Below, in pieces: positions 1 to 64,000 of a stretch of DNA of 64,000 nt. Each line of letters begins with the position of its first letter. Position 1 is the first letter of the stretch. The notes under the pieces were generated by a model. That model was not told the DNA's origin. It did not search any database and saw nothing but the letters and a program-made list of their open reading frames with translations. Origin of the DNA: a virus. Location of the stretch: the IMG/VR virus record IMGVR_UViG_3300027747_001183; one strand, 5' to 3'. A program made the translations under genes and the position numbers.

Positions 1-7
1 ATAAATA
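1..7 (+). promoter_or_regulatory. Probable T4-type late promoter, truncated by the window edge
   Basis: ATAAATA at 1-7 matches the 3' part of TATAAATA, upstream of the plus-strand ORF at 73 (AGGA RBS at 61). Confidence 0.45.
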
Positions 8-72
8 ATAAGAATTGATCTTTGACGTTAACCTTTTTGAAATGTTTTGTAATATCAAAAAGGAACTAATCA

Positions 73-570
73 ATGATGGATCCAAAATCAGCAGCAAAGT
101 TCGGCAACGCCCTTGGTAAGGGTCTCAGCGACCAGGTGTTCGGCATCGTCGACGACGTGCGCAATGCTAAGAACGTCAAGGCTGCCAACAACCAGAGAAT
201 AATTAATCAGAACAAGATTACCGAGATCAATAATCAGGTAGTCAAGAACAACAATGCCCTGCGTGAGCAGGCAATGCGAGAGATAGCTGCAGAGCAGGAA
301 GCAGACATGATATCTCGCATGTCACCTGCTCAGCGCAAGGCTTTCTACGAGGCGAGGAATGCCGCTGCCCATGAGGCACACATGGCAAAGGTGAGAGCCG
401 AGAGAAAGAGAGAAGAGTTCTGGGAAGCTTTCTGGGCGCTCTTTACCATATTCATAGTCTTACCATTCATTGTATGGATTGGTCTGATGATCTGGGGAAT
501 TTCTGACGTCATGGCCTGCTACAGCATGAAAGGAATAGTTCCCTTAATGAAGGCGCTGTGTGGAAGATGA
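73..570 (+). CDS. Hypothetical protein: coiled coil plus C-terminal transmembrane segment
   Basis: 165-aa ORF with RBS; hydrophobic stretch FWALFTIFIVLPFIVWIGLMIW. Confidence 0.75.
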   Translation: MMDPKSAAKFGNALGKGLSDQVFGIVDDVRNAKNVKAANNQRIINQNKITEINNQVVKNNNALREQAMREIAAEQEADMISRMSPAQRKAFYEARNAAAHEAHMAKVRAERKREEFWEAFWALFTIFIVLPFIVWIGLMIWGISDVMACYSMKGIVPLMKALCGR

Positions 571-833
571 AGAAGCATCACGAGACCAAGGATGACGAGC
601 ATCCTTGGTTGAATGGGTTTGAAAAGAAGCACGGAAACGAGAAGATAGATATACTAAAGAAGAGGATCAAGGAGCTCGACAACCTAGTCGGTACTGCATC
701 TGTGATCATCGTCTGTCAGCTAATACTGTTTCTAGGTCTGATTATCGGCTTAGTATTTTCAGGTGCAGTCTCAGTAAGTTCAGACGCTGCCAGCAGTATG
801 ATAGGATTCGTGAAGTCAAACTTTAAGAAGTGA
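558..833 (+). CDS. Hypothetical membrane protein (start probably at 567)
   Basis: ATGA overlap with the upstream stop; one long hydrophobic segment. Confidence 0.7.
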   Translation: MWKMKKHHETKDDEHPWLNGFEKKHGNEKIDILKKRIKELDNLVGTASVIIVCQLILFLGLIIGLVFSGAVSVSSDAASSMIGFVKSNFKK

Positions 834-840
834 TTTTTTA

Positions 841-2130
841 ATGACAGAAGTTTTTTGTCCACTACCATGGTATCATCTCGCTACTAAAGCAAACGGCGAT
901 CTAAGAATCTGCTGTCAGTCTAATCAAGGACCGACAAGAGGTATTCTTAAGAACGAGAGCGGCGATACGTACAATCTAAATAAACACGGAATTATGGATT
1001 CTAGAAACGCACCTCTAGCTAAAGAAGTGCGCGCAGCGATGCTCAATGGTATTAAGCACCCAGAGTGCTCTAGGTGTTGGAAAGAAGAGAGCAGTGGAAT
1101 ACGTAGCAAAAGAATAGGCTCAATCGAGCTTCATAGCATGTATGACTCATACGGCGAAGCTATTCAGGTTACTCAGCCAGATGGTACAATACCGCAAGAC
1201 TTTCCATATAGAGACTACGATCTTAGATTTGGAAACTTATGCAACTTAAAGTGTAGAATGTGCGGACCGACTGAAAGTTCAATGTGGTATGACGACTACT
1301 TTGAACAGCACGGTAAAAAGTTCGATGATACGGGTTATAGATGGCACGAGAGACCGGAGATATGGAGAGACTTAGAATCTCAGATGGAATATTCAGAGTA
1401 CGTCTATATTATTGGAGGCGAGCCTACTCTAATACAGAAGCATTTTGAATTTTTAGAGAAGTGTATTAAGAACGATCACTCTAAACGCATGAGACTTGAG
1501 TACGCATCTAACATAACTAACATTCATCAAAAGTACTTTGATATATGGAGTCAGTTCAAGAAAGTACATATAGCGTGCTCAATAGACGGTGTTGGAGCGG
1601 TGAATGACTACATACGATTTCCAAGTAAGTGGAAAGTCATTGAAAAAAACTTAGAGAAGCTAGTAGCATATTCGTCTAAGAAAATAAGAATTACGATATC
1701 ACTTACGGTGAACGCCTATAACGTGTACTATCTAGACGACGTATATAAGTGGAATCTTCAGAACCTAGAATGTAAGATTAATCCACACCCTCTCCATGGC
1801 CCGCGACTAATGAGCACAAAGATATTTCCTAAATACATTAAAGATGATATAGCTAAGAAGATAAGGTCTCTTTATCAGTGGATGAAAAATAACGGTCATG
1901 GTGATAAAGTGGAGAATATATCAAGACAAATAGAAAGTCATATACACTTTATGATGAGTGAAGATCTGTCTCAACTCATGCCAGAATTCTGGAAAGAGAC
2001 AGACAAACTAGATGCAATTAGGAGACAGAATATATCAAATTCTCTCCCAGAGCTCTATGATTTGATAAAAGATACTCGAAATTTATTAAACATAGGAGAC
2101 TACAATGGCATCAAAGAGCCTTCAGCCTGA
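841..2130 (+). CDS. Radical SAM protein with N-terminal Twitch/SPASM-like Cys domain
   Basis: CNLKCRMC (CxxxCxxC) and GGEP motif; N-terminal CPLPW..ICC..ECSRC. Confidence 0.88.
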   Translation: MTEVFCPLPWYHLATKANGDLRICCQSNQGPTRGILKNESGDTYNLNKHGIMDSRNAPLAKEVRAAMLNGIKHPECSRCWKEESSGIRSKRIGSIELHSMYDSYGEAIQVTQPDGTIPQDFPYRDYDLRFGNLCNLKCRMCGPTESSMWYDDYFEQHGKKFDDTGYRWHERPEIWRDLESQMEYSEYVYIIGGEPTLIQKHFEFLEKCIKNDHSKRMRLEYASNITNIHQKYFDIWSQFKKVHIACSIDGVGAVNDYIRFPSKWKVIEKNLEKLVAYSSKKIRITISLTVNAYNVYYLDDVYKWNLQNLECKINPHPLHGPRLMSTKIFPKYIKDDIAKKIRSLYQWMKNNGHGDKVENISRQIESHIHFMMSEDLSQLMPEFWKETDKLDAIRRQNISNSLPELYDLIKDTRNLLNIGDYNGIKEPSA

Positions 2131-2422
2131 CTCAAAATACAATAAGTTTGACATAGACCACGACGGCGTAGTGACGGACGATGAGATGAAGAAAGTGGAG
2201 GAGATGATTGAGTTTGAGAACAAAGACAAGAAAGAAGACCAGCTGCGTCAGATGGCTTGGATGGCTATGGGCAGCATGGTACTGTTTACTGGTATTCTGT
2301 TCTCACCTATCGTCGACGTCGCTAGGATAACTGCTCTCGGCAGCATTCTGCAGATGTTCTACATCGCACAGGCGGGAGTAGTTGCAACTTTCTTTGGCGC
2401 CAATGCGTACTTAAGTAAGTAA
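2105..2422 (+). CDS. Small membrane protein with EF-hand-like loop and two TM helices
   Basis: DIDHDGVVTDDE fits an EF-hand loop; two hydrophobic segments follow. Confidence 0.7.
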   Translation: MASKSLQPDSKYNKFDIDHDGVVTDDEMKKVEEMIEFENKDKKEDQLRQMAWMAMGSMVLFTGILFSPIVDVARITALGSILQMFYIAQAGVVATFFGANAYLSK

Positions 2423-3466
2423 TTACCTTAAGAACTGGTCTTCGAAGTGGTCATGCTCTACTGAGCAAGTCTTTGCACACATTCGCAGTTTTCCTTCTGC
2501 GAGTGACGGCGCGCTCCATGACTTCTCAATCTTATCAAAGAATCCGCTCTCGAAGACGCCGTTTATACCGTGCACCTTTGCATCTATATCTGATTTATCA
2601 CTTATTATGTGCTTAAACAGGTGACTGTCTTTATATTTTGATACTTCGGGATCATACATCTCGGAGCCACCTATCCAGCAGCAAGGTACCACTAGCCCTT
2701 CTGCACTAACGTACATTGAATTCTGCTTAACGACCCTGCACCCAATCTCAGTCTTATCTAAGAACTTATCCCAGCCCCCAAACTTCTGCTTAGCGCGCTC
2801 TCTAAAGTCGTTTACGTCGTGTACGTATTCTTTCTTTTCCGGCTGAGATAGGTGTTTATATACTGACATGCCGTTCTGCCAGCGCGATGTACGCTTTGGT
2901 ATAAAAGCCTTGAACCCTAGCTTCTTAGCCAGTGCTCGAGCTTCTTCTACCTGATGCTCGTTGTGCTTGAACACTAGAAAGTGCCACTCGGCTTGGCCGC
3001 CAGCACCTATGAAAGACTCCATCGCATTCATTACCCTGTCCCACTGGACGTTTTCTCTGTAGATATGGTTCGTATCTTCCAGTCCATCGACCGAGAAGGT
3101 AACTCGACCTTCATACAGCACCGATGCTAGGTCTCTCCACCACTCTGAGCTGCGCGCTCCTCCGTTGGTGAACATGCTCAGCTTCATAGATAGATTAGTA
3201 TACCTAAAATACTCAAACACTTCAAGCGTGTCTCTAGCCATTATAGGATCGCCGAAGTTTCCACACATGTACATGGCATGGAGCTGCTTGATAAAGTCTT
3301 TCTCAAAGATGTTCTTGCAGTCTTCTAGAGAAAGCTCAGCGTTCGTTAGGTGGTGCATTAGCTTTCCGCTACCGCTGCTGTCGTGTCTAGGACACATGGC
3401 GCAGCCGGCCTGACACTTCTCAGTTATCTCTAGGTGTACCTTGCGTATATCCCTGTACTTATACAT
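2423..3466 (-). CDS. Radical SAM protein with C-terminal SPASM/Twitch domain
   Basis: CQAGCAMC, GNFGDP and TNGG; C-terminal PCC..CAKTC; ATG at 3466 overlaps the upstream TGA. Confidence 0.88.
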   Translation of the reverse strand: MYKYRDIRKVHLEITEKCQAGCAMCPRHDSSGSGKLMHHLTNAELSLEDCKNIFEKDFIKQLHAMYMCGNFGDPIMARDTLEVFEYFRYTNLSMKLSMFTNGGARSSEWWRDLASVLYEGRVTFSVDGLEDTNHIYRENVQWDRVMNAMESFIGAGGQAEWHFLVFKHNEHQVEEARALAKKLGFKAFIPKRTSRWQNGMSVYKHLSQPEKKEYVHDVNDFRERAKQKFGGWDKFLDKTEIGCRVVKQNSMYVSAEGLVVPCCWIGGSEMYDPEVSKYKDSHLFKHIISDKSDIDAKVHGINGVFESGFFDKIEKSWSAPSLAEGKLRMCAKTCSVEHDHFEDQFLR

Positions 3467-3681
3467 CAGATGGTCGTCGGTGACTTCATCGGATCGTAAG
3501 GGTCGATCTTCTCTATGCGGCTGAGAGCGTCTTTCTCGTAGCGAAGAACTTGATACCATCCGAGGAAGGCAGTAAAGTCTGCAAACATGGCCGAGTAGTT
3601 CTGGTTGAAGATCTCAATGATAAAAGAAACCGCGACTACTGCTAGGATCGCGTACGAGAGCTTAATAAAGGTATGTATCAT
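3466..3681 (-). CDS. Hypothetical small membrane protein
   Basis: 71-aa ORF coupled to both neighbours; hydrophobic N-terminus. Confidence 0.65.
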   Translation of the reverse strand: MIHTFIKLSYAILAVVAVSFIIEIFNQNYSAMFADFTAFLGWYQVLRYEKDALSRIEKIDPYDPMKSPTTI

Positions 3682-3881
3682 GCCGCCCTCACTTTAAAGT
3701 TAAAGAATTTTCCATCGCGGTTGAGCTTTGAGACTGCATCTACCCAGTCTCTCGCATCGCGCTCGTCGATGAAGTGTAGACGATCCTTGACCGTCAGACC
3801 ATTCAGACGACCCTTCTTGATGAGCTTTTCAAACTCAACTACGTACTTGTATGAACCAGGGTATACAGACATTCCATTCAC
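3678..3881 (-). CDS. Hypothetical protein
   Basis: 67-aa ORF just downstream of a sigma70-like promoter and GGAG. Confidence 0.65.
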   Translation of the reverse strand: MNGMSVYPGSYKYVVEFEKLIKKGRLNGLTVKDRLHFIDERDARDWVDAVSKLNRDGKFFNFKVRAA

Positions 3882-3898
3882 TCCACTGCTATAGACTA

Positions 3899-3926
3899 AT
3901 TATACACTATTCTACAGACTTGTCAA
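3899..3926 (-). promoter_or_regulatory. Sigma70-type early promoter
   Basis: TTGACA-N16-TATAAT on the minus strand. Confidence 0.7.
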
Positions 3927-3935
3927 CAAGAGAAT

Positions 3936-4011
3936 TGGTGGGGGATGAGGGACTCGAACCCCCGATCAGACCGTTATGAGCAGCCGGCTTTTGCCACTAA
4001 GCTAATCCCCC
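3936..4011 (-). tRNA. tRNA with CAT anticodon, most likely tRNA-Ile2 (lysidine type); Met not excluded
   Basis: 76-nt cloverleaf GGGGGATTAGCTTAGTGG...GGCTG-CTCATAA-CGGTC...GGTTCGAGTCC...CCCCCACCA with encoded CCA. Confidence 0.9.
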
Positions 4012-4018
4012 GAATTTA

Positions 4019-4255
4019 TTATTTCTTAGTCCGCAGTGGGAACGTAGCCATGTAGGACTCGAACTCCTCGTGGACCATGAAGTACTCGATTACCCGCTCA
4101 AAGCTCGCGAGCGTATGCTCGAATTCTTCCTTGGTATCATATACCAAGACGTCTTTTGCGTAGTCTTGCAGTAGACCCTCGTAGCAGTACTTTAGTTCCT
4201 GCAGGACGATCGCGTCTACCTGCTCGTATTCCATATCGAACGTTACCTTTGGCAT
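4019..4255 (-). CDS. Hypothetical protein
   Basis: 78-aa ORF with GAGGTG RBS. Confidence 0.75.
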   Translation of the reverse strand: MPKVTFDMEYEQVDAIVLQELKYCYEGLLQDYAKDVLVYDTKEEFEHTLASFERVIEYFMVHEEFESYMATFPLRTKK

Positions 4256-4258
4256 ATA

Positions 4259-4495
4259 TCACCTCTTAATGTAGCAGACCCATTCTTTGTCGCCGATCTT
4301 GTACCGAGCATAGGAGTTCTTGTCCATGTCGGCACACCGGCCCTGATCCATGGAGAGGATAGCTCTAAATTCGTTGCGTGCACCAATATAGACACCATCC
4401 ACACCATCGTCTCTCTTAGCAAACTGACACGTCTCATGTCGTACCCATGCTGTATTATCCCACTGCACTGCTAGGTAGTCGCAGCTGACTGGCAT
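4259..4495 (-). CDS. Hypothetical protein
   Basis: 78-aa ORF in a packed run of small genes. Confidence 0.6.
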   Translation of the reverse strand: MPVSCDYLAVQWDNTAWVRHETCQFAKRDDGVDGVYIGARNEFRAILSMDQGRCADMDKNSYARYKIGDKEWVCYIKR

Positions 4496-4755
4496 TCCTT
4501 ATTTATGGACTCTGCCTGCATCTTGACGTTCTCTTTTACCTGCTCAAGATAAGACTGCTTCCAAGTATCTGCTTGTACTTTCAGGATATCAAGCTCACGC
4601 TTTACCCTACTAAGTTCATTAGCAAGAGAACATAACTTTGTCTCAGTTCTTCCTGCAAGTGTGTACAAATACATGTGAATACCACTAATAGGATCACTCT
4701 TTGACCATTCATTGAATAGCTCATCACATAGATGTTTTACTTCTTCATCCATCAC
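4471..4755 (-). CDS. Hypothetical coiled-coil protein
   Basis: 94-aa ORF; GGAG RBS and TGATG coupling. Confidence 0.65.
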   Translation of the reverse strand: MMDEEVKHLCDELFNEWSKSDPISGIHMYLYTLAGRTETKLCSLANELSRVKRELDILKVQADTWKQSYLEQVKENVKMQAESINKECQSAATT

Positions 4756-4985
4756 TCTACTCCAAAATATTTCTTTATATCATCACGAATCTGTTGAGCA
4801 GTGCCATCAATCGTAGCATGAGCATCACACGATTCCAAGCATTCACGCACAATCAACTTGGCAAACTTCTCGACATCTTCTTGTTCGGCATGGCCATTAA
4901 TGAAGTAGTGTCTAGGTGTTTCATGATCTACATAGTTCAACAACCCAGCATCAAGTGCGAGTTTTATAAATCTATCGTTCATCAC
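4752..4985 (-). CDS. Hypothetical protein
   Basis: 77-aa ORF; GGAG RBS; coupled to neighbours. Confidence 0.7.
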   Translation of the reverse strand: MMNDRFIKLALDAGLLNYVDHETPRHYFINGHAEQEDVEKFAKLIVRECLESCDAHATIDGTAQQIRDDIKKYFGVE

Positions 4986-5185
4986 TCTACTCCCTTGATG
5001 GTTAGTGTGGCTTCTCTGAGGCGGTATTCATTGTCTAACTCCTTGATTAGGTCGCGTATGAACTGACGCCAGTGCTCTTTCTGATCTTCATTGTAGTGGG
5101 TGGCCCACTTGCCACCGTTGTTACCCAGAGCAACTCGAATAGCAAACTCCTCGATCTTATCGTCGCTCATCACGCCACCTTCCAT
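4982..5185 (-). CDS. Hypothetical protein (start probably at 5170)
   Basis: ORF coupled to neighbours. Confidence 0.65.
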   Translation of the reverse strand: MEGGVMSDDKIEEFAIRVALGNNGGKWATHYNEDQKEHWRQFIRDLIKELDNEYRLREATLTIKGVE

Positions 5186-5475
5186 GTATACTCATCCTGC
5201 GTCATGACAGTCTCCCTGCCGTCGTACTCGTCGATGCGGTACAGAGTCCCCTCTGGGATCTCGCGTATATACAGGTCAGAGAAAGCACTGTCTGCCTCCT
5301 CACCCAGCTCCTCGACTACCTGCACCAAGATAGGGTCTGCACGATCTTCCTCCAGATCATACCGAGTAAAGGCGTCGTGCACTGGCAGTCCCTTGAGCTC
5401 CCAGTAGCGAGCGACTGCCTTGTCAGACAGCCCAAAGCCGCCGTAGCAGCCGTTGTATACGATCTTAGTCATCAC
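5170..5475 (-). CDS. Conserved phage hypothetical protein
   Basis: KIVYNGCYGGFGLS...DPILVQVVEELG...IDEYDGRE pattern, familiar from phage genomes. Confidence 0.8.
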   Translation of the reverse strand: MMTKIVYNGCYGGFGLSDKAVARYWELKGLPVHDAFTRYDLEEDRADPILVQVVEELGEEADSAFSDLYIREIPEGTLYRIDEYDGRETVMTQDEYTWKVA

Positions 5476-5663
5476 TTCCCTCCAAACAAGTTCTTGCCCT
5501 CGATGCAGATCGTGTGGTCGATATAGACACCACCCAGAGTCTCACACGCAAACTTTAAGCTGGCGCTGCGCTGATAGTCGTCATAGACTAATAAACCCAT
5601 CAGCAAGAAGGGGCCTACCATTACCAACGGCATTAGTACGTAGTCAACTATGATCTTCTTCAT
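5472..5663 (-). CDS. Small membrane protein
   Basis: Likely start MKKIIVDY; one TM helix followed by C..GG..C. Confidence 0.6.
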   Translation of the reverse strand: MKKIIVDYVLMPLVMVGPFLLMGLLVYDDYQRSASLKFACETLGGVYIDHTICIEGKNLFGGK

Positions 5664-5664
5664 C

Positions 5665-6597
5665 TCAGGCCCCCGCAAATTCGAGGGCCTTCTGGAGCGC
5701 CTGCACCTTGCGGTTGCGATTGCCGCCGAACCAAGCCGACTGAAGCCGAGTATCTGCACTGTGGCCTAGAATGTGGTCAGTGGTATACGTGACCGCATTG
5801 AATGCCTGCCACCACGTACCCCTGCCGAACTCTGCACCCGGCTGTGTCTCGAGCACCTCGAACGCCTGAGTCGCAGGGCGCGAGAGGATGTCGTTGTCCT
5901 TCTTCGTCATCGCTGGGAAGATGGTGCGCAGGTAGTCCACGACGGTGTCGGCAGTGAAGTTCTTGCTCGAGAGGAACTCAGCGGCCTCTTGATAGGTGCC
6001 GAGAGACTTACGAGCGATGCCGAGAGTGCGCTTGACCATCTCAGGGTTGAACTCACGACGGTGGTTGAGTCGCACCATCATGTCGAACTGGCCAGCCAGC
6101 GAGAGAGTCAGCGTGTTGTTGCAGACCACTCGGATGGCGGTGAAGCGGATGTCGATGCACTTGCCGTACTGGTGCGGGTTGGAGAAGAGGAGGTAGGGCT
6201 CTACGCGGTCCTCGCCTAGGATGGTAAAGGAGTCCTTCACCTTCGCGAGTGCCCAGATGTTGGTGCCGCCCTTGAGTGAGCCGGCAGTGTGCATCTCCAT
6301 GTCGCCTTCCATGACGAACTCGTTGAAGAACTCAAATGCCTCGTGGTTCTGCACTGGGTTCCAGTCTTCAGAGACCATCGTGAGGATCTTGTTGTCGGAC
6401 GAGCGGACGAGAGCCTGAGAGGGAGTAGGTACTTTCTCGCCGGCTACCTCGACGAATGTCTGGTACTTGTCGACCGTCCAGTCGAGTCCAGCCTTCTCAA
6501 GCATCTGGGCCGGTGTGAGGTCGTTGTGGACGGGAACTCCGAGGCCGTGCCAAGGGGTCTCGCCTGCGTATGCCATAGTCTCAACTTCGTGTGCCAT
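5665..6597 (-). CDS. DUF932 family protein
   Basis: MAHEVETMAYAGETPWHGLG and IRVVCNNTL signatures. Confidence 0.88.
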   Translation of the reverse strand: MAHEVETMAYAGETPWHGLGVPVHNDLTPAQMLEKAGLDWTVDKYQTFVEVAGEKVPTPSQALVRSSDNKILTMVSEDWNPVQNHEAFEFFNEFVMEGDMEMHTAGSLKGGTNIWALAKVKDSFTILGEDRVEPYLLFSNPHQYGKCIDIRFTAIRVVCNNTLTLSLAGQFDMMVRLNHRREFNPEMVKRTLGIARKSLGTYQEAAEFLSSKNFTADTVVDYLRTIFPAMTKKDNDILSRPATQAFEVLETQPGAEFGRGTWWQAFNAVTYTTDHILGHSADTRLQSAWFGGNRNRKVQALQKALEFAGA

Positions 6598-6630
6598 TGT
6601 GTATCTCCGTTTGGTTTAGCTTGTATTCTG

Positions 6631-6659
6631 ATATTAGTACTTTTTTCAAAAAATGTCAA
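6631..6659 (-). promoter_or_regulatory. Sigma70-type early promoter (repeat family)
   Basis: TTGACA-N17-TAATAT followed by a conserved AATA(C/T)AAGC and a GGAG RBS. Confidence 0.8.
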
Positions 6660-6850
6660 CCGTTGTTTTCAACTGGCTGAGAAAAAAGTACAGTCTCGTG
6701 GATCTGAAAGTCGCTCTTGCCGTACTCGACATTGTGTCGGCCGTACTCGTGAGCGCCGGCCCACGAGTCAAACACCATCGGCTTTCCGATCATGCGACCA
6801 GTCGTACCATCGTGGTTGACTTTATGAAACGTGAGGACGAAGTAGCTCAT
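6656..6850 (-). CDS. Hypothetical protein
   Basis: Likely start MSYFVL, with ATGA overlap to the upstream gene. Confidence 0.6.
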   Translation of the reverse strand: MSYFVLTFHKVNHDGTTGRMIGKPMVFDSWAGAHEYGRHNVEYGKSDFQIHETVLFSQPVENNG

Positions 6851-7161
6851 GCTGCCACCAGCATGTTGAGTGGAACGTTGTAGAGCGCAGTCGCTGGAAC
6901 TCGCTGCATCTTGGCGTTGTAGGCCGTGCCAGCCACTGGACACTCGACCACGGCTTTCTTGATCTTGATCGACTTGATCACGCCGGTGTAGTCCACTCCG
7001 CGGCTGGAGAAATTGACCTTCGTACCTGCCGTGAGTGCGCGGCGGTTCATGCGAGCCAGACGATCCCGACCGATCAGGAGAGCCTGATAGATTTGGTCGA
7101 TGTCGGCTTGGGTGGCTGAGTTGCAGATGAACTCTACAGAGGACTTGAGCTTGGCATTCAT
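6847..7161 (-). CDS. Hypothetical protein
   Basis: 104-aa ORF with AGGAG RBS behind an early promoter. Confidence 0.8.
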   Translation of the reverse strand: MNAKLKSSVEFICNSATQADIDQIYQALLIGRDRLARMNRRALTAGTKVNFSSRGVDYTGVIKSIKIKKAVVECPVAGTAYNAKMQRVPATALYNVPLNMLVAA

Positions 7162-7192
7162 GGTAGACTCCTTTGGTTTAGCTTATATTCTT

Positions 7193-7221
7193 ATATTAGT
7201 ATTTTTTTGATAAAATGTCAA
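7193..7221 (-). promoter_or_regulatory. Sigma70-type early promoter (repeat family)
   Basis: TTGACA-N17-TAATAT. Confidence 0.8.
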
Positions 7222-7272
7222 CAAAAAAATGGCATTTTTATGAAAAAAATGCCATTGAAAAGATTGAGTTTT

Positions 7273-7482
7273 TTATAGGAAGACGTTTTGGTGTGGATAG
7301 CCAATTTCGTCAAGTGCGGCGAGTGCCGATTTTTGGTTAGGGAATTCGAGGGTTACAGTTTGGTTGGGTAGGTCGATGTTGAGGTTGTGAGATGATACGA
7401 GTTTGGCAGAATAGGCGTTTAAGAAGTCGAGGAAGTCGAAGAGGTCGGTGGTGGTGGGGAGGTCGATTTTGATGAATGTCAT
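7273..7482 (-). CDS. Hypothetical protein
   Basis: 69-aa ORF with GGAG RBS and its own promoter. Confidence 0.75.
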   Translation of the reverse strand: MTFIKIDLPTTTDLFDFLDFLNAYSAKLVSSHNLNIDLPNQTVTLEFPNQKSALAALDEIGYPHQNVFL

Positions 7483-7508
7483 TTTGTATCTCCATTGGTT
7501 ATATTATT

Positions 7509-7537
7509 AATATAAGCTTTTTTGATAAAAAAGTACA
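7509..7537 (-). promoter_or_regulatory. Early promoter, GTGTAC -35 variant
   Basis: TGTACT-N17-TATATT with the same downstream context as the other copies. Confidence 0.65.
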
Positions 7538-7594
7538 CAAAAAAACAGCACTTTTAACAAAAAAAGTGCCGTTGAAAAGATTGAGTTTTTTCTG

Positions 7595-8680
7595 TCACAA
7601 TCGGGGTAGGGAGCCTCCCCTGTGAAGCTCCGTGGTATTGCAGTGGATTCCACCATCAAAAAAGAATCTGTGTCTCAGGGGTGATATGTGTGGCACTATG
7701 CCATGCTTCTCAAAGGCATCAAAAGCCTGCTTGTTATAAGAAGAAACTATGACGTTCTTCTCATCTATTGTCAAAATATTGACATCAAATATGTTTTCTC
7801 TGATATGCTTAGACCAGTCATTCATCCACTTCTCTACGTACTCTACGAGCTCGTCATCGTCCTGAGCTCTAGGCATGTACCACTTTCCATGGTTCTTCTT
7901 CTTTGAAGCAAGAAAATCATTCATTGAATTTAGTCTGCTGTTCTTGAAGTAGATGACTTCCCATCCGGGGAACGTCTTACTATAAGTGTCTGGGCTATAG
8001 ACTGAGAATATAAGACCCGGCTTTACTGGATTAAAGCAGCCATCTGTATGACCACCACTCGTTACAGGAATGACGCTGTAGTCTCTAAGCCAGTTCTCCC
8101 ACACGTAGTCTACAGCGTCTATCATCTCAAAGTCGGTAAGCTTCTTGCTCGATCCAAAGAGTATATCTTTGCCAGTTCTCCATATACCGTTTAGCCTAAT
8201 TAGGCTTAAAACATCATCGCTCTCACCTCGAATTATCTTATTTCCGTTTGACTCAACATAGTCAAATACATTATCAAAGCACGAACTTAAGTTTTCTTTT
8301 TTGATGTCTTCAAGACTTAGCTTTATAGCACACTGTCTATTCTGCTTTATAACAATCTGATCGGGTGGAAATGAAAAGAACTTATCTCCTATCATTATTA
8401 TCTGGTCTCTAGGTACAGCGGAGACTGCAGGTGGTATGCTTATACCCTTTGATATATACTTTTCTGTATCTACTAGCGGCACCCTAGGGCGCAATACGTC
8501 TATGTTAAACGTCTTTAAGATGGAGATTAGTTTCTGCTTGTCTTCTTCCACCTCTATCGCAATCTGCTCAAACAGATTGCGAAGCCTACGGTTCTTCATA
8601 AAGCTAAAGAACTCAGGTGGGTAGCTTCTTCCTACCACGCATACCTTGAGTGGGTCCCACTCTTGATTCACTGTTAACAT
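7595..8680 (-). CDS. Amidinotransferase-like (pentein fold) protein
   Basis: EWDPLKVCVVG start, PRD, GGHTDG (His) and GGIHCNT (Cys) as in glycine/inosamine amidinotransferases. Confidence 0.82.
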   Translation of the reverse strand: MLTVNQEWDPLKVCVVGRSYPPEFFSFMKNRRLRNLFEQIAIEVEEDKQKLISILKTFNIDVLRPRVPLVDTEKYISKGISIPPAVSAVPRDQIIMIGDKFFSFPPDQIVIKQNRQCAIKLSLEDIKKENLSSCFDNVFDYVESNGNKIIRGESDDVLSLIRLNGIWRTGKDILFGSSKKLTDFEMIDAVDYVWENWLRDYSVIPVTSGGHTDGCFNPVKPGLIFSVYSPDTYSKTFPGWEVIYFKNSRLNSMNDFLASKKKNHGKWYMPRAQDDDELVEYVEKWMNDWSKHIRENIFDVNILTIDEKNVIVSSYNKQAFDAFEKHGIVPHISPLRHRFFFDGGIHCNTTELHRGGSLPRL

Positions 8681-8682
8681 GT

Positions 8683-9300
8683 CTAAGCGGTGTACCTCTT
8701 CATTGATCCGTCTGGTCTGACGTGATACGCATGGAACTGAGTGTGTGGGTATTCTCTCTTGAGTCCTAAGAAAGCATCCAAGTTCTCGTGGCTGTCATCA
8801 TACATCCTAACGTGAGTGTAGGGATGATTTGCGAGGTGCTGTCTAATGAATGTAAGCTTCTTGTTAGCCGGCTTCTCGTTACCCGGAATGTTTCCAGCTC
8901 GATGCACATGGATGTCGTGCATGTTATGAATGCCATGCGCAGTGAGAGTATTTAAGAACCTGTGCTTGTCATCGAAGTCTGCTCGAGCCGTGTTGATGAT
9001 GACCCTGTTCTTTGGGTTCTTCTTCCTAGTCGCAGAAGTAGCATTGATCGTGTTGATCATGCGATGGATCGGCTTTGACTTACTAAACACGCGAGAGCTC
9101 TTGAACTCATGATAGTCGTAGTGGTGTCCGGGTGGAAGCCTATGGCTGTTGTACTCAGACGTAGTCAGCTTCTGGACAGTATGCCCGTGTGGGTCCTTTA
9201 CGTGCACCTTCGCGTTCGAGTGGACTAGCGTATCGTCCACGTCGAACACGTGCAGTGTAGATGACTCTGATATGAACTCTGAGAAGGGCTTCAGTTGCAT
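8683..9300 (-). CDS. HAD-superfamily phosphatase-like protein with a capsid-targeting-like N-terminus
   Basis: FDVDDTL (motif I), NTAR, K and YDDS; start MQLKPFSEFISE. Confidence 0.8.
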   Translation of the reverse strand: MQLKPFSEFISESSTLHVFDVDDTLVHSNAKVHVKDPHGHTVQKLTTSEYNSHRLPPGHHYDYHEFKSSRVFSKSKPIHRMINTINATSATRKKNPKNRVIINTARADFDDKHRFLNTLTAHGIHNMHDIHVHRAGNIPGNEKPANKKLTFIRQHLANHPYTHVRMYDDSHENLDAFLGLKREYPHTQFHAYHVRPDGSMKRYTA

Positions 9301-9590
9301 ATTCTTTGATACTGTTCTACCCAAGCGTATCCATTCCACTGACGACCCATGAATACTATCTGACACTGGCGATCGTAGATCGAAGGCTCTTGAATGTAGG
9401 TACGCTGCTGGTTAGCCATGATGCCGCCGAGGATCATGCCGCCGATGAGTCCGCCGAAGAGTGCTGCTCCAGCGTCACCGCCACGGTTGTAGTAGTTGCG
9501 CTGCTCGAAGCGACGCTGTTCCCATCCATGGGCTGAGGCTACCGATGTCATCGCCATCGTTGCTGCTAGCGCTATTGCGATCTTTCTCAT
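9291..9590 (-). CDS. Exported glycine-zipper-like protein
   Basis: Signal peptide MRKIAIALAA...ASA; GAALFGGLIGGMILGG. Confidence 0.75.
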   Translation of the reverse strand: MRKIAIALAATMAMTSVASAHGWEQRRFEQRNYYNRGGDAGAALFGGLIGGMILGGIMANQQRTYIQEPSIYDRQCQIVFMGRQWNGYAWVEQYQRICN

Positions 9591-9615
9591 ATCAATCTCC
9601 ATTGCTTATATTATT

Positions 9616-9644
9616 AATATAGCGGTTTTATTAAAAAAGGTCAA
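9616..9644 (-). promoter_or_regulatory. Sigma70-type early promoter (repeat family)
   Basis: TTGACC-N17-TATATT. Confidence 0.75.
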
Positions 9645-9652
9645 CAGTTATT

Positions 9653-9886
9653 TTAGCTGTTATCTCCATTAAAAGCATTGGCATAATCGTTGAGTTGGGA
9701 AGGTGTCAAGCTAGCCAAGAAAGGATCAACCTTCTGAGGACGACGAACAGAAGATAGGCTAGCCCATGGGCTAACACGACGAACAGCATCCTGGATATCT
9801 GCATCATTGCAGCCATCTGGCAAGCGAACTGTTACCGTACCACCAAAGTCTGCGTAACCCTTAGGCCAAACTTCCAGAAGAATCAT
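9653..9886 (-). CDS. Hypothetical protein
   Basis: Start MILLEVW after a GGAGAG RBS and promoter. Confidence 0.7.
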   Translation of the reverse strand: MILLEVWPKGYADFGGTVTVRLPDGCNDADIQDAVRRVSPWASLSSVRRPQKVDPFLASLTPSQLNDYANAFNGDNS

Positions 9887-9913
9887 TTGTATCTCTCCAT
9901 TGCTTATATTATT

Positions 9914-9942
9914 AATATAGTCTTTTTTTGAAAAAATGTCAA
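9914..9942 (-). promoter_or_regulatory. Sigma70-type early promoter (repeat family)
   Basis: TTGACA-N17-TATATT. Confidence 0.8.
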
Positions 9943-9966
9943 CAGAAAAATAAGCCATTGAAAAGA

Positions 9967-10737
9967 TTAAGCTTTTCCCCACATCACGACCTCGAACCGA
10001 CCGTCCAGATGCTCGACCACAGCCGAGCAAGTCTCGACCCAGTCGCCGCAGTTAATGTAAGTAGTCCCCGAGATATCTCTAAGGTTAGGATGGTGGATAT
10101 GACCACAAACAATGCCTTGTACGCCCTTAGATACTGCATAATTACTGAGATTCTCTTCATACTGACTTATAAAGTTCACTGCTTTCTTTACCTTGTACTT
10201 GGCCCACGCTGATAGCGACCAGTGAGGTAGATTGAGCAGGTTCCTGATCTTGACTACGGCTACATTGATATAGATGAGAAAGTCATATGCCCAACTACCG
10301 AGATGTGCTAGCCACTTCATCTTGTTAATCACGACGTCAAACTGGTCGCCGTGCATTACTATGTACTTCTTGCCGTCCGGACCTAAGTGCACTATAGTAT
10401 CGGTAAGTGAGATGTTGCCGAACTCGTGGTCGCCGAACGACCTCAAGAACTCATCGTGGTTACCCGGAAGGTAGACTACTCGAGTACCCTTGCGAGCCCT
10501 TCTCAGGATCTTCTGTATAACGTCGTTGTGGTCCTGCGGCCAGTAGAAGCCAGAGTTGAGCGCCCAGCCGTCGACTATATCGCCGACTAGGTATAGGTTA
10601 TCACACTCGAATGTCTTGAAGAATTCTAAGAGAAAGTCGGCACGGCTCATTTTGGTACCGAGGTGCACGTCGGAGATGAATACGGAGCGGTACCTCAGTA
10701 CCTGTTGCCGATCGTGTACTTCGTCACTAGGTTCCAC
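9967..10737 (-). CDS. Calcineurin-like metallophosphoesterase, LpxH-like (UDP-2,3-diacylglucosamine diphosphatase family)
   Basis: SDVHLG, GDIVD, GNHD, HGD, GHIH and NCGDW motifs. Confidence 0.85.
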   Translation of the reverse strand: MEPSDEVHDRQQVLRYRSVFISDVHLGTKMSRADFLLEFFKTFECDNLYLVGDIVDGWALNSGFYWPQDHNDVIQKILRRARKGTRVVYLPGNHDEFLRSFGDHEFGNISLTDTIVHLGPDGKKYIVMHGDQFDVVINKMKWLAHLGSWAYDFLIYINVAVVKIRNLLNLPHWSLSAWAKYKVKKAVNFISQYEENLSNYAVSKGVQGIVCGHIHHPNLRDISGTTYINCGDWVETCSAVVEHLDGRFEVVMWGKA

Positions 10738-11090
10738 TGAGACTTCTCTTTATAAGGAATGATCTTGACTTGATTGATAGGTGCTATTGGATCTTTGACC
10801 TGATCCTTGTCGACAATCTCTACGAGGTTCCACTCGTCCAGCAGCAGCACTATCTTGTTTCTTCTAGCAACGTCGCTCTCAGAGAAGTCTGCCTGCTTTC
10901 CATCGAGCATAAAGAGCTCTTTGAAGTGCACGATGTAGTACCTACCCTGCTTGTGCAGGATGTGGCAAGATTGATACAGCGTATTGTCTTTTTTGGAAGC
11001 TAGCCCTATGCGAGACAGTGTCTCTTTAACTTTTAGAAAATCTTCAGAGCTTCTAAGACGAACTTCCACCAGTTGACTTAGATTGAACAT
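10695..11090 (-). CDS. regA: Translational repressor RegA
   Basis: DFLKVKETLSRIG..LYQSCHILHKQGRYYIVHFKELF; follows gp62. Confidence 0.96.
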   Translation of the reverse strand: MFNLSQLVEVRLRSSEDFLKVKETLSRIGLASKKDNTLYQSCHILHKQGRYYIVHFKELFMLDGKQADFSESDVARRNKIVLLLDEWNLVEIVDKDQVKDPIAPINQVKIIPYKEKSQWNLVTKYTIGNRY

Positions 11091-11475
11091 CAGTACCGCC
11101 TTTTATTATTCTTGTTCTTATAAGGTCGATCTGCTCTTTAGTAAGGATCTTAGATAACTCCAGCGCTCTCGCATAATTTATCTTGTAGTATTCCTGTACA
11201 CATTGAACGTCGGGATCCTCAACGTGCTTAGCCCACTTTGAGAACCTCTTTCCTTTTCTGACTATATTTATAAAATAGTCGTTTTGCAGTCGATTTTCTA
11301 GCAAATGGTTAACGTTCATCTCGTTTGCGTGGTATATCGTCTCAGGAAAGTAGGAGAGAGCCTTGTTTGTAAGGAACGGGTTGTAAGACTTCTCCGCGAG
11401 CACAGGGTTGTCTGAGTCGCGGATCAAGTCTTTCTTCGTGGTATTGATTGCAGTGACAAAGTCAAAAGGGTTCAT
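11053..11475 (-). CDS. 62: Clamp loader small subunit gp62
   Basis: YNPFLTNKALS..KRFSKWAK; 45-44-62-regA synteny. Confidence 0.92.
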   Translation of the reverse strand: MNPFDFVTAINTTKKDLIRDSDNPVLAEKSYNPFLTNKALSYFPETIYHANEMNVNHLLENRLQNDYFINIVRKGKRFSKWAKHVEDPDVQCVQEYYKINYARALELSKILTKEQIDLIRTRIIKGGTDVQSKSTGGSSS

Positions 11476-12413
11476 TTGAACTCCACTGTCATCATGACCT
11501 CAGTCAAGAAGGCTGCAAGGTTGACTTCTTGGTCGGCGACGAACGCTGCCTGATACTGGTAGCGAGCAAGCAGGATTACGAGGTCTGCAATAGACCCAGC
11601 CTTCATGTACTCGTGTGCCGTATCGTAGAACTTACGAAACATCGAGGTAGAGTCCATGTCAGAGTTCTCACCGACCCACTTACGCATCTCAGTGAACTTC
11701 TTTTCTTTCAAGAGACCGATGAGGTTGCGGAAGTTATCCTCGCCGAGGTTGGCGAAGATGCCGGTATCGATGTGACCGTTTACGGAGTATCTCTGTAGTT
11801 CATTAAGTACCCGACGCCAATCAGGCACGTGACGCTGAATAAGCTCAGCAATAGTAGCTTTATCATATCCGATTCCCTCTGAGTTGAGGATCTTTAGAGT
11901 GCGCTTGAAGAACTCACCGGCGAGAAGCGGAAGAGAGCTCTTAGGGATCTTGAACTCTACGACAGAGCACCGAGAATGTAGTGGTTCGATAATTCTGTTC
12001 TTGAAGTTACAGGTAAGGATAAATCCGCAGTTCCTAGAATACTCTTCCATGAAGTTTCTAAGTGCGGGCTGGGTGGAATTGGCATTAAGGTAGTCAGCCT
12101 CATCGAGGATGACGTATTTGCGTCCACCAGTGAGAGAGACGCTTGAGGCGAACTGCTGTATATCGTTGCGAAGCGTGTCGATGTTTCCATTCATACTCCC
12201 GTTGATTACGATGTAGTCTGCACCGACCTGCTCGAGCATGGCTCGGGCCACCGTCGTCTTACCGACGCCGGGGCCACCAGTCAAGAGGAGGTTCGGGATC
12301 TCCTTCATGTCCACGAACTTCTGAAAGGTACTCTTTAGTTCTTCAGGAAGCACGCAGTCACTTATAGTCTTTGGGCGATACTTCTCCACCCACAAGAATT
12401 CATCACGAACCAT
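11472..12413 (-). CDS. 44: Clamp loader AAA+ subunit gp44
   Basis: WVEKYRP, GPGVGKT, DEAD and SRC motifs. Confidence 0.96.
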   Translation of the reverse strand: MVRDEFLWVEKYRPKTISDCVLPEELKSTFQKFVDMKEIPNLLLTGGPGVGKTTVARAMLEQVGADYIVINGSMNGNIDTLRNDIQQFASSVSLTGGRKYVILDEADYLNANSTQPALRNFMEEYSRNCGFILTCNFKNRIIEPLHSRCSVVEFKIPKSSLPLLAGEFFKRTLKILNSEGIGYDKATIAELIQRHVPDWRRVLNELQRYSVNGHIDTGIFANLGEDNFRNLIGLLKEKKFTEMRKWVGENSDMDSTSMFRKFYDTAHEYMKAGSIADLVILLARYQYQAAFVADQEVNLAAFLTEVMMTVEFK

Positions 12414-12422
12414 TATATCACC

Positions 12423-13085
12423 TTAGTTGTTGAAAGTGCTGTTGGACTCAGTAGGCACGTAGTAGTTAATTGTACTCGACGTAAAGAGTGCGAGACCCTT
12501 TGAAGAGATCTTGACGTTGTATCCAGTCGAGATCAGCTTCATGATGTTCTCAGCCTTGAACACCATGTTGAACGACTTGTCAGTCGTACCGACGTCTACC
12601 ATGAAGGTATCGGCCGATGGGTTCTTTGAGTTGTCAGCGCATAGGCGGATGACGCTGCCGTCACCGACCACGGTGATCTCAGGGAGTTGAAGAACGCCGG
12701 TAGCGCGTACTACTCGCTGCAGCTCTTCCTGAGTGATGTCGAACTCGATGTCAGGAGAAGGAAAGGTGATGTCCTTCTCAGGAGGAGTAACGATCATCGA
12801 TGGGTCTGCATACGTATAGAGCAGAGACTGCTTGCCTGAGCTGATCTTCATGTTCTTCTCGCCGAACTCGATCTCAGGGTCGCTGAAGAGCGAGAGAACG
12901 CCGAGGAACTTAGAGAGCTCATAGATGGCGAACTGTGAAGGAAAAGTCTCCTCTACAGTCACCTTAGCGAAGATCGTCTTCATCTCTGAGATTGTAGAGA
13001 GGACGCTTCCGGGCTTCACCAAGATCGACTTGTTGATAGTGGCGAAGTTCTTGAAGATTGCGATTGTATTTTCACTGATTTTCAT
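12423..13085 (-). CDS. 45: Sliding clamp gp45
   Basis: MKISENTIAIFKNFATINKSI N-terminus; synteny. Confidence 0.93.
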   Translation of the reverse strand: MKISENTIAIFKNFATINKSILVKPGSVLSTISEMKTIFAKVTVEETFPSQFAIYELSKFLGVLSLFSDPEIEFGEKNMKISSGKQSLLYTYADPSMIVTPPEKDITFPSPDIEFDITQEELQRVVRATGVLQLPEITVVGDGSVIRLCADNSKNPSADTFMVDVGTTDKSFNMVFKAENIMKLISTGYNVKISSKGLALFTSSTINYYVPTESNSTFNN

Positions 13086-13100
13086 AATGTATGTTTCCAA

Positions 13101-14081
13101 TTACTTCTTTTTCTTCATTGCTTCTAGCTGAGAAGGGTCTGCAGTAGCAGACGCGCCTATAGACGCGAGTGCAGCGAGCTTGCCGCCGAACGTATAGAAG
13201 CCTGCATGCTGAAGGTGCATCCAAGGGCAGAGCCAGATCTTCATGCCGATCTTGCGGACCAGCTGACAGAACCAGTAGTCCTCAGAGAGGTAGCGCTCAG
13301 ACGATGCATCCTGCTTAGCCTTAGCGTCTTCCATGATAGTCTTGATAGACGTCGGGTCGATGGTCTCACCGTTTGCGATGCGAGCAAGGATAGCCTCGTA
13401 TTCCTTGGCTGGGTTGTAGCGGTCGACCTCAGCTTGGAAGTACTGGCCGATGCGACGAGTGCCGTCGAACTCAGCTGTACGAACGTGATCAGGCTTATAC
13501 ATGATCTCAGGGTATTCCTTCACGAAGTTCATAAATGTATCGCGACGAACCATCATGAAGCCGGTACCGAGTTCGAGAACTTCTGCAGGCTCGTCGAGCT
13601 TGATGCTCTTAGAAGACTCACCCGGTTCCATGACTGGGTTGAACACGAAGTCGCCGACGAAGTCTTCGAGGTTTGCTGGGTTCTCTTCAGCGACGCCGCG
13701 GTCGACTGCCATCTTGATCTTTTCCCAAGTGATGCACTTCTTAGGATACGCACCGCCGATTACGTCGTACGGAGACTCTTCAGTCTGCAGGGCTAATAGA
13801 GCCAGTACGTCCTGAGGGTTGAAGCCGATGTCGGAATCGATGAATAATAGATGAGTATATCCTGAACGCAGGAATTCGTCAACACAATAGTTGCGAGCGC
13901 GAGTGATAAGTGACTCATTGAATAGGAAGTACGAGCGCATCTCGATGCCGTACTTCAAGCACATTGCAGTAAGGTCGCACATTGCTCGGGCATACATGCC
14001 GTTACAAGCGCCGCCGTACATAGGAGTCGCTACGAAGAGCTTGTTCTTCTGCAGAGCCTCGATGTTGATTTGAATTTCCAT
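13101..14081 (-). CDS. GT-A-fold glycosyltransferase-like protein
   Basis: VATPMYGG, ESLITRARN, LLFIDSDI (DxD), GTGFMM and YLSEDYWFC. Confidence 0.75.
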   Translation of the reverse strand: MEIQINIEALQKNKLFVATPMYGGACNGMYARAMCDLTAMCLKYGIEMRSYFLFNESLITRARNYCVDEFLRSGYTHLLFIDSDIGFNPQDVLALLALQTEESPYDVIGGAYPKKCITWEKIKMAVDRGVAEENPANLEDFVGDFVFNPVMEPGESSKSIKLDEPAEVLELGTGFMMVRRDTFMNFVKEYPEIMYKPDHVRTAEFDGTRRIGQYFQAEVDRYNPAKEYEAILARIANGETIDPTSIKTIMEDAKAKQDASSERYLSEDYWFCQLVRKIGMKIWLCPWMHLQHAGFYTFGGKLAALASIGASATADPSQLEAMKKKK

Positions 14082-14085
14082 TGTA

Positions 14086-14274
14086 TTACCACCTTTCGTC
14101 GTCGATAATGATTGTTATTTTAATGAGACCTGCTCTTAGTACTGCGCTTAGTATTAGTCCAGGGTCGTGATCGCTTACAGTAGAATAGTCTAAATAGAAC
14201 CTCCACTTAAGTGGGTTCAGAAAAAGTGTAATGACGATGTCAGACTGTCTTAGATATGATAGGAACTTCTTCAC
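14086..14274 (-). CDS. Hypothetical protein
   Basis: 62-aa coupled ORF. Confidence 0.55.
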   Translation of the reverse strand: MKKFLSYLRQSDIVITLFLNPLKWRFYLDYSTVSDHDPGLILSAVLRAGLIKITIIIDDERW

Positions 14275-14591
14275 TTGTCGTCCTCAAACTGTTCATCGTG
14301 TACGTAGAGCTGCATGACTGCGTAGTGAATGACCTTCATCATGTCCTTACGCCAGTCATCGGGACTGCCCTTACGGCCGTAGCGCTGGGCGTACTTGAGT
14401 ACGTTGCCAACGCAGAAGCCAGTGCCGTGACCGGAGTCGATGATGAACTCCGTGGCCTGAAACTTGTTCTTTGAGTAGTGCTCACCGTACGTATTGTTAA
14501 TATAATCTAAGATCTGATTAATGTACACATCTTCTTTGTACTTATACTTTGGCGCGTTCTGCTGGTCAACACCGAACTTAACAAAAGACAT
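14271..14591 (-). CDS. DUF3310-like protein
   Basis: HY..GFCVGNVLKYAQRYGRK..DMMKVIHYA. Confidence 0.8.
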   Translation of the reverse strand: MSFVKFGVDQQNAPKYKYKEDVYINQILDYINNTYGEHYSKNKFQATEFIIDSGHGTGFCVGNVLKYAQRYGRKGSPDDWRKDMMKVIHYAVMQLYVHDEQFEDDK

Positions 14592-15790
14592 TAGAAGAAC
14601 TCCTCGAGTGTTAGAGCTTTGGCTCCGGGTGTCTCGATCCTGTGATCGAAGTTGTACTGGAAAGTATACGTAGAGTTGATCATCGGTCTCTGCCCGTTGA
14701 GATAAGCGAGGACCTCAGTGGCCATGTCCTCTGCTGTCTGCACCGGTACGTTCTGACACATGTGATTGACGCTCTTCTCTGGATCTAGAAGCTCGAAGTT
14801 ATCTGGGAGACCCATGATCGATAGGCCCTCGCGGTACGTGATATACCTGTCCTCGACTGGATGAGTCAGCGATGTTGGGTAGTGACCGACGAAAGCACCG
14901 ATGTAGTCCTTAGGAATAACCGTGCCGCGGCGCATGATGTTGGCTCCTGTAGCCAGCTTATCGAACTTTCTCTTGCATCCGGCTACTTCTTTCTCATAGC
15001 CATGACGAGCCATCCACTCACCGACCTGCTCGTAGTTCCTACCCATCTTCTCTATGTATGAGAACGCATCATTGCCTCTAGCTCTCGATGGCTCAACGAT
15101 CTTAGCGAACTCAGCGTGAGTTATCCCACCGTGAATGTCCTCGAGGATGTATCGGTAGTAGGGGTCCTGAGATGGAGTCTTCTTGTTGATGGGATCCTGC
15201 AGGGTATTTCCCCTAGCATCTAAGATCGTCTGCTCGATTGACTTGTAAGGTCGATTGTACCAGCTGAGCTGGGGAGTCTCATCTCCCTCCCAGAAGAAGT
15301 AGAACGACCTCTCTCGAACTTGAGGGACGCCGTGGAGCATCGAGCGAGTGCGGTACACAGTCATTGAGTACTTGTTCTCTCTGGCTATGTCGTACATCTG
15401 CGTCCTGATGTTCTCACCGATCTTGCCAGCAAATCCTGGAGCGTTCTCACCCCAGAAAACTTTTGGCTTGAGCTCACCGAGAACTAGCTTCGTGGTCTCG
15501 AGCATCCACTTGTTGTTTGGATTGTGATCACCGAAGCCGTGAGACATCTGAGATAGGCCGGCGCAGGGGCACACTGAGGCTATGACGTCAACTTTCTTCG
15601 GAGCAGATTGGTTCTTATCTAGAACGTAGTAGGGCACCTCGTTGTTGTAGTGATTAACGATGTGCCGGTCATTTGGCCAGAATGTCTCGTATGATAGGAA
15701 GTACTCTGGTCTGGCACCGAACGCTCGCTCAGTGCCTATCGTCTCACCGCCTATAAGCGGGATGATAGATGCATGTGTAAAGGTCATCAC
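14591..15790 (-). CDS. DNA cytosine-C5 methyltransferase-like protein with atypical motif I
   Basis: CPCAGLS (motif IV), ENAP (VI), PQVRER (VIII), RYITYRE..MGLP (IX) and QNVP (X); motif I reads IPLIGG. Confidence 0.82.
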   Translation of the reverse strand: MMTFTHASIIPLIGGETIGTERAFGARPEYFLSYETFWPNDRHIVNHYNNEVPYYVLDKNQSAPKKVDVIASVCPCAGLSQMSHGFGDHNPNNKWMLETTKLVLGELKPKVFWGENAPGFAGKIGENIRTQMYDIARENKYSMTVYRTRSMLHGVPQVRERSFYFFWEGDETPQLSWYNRPYKSIEQTILDARGNTLQDPINKKTPSQDPYYRYILEDIHGGITHAEFAKIVEPSRARGNDAFSYIEKMGRNYEQVGEWMARHGYEKEVAGCKRKFDKLATGANIMRRGTVIPKDYIGAFVGHYPTSLTHPVEDRYITYREGLSIMGLPDNFELLDPEKSVNHMCQNVPVQTAEDMATEVLAYLNGQRPMINSTYTFQYNFDHRIETPGAKALTLEEFF

Positions 15791-16636
15791 TTACTCATTG
15801 TTAAATTTGACGTTCTGGGCTTTCTCGCGATCGTCCAGTTCAGTATATTTATTACGGATCTCTGAGTTCTTCTTAATAGCTTCCTGCAAAAGTGTGAATG
15901 GCTCATTAATTTTTTTAGAGTAGTGAAGTATAGCGCTGGTGTCTTTTGGAAAGCAAGCTCCACCGAATCCCTCCCTACCATCCGGACCCGGAACTTGCAT
16001 GTGAGTCATTCCAATTCTGGGATCAGCTGATAGGATCTTAGTGAAGTAGTCCCATGAGCAGTTGGCGTCGGTGCTGTCAAAGATCTGCTTGAACTGGTTG
16101 AAGAAGAGGACCTTAGTAGCTAGGAAGGAGTTCATAGCGTACTTCACCAGAGATGCGGTGTAGATGTCGGTAGTGAATACCGGACACGGATTGCAGATGC
16201 TGTGGTCCTCATAGAGCTTCTTGCAGAACTCAACGTCTTTCTGCTTTCCTCCGAGAACGAGTGCGTGAGCGTTGACAAAGTCGTGCTTGGCCGTCCTCTC
16301 AGTTAAGAACTCTGGGTTGTACACCAGACGGTTGCACATTGCATCGAGCTTTCTTAGAACGTCAGGAGTTACCGTGCTCTTGATGATGACGACTGGGTCG
16401 TAGTCGTACTTTGAGATGTCATTGAGAACGCTCTCGATGATGCTCGAGTCAATTGAGCCGTCATCTCCCATCGGCGTCGGCACAGAGACGAAGATGACAT
16501 CGAGATTGAAGTCTCGCATCTCGTTTACTGTAAGAGAAGTATAAGCTGGATCTACTATGTACTTCTCAACTGAGTTAGTAAATCCAAAGTCAACGGCTTT
16601 TCCGACGAAGCCGTACCCAACAATTCCTATCTTCAT
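15791..16636 (-). CDS. Short UDP-glucose/GDP-mannose dehydrogenase-family protein
   Basis: GYGFVG, VPTP, KSTV, NPEFL and GFGGACFPKD; no C-terminal UDP-binding domain. Confidence 0.9.
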   Translation of the reverse strand: MKIGIVGYGFVGKAVDFGFTNSVEKYIVDPAYTSLTVNEMRDFNLDVIFVSVPTPMGDDGSIDSSIIESVLNDISKYDYDPVVIIKSTVTPDVLRKLDAMCNRLVYNPEFLTERTAKHDFVNAHALVLGGKQKDVEFCKKLYEDHSICNPCPVFTTDIYTASLVKYAMNSFLATKVLFFNQFKQIFDSTDANCSWDYFTKILSADPRIGMTHMQVPGPDGREGFGGACFPKDTSAILHYSKKINEPFTLLQEAIKKNSEIRNKYTELDDREKAQNVKFNNE

Positions 16637-17640
16637 CAGAACATCCTCTCGGTCCAAGTCTTGGGAGTCTTCTCGTTTTGTATCTCAATTGGCAGGTGGT
16701 AGTTGAAGTCCTTAGGACCTCGCATGCGAATGAAGTCGGCGGTGAGCTTAACGGCATCAGCTACCGTCGTAGTCGTCTCGTACTTGAGAAGCAGTCGAGC
16801 TTTATCACTCGAGCACACCGCGTGCTTTACTTCGCATGGCCGGCCCTCTTTGTAGTAGACCGGAGGTAAGTTGAGTCCGGTCTCGTTAGCGCAGAGCTTA
16901 GCCAGCTCATTGATAGTTATGAACTCCTCATCGGGGCCGATGTTGATGATCTCGCGGTTGATGCTGCGATCTAATCCCATCTTCTCTAAGCACGCGATGC
17001 AGTCGTCTACATATGAGAAGCACCGCGTCTGCTCACCATCGCCGTAGATGATCGATGGTAGCCCGCGCAGGTTTCGATTGAGCATGATCGACATGACGTT
17101 GCGGAACGGGTCGTCGTACTTCTGGTTAGGACCAACGATGTTGTGGGGGACTGCGATGTTCCACTCAATGCCGTGCACTTCGCCCATCACTTTTAGAACC
17201 TCCTCAGCGGCGACTTTCGCGATGCCGTACGGATCTACTGGCATCGGCTTCATGTCCTCTGAGAACGGAGGTTGCTGCTCACCGTACCTAGCCATCGACG
17301 TGCAGTTGACTATGCGCTTTACGCCAGCCGCTACTGCAGCTGAGAACGTAGCTACTGAGGCCTCGAAGATGTTGCTGGTAATGAAAGATGGAGAGAATAC
17401 CGAGAGGCCCTCGTGGGCTGTTGCCGCGCAGTGGTATAGTAGGTCGTAGCCAGTGAGGGCGCGCTTCATCGCCTCTTGGTCCCTGCAGTCGATCGCGTCG
17501 AACTTAACGAATGAGTGCACGTTGTACTCATCGCCACCGACCATGCTGTCGTTGCCACCGACTTCGTGGCCGAGATCATGCATTCGCTTCGCGATGTGCG
17601 ATCCTAAGAATCCGGCTACGCCGGTCACATATACTTTCAT
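16636..17640 (-). CDS. NAD-dependent nucleotide-sugar epimerase/dehydratase (extended SDR)
   Basis: TGVAGFLG, PYGIAK (YxxxK) and YGDGEQTRCFSYVDD. Confidence 0.92.
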   Translation of the reverse strand: MKVYVTGVAGFLGSHIAKRMHDLGHEVGGNDSMVGGDEYNVHSFVKFDAIDCRDQEAMKRALTGYDLLYHCAATAHEGLSVFSPSFITSNIFEASVATFSAAVAAGVKRIVNCTSMARYGEQQPPFSEDMKPMPVDPYGIAKVAAEEVLKVMGEVHGIEWNIAVPHNIVGPNQKYDDPFRNVMSIMLNRNLRGLPSIIYGDGEQTRCFSYVDDCIACLEKMGLDRSINREIINIGPDEEFITINELAKLCANETGLNLPPVYYKEGRPCEVKHAVCSSDKARLLLKYETTTTVADAVKLTADFIRMRGPKDFNYHLPIEIQNEKTPKTWTERMF

Positions 17641-18770
17641 TCCGAAACCCTCTTTATAAAGTCCTCTGCCGTCTCTTTGACGATCCACTCTTTTTCTTCT
17701 TGTAGAAGAGAAACCACTTTATTGAAATTATCATGATCTCTAATAAATGTCAACTTATCTATGAATTCCTCCCGATCTTTAAAGTACAAGACGTGATTTA
17801 AGTAGTCGCTCTTCATGAACGTCTTCTTATCATCTACTGTCTGGTCGATCAGCATAGCTTTAGAAACGGTGAGACCTTGCAAGAACCGGTGATTAATTCC
17901 GGTGTTGTTCTGCATGGCGTTTCCGATGACGAGAGATGCTATGTGGTCCTCGTATATCTTCGAGACGTTTTCGAGAGATACCCTGACGTTGCTGTTATCC
18001 CTGAACTTAGCGATCTTTCCATAGAAGTTAATGAGCCCGTCTTTCTCTGCTTTTGAGTTGAACAAGTTAAGCTCATTGAGTCTGCGATGGCGCGATCGCT
18101 TGTTTGACCCGATGTAGCACACCGACTTCTTCAGCTCGCTGAATGATGGCTCAAAGAAGTTGTAGTAAGGCTCGCGTACATTGAATAGGTGCTCTCTCCA
18201 GGAGTCGATAAACTCGACTTCGTGGAACCTAGCGTGAATTGGATGATTGCGTATTGGATACGCTGAGCGCACGAAGAGGTTCTCTTTCTTCGTCTTGTAT
18301 ATGTTGTCCTCTAGCATGGACTTGGGGAAGTGCTTCTGCTTGTCCTCCATCGTCATCGGTGGAGAACCCATGTAAGTCAAGTTAGCAGTTAATACGTAGA
18401 GCTTCTCGTAGAACTTCTTGATGTACTCACCTTTGGCCATCTCTGGGTCGCAGAAGAAGTAGCTTATCCTTCCCTTGAACTTACAGAGGGAGTTGATCGT
18501 GAAGATGTGGTACTTGTTGATCTCACCACCAAAGAAGTTCGGTTCCTCTCTGTTCATGAGAAGCTCGTCGAACTGGTCAACATCGACGTCGCGGTGGACT
18601 GTCCTGTACTTCTTACTTGAGATGTCGTCGTTCACTAAGATGTAGGGCTCATGTCCCTGCTTCTCAAGAGCTAGGTACACACCGCAGATCTCCTCCACGG
18701 TATTGTTTGTCGGCTTGTCGTCGATGATCTGTATGCCGACGTCGGTTAGGAATATGAGTATCTTAGCCAT
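17637..18770 (-). CDS. DNA beta-glucosyltransferase-like protein (T4 BGT homologue)
   Basis: DVDVDQFDEL, NFFGG, ISYFFCD, ASLVIG and AMLID match recalled T4 BGT segments in the same order. Confidence 0.75.
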   Translation of the reverse strand: MAKILIFLTDVGIQIIDDKPTNNTVEEICGVYLALEKQGHEPYILVNDDISSKKYRTVHRDVDVDQFDELLMNREEPNFFGGEINKYHIFTINSLCKFKGRISYFFCDPEMAKGEYIKKFYEKLYVLTANLTYMGSPPMTMEDKQKHFPKSMLEDNIYKTKKENLFVRSAYPIRNHPIHARFHEVEFIDSWREHLFNVREPYYNFFEPSFSELKKSVCYIGSNKRSRHRRLNELNLFNSKAEKDGLINFYGKIAKFRDNSNVRVSLENVSKIYEDHIASLVIGNAMQNNTGINHRFLQGLTVSKAMLIDQTVDDKKTFMKSDYLNHVLYFKDREEFIDKLTFIRDHDNFNKVVSLLQEEKEWIVKETAEDFIKRVSE

Positions 18771-19170
18771 GTATGTAGTTCCTGCATAATTCGAGTTGCT
18801 CTAGCTCAAACTTAGGGTCGTTGAGCTTTCTATTTAGCCCGCTTGGATGTGGTAGTACGAAGTGATCGATGTTCAGCTTCTTGAGAGCGCTCGACGGGAA
18901 GTTCCCGAGAGCAACTACTCTATCATATCCAGCTGCGCTCTTAGAGAGTCGATCGTAGTCGATGTCTGCTCTAGTGTAGGGTCCTGCTTCGGAGATGCAG
19001 TTAGTAAATGATACGATTCCAGCTCCTATTCTATCGATCCAGAGTGGGAGCCTCCTCATAGTAGTATTTAGCTTTAAGTTCTTAGCAGAAGATGGATTGA
19101 TCCCCACAATCAGCACGCGCCGAGACGCCAGCTTCTTTGAAGATGTCCATCGTGATCTTGAACGAGTCAT
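18763..19170 (-). CDS. Short uracil-DNA-glycosylase-superfamily protein (true start probably ~19116)
   Basis: VLIVGINPS (motif A), VVALG and LPHPSG (motif B). Confidence 0.75.
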   Translation of the reverse strand: MTRSRSRWTSSKKLASRRVLIVGINPSSAKNLKLNTTMRRLPLWIDRIGAGIVSFTNCISEAGPYTRADIDYDRLSKSAAGYDRVVALGNFPSSALKKLNIDHFVLPHPSGLNRKLNDPKFELEQLELCRNYIHG

Positions 19171-19531
19171 TCCACTTCTCTCTGATGTTTTCTGGATAGC
19201 ACATGAAGACTCTCTTGATGCCTACTTGGACAACTCCTTTAGCGCACTCAGAACACACAGGAAGGCCGCTAACATAAAGATCTGCATTATCGAGGCTAAC
19301 TCCATTTAGAGTGGCGTTGTATATGCAGTTCATCTCTGCGTGCACAACGAACTTGTACTTCTGTTCCCTGTTAGAGAGCCTATCATTGGTGTCAGCTATG
19401 CCTCGGGGGAATCCGTTGTATCCCTGAGATAGGATCTGCCCTCCCTTACCAACAGCTACGGCGCCGACTTTAGTGCTAGGGTCCTTGGACCAGCAAGCGA
19501 TGTGGCCCGCTAAGTCCAAGTACTTGTTCAT
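19082..19531 (-). CDS. cd: dCMP deaminase
   Basis: SKDPSTKVGA, GYNG, HAEMN and PVCSEC; start approximate. Confidence 0.92.
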   Translation of the reverse strand: MNKYLDLAGHIACWSKDPSTKVGAVAVGKGGQILSQGYNGFPRGIADTNDRLSNREQKYKFVVHAEMNCIYNATLNGVSLDNADLYVSGLPVCSECAKGVVQVGIKRVFMCYPENIREKWNDSFKITMDIFKEAGVSARADCGDQSIFC

Positions 19532-19538
19532 CCAGCTC

Positions 19539-20186
19539 TCAGAGAACGAGGTCAAAGTGCCTCTCATAGATGTGCAGCGAAGCCGCGTTCCAATAGATAT
19601 TTCCAGTCTCGTAGCCGAGCTCATCGCACATGCGATCGAGCACGTATCTCTGCCACGCTCGATCGTTCTTGTAACCATAGATCACGTCGTTAGAACGCAT
19701 GTACACGAGAGCATGCAGGCGATTGTGGCGGATCATGTACTGAACTGTGTTGGTGCACATGAAGTCGCTCATGCCGTCGCGATTGTACTCACTCCACATT
19801 GTTGGACGGGTGTAGATCATCACCGCCCGACGAGACTCAGGGTTCATCTGAAGCTCGGAGACGACGTTGTCGTATTGAGCGTGGTTCTCATCCGACCACA
19901 CGCACCAGCCGTAGTTGGAGTTGATCTCACCATTCTCACTCGACACCTGCTGCCAGATCGCTGGAGGCCCGCCGGGAATATCGTTGACGTTGAGAGACAT
20001 CGACTCGTACCACTCGATCTCGCGCATGACGTAGTCTTCGTTGACTGTGCCAAAGATCGTGGGCTCATAGGCGATGAACGATGCGTTCATGATCTCGAGC
20101 ATCTTGACGCCGCTCTTGTCGCGAACGAAGTTGTTGTTCTCAAGATCATAGTGAAAAGTCGCTCGGATGTCCGGTATGGTCATCAT
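19539..20186 (-). CDS. 42: dCMP hydroxymethylase (T4 gp42 homologue)
   Basis: GEINSNYGW, SRRAVMIYTRP, GMSDFMCTNTVQY and MRSND closely match T4 gp42; Asp in YKND is the dCMP-specifying position. Confidence 0.93.
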   Translation of the reverse strand: MMTIPDIRATFHYDLENNNFVRDKSGVKMLEIMNASFIAYEPTIFGTVNEDYVMREIEWYESMSLNVNDIPGGPPAIWQQVSSENGEINSNYGWCVWSDENHAQYDNVVSELQMNPESRRAVMIYTRPTMWSEYNRDGMSDFMCTNTVQYMIRHNRLHALVYMRSNDVIYGYKNDRAWQRYVLDRMCDELGYETGNIYWNAASLHIYERHFDLVL

Positions 20187-20548
20187 TTGTTGCGGTCTTT
20201 CTCATAGTAGTATTGCGAGTGCTGCTTTGGATTATTGAATATGTCGCGCGTTTGATCTTGACCTTCGATGCCGCCACGAATCCAAGCGACCGCGAACGAT
20301 GCGTAGTTGATGAGATCTTTGTACGTATCTTCAAGAGACTCAAAGTTCGCTTGATCCGCACGGCCAGACTCAAGGAGCGACTGAGCGCGATAGAGCTTGC
20401 CTTGGAGAGTATCGTGGATTGAGTCTATGCCGCGACGATAGTGCATCGCCTGCTTTACGTTTGAGTTTGGGTTCTGATAGTCCTGAGACTTCTTGATCTG
20501 CAGGTCCATGCACTCTCTGAGTACCTTTACTGATTCTTTATCGCTCAT
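20183..20548 (-). CDS. Nucleotide-modification-associated all-alpha protein (DUF1599/Nmad1-like)
   Basis: KKSQDY...FESLEDTYKDLINYA. Confidence 0.75.
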   Translation of the reverse strand: MSDKESVKVLRECMDLQIKKSQDYQNPNSNVKQAMHYRRGIDSIHDTLQGKLYRAQSLLESGRADQANFESLEDTYKDLINYASFAVAWIRGGIEGQDQTRDIFNNPKQHSQYYYEKDRNK

Positions 20549-21123
20549 GCTGCTGCTCCATCAAAATAAACGTGATCGCGGTAGAAGGCATCGCCTGTCT
20601 TTACCGCGTTATGGTGGTCATAGTAAGATTTATTGGTGTAGTTAGAAGGGCGCACGTACTTCTCAAAAGTCTTTGCATCTGCAACTAAGTGAAATGCTAC
20701 CGTATAGAAAGACGGAGTGCGAAACACCTTTCCGGATACAAAGTAGTCGACGATGTCGACGTTCTTCATGAAGGTGTTGATGTCTTTGTAGTTAAAGCTG
20801 AACCACTTCTCAGCCCATCGCTTGCACTCAAAAGTGCAGTTATTCTCGTCAATCAAGTCATACGCGTACGAGTGACGATTAGTCTTATCAAACTCAAGTG
20901 GGTTGAGAGGAATTCCAGTCAGCTGTGCGAGCGCGTGCTCGACGACCATCTTCTCGACAGACTCGTGCACGGTCTTAAAATTTCGCTTAGATGAGTTTCG
21001 TACTGGACAGCGGTATATTTCGTTTGCAATGTCGTTGAACTTCTTGTTAAGTTCTTCAGTACGCTTTACTTTTACAGGTTCTGCGGCCAAGATAATGCCG
21101 GCGTAGTATGCTAGATCTTTCAT
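20545..21123 (-). CDS. Hypothetical protein, possible PD-(D/E)xK nuclease
   Basis: VVEHAL..YDLI..FECK; has its own early promoter and AGGAG RBS. Confidence 0.55.
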   Translation of the reverse strand: MKDLAYYAGIILAAEPVKVKRTEELNKKFNDIANEIYRCPVRNSSKRNFKTVHESVEKMVVEHALAQLTGIPLNPLEFDKTNRHSYAYDLIDENNCTFECKRWAEKWFSFNYKDINTFMKNVDIVDYFVSGKVFRTPSFYTVAFHLVADAKTFEKYVRPSNYTNKSYYDHHNAVKTGDAFYRDHVYFDGAAA

Positions 21124-21164
21124 GGTAGTCTCCTAATTAAGCACTCAGTGCAGGTTACTATGTT

Positions 21165-21193
21165 AATATAGACTAATTCTGGAAAAATGTCAA
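21165..21193 (-). promoter_or_regulatory. Sigma70-type early promoter heading the DNA-modification operon
   Basis: TTGACA-N17-TATATT. Confidence 0.75.
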
Positions 21194-21591
21194 CCAAAGA
21201 TTTTACGCAAAAACCCGTAATTATTTGAATGGCTTGGACCGACCCAGCCTTCTGGCTTGATTAAGTCTGGCAGTCCCAGAGGGTTCGGGCGACTAGACTT
21301 GATGCCGGTCTGCTTGGTCATGTTGGCTTTCAAGACCTCGTCCCAAGCCTTGTGAGAGTCGACTCCGAAGCCGTCCAGTGTACCGATGGCCACGACGCAG
21401 AGGTCGATCAGGGCATCTACCACGTCTTCTGCATTCTCTGCGTTCTTGAGCTCAGTCAGCTCTTCCATGAGGAAGTCGATGCGGAACTGCAGAAACTTCT
21501 TGAGTGTATCTTCATCCATCTTGTCGATGACGGGGTGCACTCCATAGTGTGCGTGCATCATCGTAATATCAGTAGCCCAGTCTTTAGACAT
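21190..21591 (-). CDS. MazG-like/PRA-PH-like nucleoside triphosphate pyrophosphohydrolase
   Basis: EELTEL..DALIDL..AWDEVLKANM..DLIKPEGW. Confidence 0.85.
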   Translation of the reverse strand: MSKDWATDITMMHAHYGVHPVIDKMDEDTLKKFLQFRIDFLMEELTELKNAENAEDVVDALIDLCVVAIGTLDGFGVDSHKAWDEVLKANMTKQTGIKSSRPNPLGLPDLIKPEGWVGPSHSNNYGFLRKIFG

Positions 21592-22120
21592 TAATCCACT
21601 CCGGTGTTGGTCGCTTTGTCCACTTGTGCATCTGCGACTTTCCAATCTTATAATAGTTTCTATAGTTTGTCAACGGGTCATCCGAGATGATGTACTCGGG
21701 AGCCATGCACGACGGCATAGGCGTCATGTTCCAGTCCTTGAGGTTGTTAGGAGCATAGAAGAGAGCGCCCATGAGCTTCTCGCATGCATGGACCTTGCCG
21801 TATCGATAAGTGTACTCGAAGTGCAGGGCCTTGAGATGCTCGTACAGCCACTTGTAGTTGCCGACCGTAGTACGGCACCAGACAGCAGAAGGGTGGTTGA
21901 CGTGGGTAGCCGAGTACAGCATCTCCTCGCGGACGTCGGGTAGCACCCAGCGCTTGACCTTGCGGCCGGTCTTTGTCTGACCGACGTATTCCGTGCCGTC
22001 GATTACGCGATGAGCAGTAGACAGAAGCTGCGTAGTCTCGAGGATCATCTTGACCACGTGCTTGTCCACCATCATGGTGGCAGCTTCTACTGGGTTCTCA
22101 TCGATGTAGAATATGTTCAC
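21584..22120 (-). CDS. Pyrimidine-dimer DNA glycosylase (DenV-like) family protein
   Basis: MNIFY..DKHVVKMILE..QLLSTAH..NHPSAVW..YRNYY. Confidence 0.75.
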   Translation of the reverse strand: MNIFYIDENPVEAATMMVDKHVVKMILETTQLLSTAHRVIDGTEYVGQTKTGRKVKRWVLPDVREEMLYSATHVNHPSAVWCRTTVGNYKWLYEHLKALHFEYTYRYGKVHACEKLMGALFYAPNNLKDWNMTPMPSCMAPEYIISDDPLTNYRNYYKIGKSQMHKWTKRPTPEWINV

Positions 22121-22383
22121 TTGTCTTTATCCTTATACTCGGCTTCGGCCTGCTCGATAGCTCTCGTCAGTGCAGTGTTTATCCATGACTCGATCTTGGA
22201 CTGAAGCTCTTCCGTTACAGAGCCGGGTTTCATCGGCTCAAGATCATTATTATCCGTTATCCGGTAAATGTCAACTGCTATTGCCATGCCTTCTTCATCT
22301 TCCGTGATAAAGTCGCCTTCTGGGAAGCATACAAAGTAGTCGTCGATTCGAAAGCCGTCAGTATTTGATAGTTGTTTTTCCAT
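22117..22383 (-). CDS. Hypothetical acidic protein
   Basis: 88-aa coupled ORF. Confidence 0.7.
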   Translation of the reverse strand: MEKQLSNTDGFRIDDYFVCFPEGDFITEDEEGMAIAVDIYRITDNNDLEPMKPGSVTEELQSKIESWINTALTRAIEQAEAEYKDKDK

Positions 22384-22873
22384 TGTAGAATCCTTTCATT
22401 GCTCTGTCGCGGTGGTACTTGTTTGCACGATTGAAGAATAGTATGCCGTTTAGGTGGTCTATCTCGTGCTGTACTACGCGCGCAGTAAGACCGTCGAACG
22501 TCTTTGTGTCAAATCCTCCTGAAGGAGTCTGAAACCGCAGCCGTACAGTATTAGACCTCTTTACCTTCACGTTGACTCCGGGGAATGAAAGGCAGCCTTC
22601 TTCTAGAAGGTTCTCTTCCTCGCTCTTGAAGACTAGCTTTGGGTTGAAGCATACGAAGTTATGGTCTAGACCTCGCATCGCAAATACGCGATAGGGAATC
22701 CCTATCTGGTTTGCAGAGAGACCGATGCTTTTATGCTCATTCATCTTCTCGAGCATCGTAGAAGACAACTCATAGGGATCTTGCTGGGGATTTGCAAAGT
22801 CAAACAGCTGAGTTGCCGTAGTAAGTATATCATTGGGGTACTTTATCAGTTCCATAATTTTATATTCACTCAT
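22358..22873 (-). CDS. def: Peptide deformylase
   Basis: IGLSANQ, EGCLS and QHEIDH. Confidence 0.95.
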   Translation of the reverse strand: MSEYKIMELIKYPNDILTTATQLFDFANPQQDPYELSSTMLEKMNEHKSIGLSANQIGIPYRVFAMRGLDHNFVCFNPKLVFKSEEENLLEEGCLSFPGVNVKVKRSNTVRLRFQTPSGGFDTKTFDGLTARVVQHEIDHLNGILFFNRANKYHRDRAMKGFYNGKTTIKY

Positions 22874-24585
22874 GCTGCTATCCTGCTGAAGTTGTTCTTC
22901 TTTTCAAACTTAATTACGTTGCTGAACTTGTCGACCATCTGGTCTACCTTGTGGCTGATGATGAACGTGTTGGTGTCTTGAGTCAGGTTACCGATGATCT
23001 TAAGAAACTCATCAGTGCCGTTAGAGTCAAGCGAGCCATCAAGGACTTCGTCCATAATAAGTACGTTAGTGCTAGCAGAGTTGCGCAGCTTAGCGATAGC
23101 TCTCCAAGTGAATAGGATAGCGAGGTTGATTCGCATCTTCTCTCCCTCAGAGAACGAGGCGTAGCTAAACTCATCCCTGAACCGTGACTTGATCTTCTCT
23201 TCAAAGTTCTCATCCATCTCAAAGTTAACGAAGAAGTCCATGGCAGACAGGTACTTATTGATAAGCTTGTTAATGACCGGTACGTACTGCTTGATGATCT
23301 TTGCCTTGATACCGTCGTCTCTCAGTACTCGAGAAGCTATTGATAGTGCTTCCTTGTCGCGGAGCAGCTCTGCTTTCTTGTCTACTAGAGTCTGTAGGCT
23401 CTCTTCGAGTTCGCGCATCTTGTCGTCGTTAGTGACGTATTCTTCGGTCTTTTTGTGAAGAAGCTCAATGTCGCCAGCAGCTCTCTTGCACTGTGCGAGT
23501 AGACCTGAAATACTGTTTGAGTGGGTGATCTTCTCGATATTGAGAGAAGTAATTTCAGATGAGATACTTGATATGACCTGTATACGCTGCTGGATATTGA
23601 GTATCTCTTCTCTAAGTTGCTCAATCCCAACGGCGATCTCTTCGAGTTGCGATTGTTTACTATCGACAGTCTCGCACTTAAAGGTATCATCGATGCCTTG
23701 CTTGCAAGTAGGGCAGTTATCATGTGCATTGAAGAACTCGATCTCACCTTTGAGTTTGGCAACTTTATCAGCAAGTTGGCCCTCGAGTATCTGTAGCTTC
23801 TTTTGCTTCTTGTTGACTTGGTCTTGATCGCCGATCTCATCGTTTAATTCTCCGATCTTTTCTTCCAGTTCAGCGATAGCATTCTTCTCAGCGTCGATCT
23901 TAGCCGTGTACTCACTAAGGTCACTCTTGAGTTTCTCGATCTGCTCAGTCGTGTTCTTCTGCATCGCTTCTTGATGCTGCTGCTGCATGGATATCTTCTC
24001 TGAAGTCAGGTCATGCTCATAGTCAGTCTTCATTAAAGCTTCACCGTTGAGACCAACTTTCTCTTTGAGCAGCGAGTTCATGATAGAGAAGATCTGGATG
24101 TCGAGCAGGTCCTCGATTACCTCACGACGCTGGCCAGTAGGAAGCTCCATGAACGGCACGAATGACGCCGATCCTAGCACCACTACTTGACAGAAGCTCT
24201 TGTGGTTGAGCTTGAGGATCTGCTTCTCAAGCACAGACTGATAGTCGCGAGCAGCTGCGTCTTGATTTAGCAGTGAGTTGTTGCGGTACACCTCAAAGAT
24301 GCCCGGCTTTAAGCCGCGCACGATCTTGTACATCGATGAGCCGATCTCAAACTCGATCTCGACTACTACGTCTCGCTTGTTAATCGAGTTCATCAGCTGA
24401 GACTTGTTTACCTTGCGGAACGGCTTGTTGTATAGTACAAAAGAAAGTGCGTCTAGCAGCGTAGACTTACCGGCACCGTTCTCACCTACTATAAGAGTAG
24501 TGTCTGCCTTGATGAGGTCGATCTCAGTGAATGTATTACCAGTAGATAAGAAGTTCTTCCAGCGTATCTTCTTAAAAAATATCAT
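22870..24585 (-). CDS. 46: Recombination endonuclease subunit gp46 (Rad50/SbcC-like)
   Basis: GENGAGKS, CPTC zinc hook, FSEGE and MDE. Confidence 0.96.
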   Translation of the reverse strand: MIFFKKIRWKNFLSTGNTFTEIDLIKADTTLIVGENGAGKSTLLDALSFVLYNKPFRKVNKSQLMNSINKRDVVVEIEFEIGSSMYKIVRGLKPGIFEVYRNNSLLNQDAAARDYQSVLEKQILKLNHKSFCQVVVLGSASFVPFMELPTGQRREVIEDLLDIQIFSIMNSLLKEKVGLNGEALMKTDYEHDLTSEKISMQQQHQEAMQKNTTEQIEKLKSDLSEYTAKIDAEKNAIAELEEKIGELNDEIGDQDQVNKKQKKLQILEGQLADKVAKLKGEIEFFNAHDNCPTCKQGIDDTFKCETVDSKQSQLEEIAVGIEQLREEILNIQQRIQVISSISSEITSLNIEKITHSNSISGLLAQCKRAAGDIELLHKKTEEYVTNDDKMRELEESLQTLVDKKAELLRDKEALSIASRVLRDDGIKAKIIKQYVPVINKLINKYLSAMDFFVNFEMDENFEEKIKSRFRDEFSYASFSEGEKMRINLAILFTWRAIAKLRNSASTNVLIMDEVLDGSLDSNGTDEFLKIIGNLTQDTNTFIISHKVDQMVDKFSNVIKFEKKNNFSRIAA

Positions 24586-25646
24586 GCTATCTCGTGTGCT
24601 TCAATGTAGAGTGACTGAATGATGTTCTCGACTCTCTTGTGATCGTTTACCGTCATGCTGCCGATGTAGCTGCGGATGATGCTGATCGTATCTTCTGCCT
24701 CGCTGACGATGTCAGTGTCGTCTGCTAGGTCTAGGTTGAGGTGGTCTTCTACCACCTGCAGGTCTGCCACTCCCGCTTTCTCTATCTTGTCTATCACTAG
24801 GTCAAACCAGTACGGGTTAGTCTTGTTCTTGACTACGATCTTGACGTAGCAGTTCTTATACTTGTCAGCGTCGAACACTATGACTTGATCTATTGTCTTG
24901 TTGAGGTCGTCGTAGAACATCTTATGAAAGATATTATATGGATTCTCAATAAATGTCAACCCCCTAGTTTTAGTATCAAGTACATGAAAACCCTTAGGAT
25001 CTCCGTGATCAGACCAATTATATTGAGCAGGAGTACCAAGATAAAAAATGTTAGAACTATTGGAACGAGTATGATAATGCCCAGAACAGACAAGATCGAA
25101 TTTATCAAAGATCTTAGGATCATCTCCATGGTCGCTCACGTGCCCCCTGTACATCTCGTAGCCGTTTAATTCTAGGTGACCCATGACTATGGGAGACTTA
25201 GAGTTCTTAATATTCTCAAAAGACTGCTCCCTGTTCTCATCGCAGATCCAAGGCAGCATTAATATATTGGTGCCGTCAAACATAACGTCGTGTGGGACGT
25301 CATCCCATACCCTGATGTTTGCGTAGTTCTCTTTGAGGAGTTCCTGTAGAGCGTTTACTCTGTTGGTGTTCTTATAGAACGTGTCGTGGTTACCTACGAT
25401 GATGTCCATTTGCAGGTCTTCTTCGAGAAGACGGTCTAGAAAGTCTTCCCTGAGTCTCTTTGCAGTAAGGTAGTTGATGTACTTACGACGATCGACGAGA
25501 TCGCCTAGATGGATGACGTGCTCGATGCCTGCACGCTTAATTTCAGGAAAGAAGATCTCGTCTAGAAACTTCTTCATCTGGTCGTGCATGATCGAGGAAT
25601 CGTTGCGGATTCCCCAGTGAGTATCGGTAATGAGTGCTATCTTCAT
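24582..25646 (-). CDS. 47: Recombination endonuclease subunit gp47 (Mre11-like)
   Basis: TDTHWG, GDLVD, GNHD and SGHYH. Confidence 0.96.
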   Translation of the reverse strand: MKIALITDTHWGIRNDSSIMHDQMKKFLDEIFFPEIKRAGIEHVIHLGDLVDRRKYINYLTAKRLREDFLDRLLEEDLQMDIIVGNHDTFYKNTNRVNALQELLKENYANIRVWDDVPHDVMFDGTNILMLPWICDENREQSFENIKNSKSPIVMGHLELNGYEMYRGHVSDHGDDPKIFDKFDLVCSGHYHTRSNSSNIFYLGTPAQYNWSDHGDPKGFHVLDTKTRGLTFIENPYNIFHKMFYDDLNKTIDQVIVFDADKYKNCYVKIVVKNKTNPYWFDLVIDKIEKAGVADLQVVEDHLNLDLADDTDIVSEAEDTISIIRSYIGSMTVNDHKRVENIIQSLYIEAHEIA

Positions 25647-26227
25647 TCACTTGTCTCATCGTCTTCGTTGATGCCAAAGTACTTGTCGAGTCCGATCTCA
25701 GCCTTCTTAGCCTTGACTTTCTCTTTCTTCTCGGCCTGCCTCTTGTCGTAGTTTGCTACTAAGTTCTGCATGTACTCGTTGTCGAGGTCTACGTTTACGT
25801 TCCTGTCCTCGTCACCGCCCTGATGATCTGCGAGCATGCCCTCGAAGTAGAAGTTCTCTAGGGTCTTCTGCTTGATGTAGAGGTGCTTCTTCTCACCGTT
25901 GATGCGAGTCAAGAAAGAGTAGTAGATGATCTGAGTAAAGTATGCGAAGGGGTTGCTCGACTTTTCTGGGTCGAAGTTGTCGAAGTACGCGATGCACTTC
26001 TCTAGACCGTCGGCGACCATGTCCTCGCGGAAAGTATAGTTGACGAAGTTAGGCTTGAGTGATAGCCTGAAGGCGATCTTATATAGACACTCGCCGAGGT
26101 AGGGAGGTATTCGAGGCTTCTGATTCTTTCCAGCCGCAGCTGCGTCTTTACACATCTGCTTGTAGTGCAGGATCTCGGTAAAGAACTTCTTGTTGTCTAC
26201 GTAGTGCTTAGCCGGTGCTCTTGCCAT
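25643..26227 (-). CDS. 55: Late-transcription sigma factor gp55
   Basis: HYVDNK, KPNFVNYTFREDM and NPFAYFTQI. Confidence 0.96.
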   Translation of the reverse strand: MARAPAKHYVDNKKFFTEILHYKQMCKDAAAAGKNQKPRIPPYLGECLYKIAFRLSLKPNFVNYTFREDMVADGLEKCIAYFDNFDPEKSSNPFAYFTQIIYYSFLTRINGEKKHLYIKQKTLENFYFEGMLADHQGGDEDRNVNVDLDNEYMQNLVANYDKRQAEKKEKVKAKKAEIGLDKYFGINEDDETSE

Positions 26228-27704
26228 TATCTAAATCCATATTAAAAATCTTGTACTCAAAGTTCTCGCTATTATATATCTCGAGTCTCTCCATAAGGTG
26301 CTGGAGAGTGTAGTTAGTATGCGTTCCTATGCGCATGTCGTCTGCTATATCATACACGTTTACCGTGTCCTTCGTACCAGAGATACGGAGTCCACGGCCT
26401 ATTGACTGGAGCAGTCTTATCCTTGACTTTGACGGAGAAGCAAGTATGACGTTGTGAAGGTTGCGAATGTTAACGCCTGTAGAAAAGGTGCCAAAGCTAG
26501 CCACGATGACAGCGTCTGATTCATTCTCGACCACTCTTCTAACTTCTTCTCTGTCTTCTGCCTCGACTCCACCATGTATGAAGAACACCTTACGGTTCGG
26601 ATCTTTAATCTTGATCCTATCATATAACACTTTTCCGTGTTTGTCAACAAATTGAAACAGAAGAAGCGTATTTCCCTTGAGCGAGAGTGCTAGGTTACGA
26701 AGGAACTTATTCCTAGCATCGTTGGTGACGATGTAGTCTACTTCTTTCTGGTAGTCAAACTTCTTACTGGCCTTGCAGGCATCCTTGTCGTGCTTTAAGA
26801 TGATGACCTTCAGCTTCATATCGGCGACCGTCTTAGCGTCCATAAGCTCGCGCGTAGTCGTGACTTGATGTACTGCGCCGAACAGACCTTCGAGAGTGAT
26901 CTTGTTAGTAAGTGAGCCGTCGAGAGTGCCGGTGAATCCAAATCTGTACTTAGTATTCTCGAGCTTCTCCATGATGGTAGTCAGAGACTTTGCCTTGAAC
27001 TGGTGAGCCTCGTCGCCGATGATTACATCAAAGTCTTTGAAATACGTCTTATCAAGTTTGTATATCGACTGCCAAGTAGAGATGGTGATCGGCTTATCAG
27101 ACTGCTTAGCCACTCCGCCAAAGACGCGGTGTACCAGCTGATCGCTTCTAAAGCCATACTCAGAAAAATCAGTAGCCAGCTGGCTAACAAGAGAAGTAGT
27201 TGGAACGATAATAAGAGTGCGTGCGTCATAGTATCTCGTCACTAGGTAGATGATGAATGACTTACCAGAAGCGGTAGGTGATAGGAAGACGCTTCGGTCG
27301 TTGTTAACGGCGTGCATGAACGACTCGACCTGATAGTCTCTAGGAGTCATGGTAAGACCGAGAGACTTTAAGAACTCTGCGGTCTCTTTTATGGTGATCT
27401 TATTCTGGGGATTGAGAGATTCGTCTAGAGTGCACTCGTAGTCGCGAACCTTGCAGAAGCGCAATATCTCGTCCTTGAGTCCTACGTATGTAGCTCCGGT
27501 AAGTGCGTTTAGGAGTCGTACCTTGCCGTCCCAGTACTTGGCCTTTACGGCTGGCATGAACTTGGCACCGGGTACCTCGAACGTCAAGATATCAGAGAGC
27601 TCCTGAACGACCGACGGCTCAGCCTCGACCTTCAACCAAGTCTCGTTTATCTTTCGGAGGTGCACCTTATCCACCAACCTTAAAGCGTTCCCAGTCGATC
27701 GCAC
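26208..27704 (-). CDS. uvsW: UvsW helicase (true start probably ~27673-27676)
   Basis: PRDYQ, PTASGKS, DEAH and QSIGRGLR. Confidence 0.95.
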   Translation of the reverse strand: MRSTGNALRLVDKVHLRKINETWLKVEAEPSVVQELSDILTFEVPGAKFMPAVKAKYWDGKVRLLNALTGATYVGLKDEILRFCKVRDYECTLDESLNPQNKITIKETAEFLKSLGLTMTPRDYQVESFMHAVNNDRSVFLSPTASGKSFIIYLVTRYYDARTLIIVPTTSLVSQLATDFSEYGFRSDQLVHRVFGGVAKQSDKPITISTWQSIYKLDKTYFKDFDVIIGDEAHQFKAKSLTTIMEKLENTKYRFGFTGTLDGSLTNKITLEGLFGAVHQVTTTRELMDAKTVADMKLKVIILKHDKDACKASKKFDYQKEVDYIVTNDARNKFLRNLALSLKGNTLLLFQFVDKHGKVLYDRIKIKDPNRKVFFIHGGVEAEDREEVRRVVENESDAVIVASFGTFSTGVNIRNLHNVILASPSKSRIRLLQSIGRGLRISGTKDTVNVYDIADDMRIGTHTNYTLQHLMERLEIYNSENFEYKIFNMDLDNGKSTG

Positions 27705-28101
27705 TCTTGATTAAGAATCCTCTGTTGGTAATGGCCTTGATGATCGCTTCTAGCGTATCGACCTTCTCCTGCTGTACGGATATCTTCAAGTTGAACTTGA
27801 TGATGTCTTGGTCAGCATCTAGGTATTTACCAACGTCGGATTTGATGACTGAGAGTCTGAACGGCTCCCATCCATGAGTGCGAAGGTCTTCTTCAGGAAG
27901 GACCCCGCGGTAGTAGTCGTACTTTAGTAGGTTGAGCTGGCTGCGCTCTTCTTCCATCTTCTTGAGGATCATCTTCTCCTGAGAGAAGAATCGTAAGTAC
28001 TTGCTGTGCAGCTTCGGTACCTTGAGTGCCTCTGAGCCGAGTTCGTACGGGCTCATCTCGCAGTCTTGCGACCACATCTCGTGGATCTCTTCAAGTTTCA
28101 T
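27667..28101 (-). CDS. uvsY: Recombination mediator UvsY
   Basis: KVPKLHSKY..YYRG..RGFLIKSAIDW; synteny. Confidence 0.9.
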   Translation of the reverse strand: MKLEEIHEMWSQDCEMSPYELGSEALKVPKLHSKYLRFFSQEKMILKKMEEERSQLNLLKYDYYRGVLPEEDLRTHGWEPFRLSVIKSDVGKYLDADQDIIKFNLKISVQQEKVDTLEAIIKAITNRGFLIKSAIDWERFKVGG

Positions 28102-28123
28102 AATATAGTACTCCAAGAGTGTC

Positions 28124-28690
28124 TCAGACGATCAGAGACACTACTTTCATCAGTGTAAACTTGAATGCTACGCGCGCGGTGACGTAGTTGACGCTGTCGT
28201 CTGCAGTCGTAAAGTCGACTTCTGACAGGCTGTAGGGAAACATGTCCGTGAACTGCACTTCGGTAGTAGGTGCCATCGAGCTGTTCAATATAGTAAGGGT
28301 CCCGTCCGAGGTTACACCCTCGCCGGAACCTATTGCAGTTCTTCTTATAGAAGCGTACTGGTCGAAAGTCTCAGGGAAGCCGATCTTGGAGATCCAAGAG
28401 TACATCTCGAGGTAGTTCGTCATCAGCTCGTCTACCTTGAAAGTAAGGACGAAGTCGCCGAACGTAGGCTTATCACCCGGAAACGACACCATCTTGAAAG
28501 GAGTCGGCAGGCTAGCGTAGCCGATGTCCAGCGATGGTATGTTTGCATCGGTTGCAAAGAAGTTAAGAGTAGGAGATCTCTTGAGAGAGAACCTAAACCC
28601 GAGTGGAGACAGGAAGTTAGTGTCTTGAGGCTGACTTCCTATCAATCCAGTAGGCGTATCTGTAATAGTCGTGGTAATGTCAATAGCCAT
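28124..28690 (-). CDS. 3: Tail completion / sheath stabiliser gp3
   Basis: NFLSPLGFRF..FKVDE..DGTLTILNS..FP.SL; upstream of uvsY as in related myoviruses. Confidence 0.85.
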   Translation of the reverse strand: MAIDITTTITDTPTGLIGSQPQDTNFLSPLGFRFSLKRSPTLNFFATDANIPSLDIGYASLPTPFKMVSFPGDKPTFGDFVLTFKVDELMTNYLEMYSWISKIGFPETFDQYASIRRTAIGSGEGVTSDGTLTILNSSMAPTTEVQFTDMFPYSLSEVDFTTADDSVNYVTARVAFKFTLMKVVSLIV

Positions 28691-28709
28691 GTTGCACCCT
28701 TATAAAGCT

Positions 28710-28738
28710 ATTATATTTATAAGAGTGGAAAATGTCAA
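28710..28738 (-). promoter_or_regulatory. Overlapping sigma70 promoter and T4 late promoter
   Basis: TTGACA-N17-TATAAT with TATAAATA (28714-28721) nested inside. Confidence 0.7.
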
Positions 28739-29112
28739 CCACGACGCATCTTAGATATGTCCTCGGCATCCTGCGTATTGAACACTGGTACCATGTTGGA
28801 CTTGTGCATGGTAGCGATGCCCATGAGGTTGCCGCCGGTATAGACCTTTGGCTCGGGCCTAGGAGCCGAAGACGTAGTCATGCCGCCGCTGCGGTAGTCA
28901 GCCATGTCCGGCTGCATAGTGGCCTGATACTCGCGTCGCCAGTCTCGCTCTAAGATCTTCTTGTCAGCCTTCTTGCCGCCCGTCATCTTCTCGATGTACA
29001 GCTGGTGCTGCATCTTGGAAAGCTCGAGCTTGGACAGGGCAGCCTGAGGCTTCTTCTTAGCCTTACGCTGCTTAAGGTCGTTGAAGTAAATAGGTAGAAG
29101 GTGCATCGTCAT
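28735..29112 (-). CDS. Conserved phage hypothetical protein
   Basis: YTGGNLMGIATMHKSNMVPV motif, familiar from T4-like phages. Confidence 0.85.
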   Translation of the reverse strand: MTMHLLPIYFNDLKQRKAKKKPQAALSKLELSKMQHQLYIEKMTGGKKADKKILERDWRREYQATMQPDMADYRSGGMTTSSAPRPEPKVYTGGNLMGIATMHKSNMVPVFNTQDAEDISKMRRG

Positions 29113-29342
29113 TTGTCTCTCTCCACCTCATCAATAACCGCGGCTGCATTTGACTTCCAATACCGCATCTGCAATGCGATCTTTTCGTAGCTCATCTCCA
29201 TAGGCTCGTTATGAAACGCCAATACGAACTCGCGGTACCGCTCGAGGTCGGCGATAGTCTGCTTCATCTCCATGATGCCGCCCGGACCCTCTACGAGTCG
29301 GCGCTCACGGTCCGTAACCAGTGCTCGCTTATTCATCGTCAT
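29109..29342 (-). CDS. Hypothetical protein
   Basis: Likely start MTMNKRA. Confidence 0.6.
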   Translation of the reverse strand: MTMNKRALVTDRERRLVEGPGGIMEMKQTIADLERYREFVLAFHNEPMEMSYEKIALQMRYWKSNAAAVIDEVERDK

Positions 29343-29751
29343 AGTCGCTTTCACCCTTGGTGTCGATGACGATGTGTCCAAAGTGAAGGACACCGTCGTC
29401 TGAGTACACCTTGAACTCTTCAGGAAAGTCAAAGACGCGGCCGGAAGTAGAGCTGAGGCTTGATCCTTTATCCCAGCTCATGATGCCGATGGTGCCTGAG
29501 TCGACGTAGTACGTGCTCTCTTCGTTGTCTTCGTACGAGCCGTCGCCGTACTTAGTGTTGAGGATGCAGAACGTGTGCTCAGTGCCTTCGTAGAAGTTAT
29601 CTACTCGACCTTTCTTGCCAAAAGAAACAGAAGAGATTACATCCCACATCTCATCGTCGCGGTAGCAGAGGTCGCCGATGAGGTAGCGTCCAGCTGGAAA
29701 GCTGACAGCTGAATCTGGAGCGCTGATGGGGAGGGAAGCCGGATAAGTCAT
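29329..29751 (-). CDS. Conserved phage hypothetical protein
   Basis: GRYLIGDLCY..TKYGDG.Y..VDSGTIG..FGHIVIDT. Confidence 0.8.
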   Translation of the reverse strand: MTYPASLPISAPDSAVSFPAGRYLIGDLCYRDDEMWDVISSVSFGKKGRVDNFYEGTEHTFCILNTKYGDGSYEDNEESTYYVDSGTIGIMSWDKGSSLSSTSGRVFDFPEEFKVYSDDGVLHFGHIVIDTKGESDYDDE

Positions 29752-29755
29752 ATGA

Positions 29756-29854
29756 TCAACCTTTCATGAAGAAGAATTCGTAGACTGCGCAGACGGCCAT
29801 GCCGACCAGCGCCATCTCGATAAAGGGGGCATATGCTAGAAATACGTTTACCAT
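29756..29854 (-). CDS. 32-aa membrane peptide (not in the ORF track)
   Basis: MVNVFLAYAPFIEMALVGMAVCAVYEFFFMKG, after a GGAG RBS and an early promoter. Confidence 0.65.
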   Translation of the reverse strand: MVNVFLAYAPFIEMALVGMAVCAVYEFFFMKG

Positions 29855-29881
29855 GACATTCTCCATTGAGCTTATATTCTT

Positions 29882-29910
29882 ATATTAGTACTTTTTTCAA
29901 AAAATGTCAA
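29882..29910 (-). promoter_or_regulatory. Sigma70-type early promoter (repeat family)
   Basis: TTGACA-N17-TAATAT, nearly identical to the 6631 copy. Confidence 0.8.
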
Positions 29911-30131
29911 CCGTTAATTTCACGTTCGAGCATCTTTTTTTCAAAAGAATCCATGCCGGCGCAGTAGTCCGCATAGAGATCTGCATCTAGCCTGTCAGCG
30001 TAGTTACGCAGGTCTTCTACCACGAACAAGATATCTTCCAGAACCTCGTCCCGTGACTTCCCAAAAGTCCGGGCCCTACGGATGACGCCTTCTAGACGGT
30101 CTGCCATACTCATTGCACTCTGTACGTTCAT
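29907..30131 (-). CDS. Hypothetical protein
   Basis: 74-aa ORF with RBS and promoter. Confidence 0.75.
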   Translation of the reverse strand: MNVQSAMSMADRLEGVIRRARTFGKSRDEVLEDILFVVEDLRNYADRLDADLYADYCAGMDSFEKKMLEREING

Positions 30132-30156
30132 TTGTTTTTCCTTTCCTTATATTCTT

Positions 30157-30319
30157 AATATAGACTATTTTCCACGAAAAGTACACAGTTTTTTTCAAAA
30201 AATAAGAACTTTTTTTTGTCAATCTTTTCAATGGCTTAGAGCAAGTTTCTATAAGCCATTGAAAAGATTACGTTTTTTCTACACTTTCTGGTGTACATTC
30301 CTGCCAGACTGTGTATAAT
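30157..30319. promoter_or_regulatory. Divergent promoter pair flanking an 18-bp inverted repeat
   Basis: Minus strand TGTACT-N17-TATATT (30157-30185); plus strand TGTACA-N16-TATAAT (30292-30319); arms at 30221-30238 and 30252-30269. Confidence 0.7.
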
Positions 30320-30343
30320 ACATATATTGTCATTAAAAAGGAT

Positions 30344-30559
30344 ATGACTATGGCTAAAGTGAAGGTTACTATGATCGATCCACCGTCTGGGTGGAGATAC
30401 GGGTTTCCACGGGTACTGCCCGAAGAAGCCATGGGTAGGAATCTTGAGTGGATAGTTGAGCAGGGCTATCCGCAGTTCGAGATCGACAAGATGAAGGAAC
30501 ACTTCTACTGCCGTTACTGGGAAGCAGAGATTGAAGAATCAGACCTGCTTTTTTCTTAG
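30344..30559 (+). CDS. Hypothetical protein
   Basis: MIDPPSGWRYGFP..WIVEQGYP; start near MTMAK after AAGGA. Confidence 0.7.
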   Translation: MTMAKVKVTMIDPPSGWRYGFPRVLPEEAMGRNLEWIVEQGYPQFEIDKMKEHFYCRYWEAEIEESDLLFS

Positions 30560-31183
30560 GAAGTTAGCTTCTGAACTGACCAGATTGCGATTGGTAGGAA
30601 TCAATGGATCGTTTTCCATATGCCATCGCTTGCTTTTCTTGACCGTAAAGAAGACTTCGTGCTGTATCGCCCACTTTGCAGCCTGTACTATCTGATTCTC
30701 GTTAAAATTAAATGGGATAAAGTTCCATACTATCGCGATATCCATGCTCTTTCCCAAGAGCATGGCTTCTTTTACGGCTTCAAAGTCGGCCTTTGTAAAG
30801 TTCTTTCTATACATGCCGACGGTCTTTTCAAATCCGTCTATAGCAAAGACCACGCGGTCTCTCTTGTCAAGTATGCTATAGAGCTCTTTCCAGAACTCTA
30901 TCTTCTTTCCAGAGCCATTTGTATTAACGCTTATTGTCTTTCCGCTAGCTTTTAAGATCTTTACGATCTCTAAGAACTTTGGATGGTAGATAGGATCACC
31001 GAGACTTCCTGAAAACGTGATGTCTGTAATAGACTCAGTCTTTGCTATCTTCTCAATATGCTCTATCTTTATGTCAGCTATCTTTAGTAACTTTCCCATA
31101 CCAGTACGAATACACTTTGTGCAAGCAAGCCTACACCTGCTAGTCAGTTCTATGTGCATTCTGACTCTAGGAGTTACCAGCAA
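30539..31183 (-). CDS. Radical SAM core-only protein
   Basis: CRLACTKC, GSLGDP, TNGS and FAIDG; paralogous to 2423-3466. Confidence 0.85.
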   Translation of the reverse strand: MLVTPRVRMHIELTSRCRLACTKCIRTGMGKLLKIADIKIEHIEKIAKTESITDITFSGSLGDPIYHPKFLEIVKILKASGKTISVNTNGSGKKIEFWKELYSILDKRDRVVFAIDGFEKTVGMYRKNFTKADFEAVKEAMLLGKSMDIAIVWNFIPFNFNENQIVQAAKWAIQHEVFFTVKKSKRWHMENDPLIPTNRNLVSSEANFLRKKQV

Positions 31184-31545
31184 TCGTGAATCTCCATAAA
31201 CTCTGTAAGGTCATCGTAGTTTCTTATATTGAATATCTCTTGATTATATTCATTTACAGATTCTTTTATAGATCTCTTAGTGCAGTTTATCTTACACACC
31301 CATGGTGCGTTTTTATAGTCGCCCTTGATCTTTTCTATCCAGTCAGTGAAGATCTTCTTTTTGTGAAACTCATCAGCAGTATCTGAGTTTTCTAGACTAA
31401 ACTCTTCTGATAGAAATATGCCGAGTTCTTTTTTTTCTTGTTCATCTAGAGAGTAGATGCTGAAGTTACAGCATGGAGACCACATACCTTCTTGGGTAAT
31501 GAGCCCCAATTCATTATTGGCACATCTAGGTTCTATCTGTTTCAT
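31174..31545 (-). CDS. Stand-alone SPASM/Twitch-like Cys protein
   Basis: PRC..ITQEG..SPCC..VCKINC resembles the C-terminus of 2423-3466. Confidence 0.65.
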   Translation of the reverse strand: MKQIEPRCANNELGLITQEGMWSPCCNFSIYSLDEQEKKELGIFLSEEFSLENSDTADEFHKKKIFTDWIEKIKGDYKNAPWVCKINCTKRSIKESVNEYNQEIFNIRNYDDLTEFMEIHDCW

Positions 31546-31550
31546 GTAGG

Positions 31551-31558
31551 TATTTATA
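31551..31558 (-). promoter_or_regulatory. T4 late promoter
   Basis: TATAAATA. Confidence 0.75.
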
Positions 31559-31559
31559 C

Positions 31560-31585
31560 AAAAAAGGGGAGCCCGAAGGCTCCCC
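31560..31585 (-). terminator. Rho-independent terminator after gp23
   Basis: GGGGAGCC-TTCG-GGCTCCCC followed by a T-run (C-UUCG-G tetraloop). Confidence 0.92.
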
Positions 31586-31618
31586 AATTTCTTAGGTCCG
31601 GTTGTATCCGGCTTCTTA

Positions 31619-32989
31619 TTAGAGAAGGTTCGATACAAGAACGCGACGGTAGTAGATGTTCGTATCTTCTTCTAGTGCACCAGATGTGTCAGGAGCAGTA
31701 GCACCCTTAGCGAATGGGTTTGGTACGATGCCGTAGCGAGTCTTGAAACCAATCTTTGGCTGGAAGGAATCCTGACCAACCGCACGAACCATCTGAAGTG
31801 GAACGTATGGGCAGTAGAAGAGACCAGCGTCGAATGCGTTTGCACCTTTATAGCCGACGACTAGGTAGTTGCCAGTAGTATATGGGTCGATGTAGACGCG
31901 GAAGCGACCGTTGAGGATACCAGCGAAGGTGTTGCCAGTGTCGTCAACCTGTAGGTTGTTGCTGTTTAGAGCTGGAGCGTAGTCGAGAACGCCTGCCATC
32001 TGAAGAGCAGAAGCTACGTCAGAGGAGCAGATGATCACGTTACCCTTGCCACGACGAGTGTCCTTGGCAATCTGGTTAGCTTCACGCTCGATCTGGAACA
32101 TAAGACCCTTGAACTTTTCAACTGACCAACGACCGTTTGAGTCGGTGTCAAGGTCGAAGATGCCCTGAGTAACTGTACCAGTGTTTGCACCGCGGACTGC
32201 AGTGATGTTGATCGAACGAACTACTTCACGGTTGATTTCAGCAAGGATTTCAGACTGAAGGATGTTCGCTAGTTCAGTCTCAGCGTCTAGACCATGGATT
32301 GCCTTAAGGTCCTGTGCAAGTTCCATAGTGTATTCTGCCTTGAGGGCGCGTGACTTAGCAGTAACAGTCTGCTTGTCGATCGAGAACGCCATTTCAGCGA
32401 ATGCAACGTTTGAAGTCGAACCAAGAGCTTCAGACTGCTGAGTGTTTGCGCCGCCAGCGAAGTTGTAGAGGTTGTTGTTGGCGATCGCAGTAGTCTGTGA
32501 AGTGTTACCTGGAACAGTACCGACGTTCTTGTTGCCGATAGTGTTAGCATTCGAGATGCCAGGTGAAGAGAATGCAGTGTTAGCTTCGTTGTAAAGTGCT
32601 TCTGCAGTAGTACGAGCAGTCGAGTTAGCGTAGTTAGCACGCATTGCGAAGATGAGTCCAGTTGGACCAGTCATTGGCTGAACGCCGCAGATGTCGTATG
32701 CGATGAGGTTAGGCATTGCACGACGGACTAGGGAGATGAGGATTGGGTCGTAACCAGCAACGCCAGTACCACCTGCGCCAGCATAACCGCCAGTACCTGC
32801 AGAGTTAGTTGGTGAAGTCTCGAAGAGAGACTGTGGATTGAAAGCTGCTTGTTCCTTGATGGCGATCTCAGTGTTCTCAAGGATCTGTGCAGTGACGTTG
32901 CGACGATGCGAGTCACCGATCTTTGGGAGCTCTGAGTGCTCAAGAACTGGCTTCCACTTAGCTACTAAACTTTCATAATTGTAGTTCAT
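31619..32989 (-). CDS. 23: Major capsid protein gp23
   Basis: LVRRAMPNLIAYDICGVQPMTGPTG, SRALKAEYT and FQPKIGFKTRYG. Confidence 0.98.
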   Translation of the reverse strand: MNYNYESLVAKWKPVLEHSELPKIGDSHRRNVTAQILENTEIAIKEQAAFNPQSLFETSPTNSAGTGGYAGAGGTGVAGYDPILISLVRRAMPNLIAYDICGVQPMTGPTGLIFAMRANYANSTARTTAEALYNEANTAFSSPGISNANTIGNKNVGTVPGNTSQTTAIANNNLYNFAGGANTQQSEALGSTSNVAFAEMAFSIDKQTVTAKSRALKAEYTMELAQDLKAIHGLDAETELANILQSEILAEINREVVRSINITAVRGANTGTVTQGIFDLDTDSNGRWSVEKFKGLMFQIEREANQIAKDTRRGKGNVIICSSDVASALQMAGVLDYAPALNSNNLQVDDTGNTFAGILNGRFRVYIDPYTTGNYLVVGYKGANAFDAGLFYCPYVPLQMVRAVGQDSFQPKIGFKTRYGIVPNPFAKGATAPDTSGALEEDTNIYYRRVLVSNLL

Positions 32990-33034
32990 TTTAGTTTTCT
33001 CCTTTAAGAGTTTTGTAATTTTATTTATTAGAAA

Positions 33035-34294
33035 TTACTTCTTGACCGTATTAGACAGTGATTTTACGTATGCCTGCATGTCAGGTGCGACATATTGTGC
33101 AGCTTCTGGCTCCTCTACAGACTCGCTAAGGAGCTGATCCTGGGTCACCTTAACTTCACTCTTGCCTGCAAAATAAGTTTCTTTAATGATATTAGCCTTC
33201 TTGACAAACTCTTCTGCCGAAGAATAGTCCACAGCCTCAATCAGCTTTGTAAACTTCTCTTTCTGAGTATCAGTCATGCCTTCAGACAGCTCATCTGCAG
33301 CTTCCTTGACTTTCTTCTCAGACACTACCTTAGTAAGCTCGATGTTCTTCTCAGTAGTCTCATTGATCTGGGACTCTAGAGCTTCTACCATTGCGAGCAG
33401 CGACTCGACTACAGATACTTCGTCGTCTGGAATGTCGAGGTGGTGCTCGTTGAAGAGGTTGTATAGACCTGCAAGGAAAGACTCAGTGACTTCAGTCTTG
33501 ATGTTCTCTTCTACTGCAAGCTTGTTCTGTTCAATCCACTCAGCTACTGCGTAGTTGAGGTAGCTGTCGATGTTCTCTTCCATCTCTTCCTTGATAGAGT
33601 CAAGGGCTTCCTGAGCTTCCTCAGCTAGCTCTTCCTCGATCTTAGCTACTTCTAGTGCAACGCGTGTACCGACTGCAGCCTCAAAGATAGTTCCGATCTT
33701 GTCCTTGAACTCTTCCGAAAGGTCCTGTGAGTCGCCGAATACTAGCTCAAGGTCTTCCTTTGCGATCTGCTTCATGGCTTCTGCTGGAGCGCTAGCTGAC
33801 TGGATAGATGTCTTGTTCTTGTTAGCGTCACCGTTAGCGTATGAAGTATTGTTGTCGAACACTTCTTCTGGTGAGTGCGTCATTTCTTCTGGATTAGCTA
33901 GAGTTGCAACGAATGCTGCTAGCTCCATTGGGGCCATCATTGTAGCATACTGAACCATGGTCCTCATGAGGTCAGAGCGCGATACGTTAGTTGGGTTAGC
34001 GTCGATGGTACTGCCGTTCTGAGTCATGGCAACATCTTCCTTAACTTCTTTGAACTCAGAAGCATGCTTTACTAGAGTATGTATAGGATACTTACCAAGA
34101 GCTCCATGTGTGATTGTCTTATTTGTATTTTTATCAACCATATCAGGCCCATCGAAGTAGACTGTACGGCCTGTTTCCTTACGAATGATCTTACCAGCAT
34201 GTATCTGCTGATCGTGTTGGACCGGGGAGCGCCCGTCATCCACTACATTAGCTTCATCTAGTTCGTTCTGGACGTTTAGATTTTCGTTAGACAT
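33035..34294 (-). CDS. 22: Prohead core scaffolding protein gp22 with an N-terminal extension
   Basis: LSEEFK..IFEAAV, YLNYAVAEW and ESFLAGL; lies between gp21 and gp23. Confidence 0.9.
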   Translation of the reverse strand: MSNENLNVQNELDEANVVDDGRSPVQHDQQIHAGKIIRKETGRTVYFDGPDMVDKNTNKTITHGALGKYPIHTLVKHASEFKEVKEDVAMTQNGSTIDANPTNVSRSDLMRTMVQYATMMAPMELAAFVATLANPEEMTHSPEEVFDNNTSYANGDANKNKTSIQSASAPAEAMKQIAKEDLELVFGDSQDLSEEFKDKIGTIFEAAVGTRVALEVAKIEEELAEEAQEALDSIKEEMEENIDSYLNYAVAEWIEQNKLAVEENIKTEVTESFLAGLYNLFNEHHLDIPDDEVSVVESLLAMVEALESQINETTEKNIELTKVVSEKKVKEAADELSEGMTDTQKEKFTKLIEAVDYSSAEEFVKKANIIKETYFAGKSEVKVTQDQLLSESVEEPEAAQYVAPDMQAYVKSLSNTVKK

Positions 34295-34323
34295 ATTGAG
34301 TAACTCCTATAGTTTTTCTAAAG

Positions 34324-34331
34324 TATTTATA
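34324..34331 (-). promoter_or_regulatory. T4 late promoter
   Basis: TATAAATA upstream of gp22. Confidence 0.8.
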
Positions 34332-34335
34332 AATC

Positions 34336-34995
34336 TTAGAGATTTGAAACGAAGTGCTTGAATACTCTCAGTTTAGCCTCTTCTAGCTCAGTCTTAGTGA
34401 CCTTGCGAGCGGCTTCCTCGATATGAGCCTTCGCCTTCTCGAGTTCTTGGGCCTTGAGAACTCCATTGTCCCATACCCACTCGACTCCCTCCATGATGCC
34501 GTTTACGAATGCATTCGGTGCAGACGGGTCTGCTACGATGTCGCCGGCAGTGGCTAGGTAGAAGTCGTCCTGTACTACGTGAACGCCGTTGACTTCTTTT
34601 AGCGAGCCCATTCCACGGGTAGATACTCCGAGCTGTACTCCAGACTCGATCAAGTTTCGTGCAATCTCGCCCATTGGTGTAGGTAGGATCATTGCCTTGC
34701 CGATGAAGTTGTTACCTTCTGGAACTAGAGAAACGATCTTATGAGAGATGCGGTCTAGGTTAAGTGAAGGACCTTCTGGGTGGCCGAGCTCTCCAAGAGC
34801 GCGACCCTTGTTCACGTAGTCTTCAACGTATCTGTTGACTTCGCGAGTAACGGACTCAAGACGATACATGCGCCCGTTGCGGTTCTTTACTTCCGTCTGG
34901 ATAAACGGTCCATGGATATAGAGGTTCTTCTTTCCCTCTACACCCTCTTCGGTGATTACCTTAAGTTCTTCGTTTAGTTCTGTGATGAGTTTCAT
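34336..34995 (-). CDS. 21: Prohead protease gp21
   Basis: MKLITE, NRNGR, GELGHP, GVSTRGMGS and DIVADPS. Confidence 0.96.
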   Translation of the reverse strand: MKLITELNEELKVITEEGVEGKKNLYIHGPFIQTEVKNRNGRMYRLESVTREVNRYVEDYVNKGRALGELGHPEGPSLNLDRISHKIVSLVPEGNNFIGKAMILPTPMGEIARNLIESGVQLGVSTRGMGSLKEVNGVHVVQDDFYLATAGDIVADPSAPNAFVNGIMEGVEWVWDNGVLKAQELEKAKAHIEEAARKVTKTELEEAKLRVFKHFVSNL

Positions 34996-35007
34996 CTTAG
35001 TTGTTCC

Positions 35008-35286
35008 TTAATTTTTATAAGCAACTGGTGTAGCTGCCAAAGAAACACCTGAATGGTTTGACGTTATAATATCTGTTTTACCTTTTTCTACGATAAAACT
35101 TTCTCCACCTACAATAGACACACTCCACAAGATTGTTGTGTTAGTTGAGTCTTTGCATGTAATTACAGCTAAAGTTGTTATTGCACCTGCATGTGACATC
35201 AATACTAAAGAACTATTACCATAAGAACTAAAAGTTGAAGTATTACAACTTGATGTATTGCCAGTTGGTTTAATTATAGCAGCCAT
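35008..35286 (-). CDS. Small hypothetical virion-associated protein
   Basis: 92-aa ORF coupled (TAATG) to the long upstream gene. Confidence 0.7.
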   Translation of the reverse strand: MAAIIKPTGNTSSCNTSTFSSYGNSSLVLMSHAGAITTLAVITCKDSTNTTILWSVSIVGGESFIVEKGKTDIITSNHSGVSLAATPVAYKN

Positions 35287-38200
35287 TAGATTCCATGCTC
35301 CTCTGCAAATGCTAGAAGAGTGTCGATGCCGTCTTGTGAACCAAGCATGTCATCGAACTTAACCCTGTTCTCTTCTGAGAGCGTATCATATAGACGCTCT
35401 AGTACTTCTTCTGCCATCTTCTTCTTCTTTGACCTAAGAAGCTTAAAGTCTATCTTGGTAAGCTTCTCGTCACGGTTCATGTCTAGGTTCTTCTGTCCAC
35501 CAACTAATTCTTCTACCTTGATCTCTCTCTTTGCTGCCCTAACGAACTTAGGGCGACCATTCGGGAAGACTCTGATAATCATGGGACCCCTTGCAGAATC
35601 CTTTGTAGTTACGTCAGTGTCTTCATTTCTTATAGATCTCTTAGTCATAGATCCGAGAGATACCCTTGGCTTCTTTTCTACTGCAGGGGGCTTGCCGTGC
35701 TTCACTACGTGCATGAAGTGTTCGTGCGAGTGAGCCAGGGCATTCTGTACTTCTTCTTTCTTACCCATAGCTACCGTAGTATTTGCATGTATCTCAAGGG
35801 CTTTTGCTACGTGCTTTGGATCTACGAGGTGCTTCTCGCCGTTCTCAAAAGTAAGCTTGTGCATACCGTTGACTGGAGCCTTGTGCATCTGGTTGATGAT
35901 GTTGTTATTTGCTGCGCGTTCTACGCGATCTGACTCTTCTTCGTCGTCGCCCTTCTTCTCTACTACGTAGTCTTCACCCATGCGGTTCATGAAGTTGCCG
36001 TAGCTGGAAGCCATCTTACCAGACTGGCTGTAAGATGGAGCTGAGTCAGAAGTCTTATCTTTATCGCCATAGACCATATAGTCATGGACTCCAGAGATCA
36101 TCTCCTTGGCAGAAGCGATCTTTGACTGTACCCATGGCTCGATGTGCATGCTCTGAGACATATTGTTCATCATGTCTTCAGCTTTAGCGCATATAGCCTT
36201 GAGCTCAGTGCGCACCATCGACACCTCATCAGAGACGTAGTCGTTGTCTTCATATGCCTCGTTGCGCTGCTTTGAATAGTAGGCAGCCATCGCCTGCTTC
36301 ATTCGTTCTTTCTTTGACTTGCCTGCTAAATTAGAAGCTTTACTGTGAACAAAGTCTGATATCCAAGTACCAATAGGAGTCTTCTTTGTAAGGACTTCAT
36401 TGACTTGCTCGACTTCTTCATTCTGTTTAGTAGAAGATTCTTTTTTCTGTCTTTCAAGATCTCGAATTTGATCTAGAATAGTGTTCCTCTTATTACGAAG
36501 TCCTTCTTCTCTAGGACTCATAGTTCTGCTTCCTCTATTTCTGCGAGCTTGTTGTGCGCGTCCATATAGAACATCATGACGATTATATTGGTTTTGCAAG
36601 CTTGCAATCTTCTTGTCGATGTTTTCATTGACTTGCTCGACTTCTTCAGCAACAGATATAGTACCTATATGACGACCAATTGGTTGTTTTTTATTACGAA
36701 TATAATATAAATGAGTATTTTCCTCACCATACTTATTTGTATGACTAATTGTATGACCTGGAATATCAGCTCTAATACGCCCAGGACCATAACGATCTCT
36801 CATTGCTTTTTTGTGGGCGTCTGGTACTGTTGCTTCATAAAGTTCAACTTCTTCTTTAATTCTTCTTAAAGCACTAGGTTCTACGATTGTTTTTGTACCA
36901 CCCATTGTTGTAATACGAGATTGCGTACCTGTTATAAATCCACCAAAGTCTACTTCATGATCACCATTAGGTAAAATTTTTGTTATAATACCTTTATGGC
37001 CATGAGAAGCAGATCCTGGAGCATGGATTTTTACAAGATCACCAACATGGTGTGCTTCATCAATAGTTCCAGTAATGCCTTTTCTAAGAACAGTATCTTT
37101 TTCTTGTTCGCCTTTAGAAAGAGCATAAAAAGGTGTTCGTTGAAGTTTTTCTCTAGCAGCTTGTTTTTCTGGATTAGGTGCAGGCACTTGATTAACTGTT
37201 TTACCCCAACCTTTATGAACTTCAGAATCTTGTGCTCTAGAATTACCACCCATTCTTTTAGATGTAAGAGCAGCATGAGCGCTATTAAAATTCGCCACAG
37301 AACCAAACCCTTGCTTTCTTCTATTACCAGCGATAGGTGACACACCACCTTTAGTAGTACCATAGTGATATTTTGTATTTAATGCTTCATCACCTCGAGT
37401 CGCTGCACGTGCAGTTCTTACATTTTGTACTCCAGGACTTACAGGACGAAATGTTCCTTTTTTACCCATTTCATTGACTTGCTCGACTTCTTCATTCTTC
37501 ATAGGTTTTCTAGAATAAACGTCAACGCGTGCGCTGTGCTCAGGCTTGATGTCTTGAGATGTCATCCTATAGTGTTTGCCGCCCCTCTTATAAAGGTGCT
37601 TGAACTTATCGAGAGGAGTGCGGCCGCGAACCCTGTGTCCGCCGACGGCTTTGCTCTTCATGTCAGCGAGCTTCTCGTCGTAGTCGGGATCGTCTTTCTT
37701 AATAGTGCCGATGTAGGTGTCGGTACGACTCGCTTCGTCGAGCTCAACGTCTTCGTTCTTCATAGCTGCTTTACGGGCTTTTTCATCTCTCATCATCTTT
37801 ACAATGTTTGGTGAACCAAACTCTGGAGCTTTCTTCATTGTGTCAGAATAAAGCTTTGGCTTAGACATAGTTGACTTTGCTTCATCAAGTTCTGCTTCTT
37901 TTTTCATTGAAGTGTAGCCAAGACCAGACCAGTGCTTCTTGTGTACGTGACCGAGAACGAAGTCGCGAGGATCAGTGTCCATCTTGGCAAGATGGTTCTT
38001 TAGACCTTCGAGGTGACCGTGCTCGATATGGTGAGCAGCCTGAAGCATGTCATGCCTATCGATGCCGCCATGCTCGCGCGCATAATTTCTAAGCTCTTTA
38101 TGGTCGCCAAGTGAGTGGCTCATGTTTGCTTCGTTGTGAATCTTCTTTAGAGTCTGTGCGAGCTTTAGGCCCCTGTCATATGCCTGTGCAGACTGGTCAC

Positions 38201-38387
38201 CTTCGTATGATGCAGTCTTTGGATCTTCCCTGCGCTTGTTGCCGTTGAATACGTGCTCTTGATCAGTAACGCCTGGAACTAAGTTCTTGTGATCGACCGA
38301 GTGAAGAGCCTTGAAGTTCTTCTCACCCTGTGATAGAGGCTGCTGAGTCTCTTTGAGAGACTTCTTTAAGAGGTCATACATTTTCAT
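35286..38387 (-). CDS. Modular prohead-core-region protein (~1033 aa), candidate cleavable polyprotein
   Basis: Sits in the gp68/internal-protein slot; repeated EEVEQVNE, EDVELDEA, EEVELYEA and EAELDEA linkers separate basic modules. Confidence 0.8.
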   Translation of the reverse strand: MKMYDLLKKSLKETQQPLSQGEKNFKALHSVDHKNLVPGVTDQEHVFNGNKRREDPKTASYEGDQSAQAYDRGLKLAQTLKKIHNEANMSHSLGDHKELRNYAREHGGIDRHDMLQAAHHIEHGHLEGLKNHLAKMDTDPRDFVLGHVHKKHWSGLGYTSMKKEAELDEAKSTMSKPKLYSDTMKKAPEFGSPNIVKMMRDEKARKAAMKNEDVELDEASRTDTYIGTIKKDDPDYDEKLADMKSKAVGGHRVRGRTPLDKFKHLYKRGGKHYRMTSQDIKPEHSARVDVYSRKPMKNEEVEQVNEMGKKGTFRPVSPGVQNVRTARAATRGDEALNTKYHYGTTKGGVSPIAGNRRKQGFGSVANFNSAHAALTSKRMGGNSRAQDSEVHKGWGKTVNQVPAPNPEKQAAREKLQRTPFYALSKGEQEKDTVLRKGITGTIDEAHHVGDLVKIHAPGSASHGHKGIITKILPNGDHEVDFGGFITGTQSRITTMGGTKTIVEPSALRRIKEEVELYEATVPDAHKKAMRDRYGPGRIRADIPGHTISHTNKYGEENTHLYYIRNKKQPIGRHIGTISVAEEVEQVNENIDKKIASLQNQYNRHDVLYGRAQQARRNRGSRTMSPREEGLRNKRNTILDQIRDLERQKKESSTKQNEEVEQVNEVLTKKTPIGTWISDFVHSKASNLAGKSKKERMKQAMAAYYSKQRNEAYEDNDYVSDEVSMVRTELKAICAKAEDMMNNMSQSMHIEPWVQSKIASAKEMISGVHDYMVYGDKDKTSDSAPSYSQSGKMASSYGNFMNRMGEDYVVEKKGDDEEESDRVERAANNNIINQMHKAPVNGMHKLTFENGEKHLVDPKHVAKALEIHANTTVAMGKKEEVQNALAHSHEHFMHVVKHGKPPAVEKKPRVSLGSMTKRSIRNEDTDVTTKDSARGPMIIRVFPNGRPKFVRAAKREIKVEELVGGQKNLDMNRDEKLTKIDFKLLRSKKKKMAEEVLERLYDTLSEENRVKFDDMLGSQDGIDTLLAFAEEHGI
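36396..37494. repeat. Three exact 25-bp direct repeats encoding EEVEQVNE
   Basis: TTCATTGACTTGCTCGACTTCTTCA at 36396-36420, 36624-36648 and 37470-37494; spacings of 228 and 846 bp keep the frame. Confidence 0.95.
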
Positions 38388-38601
38388 CTGATTGTTCTTC
38401 CTGATCTGTGGTTTCTTGTTCCTCAGAATCGACTGCTTCTTGCTGACCGTCAGTAGCACCAAAGATGCTAGCGGCTACATCAGGAAACATCGCGTCAACT
38501 GCGTCGGCCACCTTAGATGTCATGATATCGTCGATCGCGGTCTTTAGTCCGACTGCGTCCTTGTTGAATGCGCTAGTAAAGATGTCAGCGATAGTAGTCA
38601 T
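38374..38601 (-). CDS. Small acidic prohead core protein (gp67-like by position)
   Basis: 75 aa with an acidic tail, directly after the portal; late promoter and GGAGG RBS. Confidence 0.7.
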   Translation of the reverse strand: MTTIADIFTSAFNKDAVGLKTAIDDIMTSKVADAVDAMFPDVAASIFGATDGQQEAVDSEEQETTDQEEQSDENV

Positions 38602-38625
38602 AATTCCTCCAAAATCTGCATATCA

Positions 38626-38633
38626 TATTTATA
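38626..38633 (-). promoter_or_regulatory. T4 late promoter
   Basis: TATAAATA. Confidence 0.8.
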
Positions 38634-38634
38634 A

Positions 38635-40251
38635 TTAGTAGGCTTCGCCGGACCCAGACACCTTAGTACCCTGTTCTACGCCTGTAGTCTGGGATTGGTT
38701 TCCGGTTCCGTCTAGTTCTGGTCTATTTGCGATGGGCGGCGGCGGTGGAGCCATACCTGGGTCCTGAGGAGGAAGCATTGGAACTTTCTCTTCTGCCATC
38801 TCGTCCATCATGTCTGCTATCTCCTGCTCGCTCTGGAACAGGATGTTCTTGCGTACCCACAGGTCTGAATAGTAGCGTCCAATGTAGGGCATGACTTGGT
38901 TCAGAAGCTGCAGCCTGTTCTGCATGATCTCGATCTCTTTGAACTCTTCAAAGTGGTTGTCCACAGTAAAGTCAAAGTGAATCTGATTCTCTAGCTCTTT
39001 CCAGTCTTCCTCAGAAACTATACCCTTAAGGACTAGCTGCTTCTCGAGGGCTTTTAAGAACAGCATAGAGAACCTGCGACGCAGGCGTCCTACAAACTTA
39101 GTAAACTTTACCTCGTCTCTCGAGATCTCAGACGCCCTGCCGAGGATGTTTGCGGACTCTTGGTTGAGACGGGAAACTGGAACGTTGAGTGCCTGATAGA
39201 GCTTCTTCTGGAAGTACTCTACGTCGGTCATCTCGCCGAGGTTCTGCCCTGCTGGGAGGGTAGTGATCTCGGTGCCCTTGTTGCCTTCCCTTCTCGGAAG
39301 CCAGTAGTCCTCGAGCATCGTCATGTACTTACGATCGTCGCGCACCTCACCCGAAGTGGCGTCGTATACTAGACGGTTCTTGTGGCGGACCATCATGTCG
39401 CGAAGGTACTGCTCAGCCTTTACCTTAGGTAGATTTCCAACGTCAATATAGAATATGCGACGCTCAGGAGCGCGAGAAATACGATAGATAACCGTAGCAT
39501 CTTCGAGCGTCCTTAGCTGGTTTAGCGGCTTGATAGCCTTCTGCACGTACGAGTAGACCAGCTGGTTGTTCTTATCAGTCAGCCCAGAAGTAACGTGGAT
39601 TATTGAGTCGATTGATATTCTTAGACCGCCGGTAGAGTTGTTGTCCTGCGCTATGCCCGCATTTCCGGGTGCTGCCATGAAAGTGCGGTCTGAGTATACG
39701 TAGTACTCACGCTTTACTTTCTGGACTACGATCGGCCCCTTGGCTTCTTTCTTTACTTCGCGTATCTTCCTGACCTTTCTAGGGTCTAGATAGCGAAGCT
39801 CTTGGATTCCAAGGCGTGGATTCTTCTCGTCAATGATGAGGTGATAGTACATACGGCCGTCGACGTACCATCTCTTGAAGAGCTCGTACGCCTCGATCTG
39901 AAAGTTAAAGAGCTTGAGGATAGTCTTGAACTCTTCCCTTATCTTCTGCTTGATAGGGTCGCCGTATTCTACCTTGTCGAGATTAATGTCGATTATCTTC
40001 TCGGCGTCGGTGTCGATAGCTTCGTTGACGATGTCGTCGATGGCTGCTTCGAGTTCAGGCTGTAGTGAGATCTCTCTGTACTTAGCTACTAGCTCAGCCT
40101 CAGTGCGGGCGGTGCCGTCTAAGTCAATGAAGGTGCCGTAGGATCCACCCGCAGCAACGACGACTGCGCCGTCGTCCTTTATCTCTGGGGCAAAGGACTC
40201 TAACGGAGTCTCGTCTTTTCTCTTGATTTCAAATCCAAATAACTGCATCAC
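38635..40251 (-). CDS. 20: Portal vertex protein gp20
   Basis: RAPERRIFYIDVGNLP, MLEDYWLPRREG and RDEVKF. Confidence 0.97.
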   Translation of the reverse strand: MMQLFGFEIKRKDETPLESFAPEIKDDGAVVVAAGGSYGTFIDLDGTARTEAELVAKYREISLQPELEAAIDDIVNEAIDTDAEKIIDINLDKVEYGDPIKQKIREEFKTILKLFNFQIEAYELFKRWYVDGRMYYHLIIDEKNPRLGIQELRYLDPRKVRKIREVKKEAKGPIVVQKVKREYYVYSDRTFMAAPGNAGIAQDNNSTGGLRISIDSIIHVTSGLTDKNNQLVYSYVQKAIKPLNQLRTLEDATVIYRISRAPERRIFYIDVGNLPKVKAEQYLRDMMVRHKNRLVYDATSGEVRDDRKYMTMLEDYWLPRREGNKGTEITTLPAGQNLGEMTDVEYFQKKLYQALNVPVSRLNQESANILGRASEISRDEVKFTKFVGRLRRRFSMLFLKALEKQLVLKGIVSEEDWKELENQIHFDFTVDNHFEEFKEIEIMQNRLQLLNQVMPYIGRYYSDLWVRKNILFQSEQEIADMMDEMAEEKVPMLPPQDPGMAPPPPPIANRPELDGTGNQSQTTGVEQGTKVSGSGEAY

Positions 40252-40264
40252 AATTCCTTAAGAA

Positions 40265-40296
40265 AGAGCTGCTATAAGTTTATTTATAGCAGCTCT
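40265..40296 (-). promoter_or_regulatory. Late promoter embedded in a 13-bp hairpin
   Basis: AGAGCTGCTATAA-N6-TTATAGCAGCTCT containing TATAAATA (40281-40288). Confidence 0.75.
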
Positions 40297-40302
40297 ATTA
40301 AC

Positions 40303-40854
40303 TTAAGCCCCGCCGGCGTTGCCGGTAATACCACCGACTACTTCGAAGTTATCGTAGAGGAAGGTTACGTTGAACTCTTCTATCTGGTCCTGTGCGTTCC
40401 AGTCAAGTCCAATGTTTGATACTTCAGTTGGGAAGATTCCGTTGAACTGATAGATCCTGAGAACTTCACCGGCTTTGCCGAACTGAGTGACAGTAGCCTG
40501 TGACTTGTAGAGTGCAGGTGCACCCGAACCAAGCTGGCTGATGTTACTCTCGTAGGCGTTGATCGAGTTGTTCCACTTTTCCATAGCATCGCGGATCAGG
40601 AAGTCTTCGTCGTTGATGATCTGCACAGCCCATGGCTGGAAAGTACGGTCACCGGCGATGTAGATCTTACGGCCGAAGTATGGTACTGCGATGTTGCCGA
40701 GGGTGGAGGCAGGAATCTCTGCCCTCACCGTCAGGAATGGGACCTTAAGGTCCGCGATTGGAGCTACCGGGTTGGTGATCGTTACCTGGAATAGGGCAGG
40801 ACGAGCACCACCTAGAGGTAGCTGAGCTCTCATGTCATTGATTGAAAAGGCCAT
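40303..40854 (-). CDS. 19: Tail tube protein gp19
   Basis: GGARPALF, GRKIYIAGDRTF.PW, NDEDF and IEEFNVTF. Confidence 0.95.
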   Translation of the reverse strand: MAFSINDMRAQLPLGGARPALFQVTITNPVAPIADLKVPFLTVRAEIPASTLGNIAVPYFGRKIYIAGDRTFQPWAVQIINDEDFLIRDAMEKWNNSINAYESNISQLGSGAPALYKSQATVTQFGKAGEVLRIYQFNGIFPTEVSNIGLDWNAQDQIEEFNVTFLYDNFEVVGGITGNAGGA

Positions 40855-40868
40855 CTCTCATTCTCCCC

Positions 40869-42893
40869 TTAAAACTTGCCAACGATTTCATCGAAGCTTA
40901 CACCGGTGCGTACTGCAACGAAGTTAAGCTGGATGAAGTTGATTGAACGTGCTGGCTTGATATAGATGTCGCCCCAGAACTCATTGCGATCGATACGCTC
41001 CGAAGTATTGTTCGAGCCGTCGCATACTACCTTGAATTCGTAGATGCCGCGGCGACCCTTGATGTCCCTGAGGTAAGGCTCAACTAGATTGCGGAAAGTA
41101 GCCCTAGTGAACTCGTCGTTGAATTCAAACAGGGTAAACTTAGCCGAAGTAGAGATGGCCTTCTCTAGAACGATGAAGAGGCGACGAACGTTGATGCGAT
41201 CGAATGCCGATGGCTTGCCGAGTAGGGTCTTGTCTCCGTAGAGAACCACGCCTTCACCAGGGAAGTTAACGACTGGGTTAACGTCTGCCTTGTAGAGTGT
41301 ATCCCTATCAGACTTTCCAGGGTTGAATGCTAGCTTCACGACGTTCTTTATCTGACCGCGGTTGAAGCCGGCTGGAGAGAACCAAGGATCGCGAGTATTG
41401 TCCGTGCGGACGATAGTGCCGGCAACGTCACCGTTTAGTGGTACCCAGCGATATACGTCATTGTACTTATCGTACATGTACTTATATCCAGAGTCCATTA
41501 CTGCGTATGACGTGTTATGGATTGAGTTTCTGAAGCTTACGATCGATGACGGAGTATCGCCAGCGTTGTTTACAACAGTCTCAAGGTTTGGAGACACCAT
41601 TACTAGGCAGTCCTTACGAACTTCAGCGATGTTGTCGATAAGGTAGTTGGCTAGACCTTCTCCGCTTACGCCGTACTGATTCTTACCAGTAAGGATTAGG
41701 GAGATGTCGACCTGCTCATTCTTTGCAAACTTGTCATATGCAGCTGCCGCCTGTGCTAGAGTCTGCGTAGTCTCAGTGATGCCGTCAGCGCCGGTGCGGA
41801 ACGACTGAGTGTATGGACCAACTGTGATTGCAGTCATGTTTGCTGCAGTGTTGGAAGATACACCGGAACGTGCATTCGAGAACCAAGCGTACTTAGAACC
41901 GCTGTTGATTACGTTCTGGTAGAAGTTAGAACCACCCTGCTCTCTTCTAGCGTCAGATGCCCTAGATACCTTCTGCCATACTTCTAGTACCTGTCCAGGT
42001 GTTCCAGTAAACATGCCGTCTTCGTCAGCGATGACGATGTGCATCTCGTCTCCAGAACCGCCCATGTTTGCAGTATAGGCTGAAGTGCCGGGAGCGCCGG
42101 TTACGTAGTTAAAGTATTCCCAGAGCCTAGTAGCAGAGATAGCAGCGCTGTTTGAAGCTAGGTTATACGTAGTCGAAAGAGATACGTTTGCCTGAGCAGT
42201 GAATACAGTCGAGTTAGCAGTAACCGATGGGGTGCCGATCGAAGTGATCCTGATATTCTGGAAACCGATCGAGCTGTTGCCGCCCTGAATGTAGTCGCCG
42301 ACCATAAGCTTACCTACGATAGTGTTTGCCATCGTATTAGCGTTGGTGTTTGAAGTAGCGCTGGTGACTACGATCTGGAGAGTATTGCTGTTGGTGGTAA
42401 AGTTGAATGAAGCTACGGAGTCTGTGTTTCCCGAAAGAGAAGCTGAGAACGCGTTAGATGACTCACAAGTAGAGATCTTTAGAGAGTTGCCGACGTCGCC
42501 AGCCCACTTGGCAAGCCAGTAGGTGCTCGAGTCGAAAGAACCAATCTTGTTTTCATAGTCAGTGCGGTTCTTGACCTGCTGACCAGAAAAGCTTGCAGTA
42601 GCATTTACTGCTGCAGCGGCGTTGTATGAGTTAGCTGCAATCGACCTTGAAACGTAGAGACGGTTTCCGTATGAAAGGAAGTTAGCTCCGGTGAACCAAG
42701 TCTCATAGTTGTTGGAAGTTGGACGTCCAAAGTTAGATACGAGTTCATCTTCAGAAGATACTAAGATTCTTTCTAGAGCTGGACCCCATCTGAAGACGCC
42801 GGCGATTGCTCCCTCAGTCGTAGAGACTGCTGGGACAATGGTTGTTAAGTCAACTTCTGTGACATTAACGCCAGGACTTACTTGAAATGGCAT
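40869..42893 (-). CDS. 18: Tail sheath protein gp18
   Basis: SPGVNVTEVD, PWFSPAGFNRG, FDRINVRRLF and IKPARSINFI. Confidence 0.97.
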   Translation of the reverse strand: MPFQVSPGVNVTEVDLTTIVPAVSTTEGAIAGVFRWGPALERILVSSEDELVSNFGRPTSNNYETWFTGANFLSYGNRLYVSRSIAANSYNAAAAVNATASFSGQQVKNRTDYENKIGSFDSSTYWLAKWAGDVGNSLKISTCESSNAFSASLSGNTDSVASFNFTTNSNTLQIVVTSATSNTNANTMANTIVGKLMVGDYIQGGNSSIGFQNIRITSIGTPSVTANSTVFTAQANVSLSTTYNLASNSAAISATRLWEYFNYVTGAPGTSAYTANMGGSGDEMHIVIADEDGMFTGTPGQVLEVWQKVSRASDARREQGGSNFYQNVINSGSKYAWFSNARSGVSSNTAANMTAITVGPYTQSFRTGADGITETTQTLAQAAAAYDKFAKNEQVDISLILTGKNQYGVSGEGLANYLIDNIAEVRKDCLVMVSPNLETVVNNAGDTPSSIVSFRNSIHNTSYAVMDSGYKYMYDKYNDVYRWVPLNGDVAGTIVRTDNTRDPWFSPAGFNRGQIKNVVKLAFNPGKSDRDTLYKADVNPVVNFPGEGVVLYGDKTLLGKPSAFDRINVRRLFIVLEKAISTSAKFTLFEFNDEFTRATFRNLVEPYLRDIKGRRGIYEFKVVCDGSNNTSERIDRNEFWGDIYIKPARSINFIQLNFVAVRTGVSFDEIVGKF

Positions 42894-42936
42894 TGTTTTC
42901 TCCTTTATTTCATAAACAATCTACAAATCGTATTCT

Positions 42937-42944
42937 TATTTATA
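42937..42944 (-). promoter_or_regulatory. T4 late promoter
   Basis: TATAAATA upstream of gp18. Confidence 0.8.
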
Positions 42945-42949
42945 AAATG

Positions 42950-44557
42950 TCAGTTTAGAAGAAGCTTTTCAAATTCATAGTCACTTACAGTCTGCACGAC
43001 TTCCTCAGGCATTCCATCATCGGACCAACCAAAAGGCGTCATTTCTTCCTCGATTTGCCTCTCGTTGTCCTCAAGGATCTTCTTTCTGACATCTGTATCA
43101 GATATTTCTTTGAAGTACTCTTGACTTACCATCCACGCAAAGAGTACTAGACACATTACCAAGTCGTCGTGGTGACCTTCCTCGGCATTGTAGGAAGTAC
43201 CGTCCACGACGTATGTCGATAGCTGATTGATTACGTCGTAGTCGTTCAAGATGATCTGGGTATTCTCGATCAGTGACTTTATGTTCGAGCAGCCGATCCT
43301 CTTGGTAGACTTAGTCGTCTTTAATCCTAGCCTGTTCTGCGTTCCGCCCGCTCCTAGGACTGTGCCCTTCCTGCCAGAAGTGCGAGTCATGACTACGTTC
43401 TCGTACTCTAGATCTTGGTGAAGGATATTGACGACCTGAGACCCAGTATTTACCTCTACGAGAATGGCCGCGTCGTTGTAGTACCTGCCTATGTTGTCAA
43501 GCAGAGTAGGGTACAGAAGCTCGGACATGGTGTTGTTCTTGTAGGTAGCGACTACCTGATACGGGACCTGAGAAACGTCTACCATGACGAAGGCAGAGCT
43601 GTCAAGACCTAGACCCTCAGAGACGTCTACTGCGAGAACGTACTGGTGACCCTTTATAGGCTCCTCGTATATCTTGACTCCGTACTTCTCTGACACGGGC
43701 TTGAAGAATACCAGCCTCGACAGGACTGACGGGTGGATGAGCGTGTTGGAAGAACCTAAGAACTCGCACTCGAACTCCTGCCTGAACTGCTCGGCCGAGG
43801 TGTTGCGGATCATGGACTCCTTCCATGCAGCGTCTCGACCCGGAACGTCTGACCAGTGAACGTCTACCCTAGAATACTCGTTCCTCTCCTGCTCAGACTC
43901 TACCCAGATCTTGTAGAATAGGTCCATGCCGTTCGGCGTAGACGTGATGATGAGCTTAGACGACTGACCGGAAGTAATGGTAGGGAAGACCGAGGCGAAG
44001 AAGCTGTCTTGGATGTTGCGCGGTACGAACGCGAACTCGTCAAGGTAGATCAGGTTGTATGACTGACCGCGGACTGCAGAAGAAGAAGTAGCGGACGCTA
44101 GTATCTTGGAGCCGTTCTCGAGCTCGATATTGCCCTTATTCCAGTACACTACGCCCTGCTGCAGCCACTTTGGAAGCCACTCGTACGCCAGCTGAAGACG
44201 AGCTAGGATCTCTCGAGCTTGCACCATCTTATTCGCGAGCACTGCTACGTTGTAGTTCTCGTTGAATAGTATCTTGTGAAGTAGGTAGCCGACGACGCCA
44301 GTGGTCTTACCTACCTGGCGCGGCATCTTGCAGATGGTGAAGCGAGTGCTCCCGAACTGCTTGAACATCTTCTTCTGATACTCAAACGGCTTGAACGGTA
44401 TGAGACCCTTGTCGACCGATACGATCTTTACGTAGGTTTCACAGAAGTACTCTACGCTCTGCGCGCACTTCATGTACTCTTGAAGCTGTTCTTTTGTAAA
44501 GCTTAGCTTGACGTCTTTGTTCTTTAGGTTCTTATTACCTAAGTAGAAGTCATTCAT
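42950..44557 (-). CDS. 17: Terminase large subunit gp17
   Basis: PRQVGKTT, YLDEFAF, TSTPNG and HDDLVM. Confidence 0.97.
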   Translation of the reverse strand: MNDFYLGNKNLKNKDVKLSFTKEQLQEYMKCAQSVEYFCETYVKIVSVDKGLIPFKPFEYQKKMFKQFGSTRFTICKMPRQVGKTTGVVGYLLHKILFNENYNVAVLANKMVQAREILARLQLAYEWLPKWLQQGVVYWNKGNIELENGSKILASATSSSAVRGQSYNLIYLDEFAFVPRNIQDSFFASVFPTITSGQSSKLIITSTPNGMDLFYKIWVESEQERNEYSRVDVHWSDVPGRDAAWKESMIRNTSAEQFRQEFECEFLGSSNTLIHPSVLSRLVFFKPVSEKYGVKIYEEPIKGHQYVLAVDVSEGLGLDSSAFVMVDVSQVPYQVVATYKNNTMSELLYPTLLDNIGRYYNDAAILVEVNTGSQVVNILHQDLEYENVVMTRTSGRKGTVLGAGGTQNRLGLKTTKSTKRIGCSNIKSLIENTQIILNDYDVINQLSTYVVDGTSYNAEEGHHDDLVMCLVLFAWMVSQEYFKEISDTDVRKKILEDNERQIEEEMTPFGWSDDGMPEEVVQTVSDYEFEKLLLN

Positions 44558-44936
44558 TGTTGGTCTTCATCATCTTGAGAAGGTCGGCAGTCGTCAAGAA
44601 TAGGTTGTTGTTGGTGACGTTCTTCTGCTCTGGCTCGTCAGTCTTCTGAAGCTCTTTGTTCTTCTTCTGAAGCTCAAGCAGGTCCTTGTTAGCGTCTACC
44701 ATGGTCTTGATGAGGTTGGTTACCACCTCGAATGCTCTCGGCGACTCTGACTGCTTGGCAATGTCCATGATGTGTTCGAGCGCGTCTGAGCCCTTCTCTA
44801 TAACGTCGTAGAGATTCTTCCTAGCATACTCGTAGTCGTCGTTTTGAATCTTTGGAACCAGATCACTTATCTTTGCCCTCTCAGGCATGAGCGGCAAGTT
44901 GAGTGAAGTTCCTATAATGTCTTTTTTATGGGCCAT
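44550..44936 (-). CDS. 16: Terminase small subunit gp16
   Basis: DYEYARKNL, SPRAFEV and NNNLF. Confidence 0.92.
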   Translation of the reverse strand: MAHKKDIIGTSLNLPLMPERAKISDLVPKIQNDDYEYARKNLYDVIEKGSDALEHIMDIAKQSESPRAFEVVTNLIKTMVDANKDLLELQKKNKELQKTDEPEQKNVTNNNLFLTTADLLKMMKTNNE

Positions 44937-45750
44937 TGTTAGTTGTCGGGAAGTCCGTTTGTGTTATGATGTAGTCATAGTTACTAGTCTCATCAATAGA
45001 CTGGTAAGATACAGTATTAGCCAGAAGAATAGTCGGATTACCATTTGCGTCTAGTCCGGGCTGCGTAGTAGTCTGAGTTATTGCTATGTTGGCTTCCATC
45101 GGCGCAAATGAATTGATCGTGGCTATCTTGATCACCTTAGCCTGCGAAGTAGGACCGTAGAGGTATGCCTTCATCGTGAAATCGATTCTCCAGACGAGTG
45201 CTCGCCTCTCTGTGAATGCGGCATCATATGTGTCTTGATACTGAACTGACTTTATGATGACCGGTATGTCTGTATAGCCATCAAAGTCTTGAAGAAGCTT
45301 TGCAGATACAGTCCACTCCGGAGTAAAGTAAGGAAGGATCTGCTCGACGATTCTAGTGCCGTCTTCAGTCTCCTTGACCATGATAGATAGTTCAAAGTCT
45401 ATGTCGTAGGGTACCGGAGTATAGACTTTCTGAAGTACGCTGTTTCCGTTGACATTGTTCTTGGTGTAGTACGGGACTGTAGTCTGGAGCTTGCGATCAG
45501 AAGCGTAGGATATGCCGGTAATCTCGAACCCCATCCTTGGAAGTGAGATTGCCGTCTTTGCTATACCGGTAGGGTTTGCCTCTACGCGCGCTAGGAACTT
45601 ATCGCGAGGACCGTACGCAATTGGTACCGTGAAGGTACTGTTTACTGAGCCATCGGTGTTGTGTCTCTCGACCTTGATGTTGTTGAACAGGGTGCCGAAG
45701 ATGACTACGTACTTCCTAAAGAGTGAGTGATAGTAGGGAACTGAAAGCAT
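44926..45750 (-). CDS. 15: Tail sheath stabiliser / completion protein gp15
   Basis: FGTLFNNI, VPIAYGP, LPRMGFE and QILPYFTP. Confidence 0.93.
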   Translation of the reverse strand: MLSVPYYHSLFRKYVVIFGTLFNNIKVERHNTDGSVNSTFTVPIAYGPRDKFLARVEANPTGIAKTAISLPRMGFEITGISYASDRKLQTTVPYYTKNNVNGNSVLQKVYTPVPYDIDFELSIMVKETEDGTRIVEQILPYFTPEWTVSAKLLQDFDGYTDIPVIIKSVQYQDTYDAAFTERRALVWRIDFTMKAYLYGPTSQAKVIKIATINSFAPMEANIAITQTTTQPGLDANGNPTILLANTVSYQSIDETSNYDYIITQTDFPTTNNGP

Positions 45751-46478
45751 TAGAGTTTATTTCCTGTCTCACCGAATGGATCAAACTCAGTAAAGTCTAT
45801 GAAAGATGCTGACTCTTTGTCAAATACTTCGTTTTCAGCCTGTGGATCAATTATGTCTATAGCATAGGTCTCTAGCAGAATAGGCTCGCCTGCTTCTGTA
45901 AGAATAGGAAAACCATTTTCAGTAGTGATCTCGTAAGATGCAGAGTCCAGAGTCAGCGCATTGTATACGTTATCGATCTCTGCTATTCCTGTGCTGAACT
46001 TATCGCTGTTAGCCTCGTACAGCTCACAGGTTAGGTCGTAGCTCTGCAGCGATCCCATCTGAAAGAATACTGGCTTAACGTCTGCGAGCTTGATCTGGTA
46101 TAGAGACTGAGTAAGTGGGAACCATATCAAGTCGCCTTCGTTTGGTCTAGTCTCATAGTCGTAGTTGCCGACTTCAGAAGCAAAAGACCTTCTAGACATA
46201 GTGAATACTATCTGGTCCCTTACCTGTATTCCGAACTTAGACAGGAACTCACCATCGCCCTCGAATCCGTTGACGTTCTTTATATAGACCTCGACGAGGT
46301 ATGAAGATTCAAATGTAAAGTAGGAGCCTTCCCTGAATACGTCGTCTTTATTGTTGACTTTTCTAGGGATGTAGTAGACGTCGATACCGTACATCTTGAT
46401 AGACTCTTCTATCAAGTCTTCAATCAAGTTCTGCTCAGGCGTAGAGCTAAAGTTATTAAAAAAGAAATTAGAAGCCAT
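45750..46478 (-). CDS. 14: Neck protein gp14
   Basis: EQNLIEDL..YYIPR, SKFG, RPNEGDLI and DFTEFDPFG. Confidence 0.93.
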   Translation of the reverse strand: MASNFFFNNFSSTPEQNLIEDLIEESIKMYGIDVYYIPRKVNNKDDVFREGSYFTFESSYLVEVYIKNVNGFEGDGEFLSKFGIQVRDQIVFTMSRRSFASEVGNYDYETRPNEGDLIWFPLTQSLYQIKLADVKPVFFQMGSLQSYDLTCELYEANSDKFSTGIAEIDNVYNALTLDSASYEITTENGFPILTEAGEPILLETYAIDIIDPQAENEVFDKESASFIDFTEFDPFGETGNKL

Positions 46479-46480
46479 AG

Positions 46481-47464
46481 TCAGCCTATCATGTCATAGG
46501 CTGGAAGTGAGTAGCCGCTCGACATCTCAGCCTCTAACTTCTCTATCTCCGCTTCTGCATCGTTGTATATCTTCTCACCGTTGAAAGTCACACCGCCCGG
46601 AAGCTGCATGCCGTTGAACTTGGTGAGGTTGGACCCCCACTGCTTCTTGATAAGCTGAGTAGCGTATCTCTGAAGCCAGCGATCGTTCCATATCTTTGGA
46701 AACTTGAGCGGGTCGATTATCTGATAAGCTACTACTAGTAAGAACTGTCCGGCCTGTACTTTCTGCCAGTTGACGTCGATGTAGAACCTGTTAGTGTTCC
46801 TGTTGTGTCTGATCGGCTGCTTGCCTACGAGTAGGTCTTCTAGCAGCTGGATCTGCTGGAACGCCATGTAGTACGGAACCATCGACTGATACGTCAGAGT
46901 ATAGAGATCGTTGAGCGCTATCTGGTAGCGAATGTTGAAGATGTTGTTAGTCGCTATGTAGTCGCCGATAGGAAAGATGTCTACAGCGCCGATGATGTTG
47001 TCTGGAAGAACGATGTATCCACCCTTGTATCCGGTAAGCACTGCACCGGATCCCGTAGAGGTGTTTACAGTGACGACGGGGTCTAGCTGGTACTTAGAAC
47101 CGATGCTGGTGATGTTGATTTTAGTGATAGTACCCTGACCGTTGGTAGTAAGCGTAGCAGTAGCCCCGCTTCCCACTACGTCTCCGCGACCTCTGCTGAT
47201 AGTTATCGTGTCGGTGTTTGAATAGCCGGTACCGCCGGAAGAGATGATGATCTCTTTAAGAACGTCTGGAAAGTCGCTGGCCTGATAGTTGTACCTATAG
47301 TACTGCTTCTCTACGCCGTCAAAGTGATAGTCGTAGTAGTACAAGAGAGCTTGGTCGACGCGGTCGTCTACCTGATCTATGTCGACGTTTATGTCGATGA
47401 CTGGTTTGCCGAGAGCTCTCAGGCAGTATTCCTTGAACTCGTCTCTATTAGTAGGTGTGGCCAT
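46481..47464 (-). CDS. 13: Neck protein gp13 with an internal insertion
   Basis: YCLRALGKPVIDINV and QWGSNLTKFNGMQLPGGV. Confidence 0.93.
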   Translation of the reverse strand: MATPTNRDEFKEYCLRALGKPVIDINVDIDQVDDRVDQALLYYYDYHFDGVEKQYYRYNYQASDFPDVLKEIIISSGGTGYSNTDTITISRGRGDVVGSGATATLTTNGQGTITKINITSIGSKYQLDPVVTVNTSTGSGAVLTGYKGGYIVLPDNIIGAVDIFPIGDYIATNNIFNIRYQIALNDLYTLTYQSMVPYYMAFQQIQLLEDLLVGKQPIRHNRNTNRFYIDVNWQKVQAGQFLLVVAYQIIDPLKFPKIWNDRWLQRYATQLIKKQWGSNLTKFNGMQLPGGVTFNGEKIYNDAEAEIEKLEAEMSSGYSLPAYDMIG

Positions 47465-47489
47465 GGCAGATATCCTTTTTTAGTATTTA

Positions 47490-47780
47490 TCATCCATAGC
47501 AAGTTACGTTGCCGCTTCCAGCAGAAGCGTAGGGATTGCAGTGTGCCCCTCCCAGCGGTACGCAGTTGACGTCTGCAGATGCTGGATCGTTGACTACTAC
47601 CACTTTCTTACCGTTGATCTTTACTGTAGTGCCGGCGGGGTTTAGTTGCCCGCCGGTCTCACTGTTCTGGTCTTGGTCTACTGCCCATAGCTTGCCATTG
47701 ACGAATACCGTAGACTGGCCGGTTACTACTGTAGTTGCAGCGCAGGCCCTTAAGTCTCCGTTTCTATGAGCAGCAGTCAT
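47490..47780 (-). CDS. PAAR-like spike tip protein (gp5.4-like)
   Basis: AHRNGD..C, TVFVNGK, HC and GSGNV. Confidence 0.85.
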   Translation of the reverse strand: MTAAHRNGDLRACAATTVVTGQSTVFVNGKLWAVDQDQNSETGGQLNPAGTTVKINGKKVVVVNDPASADVNCVPLGGAHCNPYASAGSGNVTCYG

Positions 47781-48394
47781 CAGGCGCCCAAGATCTGCTT
47801 AAAGTCTTCGGTGTGCTTCTCGCGATCTTCTAGACCGATAGTGCCGCCGTTGATCTTCTTGGTGACTGCGGTAACGTCGTCGTTGTCAGCGAGGTGGTTG
47901 AGACCGTTCTTGTGCCAGAACCAAGCAGCCGACTCTACTGCGCCCTGAGCAGTGCCTAGGTAGGTAACAGCCTCTTCTAGTTCCACCCCGGAATCAGTAG
48001 CGAAGCCAGAATAGTTGCTTTTTCCGGTAAGTTGGATAAGTCCGCGGCCGCGAAACCGATAGCCATCACCAGAAGCAGTATCACCGTTGCCCATTCTCGA
48101 AGCGTAAACGACGTTGGCGATCTTTTCTGGCTGCCTTGCGTATTCATTTGTGTCTTTATCCTTAAAGTACTTAGGGAAGATCTTAGTGAGACCGTCTGCT
48201 GAGTAGTTGAGGTTCTCCTCGATGACTCTGAACCCGCCGGACTCATGTGCAGTCTGGGCTAGAAAGTGTGCTAGTCTAAGAGCAGAGTTGATCTCGTACT
48301 TGCTAGACAATACGTCCAGTGAAGATACTAGTGCGTGTACTACTTCTGGCTTGCAGCTTGGATAACTGTGCTTGATCTGTTCTTCGGTGATCAT
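47780..48394 (-). CDS. Glycoside hydrolase family 19 endolysin
   Basis: FLAQTAHESG, ENLNYS, RGRGLIQLTG and INGGTIG. Confidence 0.93.
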   Translation of the reverse strand: MITEEQIKHSYPSCKPEVVHALVSSLDVLSSKYEINSALRLAHFLAQTAHESGGFRVIEENLNYSADGLTKIFPKYFKDKDTNEYARQPEKIANVVYASRMGNGDTASGDGYRFRGRGLIQLTGKSNYSGFATDSGVELEEAVTYLGTAQGAVESAAWFWHKNGLNHLADNDDVTAVTKKINGGTIGLEDREKHTEDFKQILGA

Positions 48395-48408
48395 GATTAT
48401 ACTCTCAG

Positions 48409-48726
48409 TTAGAATGGAAGGTCTTTAATTGTAGTAGGTGGTGCTACAGCAACATTAATTGCATCAGCTACAGCAGATTCGTAGTATGCTATATTTGAAA
48501 AAGTATCTACCCAACCATCGAAGATTTCTTTAGTAAGATCTTTATATTTAACAAATTTTGATGGGTCTGGTGAAGTTAGGTCTACTTTAAAGCCAACTGG
48601 AATACTCGTCCCACTGTCTGAGTCACTTCCAGTTAAAATGCAATAAAATGACTTTACAACATCTTTAAGTTTGCCTTCAGTAGCAACTGCAACTTGTGAG
48701 TATTCTTTTAAATATGTAATGTTCAT
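48409..48726 (-). CDS. Hypothetical tail-fibre-associated protein
   Basis: 105 aa; FVKYKDLTKE..W..LPF pattern; follows fibre genes. Confidence 0.6.
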   Translation of the reverse strand: MNITYLKEYSQVAVATEGKLKDVVKSFYCILTGSDSDSGTSIPVGFKVDLTSPDPSKFVKYKDLTKEIFDGWVDTFSNIAYYESAVADAINVAVAPPTTIKDLPF

Positions 48727-48727
48727 G

Positions 48728-49114
48728 TTAGACTCCTATTGCTTGCCATGTACAAAGATTTGTTGCTGCTACAGCTTGTGAGCTTCTCACTTGCAACACT
48801 GTCGTATTAGCACCCGCTGCGTATCCATAAAAACCAGTTAAACCAGAGGTAACAGACCAACTATATACAGTTGTAAATGCTGTAGTAAATGTAATATTGC
48901 CAACAGACGTGTTAGCTAAAATATTACCCCATTGCATTAACAATCCATTTGCTAAACGAGTATAACCATTATTAGCAGTGATAGATGATGTGCCTAGAGT
49001 AAAGGTGTTGGTACTTACGTTAGCAAATCCAGTTATTGTAGTATTACCAGCCGCTAGTGTGGTATCTATTGTAGCATTACCGTAGACTCTAGTGCCACTT
49101 AATAAGTTTGCCAT
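48728..49114 (-). CDS. Small fibre-tip-like virion protein
   Basis: GYTRLANGLLMQWG...WQAIG C-terminal fibre domain. Confidence 0.7.
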   Translation of the reverse strand: MANLLSGTRVYGNATIDTTLAAGNTTITGFANVSTNTFTLGTSSITANNGYTRLANGLLMQWGNILANTSVGNITFTTAFTTVYSWSVTSGLTGFYGYAAGANTTVLQVRSSQAVAATNLCTWQAIGV

Positions 49115-49141
49115 TTAAACTTCCCCAATGAATACTTATAT

Positions 49142-51373
49142 TTATGCTGGTTTAGTATATTCATCAAATATACCAGTAATTTGTAAGCTGCCGGTAGAAC
49201 TCAATCTCTGAACTGCTACACCAGATCCAGCATAGTTATATATAGTAAACGGTGAAGTGTTTGAGTTTACTGACGGTGTTCCAGTTATAGTAAATGAAGC
49301 ACCAATTGAACTACTGTCTACAAATTTATTAGATTTACAAGTTAATACTTTTGTATTGGTTATAGCTGTAAGCGGTGCAGTAGGAGGGGTGAAAGCCCCA
49401 GTGTAGACTGCAGTGCCTATCACTACTCGAAAATTAGATATATATCCGTTCCAAGTCTGCGCAGTGTTATCGCCGTATTGTCTACCGATATTTACTGGTA
49501 CGTTTGATACCGTTGGAGTAAGTGCGTTACTAGCAACAGATACACCGTTAACATACAACGTATTTGTACCACCACTGCCAACTAATGCGACATGATTCCA
49601 AACACTAGGTAGAAATTTTTGAGCTGCCGAAGTTTGTATTTTACCGCTACCATTTCCATTGACAAAGAATGATATTGAATTGCTTGTGTTTACATACACT
49701 GATATACCAGCTGTACCAGAACTAGCTGCAGGTGTAAGTGTGAAAATTCCCTGCTGTGAAGCACCAGTACTTATACCGTATGCCCAGCACTCTATTGTAT
49801 AGTCACCAGTAGATATATTATATGCTGTACTAGCAGCTATAGTTAGATAATCAGGAGTAGCACTATTAAAAAAGTAATTATAAAATCCATCTAATGTATT
49901 AGGTGTTTGTGATAATGCTGTTACTGTACCATTTTTTGTGATTGTTGCAGCATTTGTACTAGTATCTAAAATGTTATTAACAGATGTGTTTGGCGGATTT
50001 ATCAGTAGTTGAGTATTAGCAATAGCGTTTGGTGGTTGAATTGGTGGAGTAAATATTTGAGTTCCTAATGTAGTATTGGATGTTTGATATGCAACAGGAA
50101 TATTATTAGATACTAATCTTAAGTTAGAGATATATCCTTTACTATAGTTTCCTCCACTAGAAGGAATGCCAATGTATACAGGACCAGAAGCAGAAGCTAA
50201 TGTTTGTGAATCAGTACGAGCCGCTACCAAATATCCATTTACAAATATCTTTGCATTTCCTGAAGTATCTCTAGTAAATGCAACATGTGACCATGAATTT
50301 AACGGTACGGTAGATGCACCAGATAGTGTTGTATTAGCTAATAGTATATAAGTACTACTTCCGGTACCTGCTATATTCCATCTAATATCAGTAGCTGATA
50401 CTACTGAAAAGCCCCAGGTTGGTCCTGTAGCACCATATGACCAATTTCTACTAGCTAGGAATATAGGGTTCGTGTATGAGGTTGGATACACCCATGCTTC
50501 AAATGAAACAGATGAGCCTGAATTGAAATCAAAATATGAATTATATGGAATAGTAAGATATCCACTGGTTCCATCAAACTGCAAACTTCCCAATGCTGCT
50601 GGGTTATTCGTTACTTCGTCAAATGTACTTGCTACCTGTAATGAACCATCGTTAATTTGTCTTTGTTTTAAAGAAGTAACGCCCCTGTTAAATGGTCCAG
50701 TTGCAATCCATGCAGATGATCCGTTATTTGTTAGTGTAAGTTTACTTGTACTGTTATCATCGATAAAAGCAGTCGAGTTTAATACATTCAACAGCAATTT
50801 TGTATTTGCTGTAGCGGGTAACAATAATTGTGATGGTGTAAATGCAGCAGAATATACTGCTTCGTAGGCTATTCTTACGTTAGAGATATAGCCGGAGAAA
50901 TAAGCAGTTCCTGTAGGAGTAAGTCCAACAGTAAATGTAGTAGAGGTTATATTTGTAGTGTCACTAAAAGTTCCATCTAGTACACCGTTCACATATACTG
51001 CAAAGCTGCTTGCTCCAGTCCTTACTACTGCAAGATGATACCAAGTATTTGCCACTAGAGTAGCAGCACCAGTATACTTGACGCCACCAGAATTTGTAAT
51101 ACTGATGTGTGCACTAGCTATTTGTATATCAAGTCCGTCTGAAGTGTTGCCAGAACGGTTGTTCAATATAGTTTGAACGGCTCCTGACACTCGTGTAGTA
51201 TTAAACCAGCATTCATAGGTAATTGAACCGCTTCCAGGAGCAGGCATTGATGTAGTAGAAAGGTAAGAAGAAGTCCCATTAAGATTTATAGAACCTACAC
51301 CAATACTAAGTTCATCAAGTGTTCCATTAGTATAAAGATTGCCTGACGAATTAATTCTAGTTGCATAAGCCAT
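49142..51373 (-). CDS. Virion protein with three LamG/concanavalin-A-like domains
   Basis: Three copies of T.E.W...W.H.A......YVNG...GYISN.R. Confidence 0.85.
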   Translation of the reverse strand: MAYATRINSSGNLYTNGTLDELSIGVGSINLNGTSSYLSTTSMPAPGSGSITYECWFNTTRVSGAVQTILNNRSGNTSDGLDIQIASAHISITNSGGVKYTGAATLVANTWYHLAVVRTGASSFAVYVNGVLDGTFSDTTNITSTTFTVGLTPTGTAYFSGYISNVRIAYEAVYSAAFTPSQLLLPATANTKLLLNVLNSTAFIDDNSTSKLTLTNNGSSAWIATGPFNRGVTSLKQRQINDGSLQVASTFDEVTNNPAALGSLQFDGTSGYLTIPYNSYFDFNSGSSVSFEAWVYPTSYTNPIFLASRNWSYGATGPTWGFSVVSATDIRWNIAGTGSSTYILLANTTLSGASTVPLNSWSHVAFTRDTSGNAKIFVNGYLVAARTDSQTLASASGPVYIGIPSSGGNYSKGYISNLRLVSNNIPVAYQTSNTTLGTQIFTPPIQPPNAIANTQLLINPPNTSVNNILDTSTNAATITKNGTVTALSQTPNTLDGFYNYFFNSATPDYLTIAASTAYNISTGDYTIECWAYGISTGASQQGIFTLTPAASSGTAGISVYVNTSNSISFFVNGNGSGKIQTSAAQKFLPSVWNHVALVGSGGTNTLYVNGVSVASNALTPTVSNVPVNIGRQYGDNTAQTWNGYISNFRVVIGTAVYTGAFTPPTAPLTAITNTKVLTCKSNKFVDSSSIGASFTITGTPSVNSNTSPFTIYNYAGSGVAVQRLSSTGSLQITGIFDEYTKPA

Positions 51374-54300
51374 TAGCCAAATACCGTGTCAAGACTCGTA
51401 GTCGATGCATTGTAGTACGTATATGCTTGGTTAGCACCAGCTGAGTTGGCGAATCCAATGCGTCCTGCAGTATATATGTTGCCGTTAGCGCCGATACCAC
51501 CGTAAGTTACTATCGCGCCGGCAGTCGCGTTGGGAGACGCGGTAGTAGAGCTGAACGTAATCACGTTGCTGAACGTCTGAGTGTTAGTCCATGAGTACTG
51601 GGCTGCAACGTTCGTACTCCCCGCCGATACAGTCGACCAATACGGAGCTCCCGTACCGCCGTTCGACGTAAGCACCTGGCCGGCCGTACCGACGCCGCCG
51701 TTGGAACTCAGTGGTATACCAGAAATTGTGATCTGCGACGTGTTGGCTATGAATGAAGTACCAACCGTATGCGATGCAGCATTCATAGTTCCTGTATGAT
51801 ACAAGCCCGTTACGTTGGCAGTAAATGGAGTAGCTGTAGTATTAGTCTGCGTTAATGAAGTAGCAGTTATAATAGTATTGACTGTTGAGTTGGAAGATAC
51901 AAACGCTGCAGTTGCATTTATATAGACGTTGGCGCCTGCATAGTGCACAGCAGCATTCGCATTACCAGTAGTAGTAAATGCAGCTGCATTTATTATACCG
52001 GTATGATATATACCTGTTACGTTAGCAACTAATGGTACTGCAGTTGTATTCGATTGTGTAATAGATGTTGCAGTAATTACCGTATTAACTGTCGTATTAG
52101 AACCCACGAGATAGGCTGTTGTATTAGCTTGAACTAATGTTCCTACGTTTGCTGAAGTAGTAGCGTATAGGGTAGCAGTGTTTACCTGTCCAGTAATGTT
52201 GATAGCAGCAGCGTTGACTAGCGTCGCATTCGCCGTAAACGTAGCACCTACAGTCAATAGTGCTGAGTTAACGCTGGTAGTTACGTTAGCATATCCAGTA
52301 CCAATGATAGCTGTCGAGTTAGCTATAAAGTTAGTACCTACTGTATGAGAGGCAGCATTTATTGTACCACTGTGATAAGTACCGGTAGTATTAGCTATAA
52401 AGTTAGTGCCGACTGTATACGAAGCGGCGTTAACATTTTGTGGAAAGATACTATTACCAGAACCATCAAGTAGTGTTGCGGTACGCGCAATAGTGCCGAC
52501 AGCAAATGTACTACTATACTGACGTACATAAATTGGTTCATTTCCATCATCAGCTGTAGCAATTTCAGCGTAACCCGCATTAGTTGCTGTACCCCCAATT
52601 AAGATACGAAAATAATCGTTGTCAGCTATATTACCACGCAATATTTCTGTAGTATTTGTACCTGTTACAGTTGAAATTAAACCAGTTGCAGTTACTGAAC
52701 CTGAGAAGTCACCTGTGTTGGCTGATAATACAAATCTACCGATAGTGTTACCTAATAATATTGTATTTGATGTTGGTACTATAGCAGTTGTGTTAGCAAC
52801 AAAACCAGTTGTTTTATACGAAGCTGCGTTTATAGTTCCAGTATGGTAGGCTCCAGTAGTGTTTGCAATAAATGAAGTGCCGACATTGTACGATGCAGCG
52901 TTTACCGTGTTGGCCAGTATTGAAGTGCTGAAAGTTATAGTATTACTGAACGTCTGTGTATTTGACCAAGAGAACTGCGCAGAAGTATTAGTAGCTGCCG
53001 GAGTTGCCCAATAGAGTCCACCGGCCGAGTTCGATGTCAGTACCTGACCGGCAGTACCTACCACTGAGTTAGCATATATGTACGTAGGCGTGATGACTGG
53101 AATGGTCAGGTTGCCGTTGTTTAGAGTACCTACAGTAGAAGCAGAAGTCAATCCTACGCTTATCGAATCAGCAGCCATCGATGGAGAACCAGTAGTGGTT
53201 ATCGATCTGCTGCTTCCGCTGTTGTCGATGAAAGTTGCATCTTGCAGAGTTAATACGTACGTACCGGATATGGGCGTGAGTGGTGCAGAAGGCACTGCAA
53301 ATCCAGACAAGCTGTATACCTGCGATCCCGTAACTATTCTAAAGTTAGAGAAAGTCGCTGGTCCTTTAAGACTGCCCCATCCACCCCACGTGCCGTCACT
53401 ATAGTGACCACCAGGTCCTGTACCGATCTGCTGTACGACACCGTTGACTGCAATATACTGAAGACTGTTTCTTCCAATAAGCGCTATGTGATACCAGACG
53501 CCGTTTTGTAGACTCAATCCAGATAATGTATCATTGCCGTAACCCTGATCCGCTATTTGTATTGCTGACGTATTAGCATAGAAACCAAGTCCAGCAATAC
53601 CGTTATCACTATAAGCAACTTGTGTCGATCCCAATGAAGAAAACTTGACAAAGAATTCTACAGTGTATCCGTTACCAGCACTAGGTAAGGTAGGGGTTGG
53701 CCAGCTTGCATTAACCGACGAAGTGCTAAAACTAGTAGAATAGGTAGAGAATAAAGTACTAGCATTCGACGTCAGATTTATACCTTGGAAAGTCGCGTTC
53801 GTAGCACTCACAGACGCTGCGTTTACCGCACCAGTATGATATATTCCTGTCGCGTTAGCTATAAATGGAGTTGCAGTCGTGTTAGCTTGAGTAATGGACG
53901 TAGCAGTTATAATAGTATTTACAGTTGAATTAGCTGCAACTAAGTAAGCTGAAGTATTAGCTCGTAATAATGTTCCCACGTTTGCTGTTGTAGTAGCATA
54001 AAATGTAGCCGTATTAGTTTGACCAGTAATGTTTATTGCCGCAGCATTTACCAGCGTAGAATTGGCTGTAAAGGTAGTTCCTACAGTATAAGATGCTGCA
54101 TTAATTGTATTTGCCAATATAGATGAACTAAACGTAATAGTATTACTGAATGTCTGCGTATTAGTCCAGGTGTACTGTGCAGCTACGTTTACTGAACCAC
54201 CACCGCCAGATACAGTTGACCAGTAGACGTTGCCCGTTCCGTTAGATGTGAGTACCTGACCAGTAGTTCCCTGCGAGCCAGTAGAGTCGATGACGCTGAT

Positions 54301-57066
54301 GCCCGCGTTTAATACCAAGTTAGCGTTGTGCGTTGCCTTACCAGAGAAGTAAGTGTTTGTGCCCGTGAAGTTTATGTTGCCGGATAGGGTACGGCTGTCG
54401 GTGTTCTGTACGTAGCTGGCAGCTGCAACCGTACCTAAGTAGCCGGCAGCGTTGGCGGTTAGAGTCGCGACGTTTGCAGAAAGACCCGCGGTTGTCTGGT
54501 ATCCAGCTGCGGCAGTACCACCTAGGTATGACGAGTTATTAGCAGTCAGGGCGCTACTTACACTTAAAGCAGATTCTAATTTGCCGTTAAGATAACCAGC
54601 AGCATTTGCGGTCAAGGTAGCAACATTAGCAGAAAGTCCAGCCGTTGTCTGATATCCAGATGCTACTGTTCCACCTAAGTAAGAAGCATTATTTGAGGTA
54701 AGAGCACTACTAACGCTAAGAGCTGATTCCAACTTACCATTTAAATATCCAGCTGCGTTAGCTGTTAGTGTAGCTACGTTTGCTGATAGACCTGCAGTAG
54801 TCTGGTACCCAGCTGCGGCAGTACCACCCAGATAAGAAGCATTATTGGCGGTTAATGTTGCAACATTAGCAGATAGACCAGCAGTAGTTTGATACCCAGA
54901 AGCAATAGTACCACCAAGATAAGAAGCGTTGTTAGATGAAAGCGTAGCAACGTTAGCAGATAGACCAGCAGTTGTTTGGTATCCTGAAGCTGCTGTTCCA
55001 CCAAGATAAGAAGCATTATTAGAAGATAATGTTGCGATGTACGAGCTGTTAACAGCTAGAGTTGTGGCAGCAGAACCATCGTATGCAGCACCGGCACTAT
55101 AATATAAACCAGTTCCACCTGTTAGGGCATAGAGTGCTTTTGAACTAAATTGTGCAAATGTAATTGCATCTGTACCTACAGTAGTAATAGTAGATTGTTG
55201 AACCCAAGCAGTACCAGCGCCAATTGATCCTTCAAGGACATAAATTAAATCACCTTTATCAATTTCATTAGTTCCAACACCAACAGTATCATAATCATAT
55301 GCTCTTGTTAGTACCCAAGCATAAGAACCAGAACCAGTATTTGATACAGAGTAAACACCATTTAATGCTGAATTAGATTGTGCCCTTACAAGAATACGAT
55401 CCTGATAAGCAACAGTGACAGTATCTATTACAAGTGCAGCAAAAGAAGTGCTCTTTGTAATAGTAGCTCCAACGCCTGAAGTACCATTATTATATGTTGC
55501 AGTTCCTAGATCTGCATTTGTTGTAAGACGTACAGCAGGGTGAAAATTAATACCAGATGCAATACTATCGGCATATTGCTTGTTAACAATATCCGTACTA
55601 CTAGTAGGAAGTGTTGTAATAGTACCAGAAGTCATTGCAACATTTGCAAATGTTACATTGCTTGTAGTTTGAACATCTTGATTTATGCGATAAGGTAAAC
55701 GAGCTTCGGCTATTGTACCTGAAGATATATTTGTAGCATTAGATGAATAAGTTCTTAAATCTGTAACTGTATTACCACCAACAGTTACAGCATTATTAAC
55801 ATTTAGATTAGATTCTGTCTTACCATTTAGATAGCCAGATGCGTTTGCAGTCAAAGTAGCTACGTTGGCAGACAAACCAGCAGTAGTCTGGTATCCAGAC
55901 GCTGCAGTACCTCCTAGGTATACAGAATCATTAGCCGTAGAAAAAGCGATCGCGGCTACTGCGTTAGAGTACGCGTTTCCTGCCTTGTTGTCTACGTAAG
56001 TCTTTAGTGCCCAGCTAGAAGATACTATACCGCCAAGGTACGCCGAGTTGTTTGCAGTGAGAGCATTGTTGACGTTGAGGTCGGCTTCAAGCTTACCGTT
56101 CAAGTAACCCGCCGCGTTTGCAGTAAGTGTAGCGACGTTAGACGATAGACCTGCAGTAGTCTGGTACCCAGCTGCGGCTGTCCCACCTAGGTACGATGAG
56201 TTATTAGATGAAACTGCTGAGTTGACATTCAAGTTAGACTCAGTCTTACCATTTAAGTAGGTGGCAGCATTAGAAGTCAATGCGCTGTTGACGTTTAAGT
56301 CTGCTTCTAGCTTGCCGTTTAGATACCCTGCCGCGTTTGCAGTTAGCTTAGCAACGTTTGCAGACAGTCCAGCCGTAGTCTGGTATCCCGATGCGGCAGT
56401 AGACCCTAGGTATGCTGCACTGTTGGAAGTAAGCGCATTGTTGACGTTTAAGTCTGCTTCTAGCTTGCCGTTTAGATATCCAGAGTTATTTGCAGTCAAC
56501 GTAGCTACGTTGGCAGATAGGCCCGCAGTAGTCTGATATCCAGAAGCAGCTGTACCACCTAGGTACAGGGCGTTGTTTGCCGTGCCGTTGATAGTGCTGC
56601 TGAAAGTAATGGTATTGCTGAAAGTCTGCGTGTTAGTCCATGTATACTGGGCACCCGCATCTACTCCACCGCCGCTGGTGACTGAAGCCCAATAGCTCTT
56701 AGAACCATCTGTTTTAAGGACATACCCAGGAGTACCGTAGCTGCCGTTTGCAGATATACCGCCGGTCAACACTATGCTGTAAAATTCAGCAGAACCGGTG
56801 ACTGATAGGTTTGCAACGTTTGCAGTACTTACAGTAGCGTTGTTGATGGTAGCAGTATTTGTGTTACTGGTAGTTACAGTAGCGTTGTTGATTACTGCAG
56901 TATTGGTAGTAGAAGACGTAATGTTTGCTGTAGTGATCGAAGCGTTAGCGGTAGTACTAGAAGTCGACGAGATCTTCTTCCAGAGGTTAGTAGCAGATAC
57001 GTACTGGTAGACATACCCACCAGAAGTATACTGTGCACCATTTTGAGGATTTGAAGGAAATGCCAT
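51373..57066 (-). CDS. Long tail fibre/adhesin (1897 aa) with internal repeats and one LamG domain
   Basis: A/N/T/S/G-rich; nine GYQTTAGL repeats; four GQVL..YW..W.NTQTFSN blocks. Confidence 0.85.
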   Translation of the reverse strand: MAFPSNPQNGAQYTSGGYVYQYVSATNLWKKISSTSSTTANASITTANITSSTTNTAVINNATVTTSNTNTATINNATVSTANVANLSVTGSAEFYSIVLTGGISANGSYGTPGYVLKTDGSKSYWASVTSGGGVDAGAQYTWTNTQTFSNTITFSSTINGTANNALYLGGTAASGYQTTAGLSANVATLTANNSGYLNGKLEADLNVNNALTSNSAAYLGSTAASGYQTTAGLSANVAKLTANAAGYLNGKLEADLNVNSALTSNAATYLNGKTESNLNVNSAVSSNNSSYLGGTAAAGYQTTAGLSSNVATLTANAAGYLNGKLEADLNVNNALTANNSAYLGGIVSSSWALKTYVDNKAGNAYSNAVAAIAFSTANDSVYLGGTAASGYQTTAGLSANVATLTANASGYLNGKTESNLNVNNAVTVGGNTVTDLRTYSSNATNISSGTIAEARLPYRINQDVQTTSNVTFANVAMTSGTITTLPTSSTDIVNKQYADSIASGINFHPAVRLTTNADLGTATYNNGTSGVGATITKSTSFAALVIDTVTVAYQDRILVRAQSNSALNGVYSVSNTGSGSYAWVLTRAYDYDTVGVGTNEIDKGDLIYVLEGSIGAGTAWVQQSTITTVGTDAITFAQFSSKALYALTGGTGLYYSAGAAYDGSAATTLAVNSSYIATLSSNNASYLGGTAASGYQTTAGLSANVATLSSNNASYLGGTIASGYQTTAGLSANVATLTANNASYLGGTAAAGYQTTAGLSANVATLTANAAGYLNGKLESALSVSSALTSNNASYLGGTVASGYQTTAGLSANVATLTANAAGYLNGKLESALSVSSALTANNSSYLGGTAAAGYQTTAGLSANVATLTANAAGYLGTVAAASYVQNTDSRTLSGNINFTGTNTYFSGKATHNANLVLNAGISVIDSTGSQGTTGQVLTSNGTGNVYWSTVSGGGGSVNVAAQYTWTNTQTFSNTITFSSSILANTINAASYTVGTTFTANSTLVNAAAINITGQTNTATFYATTTANVGTLLRANTSAYLVAANSTVNTIITATSITQANTTATPFIANATGIYHTGAVNAASVSATNATFQGINLTSNASTLFSTYSTSFSTSSVNASWPTPTLPSAGNGYTVEFFVKFSSLGSTQVAYSDNGIAGLGFYANTSAIQIADQGYGNDTLSGLSLQNGVWYHIALIGRNSLQYIAVNGVVQQIGTGPGGHYSDGTWGGWGSLKGPATFSNFRIVTGSQVYSLSGFAVPSAPLTPISGTYVLTLQDATFIDNSGSSRSITTTGSPSMAADSISVGLTSASTVGTLNNGNLTIPVITPTYIYANSVVGTAGQVLTSNSAGGLYWATPAATNTSAQFSWSNTQTFSNTITFSTSILANTVNAASYNVGTSFIANTTGAYHTGTINAASYKTTGFVANTTAIVPTSNTILLGNTIGRFVLSANTGDFSGSVTATGLISTVTGTNTTEILRGNIADNDYFRILIGGTATNAGYAEIATADDGNEPIYVRQYSSTFAVGTIARTATLLDGSGNSIFPQNVNAASYTVGTNFIANTTGTYHSGTINAASHTVGTNFIANSTAIIGTGYANVTTSVNSALLTVGATFTANATLVNAAAINITGQVNTATLYATTSANVGTLVQANTTAYLVGSNTTVNTVITATSITQSNTTAVPLVANVTGIYHTGIINAAAFTTTGNANAAVHYAGANVYINATAAFVSSNSTVNTIITATSLTQTNTTATPFTANVTGLYHTGTMNAASHTVGTSFIANTSQITISGIPLSSNGGVGTAGQVLTSNGGTGAPYWSTVSAGSTNVAAQYSWTNTQTFSNVITFSSTTASPNATAGAIVTYGGIGANGNIYTAGRIGFANSAGANQAYTYYNASTTSLDTVFG
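54420..56580 (-). repeat. Intragenic tandem peptide repeats in two blocks
   Basis: YLGGTAASGYQTTAGLSANVATL units interleaved with YLNGKLE..L.V..A units. Confidence 0.85.
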
Positions 57067-57078
57067 CTACTTGAACTC

Positions 57079-57489
57079 TTATGCTGGAAGGAAGTCGTAC
57101 CAGAAGCTGCCGCCGCCGTCTGTGACCCACATGTATGGTTTATTGTCGTCTGTAGAGTACCAGATCTCACCGTACACCGCGTTAGTAGGCGGAGTCGAAG
57201 ACGCGGTAAACAAAGATCGCCAGTAGTCAACGGTTCCGTTGGAGACCAACAGGCTTCCAGCAGAACCGACGTTGTTGTTTGCTATGATTGCTTTTACGGT
57301 AAGGTTGCCGGATACGTTCGAGTTCGTAGTGTTTGCGCCGATCTCAAATACTACGGAGCCGTTCGTGGAATACATGATTCCATCGGCCATGTTGAGCGCT
57401 AGCTCAGCTGGATTTGTAAGGGTTTGTGTGTTAGCAGCCCGACCAGATATGGAAGTGCGCTTAACCTGAATTAAATTATTGGTAGCCAC
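57079..57489 (-). CDS. Short fibre-like virion protein
   Basis: IQVKR..ELALN..DG N-terminus related to 57754-59097; GTG start. Confidence 0.75.
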   Translation of the reverse strand: MATNNLIQVKRTSISGRAANTQTLTNPAELALNMADGIMYSTNGSVVFEIGANTTNSNVSGNLTVKAIIANNNVGSAGSLLVSNGTVDYWRSLFTASSTPPTNAVYGEIWYSTDDNKPYMWVTDGGGSFWYDFLPA

Positions 57490-57516
57490 CTGGCATTACA
57501 ATCCCGTATATACGGC

Positions 57517-57729
57517 TTAGAACTCACCGTCAGCTTTTTTAATAGTCTTGTCGTTCTTCTTAGCTGCCTTATCTAAGGCTGCCTCGAGCTCGCCGATCCT
57601 ATCATTTAGAGAAGCGGCGAGTCTCTCTTGGTATGTCAACTGAGCTGACAGAAGAATATTCGTCTTCATCAGCTCAGTTGCCTGTGTCGATAACTTTTCA
57701 ATATAGATGTTCAAGATCTCAGGGTTCAT
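57517..57729 (-). CDS. Small coiled-coil protein
   Basis: 70-aa heptad-like ORF with RBS. Confidence 0.75.
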   Translation of the reverse strand: MNPEILNIYIEKLSTQATELMKTNILLSAQLTYQERLAASLNDRIGELEAALDKAAKKNDKTIKKADGEF

Positions 57730-57753
57730 AACGAAGTTTCCTATTGTTAGTTA

Positions 57754-59097
57754 TTAGAAAGTGCCACCATCGATAGTGGAGTAGATGAGTGCCGAACCAT
57801 TGGACTGTAGGACGTATCCTGAAGTACCAAGAGAAAGCTTGCTCAGCGAGTTTCCAGTGTTTGCTACGAGCAAGTCGCCGGAAGTAAAGGTGTTGTATCC
57901 AGTACCACCTGATGTAGAAGGCAGTGCAGTTGACAGTGATAGTGTATTGGCAGCTATCGCAACCGATACTGTGCTGTTTGCAGTGATGTTAGTAACTGAA
58001 GAGTTAGTTACTAGAGCAGACGAGTTGAGGTATGCCTTAAGAGTAGCTTCAGCGTATCCAGCACCCGAGGTATTTACAGTAGTCGTAGGCTCGGCTGTTA
58101 GGCCAGTGAAGAGCTTGTAGACGCCGTCAGTGTGGTCTCTGAAGAGACCGGTGAATGAAGGAGTCGTACCGTACGAGCCGTATAGACCGATGTCGAGAAC
58201 GTCAGACGAAGTGTTATTCGCTGCGAGCTTGATCAGTGGGTCCTTGACGATGAGGTTTTCAGTACCTACAGTCGTAAGAGTACCAGTTACTGTAAGGTTA
58301 CCAGATACCGATATGTCTGCTGCGTTTAGTGTACCAGTAAACGTTGGGCTCGCCTTAGGAGCAAAGTACGTGTTTACGTATGTATTAGACGCAGCATATG
58401 CAACGGCGTTAGAATATGCTGTGCCTGCTACTGTGTCTGCATACGATGTAGCGTTAGAGTAAGCTGTACCAGCTTTTGTAGAAGCATCAGATGCAGCTGT
58501 TGCAACAGCGTTAGTATAAGCAGTTCCGGCTTTAGTATCAGCATAAGATGTAGCGTTAGAGTAAGCAGTTCCTGCTACCGTATCAGAATATGATCTGAGA
58601 GTAGCTGCAGTATTTCCACCGACTGTAGCTGCATTGACGCTGGTTACAGAAGCACCGTTACCAGAGAAGTTAGTAGCAGTTACTGTACCAGTACCCTTAG
58701 TGAACGTGAACGATGAAATAGCATTTGCGACACCGCCGTCGTTGAACTGAACGTACGTATCAGAACCAGAAGTTGCTGGTAGAGTATCGCGCCAGTAGGC
58801 TACTGTACCGTTGCTGTACAGGGCTTGACCTGCAGAACCAAGAGAACCGTTTGCATAGATCGAAGTAACGACAGCGTTGGCTACGATGATCTTATCGATG
58901 CCGCTGGTAGCGTTGGCTACGAGTGCTTGGTTTGCAGTAAGTGTACCAGGGTATCTTTTGCCGGCGATGGCGTCGATACCACCGTTGGCGCCGAGGAATA
59001 GTACTTCACCGTTCGAGGTGTAAGCAAATTCACCGTTTGCCAATCCTGTTGGATTGGCGGTTGTAAGAGATCGCTTGATCTGAATCATATTGGCCAT
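57754..59097 (-). CDS. Tail fibre-like virion protein
   Basis: IQIKRS..GEFAY N-terminus; AYSNA repeats; ends IDGGTF. Confidence 0.8.
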   Translation of the reverse strand: MANMIQIKRSLTTANPTGLANGEFAYTSNGEVLFLGANGGIDAIAGKRYPGTLTANQALVANATSGIDKIIVANAVVTSIYANGSLGSAGQALYSNGTVAYWRDTLPATSGSDTYVQFNDGGVANAISSFTFTKGTGTVTATNFSGNGASVTSVNAATVGGNTAATLRSYSDTVAGTAYSNATSYADTKAGTAYTNAVATAASDASTKAGTAYSNATSYADTVAGTAYSNAVAYAASNTYVNTYFAPKASPTFTGTLNAADISVSGNLTVTGTLTTVGTENLIVKDPLIKLAANNTSSDVLDIGLYGSYGTTPSFTGLFRDHTDGVYKLFTGLTAEPTTTVNTSGAGYAEATLKAYLNSSALVTNSSVTNITANSTVSVAIAANTLSLSTALPSTSGGTGYNTFTSGDLLVANTGNSLSKLSLGTSGYVLQSNGSALIYSTIDGGTF

Positions 59098-59351
59098 TAA
59101 AAGTCTCCGCCTTCTAGTTCTATGGGTTTAACTACGAATCTTCCAGTAACATGATCATAAACTACAAGTTCCTGGCCGATACCGTCGGCGGTAGGATCTA
59201 TCACTATATCTTGTGTATTATTTAATTGATTCACAACTTGAGTAAGAATTCCACCCGGGTTAAGGGCGACATTTATACCATGCTGATTCACGCTGTTAGA
59301 CTTGACGGTGACTTGACCCACCGTCCTGTTATTTAGAGTTACTACTTTCAT
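59097..59351 (-). CDS. Hypothetical virion protein
   Basis: 84 aa; ends LEGGDF, like its neighbours. Confidence 0.7.
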   Translation of the reverse strand: MKVVTLNNRTVGQVTVKSNSVNQHGINVALNPGGILTQVVNQLNNTQDIVIDPTADGIGQELVVYDHVTGRFVVKPIELEGGDF

Positions 59352-59674
59352 CTCGTCACCGACGGAGTTATGGTAACGATGCCCTCTACAGCCCTGCTTA
59401 CCGCATTTGAGCTAGAAGTTAATTCTACATCGTATACATACCTGCCGGCAGGAATTAGATTACTCGTATTTGCATTCAGTCTCATAACTACAATTCCAGA
59501 ACTATTTGCTGTAGCGTTGATGCTATAGTAAGTGCTCGAAGTGTAGGTCTTCCTTATCTGGGAAGCTAGAGTATACGTGGATAAGTCTAGTGGATTCCCG
59601 TTGTCATCGCTGACTACGAAGCTAGTAGCAAAATCAGAACCTTGGTCTATGGTCAGATTGAGCTTAGAAGCCAC
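59348..59674 (-). CDS. Ig-like virion structural protein
   Basis: NLTIDQGSDF..GRYVYDVE..EG.VTITP; late promoter upstream. Confidence 0.8.
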   Translation of the reverse strand: MASKLNLTIDQGSDFATSFVVSDDNGNPLDLSTYTLASQIRKTYTSSTYYSINATANSSGIVVMRLNANTSNLIPAGRYVYDVELTSSSNAVSRAVEGIVTITPSVTR

Positions 59675-59696
59675 AGAATTCTCCTGTTTCTAGTAC

Positions 59697-60326
59697 TTAG
59701 TATTTATAAAAAACGAAAAACAACCGCTTATAGCCCTGGTCATTTATCTCTTCTTTTATGTCTTTTATCTCATAGTTGTAGATCTCGGCGATCTGGCGGA
59801 TGAATTCCTCGTCCCAGTCGTACCAGGTCAGGAGCTCGTTCAGCGGGAAGTCTGGGTGATAGTTATGCTTGGTGTTAGGGTTGACTCTCCAGAACTGGGT
59901 TCCACCAGACTTAGTGAGCTTGTCCACGCACTCTATCTCTGCTAGGATCTTCTCTTTTGTACCAAAGTTGATCGACCCGAGTGCTAGCACTGCGTCGAAC
60001 TGCCTGTCTGGGTTGGCATTCTGGTACTCGTATACGCCCTGCTTGACATCTGCTGCTGGATTAAATGGGTCGATTCCTACGAACTCAGTACACTCGACAG
60101 TCTCCTTGTACCGGTTAAAGCCGCACCCGACGTCAATCACTGACTCTGGGTTAAGATCATTTACCATTCTAGATACGTTCTCGCGGTTAGAATACTCAAA
60201 TACGTGCGTGTTGTCTTCCCAGACCTGGCTAAAGTACTTGTCCATGATCAGCGTGTGGATGTCACTGGAAAAAGCCCAGAGAACATCGTCTGGTGCAGAC
60301 TTCATTATTGAAAAGATCTTATCCAC
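59697..60326 (-). CDS. Class I SAM-dependent methyltransferase
   Basis: VIDVGCG, GIDP and FDAVLALGSINF. Confidence 0.85.
   Translation of the reverse strand: MDKIFSIMKSAPDDVLWAFSSDIHTLIMDKYFSQVWEDNTHVFEYSNRENVSRMVNDLNPESVIDVGCGFNRYKETVECTEFVGIDPFNPAADVKQGVYEYQNANPDRQFDAVLALGSINFGTKEKILAEIECVDKLTKSGGTQFWRVNPNTKHNYHPDFPLNELLTWYDWDEEFIRQIAEIYNYEIKDIKEEINDQGYKRLFFVFYKY
59701..59708 (-). promoter_or_regulatory. T4 late promoter
   Basis: TATAAATA at the 3' end of the methyltransferase gene, heading the fibre operon. Confidence 0.7.
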
Positions 60327-60954
60327 TTTTTTTACTCCAGTAAAGGTAGACTCTAGCGTCTAGTTTGAGATAGCTCTTATATTTTATAGATTCACTTGAA
60401 ATTTCAAGGGCATCTGCTAGTTCTATGGTATCTTGAATTTCAGTTACTTGGTTCTCTCGAATGAATTTGAGTATTCCATCATTCTGCTTCTTTATGTGTT
60501 CTTTCATGTGGTCCAGATCGACATAGTATCTATAGTCTGGGTAAGTAATGTTAAACCCACCACACTTTATCCACCACTCTAGACACTCGTCTTCTGGTCT
60601 ATAGACGATTACTATAGGTTGGTCTGGCCAGTTTTTCTTTAAGAAGTCTAGTTGGTATGAGAAAGAATGACTCTTTATTATCTTTATTCCGCCGCTATGA
60701 GAGAAAGGACGATTGAATTCTTTCTCTATATCATCTTTAGAAATAGTAGATAGGTCTCTAAAGTCATTTCCAAACTCCATGCCCGGGTCAAAGTACGCAC
60801 CCGTATGGGCTAACATATACTTATCATTTGCAGAGTGCCAGTGCATTCTTTTTTCTGATAAGTCGGAGTGATCTATACTGGGACTGTCGTCCAGCCACAT
60901 CGATATGGAGCTCCACTTAGATCCAGGCGCACCAGCTAGGAATATATACTTCAA
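60319..60954 (-). CDS. P-loop/sulfotransferase-like protein
   Basis: FLAGAPGSKWS, IIKSH and IVYR; TTG start overlaps the upstream stop. Confidence 0.6.
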   Translation of the reverse strand: MKYIFLAGAPGSKWSSISMWLDDSPSIDHSDLSEKRMHWHSANDKYMLAHTGAYFDPGMEFGNDFRDLSTISKDDIEKEFNRPFSHSGGIKIIKSHSFSYQLDFLKKNWPDQPIVIVYRPEDECLEWWIKCGGFNITYPDYRYYVDLDHMKEHIKKQNDGILKFIRENQVTEIQDTIELADALEISSESIKYKSYLKLDARVYLYWSKKSG

Positions 60955-61586
60955 TCTTGCATCCAATTTGGGCTGAGGAAGTTCTTTACATGCGCGTCTA
61001 GCCATGTAGCGTCTGCCTGACGGATATACTTCCTGTTAGCATCTTCTGACAAGATCTCTTCTACTATAGGATCTTTCCATGCTATTGGGAAGTCAAGCTG
61101 CTTCTCCAGCGACCTGAGATACTGCTTTCTGTACAGGTATAAGAGCTCTTGACTCACAAAGAACGGTGGTTCTTCTATTCTATTTAAGACCATCTGCATG
61201 GTACCCCAGGTAGGGCCGCCTCGTACCCTTGTCTGCTGCAAGTCTAATATATTTCTATCCCTACCGATTACTACTACTATGGGCTCAATGCCAAATTTCT
61301 TTAACCTATTAACCATTCCGGGTACGTCTGGTATCTTAGGATAGTACTCTCTAAGGTAAGGCGCACTTACACTTGTTACAGCATACTTCTTATCTCCCAT
61401 AATCTCTTTACTGACTAGGTTCATGTCATTCCAGTAGTCGTTAAACGGCTCAAACCAGTGAGGGATGAAGTATCCATCTTCAGTCAGTGACTCTTTCCAC
61501 CCGGCGACTTCTTCGTGAATACTAAAGATCTTAGAGAATAGGTGGTTTCCGGATCCCTGAGGCCCGACCAAGATGACCATCTTCAT
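60951..61586 (-). CDS. P-loop/sulfotransferase-like protein
   Basis: ILVGPQGSGNHLFSKI, VIGRD and FVSQELL. Confidence 0.6.
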   Translation of the reverse strand: MKMVILVGPQGSGNHLFSKIFSIHEEVAGWKESLTEDGYFIPHWFEPFNDYWNDMNLVSKEIMGDKKYAVTSVSAPYLREYYPKIPDVPGMVNRLKKFGIEPIVVVIGRDRNILDLQQTRVRGGPTWGTMQMVLNRIEEPPFFVSQELLYLYRKQYLRSLEKQLDFPIAWKDPIVEEILSEDANRKYIRQADATWLDAHVKNFLSPNWMQD

Positions 61587-61951
61587 AGACCCATCTCCTT
61601 GCGAATCTGAGTAGCTGAGATCTTAAGGATCTCCTTGTCAAAGTATTCTTTCTCGATAGTGTATCCAACATCACGTCCATACGTGATGTTTACTATGTTT
61701 GGTACATTTATGATCTTAAAGTCTGTCTCGTTTTCAAATCCAGCTGCAGTAAGATCATGAATGATGTTATTCTTTACGGTGACGAAGTCGAAGGGGTTCT
61801 TCCTATCGGTTCCGTGAGTATCGCGTACCATTATTGCTACCTGACCAGTCTTCGCGTATGCTCGCTTGAAAAGTTCGGTATGACCCGGATGCCATGGCTG
61901 GTACCTGCCGAGCAGCTGTACCGTGGGTGCTTTATCGTTCCACTCTTTCAT
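61583..61951 (-). CDS. HxGH nucleotidylyltransferase (cytidylyltransferase-like)
   Basis: GRYQPWHPGH, NPF and ISATQIR. Confidence 0.85.
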   Translation of the reverse strand: MKEWNDKAPTVQLLGRYQPWHPGHTELFKRAYAKTGQVAIMVRDTHGTDRKNPFDFVTVKNNIIHDLTAAGFENETDFKIINVPNIVNITYGRDVGYTIEKEYFDKEILKISATQIRKEMGL

Positions 61952-62412
61952 ATTCTCATTCCTATCATCATTGCTTTTGCTAGAGACGGGTTTAGTCGAT
62001 AGTCTAGGTCTTCGTATATTGCCTTTGCCCAGAACTTAGAGTCTTGCGTGTTGACTTTAAAGTCGTATCTGATCGGCTCTTCGAAGATCTTATTTGTATC
62101 CTCGAATCTGCCCTTCTCGATAGTGTCTACCCATACAGTGAAAGCCTCGCCGAACGCTTCTCGAGTATCCTTGGTAGGACATACAAAGTCTGCAATGGCA
62201 AAGTGACCAGCGATTACTACCTGATCACAGAGCCATCCCATCCTGCGAGCCTGTTCAATTCTGTCCTCAGAGCTAAACCCGAGGTGAGTATTGATGTTTG
62301 CCCTGACTGCGTCTGCGTTCCAGTGGACCGCTCTGAGCAAGGGAGCTAAGTCCCTTGCCAGAGTCGTCTTTCCAGAACCAGGTAGACCCATTATTAGGAT
62401 CTTCTTGATCAT
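61948..62412 (-). CDS. Adenylyl-sulfate kinase (CysC)-like kinase
   Basis: MGLPGSGKTTLA, NADAVR, FSSEDR and FEEP. Confidence 0.82.
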   Translation of the reverse strand: MIKKILIMGLPGSGKTTLARDLAPLLRAVHWNADAVRANINTHLGFSSEDRIEQARRMGWLCDQVVIAGHFAIADFVCPTKDTREAFGEAFTVWVDTIEKGRFEDTNKIFEEPIRYDFKVNTQDSKFWAKAIYEDLDYRLNPSLAKAMMIGMRI

Positions 62413-63848
62413 GCAAGTACTTCTTTCTTTGCAGCATACTTGCTGACTAGGTAGCAGACGATGCCTGCGCCGAACACCTGTATCAGCGTTCCAGTCACCT
62501 GAATGTTTGGACCGCCGCCGAAGAGGAGGCCGTAGACATACAGTGGAGAACCGACGAGCGATCCCACTGCCGCACCTGCAATGAATCCCCACTTAGTAAG
62601 GAACTGAGGTGCTACTACTCCGATCACCACTGGGATGAAGAAGCAGAGCTGGAATGTCTTGCCAAACAGGAAGATGGTGTTCAGGTCGAGACCTGGGATG
62701 TTGGCGAGTAAGATGCCGATACCCGCAAACACGATCATTGCCACTCGGCTCCAGAGTACTGGGTTCTTACCCTTGAAGTAGTCGTGGAAGTCGCTGCCTA
62801 CCATGTTCGCGCTGTTGATGAGCATCGTATCGATGATGCTGATTAGTCCGGCAAAGACGGTCATCAAGAACACCAACACGAGCCATGGTCCGACGACCTG
62901 CGCCATTACCATTAGGTTAACGAAGCCGGACTTGGTACCTGCGTCGATGTGCATCCCAGCTGCGATCATGCCTAGTGGACCGCCGATGAGCTGAAGGACT
63001 AACCAGCAGAACGGGGCAGCGATGTATGCCCAGAGTGCAACGTTAGGCTTCATGGCAAAGGCGTTCTGGTATCCCTCGTTGGTGGTCCATGCCGAAGCAA
63101 AGTGACCGATTACAGTCGGGATACCAAAGCCGAATAGAAGTCCGAGGGCAAAGCTGTCGCTCCAGAGAGACGTACCCTTGCCAGTCTTACCTGCCATGCC
63201 ATCGATGATCGGCTGCCATCCAGTAACGCTGTATACTGTATAGCCGACGACTGCTACGCCGACGAAGATCATGAGGATCTTGATGACGTCAGTTACGATA
63301 GACGCCTTGATGCCGCCGCGAAGCGAGTAGGTCAAGGCAGTACCGACTAGCAGAGCAGATACCAGCATCGGGTTGATGCCTGTCAAGAGACTTAGACTCT
63401 GAGTACCAGCAAAGAGGTCGATAGTAAGTGACTGCAGTGTCAAGAGAAGAAGCTGCAGTAGGATTAAGAAGCTAATGAAGCCGCCCCACTTGCCCTTGAA
63501 GTACTCACTCAGTGTAAAGATCTTGCCGTTGTCGTTCCGGAACTTATTGATAAAGTACGCGAAGACGATGTAGCTGAAGAAGTTACCAAAGCTGAACCAG
63601 AACACGCCCGGCCAGCCGTTGTTGTATCCCTGCTGTGCAGCGACGAATAGACCCGGCGCGTGAATCCAGCTAGCACCAGCAGAGAAAGTTCCCTGAAAGA
63701 AACCGATCTCGCGGTTTGCTACTAAGAAACTCTCTTTGCTGCTGTCGAACCCCTTGGCGAAGAAGCTCGTCAAGAAGAATACTGCGACTGCGTAGAACGC
63801 TATGAGCGCGAACCCCGTAGTCTGGTCAAATAATGGAAAAATGTTCAT
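62409..63848 (-). CDS. Sodium:solute symporter family transporter
   Basis: Many TM helices; FLVANR, ASWI and YSLRGGIKASIVTD. Confidence 0.88.
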   Translation of the reverse strand: MNIFPLFDQTTGFALIAFYAVAVFFLTSFFAKGFDSSKESFLVANREIGFFQGTFSAGASWIHAPGLFVAAQQGYNNGWPGVFWFSFGNFFSYIVFAYFINKFRNDNGKIFTLSEYFKGKWGGFISFLILLQLLLLTLQSLTIDLFAGTQSLSLLTGINPMLVSALLVGTALTYSLRGGIKASIVTDVIKILMIFVGVAVVGYTVYSVTGWQPIIDGMAGKTGKGTSLWSDSFALGLLFGFGIPTVIGHFASAWTTNEGYQNAFAMKPNVALWAYIAAPFCWLVLQLIGGPLGMIAAGMHIDAGTKSGFVNLMVMAQVVGPWLVLVFLMTVFAGLISIIDTMLINSANMVGSDFHDYFKGKNPVLWSRVAMIVFAGIGILLANIPGLDLNTIFLFGKTFQLCFFIPVVIGVVAPQFLTKWGFIAGAAVGSLVGSPLYVYGLLFGGGPNIQVTGTLIQVFGAGIVCYLVSKYAAKKEVLA

Positions 63849-63871
63849 TTCACTCTCTCACTTAGTTACGT

Positions 63872-63919
63872 TTAGATTAGCATCTCACTCTTTGCTTTGT
63901 TCCAGTCTTCTGTTGACAT
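63872..63919 (-). CDS. Possible 15-aa peptide MSTEDWNKAKSEMLI
   Basis: AGGAG RBS and TAATG coupling to an upstream ORF cut by the window edge. Confidence 0.35.
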   Translation of the reverse strand: MSTEDWNKAKSEMLI

Positions 63920-64000
63920 TACCTTACTCCTATTGAGTAGAATACATTTCTATTGTCTACATTCTTAAACTTACCAGATTCTTTTACTTCCTTGAAGTCA

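Follow-up and report, generated by a model that had tools for sequence, protein, structure and literature searches.

The locus considered here raises the question of whether six consecutive genes of a freshwater T4-like phage, specifying a transporter, a kinase, a nucleotidyltransferase, two P-loop proteins and a methyltransferase, act in one pathway and, if so, what group that pathway might transfer. The genes occupy positions 59697-63848 of the window, by which we mean the whole 64,000-nucleotide stretch of the virus record IMGVR_UViG_3300027747_001183 that was analysed, and all six open reading frames are co-directional on the minus strand (Table 1). The reading that we favour, with a probability of roughly one half (about 0.48), is that the block functions and is inherited as a single phage module, which carries out group transfer of the sulfation type and is equipped with its own donor supply and importer.

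The block is organised as a set of translationally coupled genes: at four of the five junctions start and stop codons overlap by 4 nt, and g5 and g6 overlap by 8 nt. As read from the sequence, the g1/g2, g2/g3 and g3/g4 junctions are ATGA overlaps, while that between g4 and g5 is most likely a TTGA overlap, g5 then most likely starting at TTG 60954 to yield a product beginning MKYIF, in agreement with its homologues. The start of g2 was corrected from the GTG of a 214-aa open reading frame to the ATG at 62412, giving 154 aa against 153-157 aa in homologues. Since each gene has tens to thousands of homologues and the linkage is kept across viral contigs, a chance succession of open reading frames is ruled out, and the view of the first-pass annotation that six overlapping genes form one module is upheld by the overlaps and by co-inheritance. 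Near-identical DNA is present in freshwater metagenomes of several studies.

Table 1. Features of the cassette and its borders (window coordinates)
Feature	Position	Strand	Basis
g1, SSS (sodium:solute symporter family) membrane transporter, 479 aa	62409..63848	-	PF00474, phrog_20720
g2, APS-kinase-like P-loop kinase, 154 aa	61948..62412	-	PF01583, PDB and NCBIfam matches
g3, minimal HxGH nucleotidyltransferase, 122 aa	61583..61951	-	CTP_transf_like, NCBIfam, NadM 2qjt
g4, predicted sulfotransferase-fold protein, 211 aa, virus-dominated family	60951..61586	-	AF2 model, structure search
g5, second predicted sulfotransferase-fold protein, about 211 aa, phage-exclusive family	60319..60954	-	AF2 model, structure search
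g6, class I SAM-methyltransferase-like protein, 209 aa	59697..60326	-	Methyltransf_23 (weak), motif I
c2 remnant, 15 codons (MSTEDWNKAKSEMLI)	63872..63919	-	comparison with locus L164
T4-type late promoter TATAAATA	59701..59708	-	perfect match, last codons of g6

How far the genes belong together can be judged from the 79 viral loci found with g4. Within 7 kb of this gene, g6 occurs in 62 loci, the oxygenase-like c2 in 56, g5 in 47, g1 in 36 and g2 together with g3 in 27, all these counts being lower bounds because many contigs are cut. The same loci display 51 distinct gene arrangements, and the picture is one of a shuffled but linked gene set in hundreds of uncultured phages. Our search of the literature found no paper describing this cassette.

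The importer is an integral part of this set. The match of g1 to PF00474 (E 4e-14) spans residues 41-417 and that to phrog_20720 reaches E 6e-59; homologues with at least 49% identity reside on phage-sized contigs, and among solved chains g1 comes closest to DUR3 urea symporters (E 1.4e-8), over the N-terminal half only. In 32 loci both neighbours of g1 are visible, and in 31 of these both are cassette genes; lineages devoid of g1 carry TctC (PF03401, E 2.9e-18) or TctA (PF01970, E 2e-78) inside the same gene set. Import therefore belongs to the module, as had been proposed at the outset. To our knowledge, no SSS or TTT transporter is a sulfate carrier, and the relation of g1 to urea symporters also counts against sulfate import.

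Beyond position 63848 the block continues into the remnant of a seventh gene, c2. In relatives c2 is whole and lies directly upstream of the importer, its product of about 230 aa being 2OG/Fe(II)-oxygenase-like; in locus L164 it is complete at 2855-3541. The window and L164 are 98-100% identical on either side of a gap of ~643 nt, the joint of which displays a 5-nt microhomology (GAGTG) and keeps the frame, c2 having been cleanly deleted in the window's phage. The undeleted form is found on freshwater contigs, and contigs with a 30-nt overlap at the junction fit the deleted form. The protein has the residues H-x-D ... H ... R, and its only matches, both weak, align the W..GD...D....H of AtsK (E 0.075) and of E. 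coli TauD (E 0.057).

The identity of g4 and g5 is central to the question of what is transferred. The window's g4 has no Pfam, PHROG or NCBIfam match and g5 no Pfam match of its own, and by sequence neither shows a significant match to solved sulfotransferases, although their homologues number 389 and 1590 clusters, respectively. Their AF2 models (pLDDT 92.5 for g4 and 88.7 for g5) were searched against all 48,161 PDB representative chains. The eight best fold matches of g4 are sulfotransferases, among them TPST1 at Z 12.2 (rmsd 2.9, 161 aligned) and an olefin-synthase sulfotransferase at Z 12.0, with the first kinase at Z 9.3; likewise, the six best matches of g5 are sulfotransferases, with TPST1 at Z 11.3 and the first kinase at Z 8.7. 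The margin of 2.6-2.9 Z units is modest. Sub-threshold matches to PF13469 occur in 15 of 26 g5 relatives (best E 1.9e-5), and the ESM Atlas neighbours of g4 include sulfotransferase-named clusters at 0.94. The motifs comprise a GPQGSGNH loop and an IGRD..QQ.R.RG helix in g4, and an APGSKWSS loop, KSH and R..D..WW in g5; inspected by eye, both proteins also show a strand-Arg-helix element at the site used for 3'-phosphate binding in sulfotransferases. Going by the models, then, g4 and g5 fold like sulfotransferases and represent two unrelated families, that of g5 being found, among 185,579 species genomes, in only two phage-like contigs of one MAG. With the genes co-conserved across 51 orders and both P-loop proteins placed with transferases, the earlier proposal stands on the two points where it had declared itself vulnerable.

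The kinase and the nucleotidyltransferase would be the source of the donor. The match of g2 to PF01583 (E 4.7e-14, 53.1 bits against a cut-off of 21.1) spans residues 5-90 only; its PDB sequence matches are all APS kinases or PAPS synthases (best 2yvu, E 4.6e-9), with the sole exception of a sub-threshold P-loop match to adenylate kinase 9, and its six best NCBIfam matches are APS kinase models, each below its own cut-off. By these matches g2 is specifically APS-kinase-like. Among 86 members of its family, DGDxxR retains its Arg and its second Asp, and the F-S, R of EDR, RM/RR and D-F-V-x-P (FISP-like) positions are conserved as well, but an invariant N-A-D replaces the D-G-D of APS kinases, such that the first Asp is absent. 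In human PAPSS1, exchange of either DGD Asp for Ala abolishes APS kinase activity (PMC8528679). In g3, HPGH occupies residues 21-24 within the series GRYQPWHPGH ... YGRDVGY ... ISATQIR. It matches CTP_transf_like at E 8.5e-4; its best NCBIfam matches are NMN adenylyltransferases (E 7.7e-6, below cut-off), its best PDB match is NadM 2qjt (E 7.7e-4), and FAD synthase and PPAT are the next nearest families. No ATP sulfurylase model is matched at E<=0.1, which places the HxGH protein outside the ATP sulfurylase family; sulfate activation is thus suggested by the context alone.

This context is provided primarily by the pairing of the two proteins. The g3 family comprises 858 clusters at E<=1e-10, g2 and g3 jointly match the fused phrog_10255 end to end, and in 78 of 80 loci found with g3 the two are adjacent, mostly as a fusion of ~262 aa; the reverse order, g3-g2, exists in a 311-aa fusion (P0357). 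Functional coupling of g2 and g3 is thereby supported, and since kinase and nucleotidyltransferase are often fused, in either order, PAPS supply by this pair is plausible. Yet the pair occurs far beyond the cassette: of the 80 g3 loci, some 8 at most have g4, g5 or g6 within 7 kb, and so the pathway is not always self-contained, contrary to what had been claimed.

At its downstream end the cassette adjoins the fibre genes. A perfect T4 late promoter, TATAAATA, is embedded in the last codons of g6, 30 nt ahead of the GTG of a 108-aa gene that matches phrog_3304, 'L-shaped tail fiber protein assembly'. Perfect sites of this type number eight in the window, all on the minus strand, against 1.9 expected. 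The site is predicted to mark the downstream boundary of the cassette and to drive the fibre-assembly and fibre genes, which would accordingly form a late unit of their own. By position, the cassette does lie directly upstream of the fibre operon, as first described. For a virion target we see no support, given that the link to the fibres is positional, that the cassette occupies other genome positions in relatives and that the fibre genes have their own late promoter. Perfect TATAAATA sites also occur in 13 of 35 distinct divergent gaps between the cassette arms of relatives (about 0.5 expected), late promoters standing ahead of the cassette in many of them. As to g6 itself, motif I (VIDVGCGFN, with the DVGCG motif) is visible in the sequence, and the match to Methyltransf_23 is weak (E 5.6e-4, 20.1 bits, under the 27-bit cut-off).

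Taken together, the sequences suggest that the phage most probably both produces activated sulfate and uses it. The minimal adenylyltransferase g3 would transfer the AMP moiety of ATP onto a small oxyanion, most probably sulfate, yielding APS, which g2 would phosphorylate at the 3'-OH to PAPS. The sulfotransferase fold binds a 3'-phosphoadenylyl donor, the product type of an APS-kinase-like enzyme, and g4 and g5, with their tyrosylprotein-sulfotransferase-like fold, would pass the sulfo group to an acceptor, which may belong to the virion, the DNA or the host surface or be a small molecule, while g6 would add a methyl group. The solute that g1 imports could be either the acceptor or a source of sulfur, be it sulfate or an organosulfur anion, and in most relatives c2 may generate the hydroxyl group of the acceptor or release inorganic sulfur from this solute. 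Several features count against sulfation: besides the altered DGD of g2 and the lack of an ATP sulfurylase match for g3, g2 falls far short of the NCBI equivalog cut-off (49.6 vs 138.7 bits), the 5'-phosphosulfate loop of g4 (GPQGSGNH) lacks a basic residue where Lys or Arg is usual, and the fold margins over P-loop kinases are modest, as noted. The wide occurrence of g2-g3 outside the cassette points in the same direction, as do cultured phages with the fusion but no detectable sulfotransferase.

These last observations also bear on a rather unlikely alternative, namely that separate accessory genes have come together as a mosaic in a plastic region, with g2-g3 a general nucleotide-cofactor module having no special tie to g4 and g5. 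Most g2-g3 pairs indeed lie far from g4, g5 and g6, amid structural, glycosyltransferase or replication genes; Xylella phage Bacata and Stenotrophomonas phage DLP6, complete cultured genomes with the fusion, have no match to PF13469, PF00685 or the g4 and g5 profiles; and in Salvovirus the gene adjoining the fusion carries the annotation COG3236 / GTP cyclohydrolase II domain protein. The proximity of g3 to NMN adenylyltransferases and the many g4 loci lacking both g2-g3 and the transporter fit as well. In such a mosaic the g2-g3 product might be NAD-like, CoA-like or another 3'-phosphoadenylyl compound, g4 and g5 might draw on host PAPS, and the transporter might be a plain nutrient importer. 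However, where the genes co-occur they overlap and stay adjacent through the 51 rearranged orders, the importer is almost never beside a non-cassette gene, another kind of transporter can take its place within the set, and g2 matches APS kinases, not dephospho-CoA or nicotinamide riboside kinases.

Two further readings alter the chemistry. It is improbable that g4 and g5 are divergent P-loop kinases or phosphotransferases acting on DNA bases, tRNA or protein in a phosphorylation/methylation system: PSTK and adenylate, uridylate and gluconate kinases do appear at Z 8.7-9.3, and the missing Pfam and solved-sulfotransferase matches would suit this, but neither protein has a Walker A GK[ST], the top six to eight fold matches are all sulfotransferases over ~160 residues including a part beyond the kinase core, and both the PF13469 matches and the strand-Arg-helix element speak for sulfotransferases. 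About equally improbable is a lic-like NDP-solute pathway, in which g1 would import a small alcohol or sugar, g2 phosphorylate it and g3 couple it to a nucleotide (cf. LicA/LicC, HldE, TagD); for its last step, g4 and g5 would attach the solute, with or without its phosphate, to a target on the virion or a surface. The kinase-then-nucleotidyltransferase order is that of HldE, g3 weakly matches cytidylyltransferase-like models and the HldE-type family phrog_7878 and is of the size of TagD (129 aa), g2-g3 lies amid glycosyltransferases in many phages (GT25, and a TPR protein whose C-terminal part is glycosyltransferase-like by eye), and g1 distantly resembles SGLT and DUR3, carriers of neutral solutes. 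Against this, g2 retains those residues by which APS kinases bind the adenylyl-sulfate nucleotide, needless in a small-alcohol kinase, both fusion orders exist as in PAPS synthases, and LicD, CDP-alcohol transferases and glycosyltransferases lack the sulfotransferase fold predicted for g4 and g5, for which reason the lic analogy drawn initially fits poorly.

Several known systems come close to the cassette. The lic locus (LicB transporter, LicA, LicC, LicD) shares the logic of import, kinase, nucleotidyltransferase and transferase, but LicA has a choline-kinase fold, LicC is GT-A-like and LicD has another transferase fold, none matching g2-g5. In the sulfur-scavenging pairs represented by TauABC-TauD and the alkylsulfatase AtsK, a transporter accompanies an Fe(II)/2OG dioxygenase, just as the oxygenase-like c2 directly precedes the importer in relatives; however, the HxD-to-His spacing is 57 residues in c2 against about 156 in TauD, the matches are not significant, and c2 could equally be an acceptor hydroxylase. 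The NadM/NadR NMN adenylyltransferases (Francisella 2qjt, Methanocaldococcus 1f9a) share with g3 the motifs G-R-[FYW]-Q-P-[FW]-H-x-G-H and ISxTxIR, whereas g3 scores 25.6 against a cut-off of 127 bits, is 45-50 residues shorter and is tied by fusion and adjacency to an APS-kinase-like enzyme, of which NAD synthesis has no need. TPST1/TPST2 (5wri, 3ap3) and the CurM/olefin-synthase sulfotransferase domains (4gbm, 4gox) are the best structural matches of g4 (Z 12.2-11.6) and g5 (Z 11.3-9.6) over about 160 residues, at an identity of 10-16%, the phage proteins being shorter (about 211 vs 270-300 aa) and differing in their 5'-phosphosulfate loop motifs. PAPS synthases (human PAPSS1 1x6v, Aquifex Sat-APS kinase 2gks, Penicillium 1m8p) are sequence matches of g2 and, like g2-g3, kinase/adenylyltransferase fusions in both orders, but the cassette's adenylyltransferase has about 110-120 aa instead of about 390 and no ATP-sulfurylase family match, and its kinase, at 154 aa, is shortened and has an altered Mg-binding DGD motif. 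Under the preferred sulfation reading, the organisation parallels that of NodP/NodQ/NodH of Sinorhizobium, the Nod-factor sulfation set, and of RaxP/RaxQ/RaxST of Xanthomonas, responsible for tyrosine sulfation of RaxX. Both keep a private PAPS supply beside the consuming sulfotransferase, and in some cases a methyltransferase (NodS) modifies the same product. These sets use a CysD/CysN-type ATP sulfurylase and a canonical APS kinase, where the cassette has a 122-aa NMNAT-like protein and a kinase with N-A-D; unlike them, the cassette has an importer, is phage-borne, is predicted to be mostly late-expressed and employs virus-specific families with a putative sulfotransferase fold.

The six genes running from an SSS importer to a methyltransferase-like protein may be understood, in the best-supported reading, as a module of sulfation type that supplies its own donor, to which we would assign a probability of about 0.48. 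In such a pathway the HxGH nucleotidyltransferase (g3) would adenylylate sulfate, the APS-kinase-like protein (g2) would put on the 3'-phosphate, the two sulfotransferase-fold P-loop proteins (g4 and g5) would transfer the sulfo group, the methyltransferase-like protein (g6) would methylate, and the importer (g1) would take up the sulfur source or else the acceptor.

The genes form six consecutive ORFs in the sequence, and the junctions, read directly, show ATGA start/stop overlaps at g1/g2, g2/g3 and g3/g4 and an overlap of 8 nt at g5/g6. At g4/g5 a TTGA overlap is the likeliest junction: g5 is predicted to start at TTG 60954, because the resulting protein opens MKYIF..., the same as its homologues. 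The start of g2 is predicted to be ATG 62412, the upstream GTG of a 214-aa ORF being rejected; the 154 aa read from this ATG compare with 153-157 aa in its homologues. The six-gene block described in the first-pass annotation is thus confirmed, with two starts corrected. Its linkage was surveyed in 79 viral IMG/VR loci fetched with the g4 profile, other genes being scored at distances of up to 7 kb; many of these contigs are cut and the counts are lower bounds. Within this distance g6 was found in at least 62 loci, the 2OG-oxygenase-like gene c2 (~235 aa), a seventh member of the cassette, in 56, g5 in 47, g1 in 36, and g2 together with g3 in 27, the genes remaining neighbours through 51 distinct orders and orientations. 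The co-conservation on which the earlier proposal of a cassette depended is therefore borne out. In a close relative of the window (L165, importer 96% identical) the gene order is unlike the window's: divergently upstream lie another paralogue of g4 and an additional methyltransferase, and g5 comes directly after g3. Reshuffling inside one lineage has therefore been recent. Two further genes of the window, one amidinotransferase/arginine-deiminase-like with GGIHC as a C-terminal motif, the other of radical SAM/SPASM type, lie 50-60 kb off the cassette; in other phages members of their families are found inside or beside it.

Coordinates and loci of the features discussed
Feature	Stretch or locus	Position	Strand
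Six consecutive cassette ORFs	window	59697-63848	-
Remnant of c2 (first 11 and last 4 codons, in-frame join)	window	63872-63919	-
Whole c2 gene	L164	2855-3541	
Amidinotransferase/arginine-deiminase-like gene	window	7595-8680	-
Radical SAM/SPASM gene	window	2423-3559	-
Rearranged cassette of a close relative	L165	4798-10868	
Fused g2-g3	Xylella phage Bacata (L162)	29138-30314	
Fused g2-g3	Stenotrophomonas phage DLP6 (L163)	129043-129774	
DUF2061 gene beside the fusion (example)	L097	7338-7547	
c10	L011	276-1025	
c10	L018	4688-5422	
c10	15 further loci		
TctC gene adjoining g5	L046-L054, L059, L065, L066, L072, L073		
TctA gene and 357-aa partner	L035, L049, L056, L071, L074		

Structural models of g4 and g5, built on alignments of varied homologous sequences (pLDDT 92.5 and 88.7, respectively), were compared with all 48,161 PDB representatives. 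The eight best chains for g4 are sulfotransferases (TPST1 Z 12.2, rmsd 2.9, 161 aligned), the first kinase following at Z 9.3, and the modelled fold of g4 is that of a sulfotransferase. The six best chains for g5 are likewise sulfotransferases (TPST1 Z 11.3, rmsd 3.5, 166 aligned), with the first kinase at Z 8.7. The transferase fold anticipated for both P-loop proteins is in this respect upheld, since sulfotransferases head both searches. As to sequence, neither protein of the window has a family match of its own: at E<=0.1 none of 27 members of the g4 family matches a Pfam model for sulfotransferases, profile searches of PDB chains with g4 and g5 yield nothing beyond chance matches, and the 5'-phosphosulfate loop of g4, GPQGSGNH, contains no Lys or Arg. 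Sub-threshold matches to PF13469 occur in 15 of 26 relatives of g5 (best E 1.9e-5), the window's own g5 giving none; a K-S-H triplet in g5 resembles, by eye only, the K-T-H of cytosolic sulfotransferases, and sulfotransferase-named clusters are among the ESM Atlas neighbours of g4. The unannotated gene c10 (~245 aa, with an N-terminal QPGAYGSF loop), which in 17 loci immediately precedes the importer, could encode a third P-loop or sulfotransferase-like protein; as hhalign found no relationship between g4, g5 and c10 beyond the P-loop, the notion that they are paralogues was dropped. The methyltransferase-like g6 reaches 20.1 bits against Methyltransf_23, under the 27-bit cut-off, and carries a SAM motif I, VIDVGCGFN, which 40 family members share in the form (V)LDVGCGFN; it is a weak but plausible candidate for a class I SAM methyltransferase.

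Among 50,697 GenBank phage records no match was found to the cassette by megablast or to g4 by tblastn, and g1 matched a single fecal phage contig by tblastn, at 30% identity. The ESM Atlas cluster of one cassette enzyme family has 9,886 members. The g5 profile, scanned against 185,579 species genomes, found only two phage-like contigs from one Haliscomenobacter MAG (L080 and L081; NZ_JBBAKG010000049.1, ...36.1), which in addition to the cassette bear PhoH and further genes of jumbo-phage type. Both contigs probably represent phage DNA misplaced by binning, and Haliscomenobacter was rejected as a host on these matches.

The kinase g2 matches PF01583 at 53.1 bits, over the 21.1-bit cut-off and confined to residues 5-90, and scores 49.6 bits against the TIGR00455 equivalog, far under its cut-off of 138.7 bits. 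Its six best NCBIfam models are APS kinases, every one under cut-off, and its 23 PDB sequence matches are all APS kinases or PAPS synthases, bar a sub-threshold P-loop match to adenylate kinase 9. The sequence contains the motifs GLPGSGKTT, D-A-V-R, LGFS, EDR, RR and F-V-C-P. An alignment of 86 family members shows conservation at Walker A, Asp-x-x-Arg, F-S, Arg, Arg-Met and D-F-V-x-P; every one of the 86 has Asn in place of the first DGD Asp (N-A-D). In human PAPSS1, replacement of either DGD Asp by Ala, including D87A, abolishes the kinase (PMC8528679). Judged from the alignment, N-A-D in g2 is a real departure from the canonical APS kinase.

The partner, g3, has the invariant motifs GR[YWF]QPWHxGH, YGRDVGY and ISATxIR, HxGH and ISxT being invariant in 19 family members. 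It scores 20.0 bits against PF01467, slightly below the 21-bit cut-off, and PF01467 is present in 68-69% of the members of its ESM Atlas neighbours. The first-pass annotation had likened this protein to ATP sulfurylase; it matches no ATP sulfurylase model of the Sat type (PF01747) or the CysD/CysN type in Pfam or NCBIfam at E<=0.1, and analogues of the ATP sulfurylase motifs (HPGH, G-R-D and ISATxIR) can be picked out by eye only. Its GRYQPWHPGH is the signature of NMN adenylyltransferases and its best matches are of the NadM type, the top score, 25.6 bits, lying below the 127-bit cut-off for membership and the match to NadM in the PDB (E 7.7e-4) covering residues 13-76 only. Together, g2 and g3 match the fused phrog_10255 end to end. 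They are adjacent in 78 of the 80 loci of a g3-profile search, being fused in most, and of the 858 clusters of the g3 family at E<=1e-10 the majority are fused to a trimmed APS-kinase-like domain. A cluster from marine (Tara) data, P0357 (311 aa), has the reverse order, an N-terminal nucleotidyltransferase preceding a part named 'adenylyl-sulfate kinase'.

The importer belongs to the SSS family (PF00474, 52.8 bits against a cut-off of 22.8, E 4e-14, residues 41-417 of 479) and matches phrog_20720 at E 6e-59. It scores 81.5 bits against the stricter TIGR00813 superfamily model, under the 184-bit cut-off, and reaches none of the known-substrate subfamilies PutP, PanF, DUR3 and SGLT (panF 12.8 bits against a cut-off of 328). 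Of solved structures, DUR3 urea symporters and SGLTs come closest, with matches (E 1e-8 to 1e-4) confined to the N-terminal ~200 residues. In 31 of 32 cases with both neighbours visible, g1 is bordered on both sides by cassette genes. In lineages without g1 the cassette includes either TctC, a binding protein that adjoins g5 in all 11 of its loci (PF03401, E 2.9e-18), or TctA, a membrane subunit (PF01970, E 2e-78). That one kind of transporter takes the place of another in this setting is an argument for import as a component of cassette function. Where the tripartite tricarboxylate transporter occurs, TctC is often alone, with the membrane subunit not within reach. Sulfate is not a known substrate of SSS or TTT carriers.

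Upstream of the importer, the window has lost most of c2. Its final 115 bases are 100% identical to L164 2786-2900 and its g1 region is 98% identical to L164 3544-5012, the whole gene lying in L164 between the two matching segments. About 643 nt were lost at a 5-nt microhomology, GAGTG, and a 15-codon mini-ORF still stands ahead of the importer. DNA near-identical to the window occurs in freshwater metagenomes of several studies, whereas RNA runs contained just 6% of the sequence words sampled. Contigs from three freshwater runs continue into the complete gene exactly at the junction; two contigs of one run with a 30-nt overlap at the junction (63861-63890) are consistent with the deleted form, though with 26 nt on one side they do not fully bridge it. 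Both forms are probably in circulation. The c2 protein has the motif H-x-D...H...R; its sole matches, to the distal-His motif of AtsK (E 0.075) and TauD (E 0.057), are weak and extend over 26-45 columns only, and the metal-ligand spacing differs, so that its placement among the TauD/AtsK proteins was kept as a lead only.

A perfect T4 late promoter lies within the final codons of g6, 30 nt ahead of a 108-aa gene that matches a tail-fibre-assembly PHROG, and the fibre genes therefore constitute a separate late unit. The window has no TATAAATA ahead of any cassette gene. Among relatives, a perfect TATAAATA occurs in 13 of 35 distinct divergent gaps between cassette arms, against ~0.5 expected, and there the cassette would often be expressed late. 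Its genome position in relatives is variable, beside gp15/neck genes, PhoH or fibre genes, so that fibre adjacency in the window is no evidence of a virion target. Of the fibre link drawn earlier, the adjacency itself remains; targeting of the virion fibre is unsupported.

The main reading has to be weighed against the distribution of the g2-g3 pair, which is far commoner than the cassette: g4, g5 or g6 is present in only ~8 of the 80 g3-profile loci, the pair elsewhere lying among neck/tail genes, glycosyltransferases, DUF2061 and replication genes. Fusions occur in the cultured Xylella phages Sano, Salvo and Bacata, the Stenotrophomonas phages DLP6, Suzuki and Bhz60, the Xanthomonas phages AhaSv and Seregon, and Clavibacter phage 33, annotated as 'kinase' or 'Adenylylsulfate kinase'; in Salvovirus the gene that the fusion overlaps bears the annotation COG3236 / GTP cyclohydrolase II domain protein. 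Immediately downstream of the fusion, ~9 g3-seeded loci encode a membrane protein of 69 aa that belongs to DUF2061 (E 1.2e-22); the window lacks this gene. Searched with PF13469, PF00685 and the profiles of g4 and g5, the complete genomes of Bacata and DLP6 gave no match, and there the function of the pair is therefore independent of a phage sulfotransferase. Both this and the wide spread of the pair favour a collection of independent accessory genes, with g2-g3 of a cofactor type, which we nevertheless consider unlikely. A sulfotransferase fold requires a 3'-phosphoadenylyl donor such as an APS-kinase-like enzyme produces; g2 is of this type, and its obligate partner, g3, is adenylyltransferase-like. 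This internal consistency is the strongest single argument for the sulfation-type reading.

That g4 and g5 might instead be kinases is improbable, given that both lack the Walker A lysine-serine/threonine and that their best folds are sulfotransferases, and a lic-like route to an NDP-solute we hold to be about equally improbable. Within the sulfation-type reading itself, it is a tentative and somewhat doubtful proposal that g3 represents a minimal new class of ATP sulfurylase and that, with phage-exclusive sulfotransferase families and the importer, T4-like phages run full sulfation late in infection, possibly in hosts unable to activate sulfate. In a bolder variant an imported organic anion, not sulfate, would be adenylylated and 3'-phosphorylated, and the sulfotransferase-fold proteins would move a non-sulfate group from a PAPS-like donor.

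Should sulfation prove correct, phages would perform a modification scarcely considered in phage biology, relying on donor synthesis and an importer of their own and on enzyme families almost confined to viruses. This would be a pointer to a third, very small type of sulfate-activating enzyme, bearing on PAPS synthesis in organisms without Sat and CysDN. Should it prove wrong, few unexplained multi-gene modules in freshwater T4-like phages would still be as widespread as the cassette. Searches of the literature on phage sulfotransferases, APS kinases and sulfation cassettes turned up no account of a phage cassette of this kind. Its logic is the same as that of NodPQ/NodH and RaxPQ/RaxST, and the fused g2-g3 pair recalls the PAPS synthases. 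It differs from all of these in its parts: a 122-aa NMNAT-like enzyme stands where a known ATP sulfurylase would be, the kinase reads NAD instead of DGD, the sulfotransferase-fold families are virus-specific, and an importer is included.
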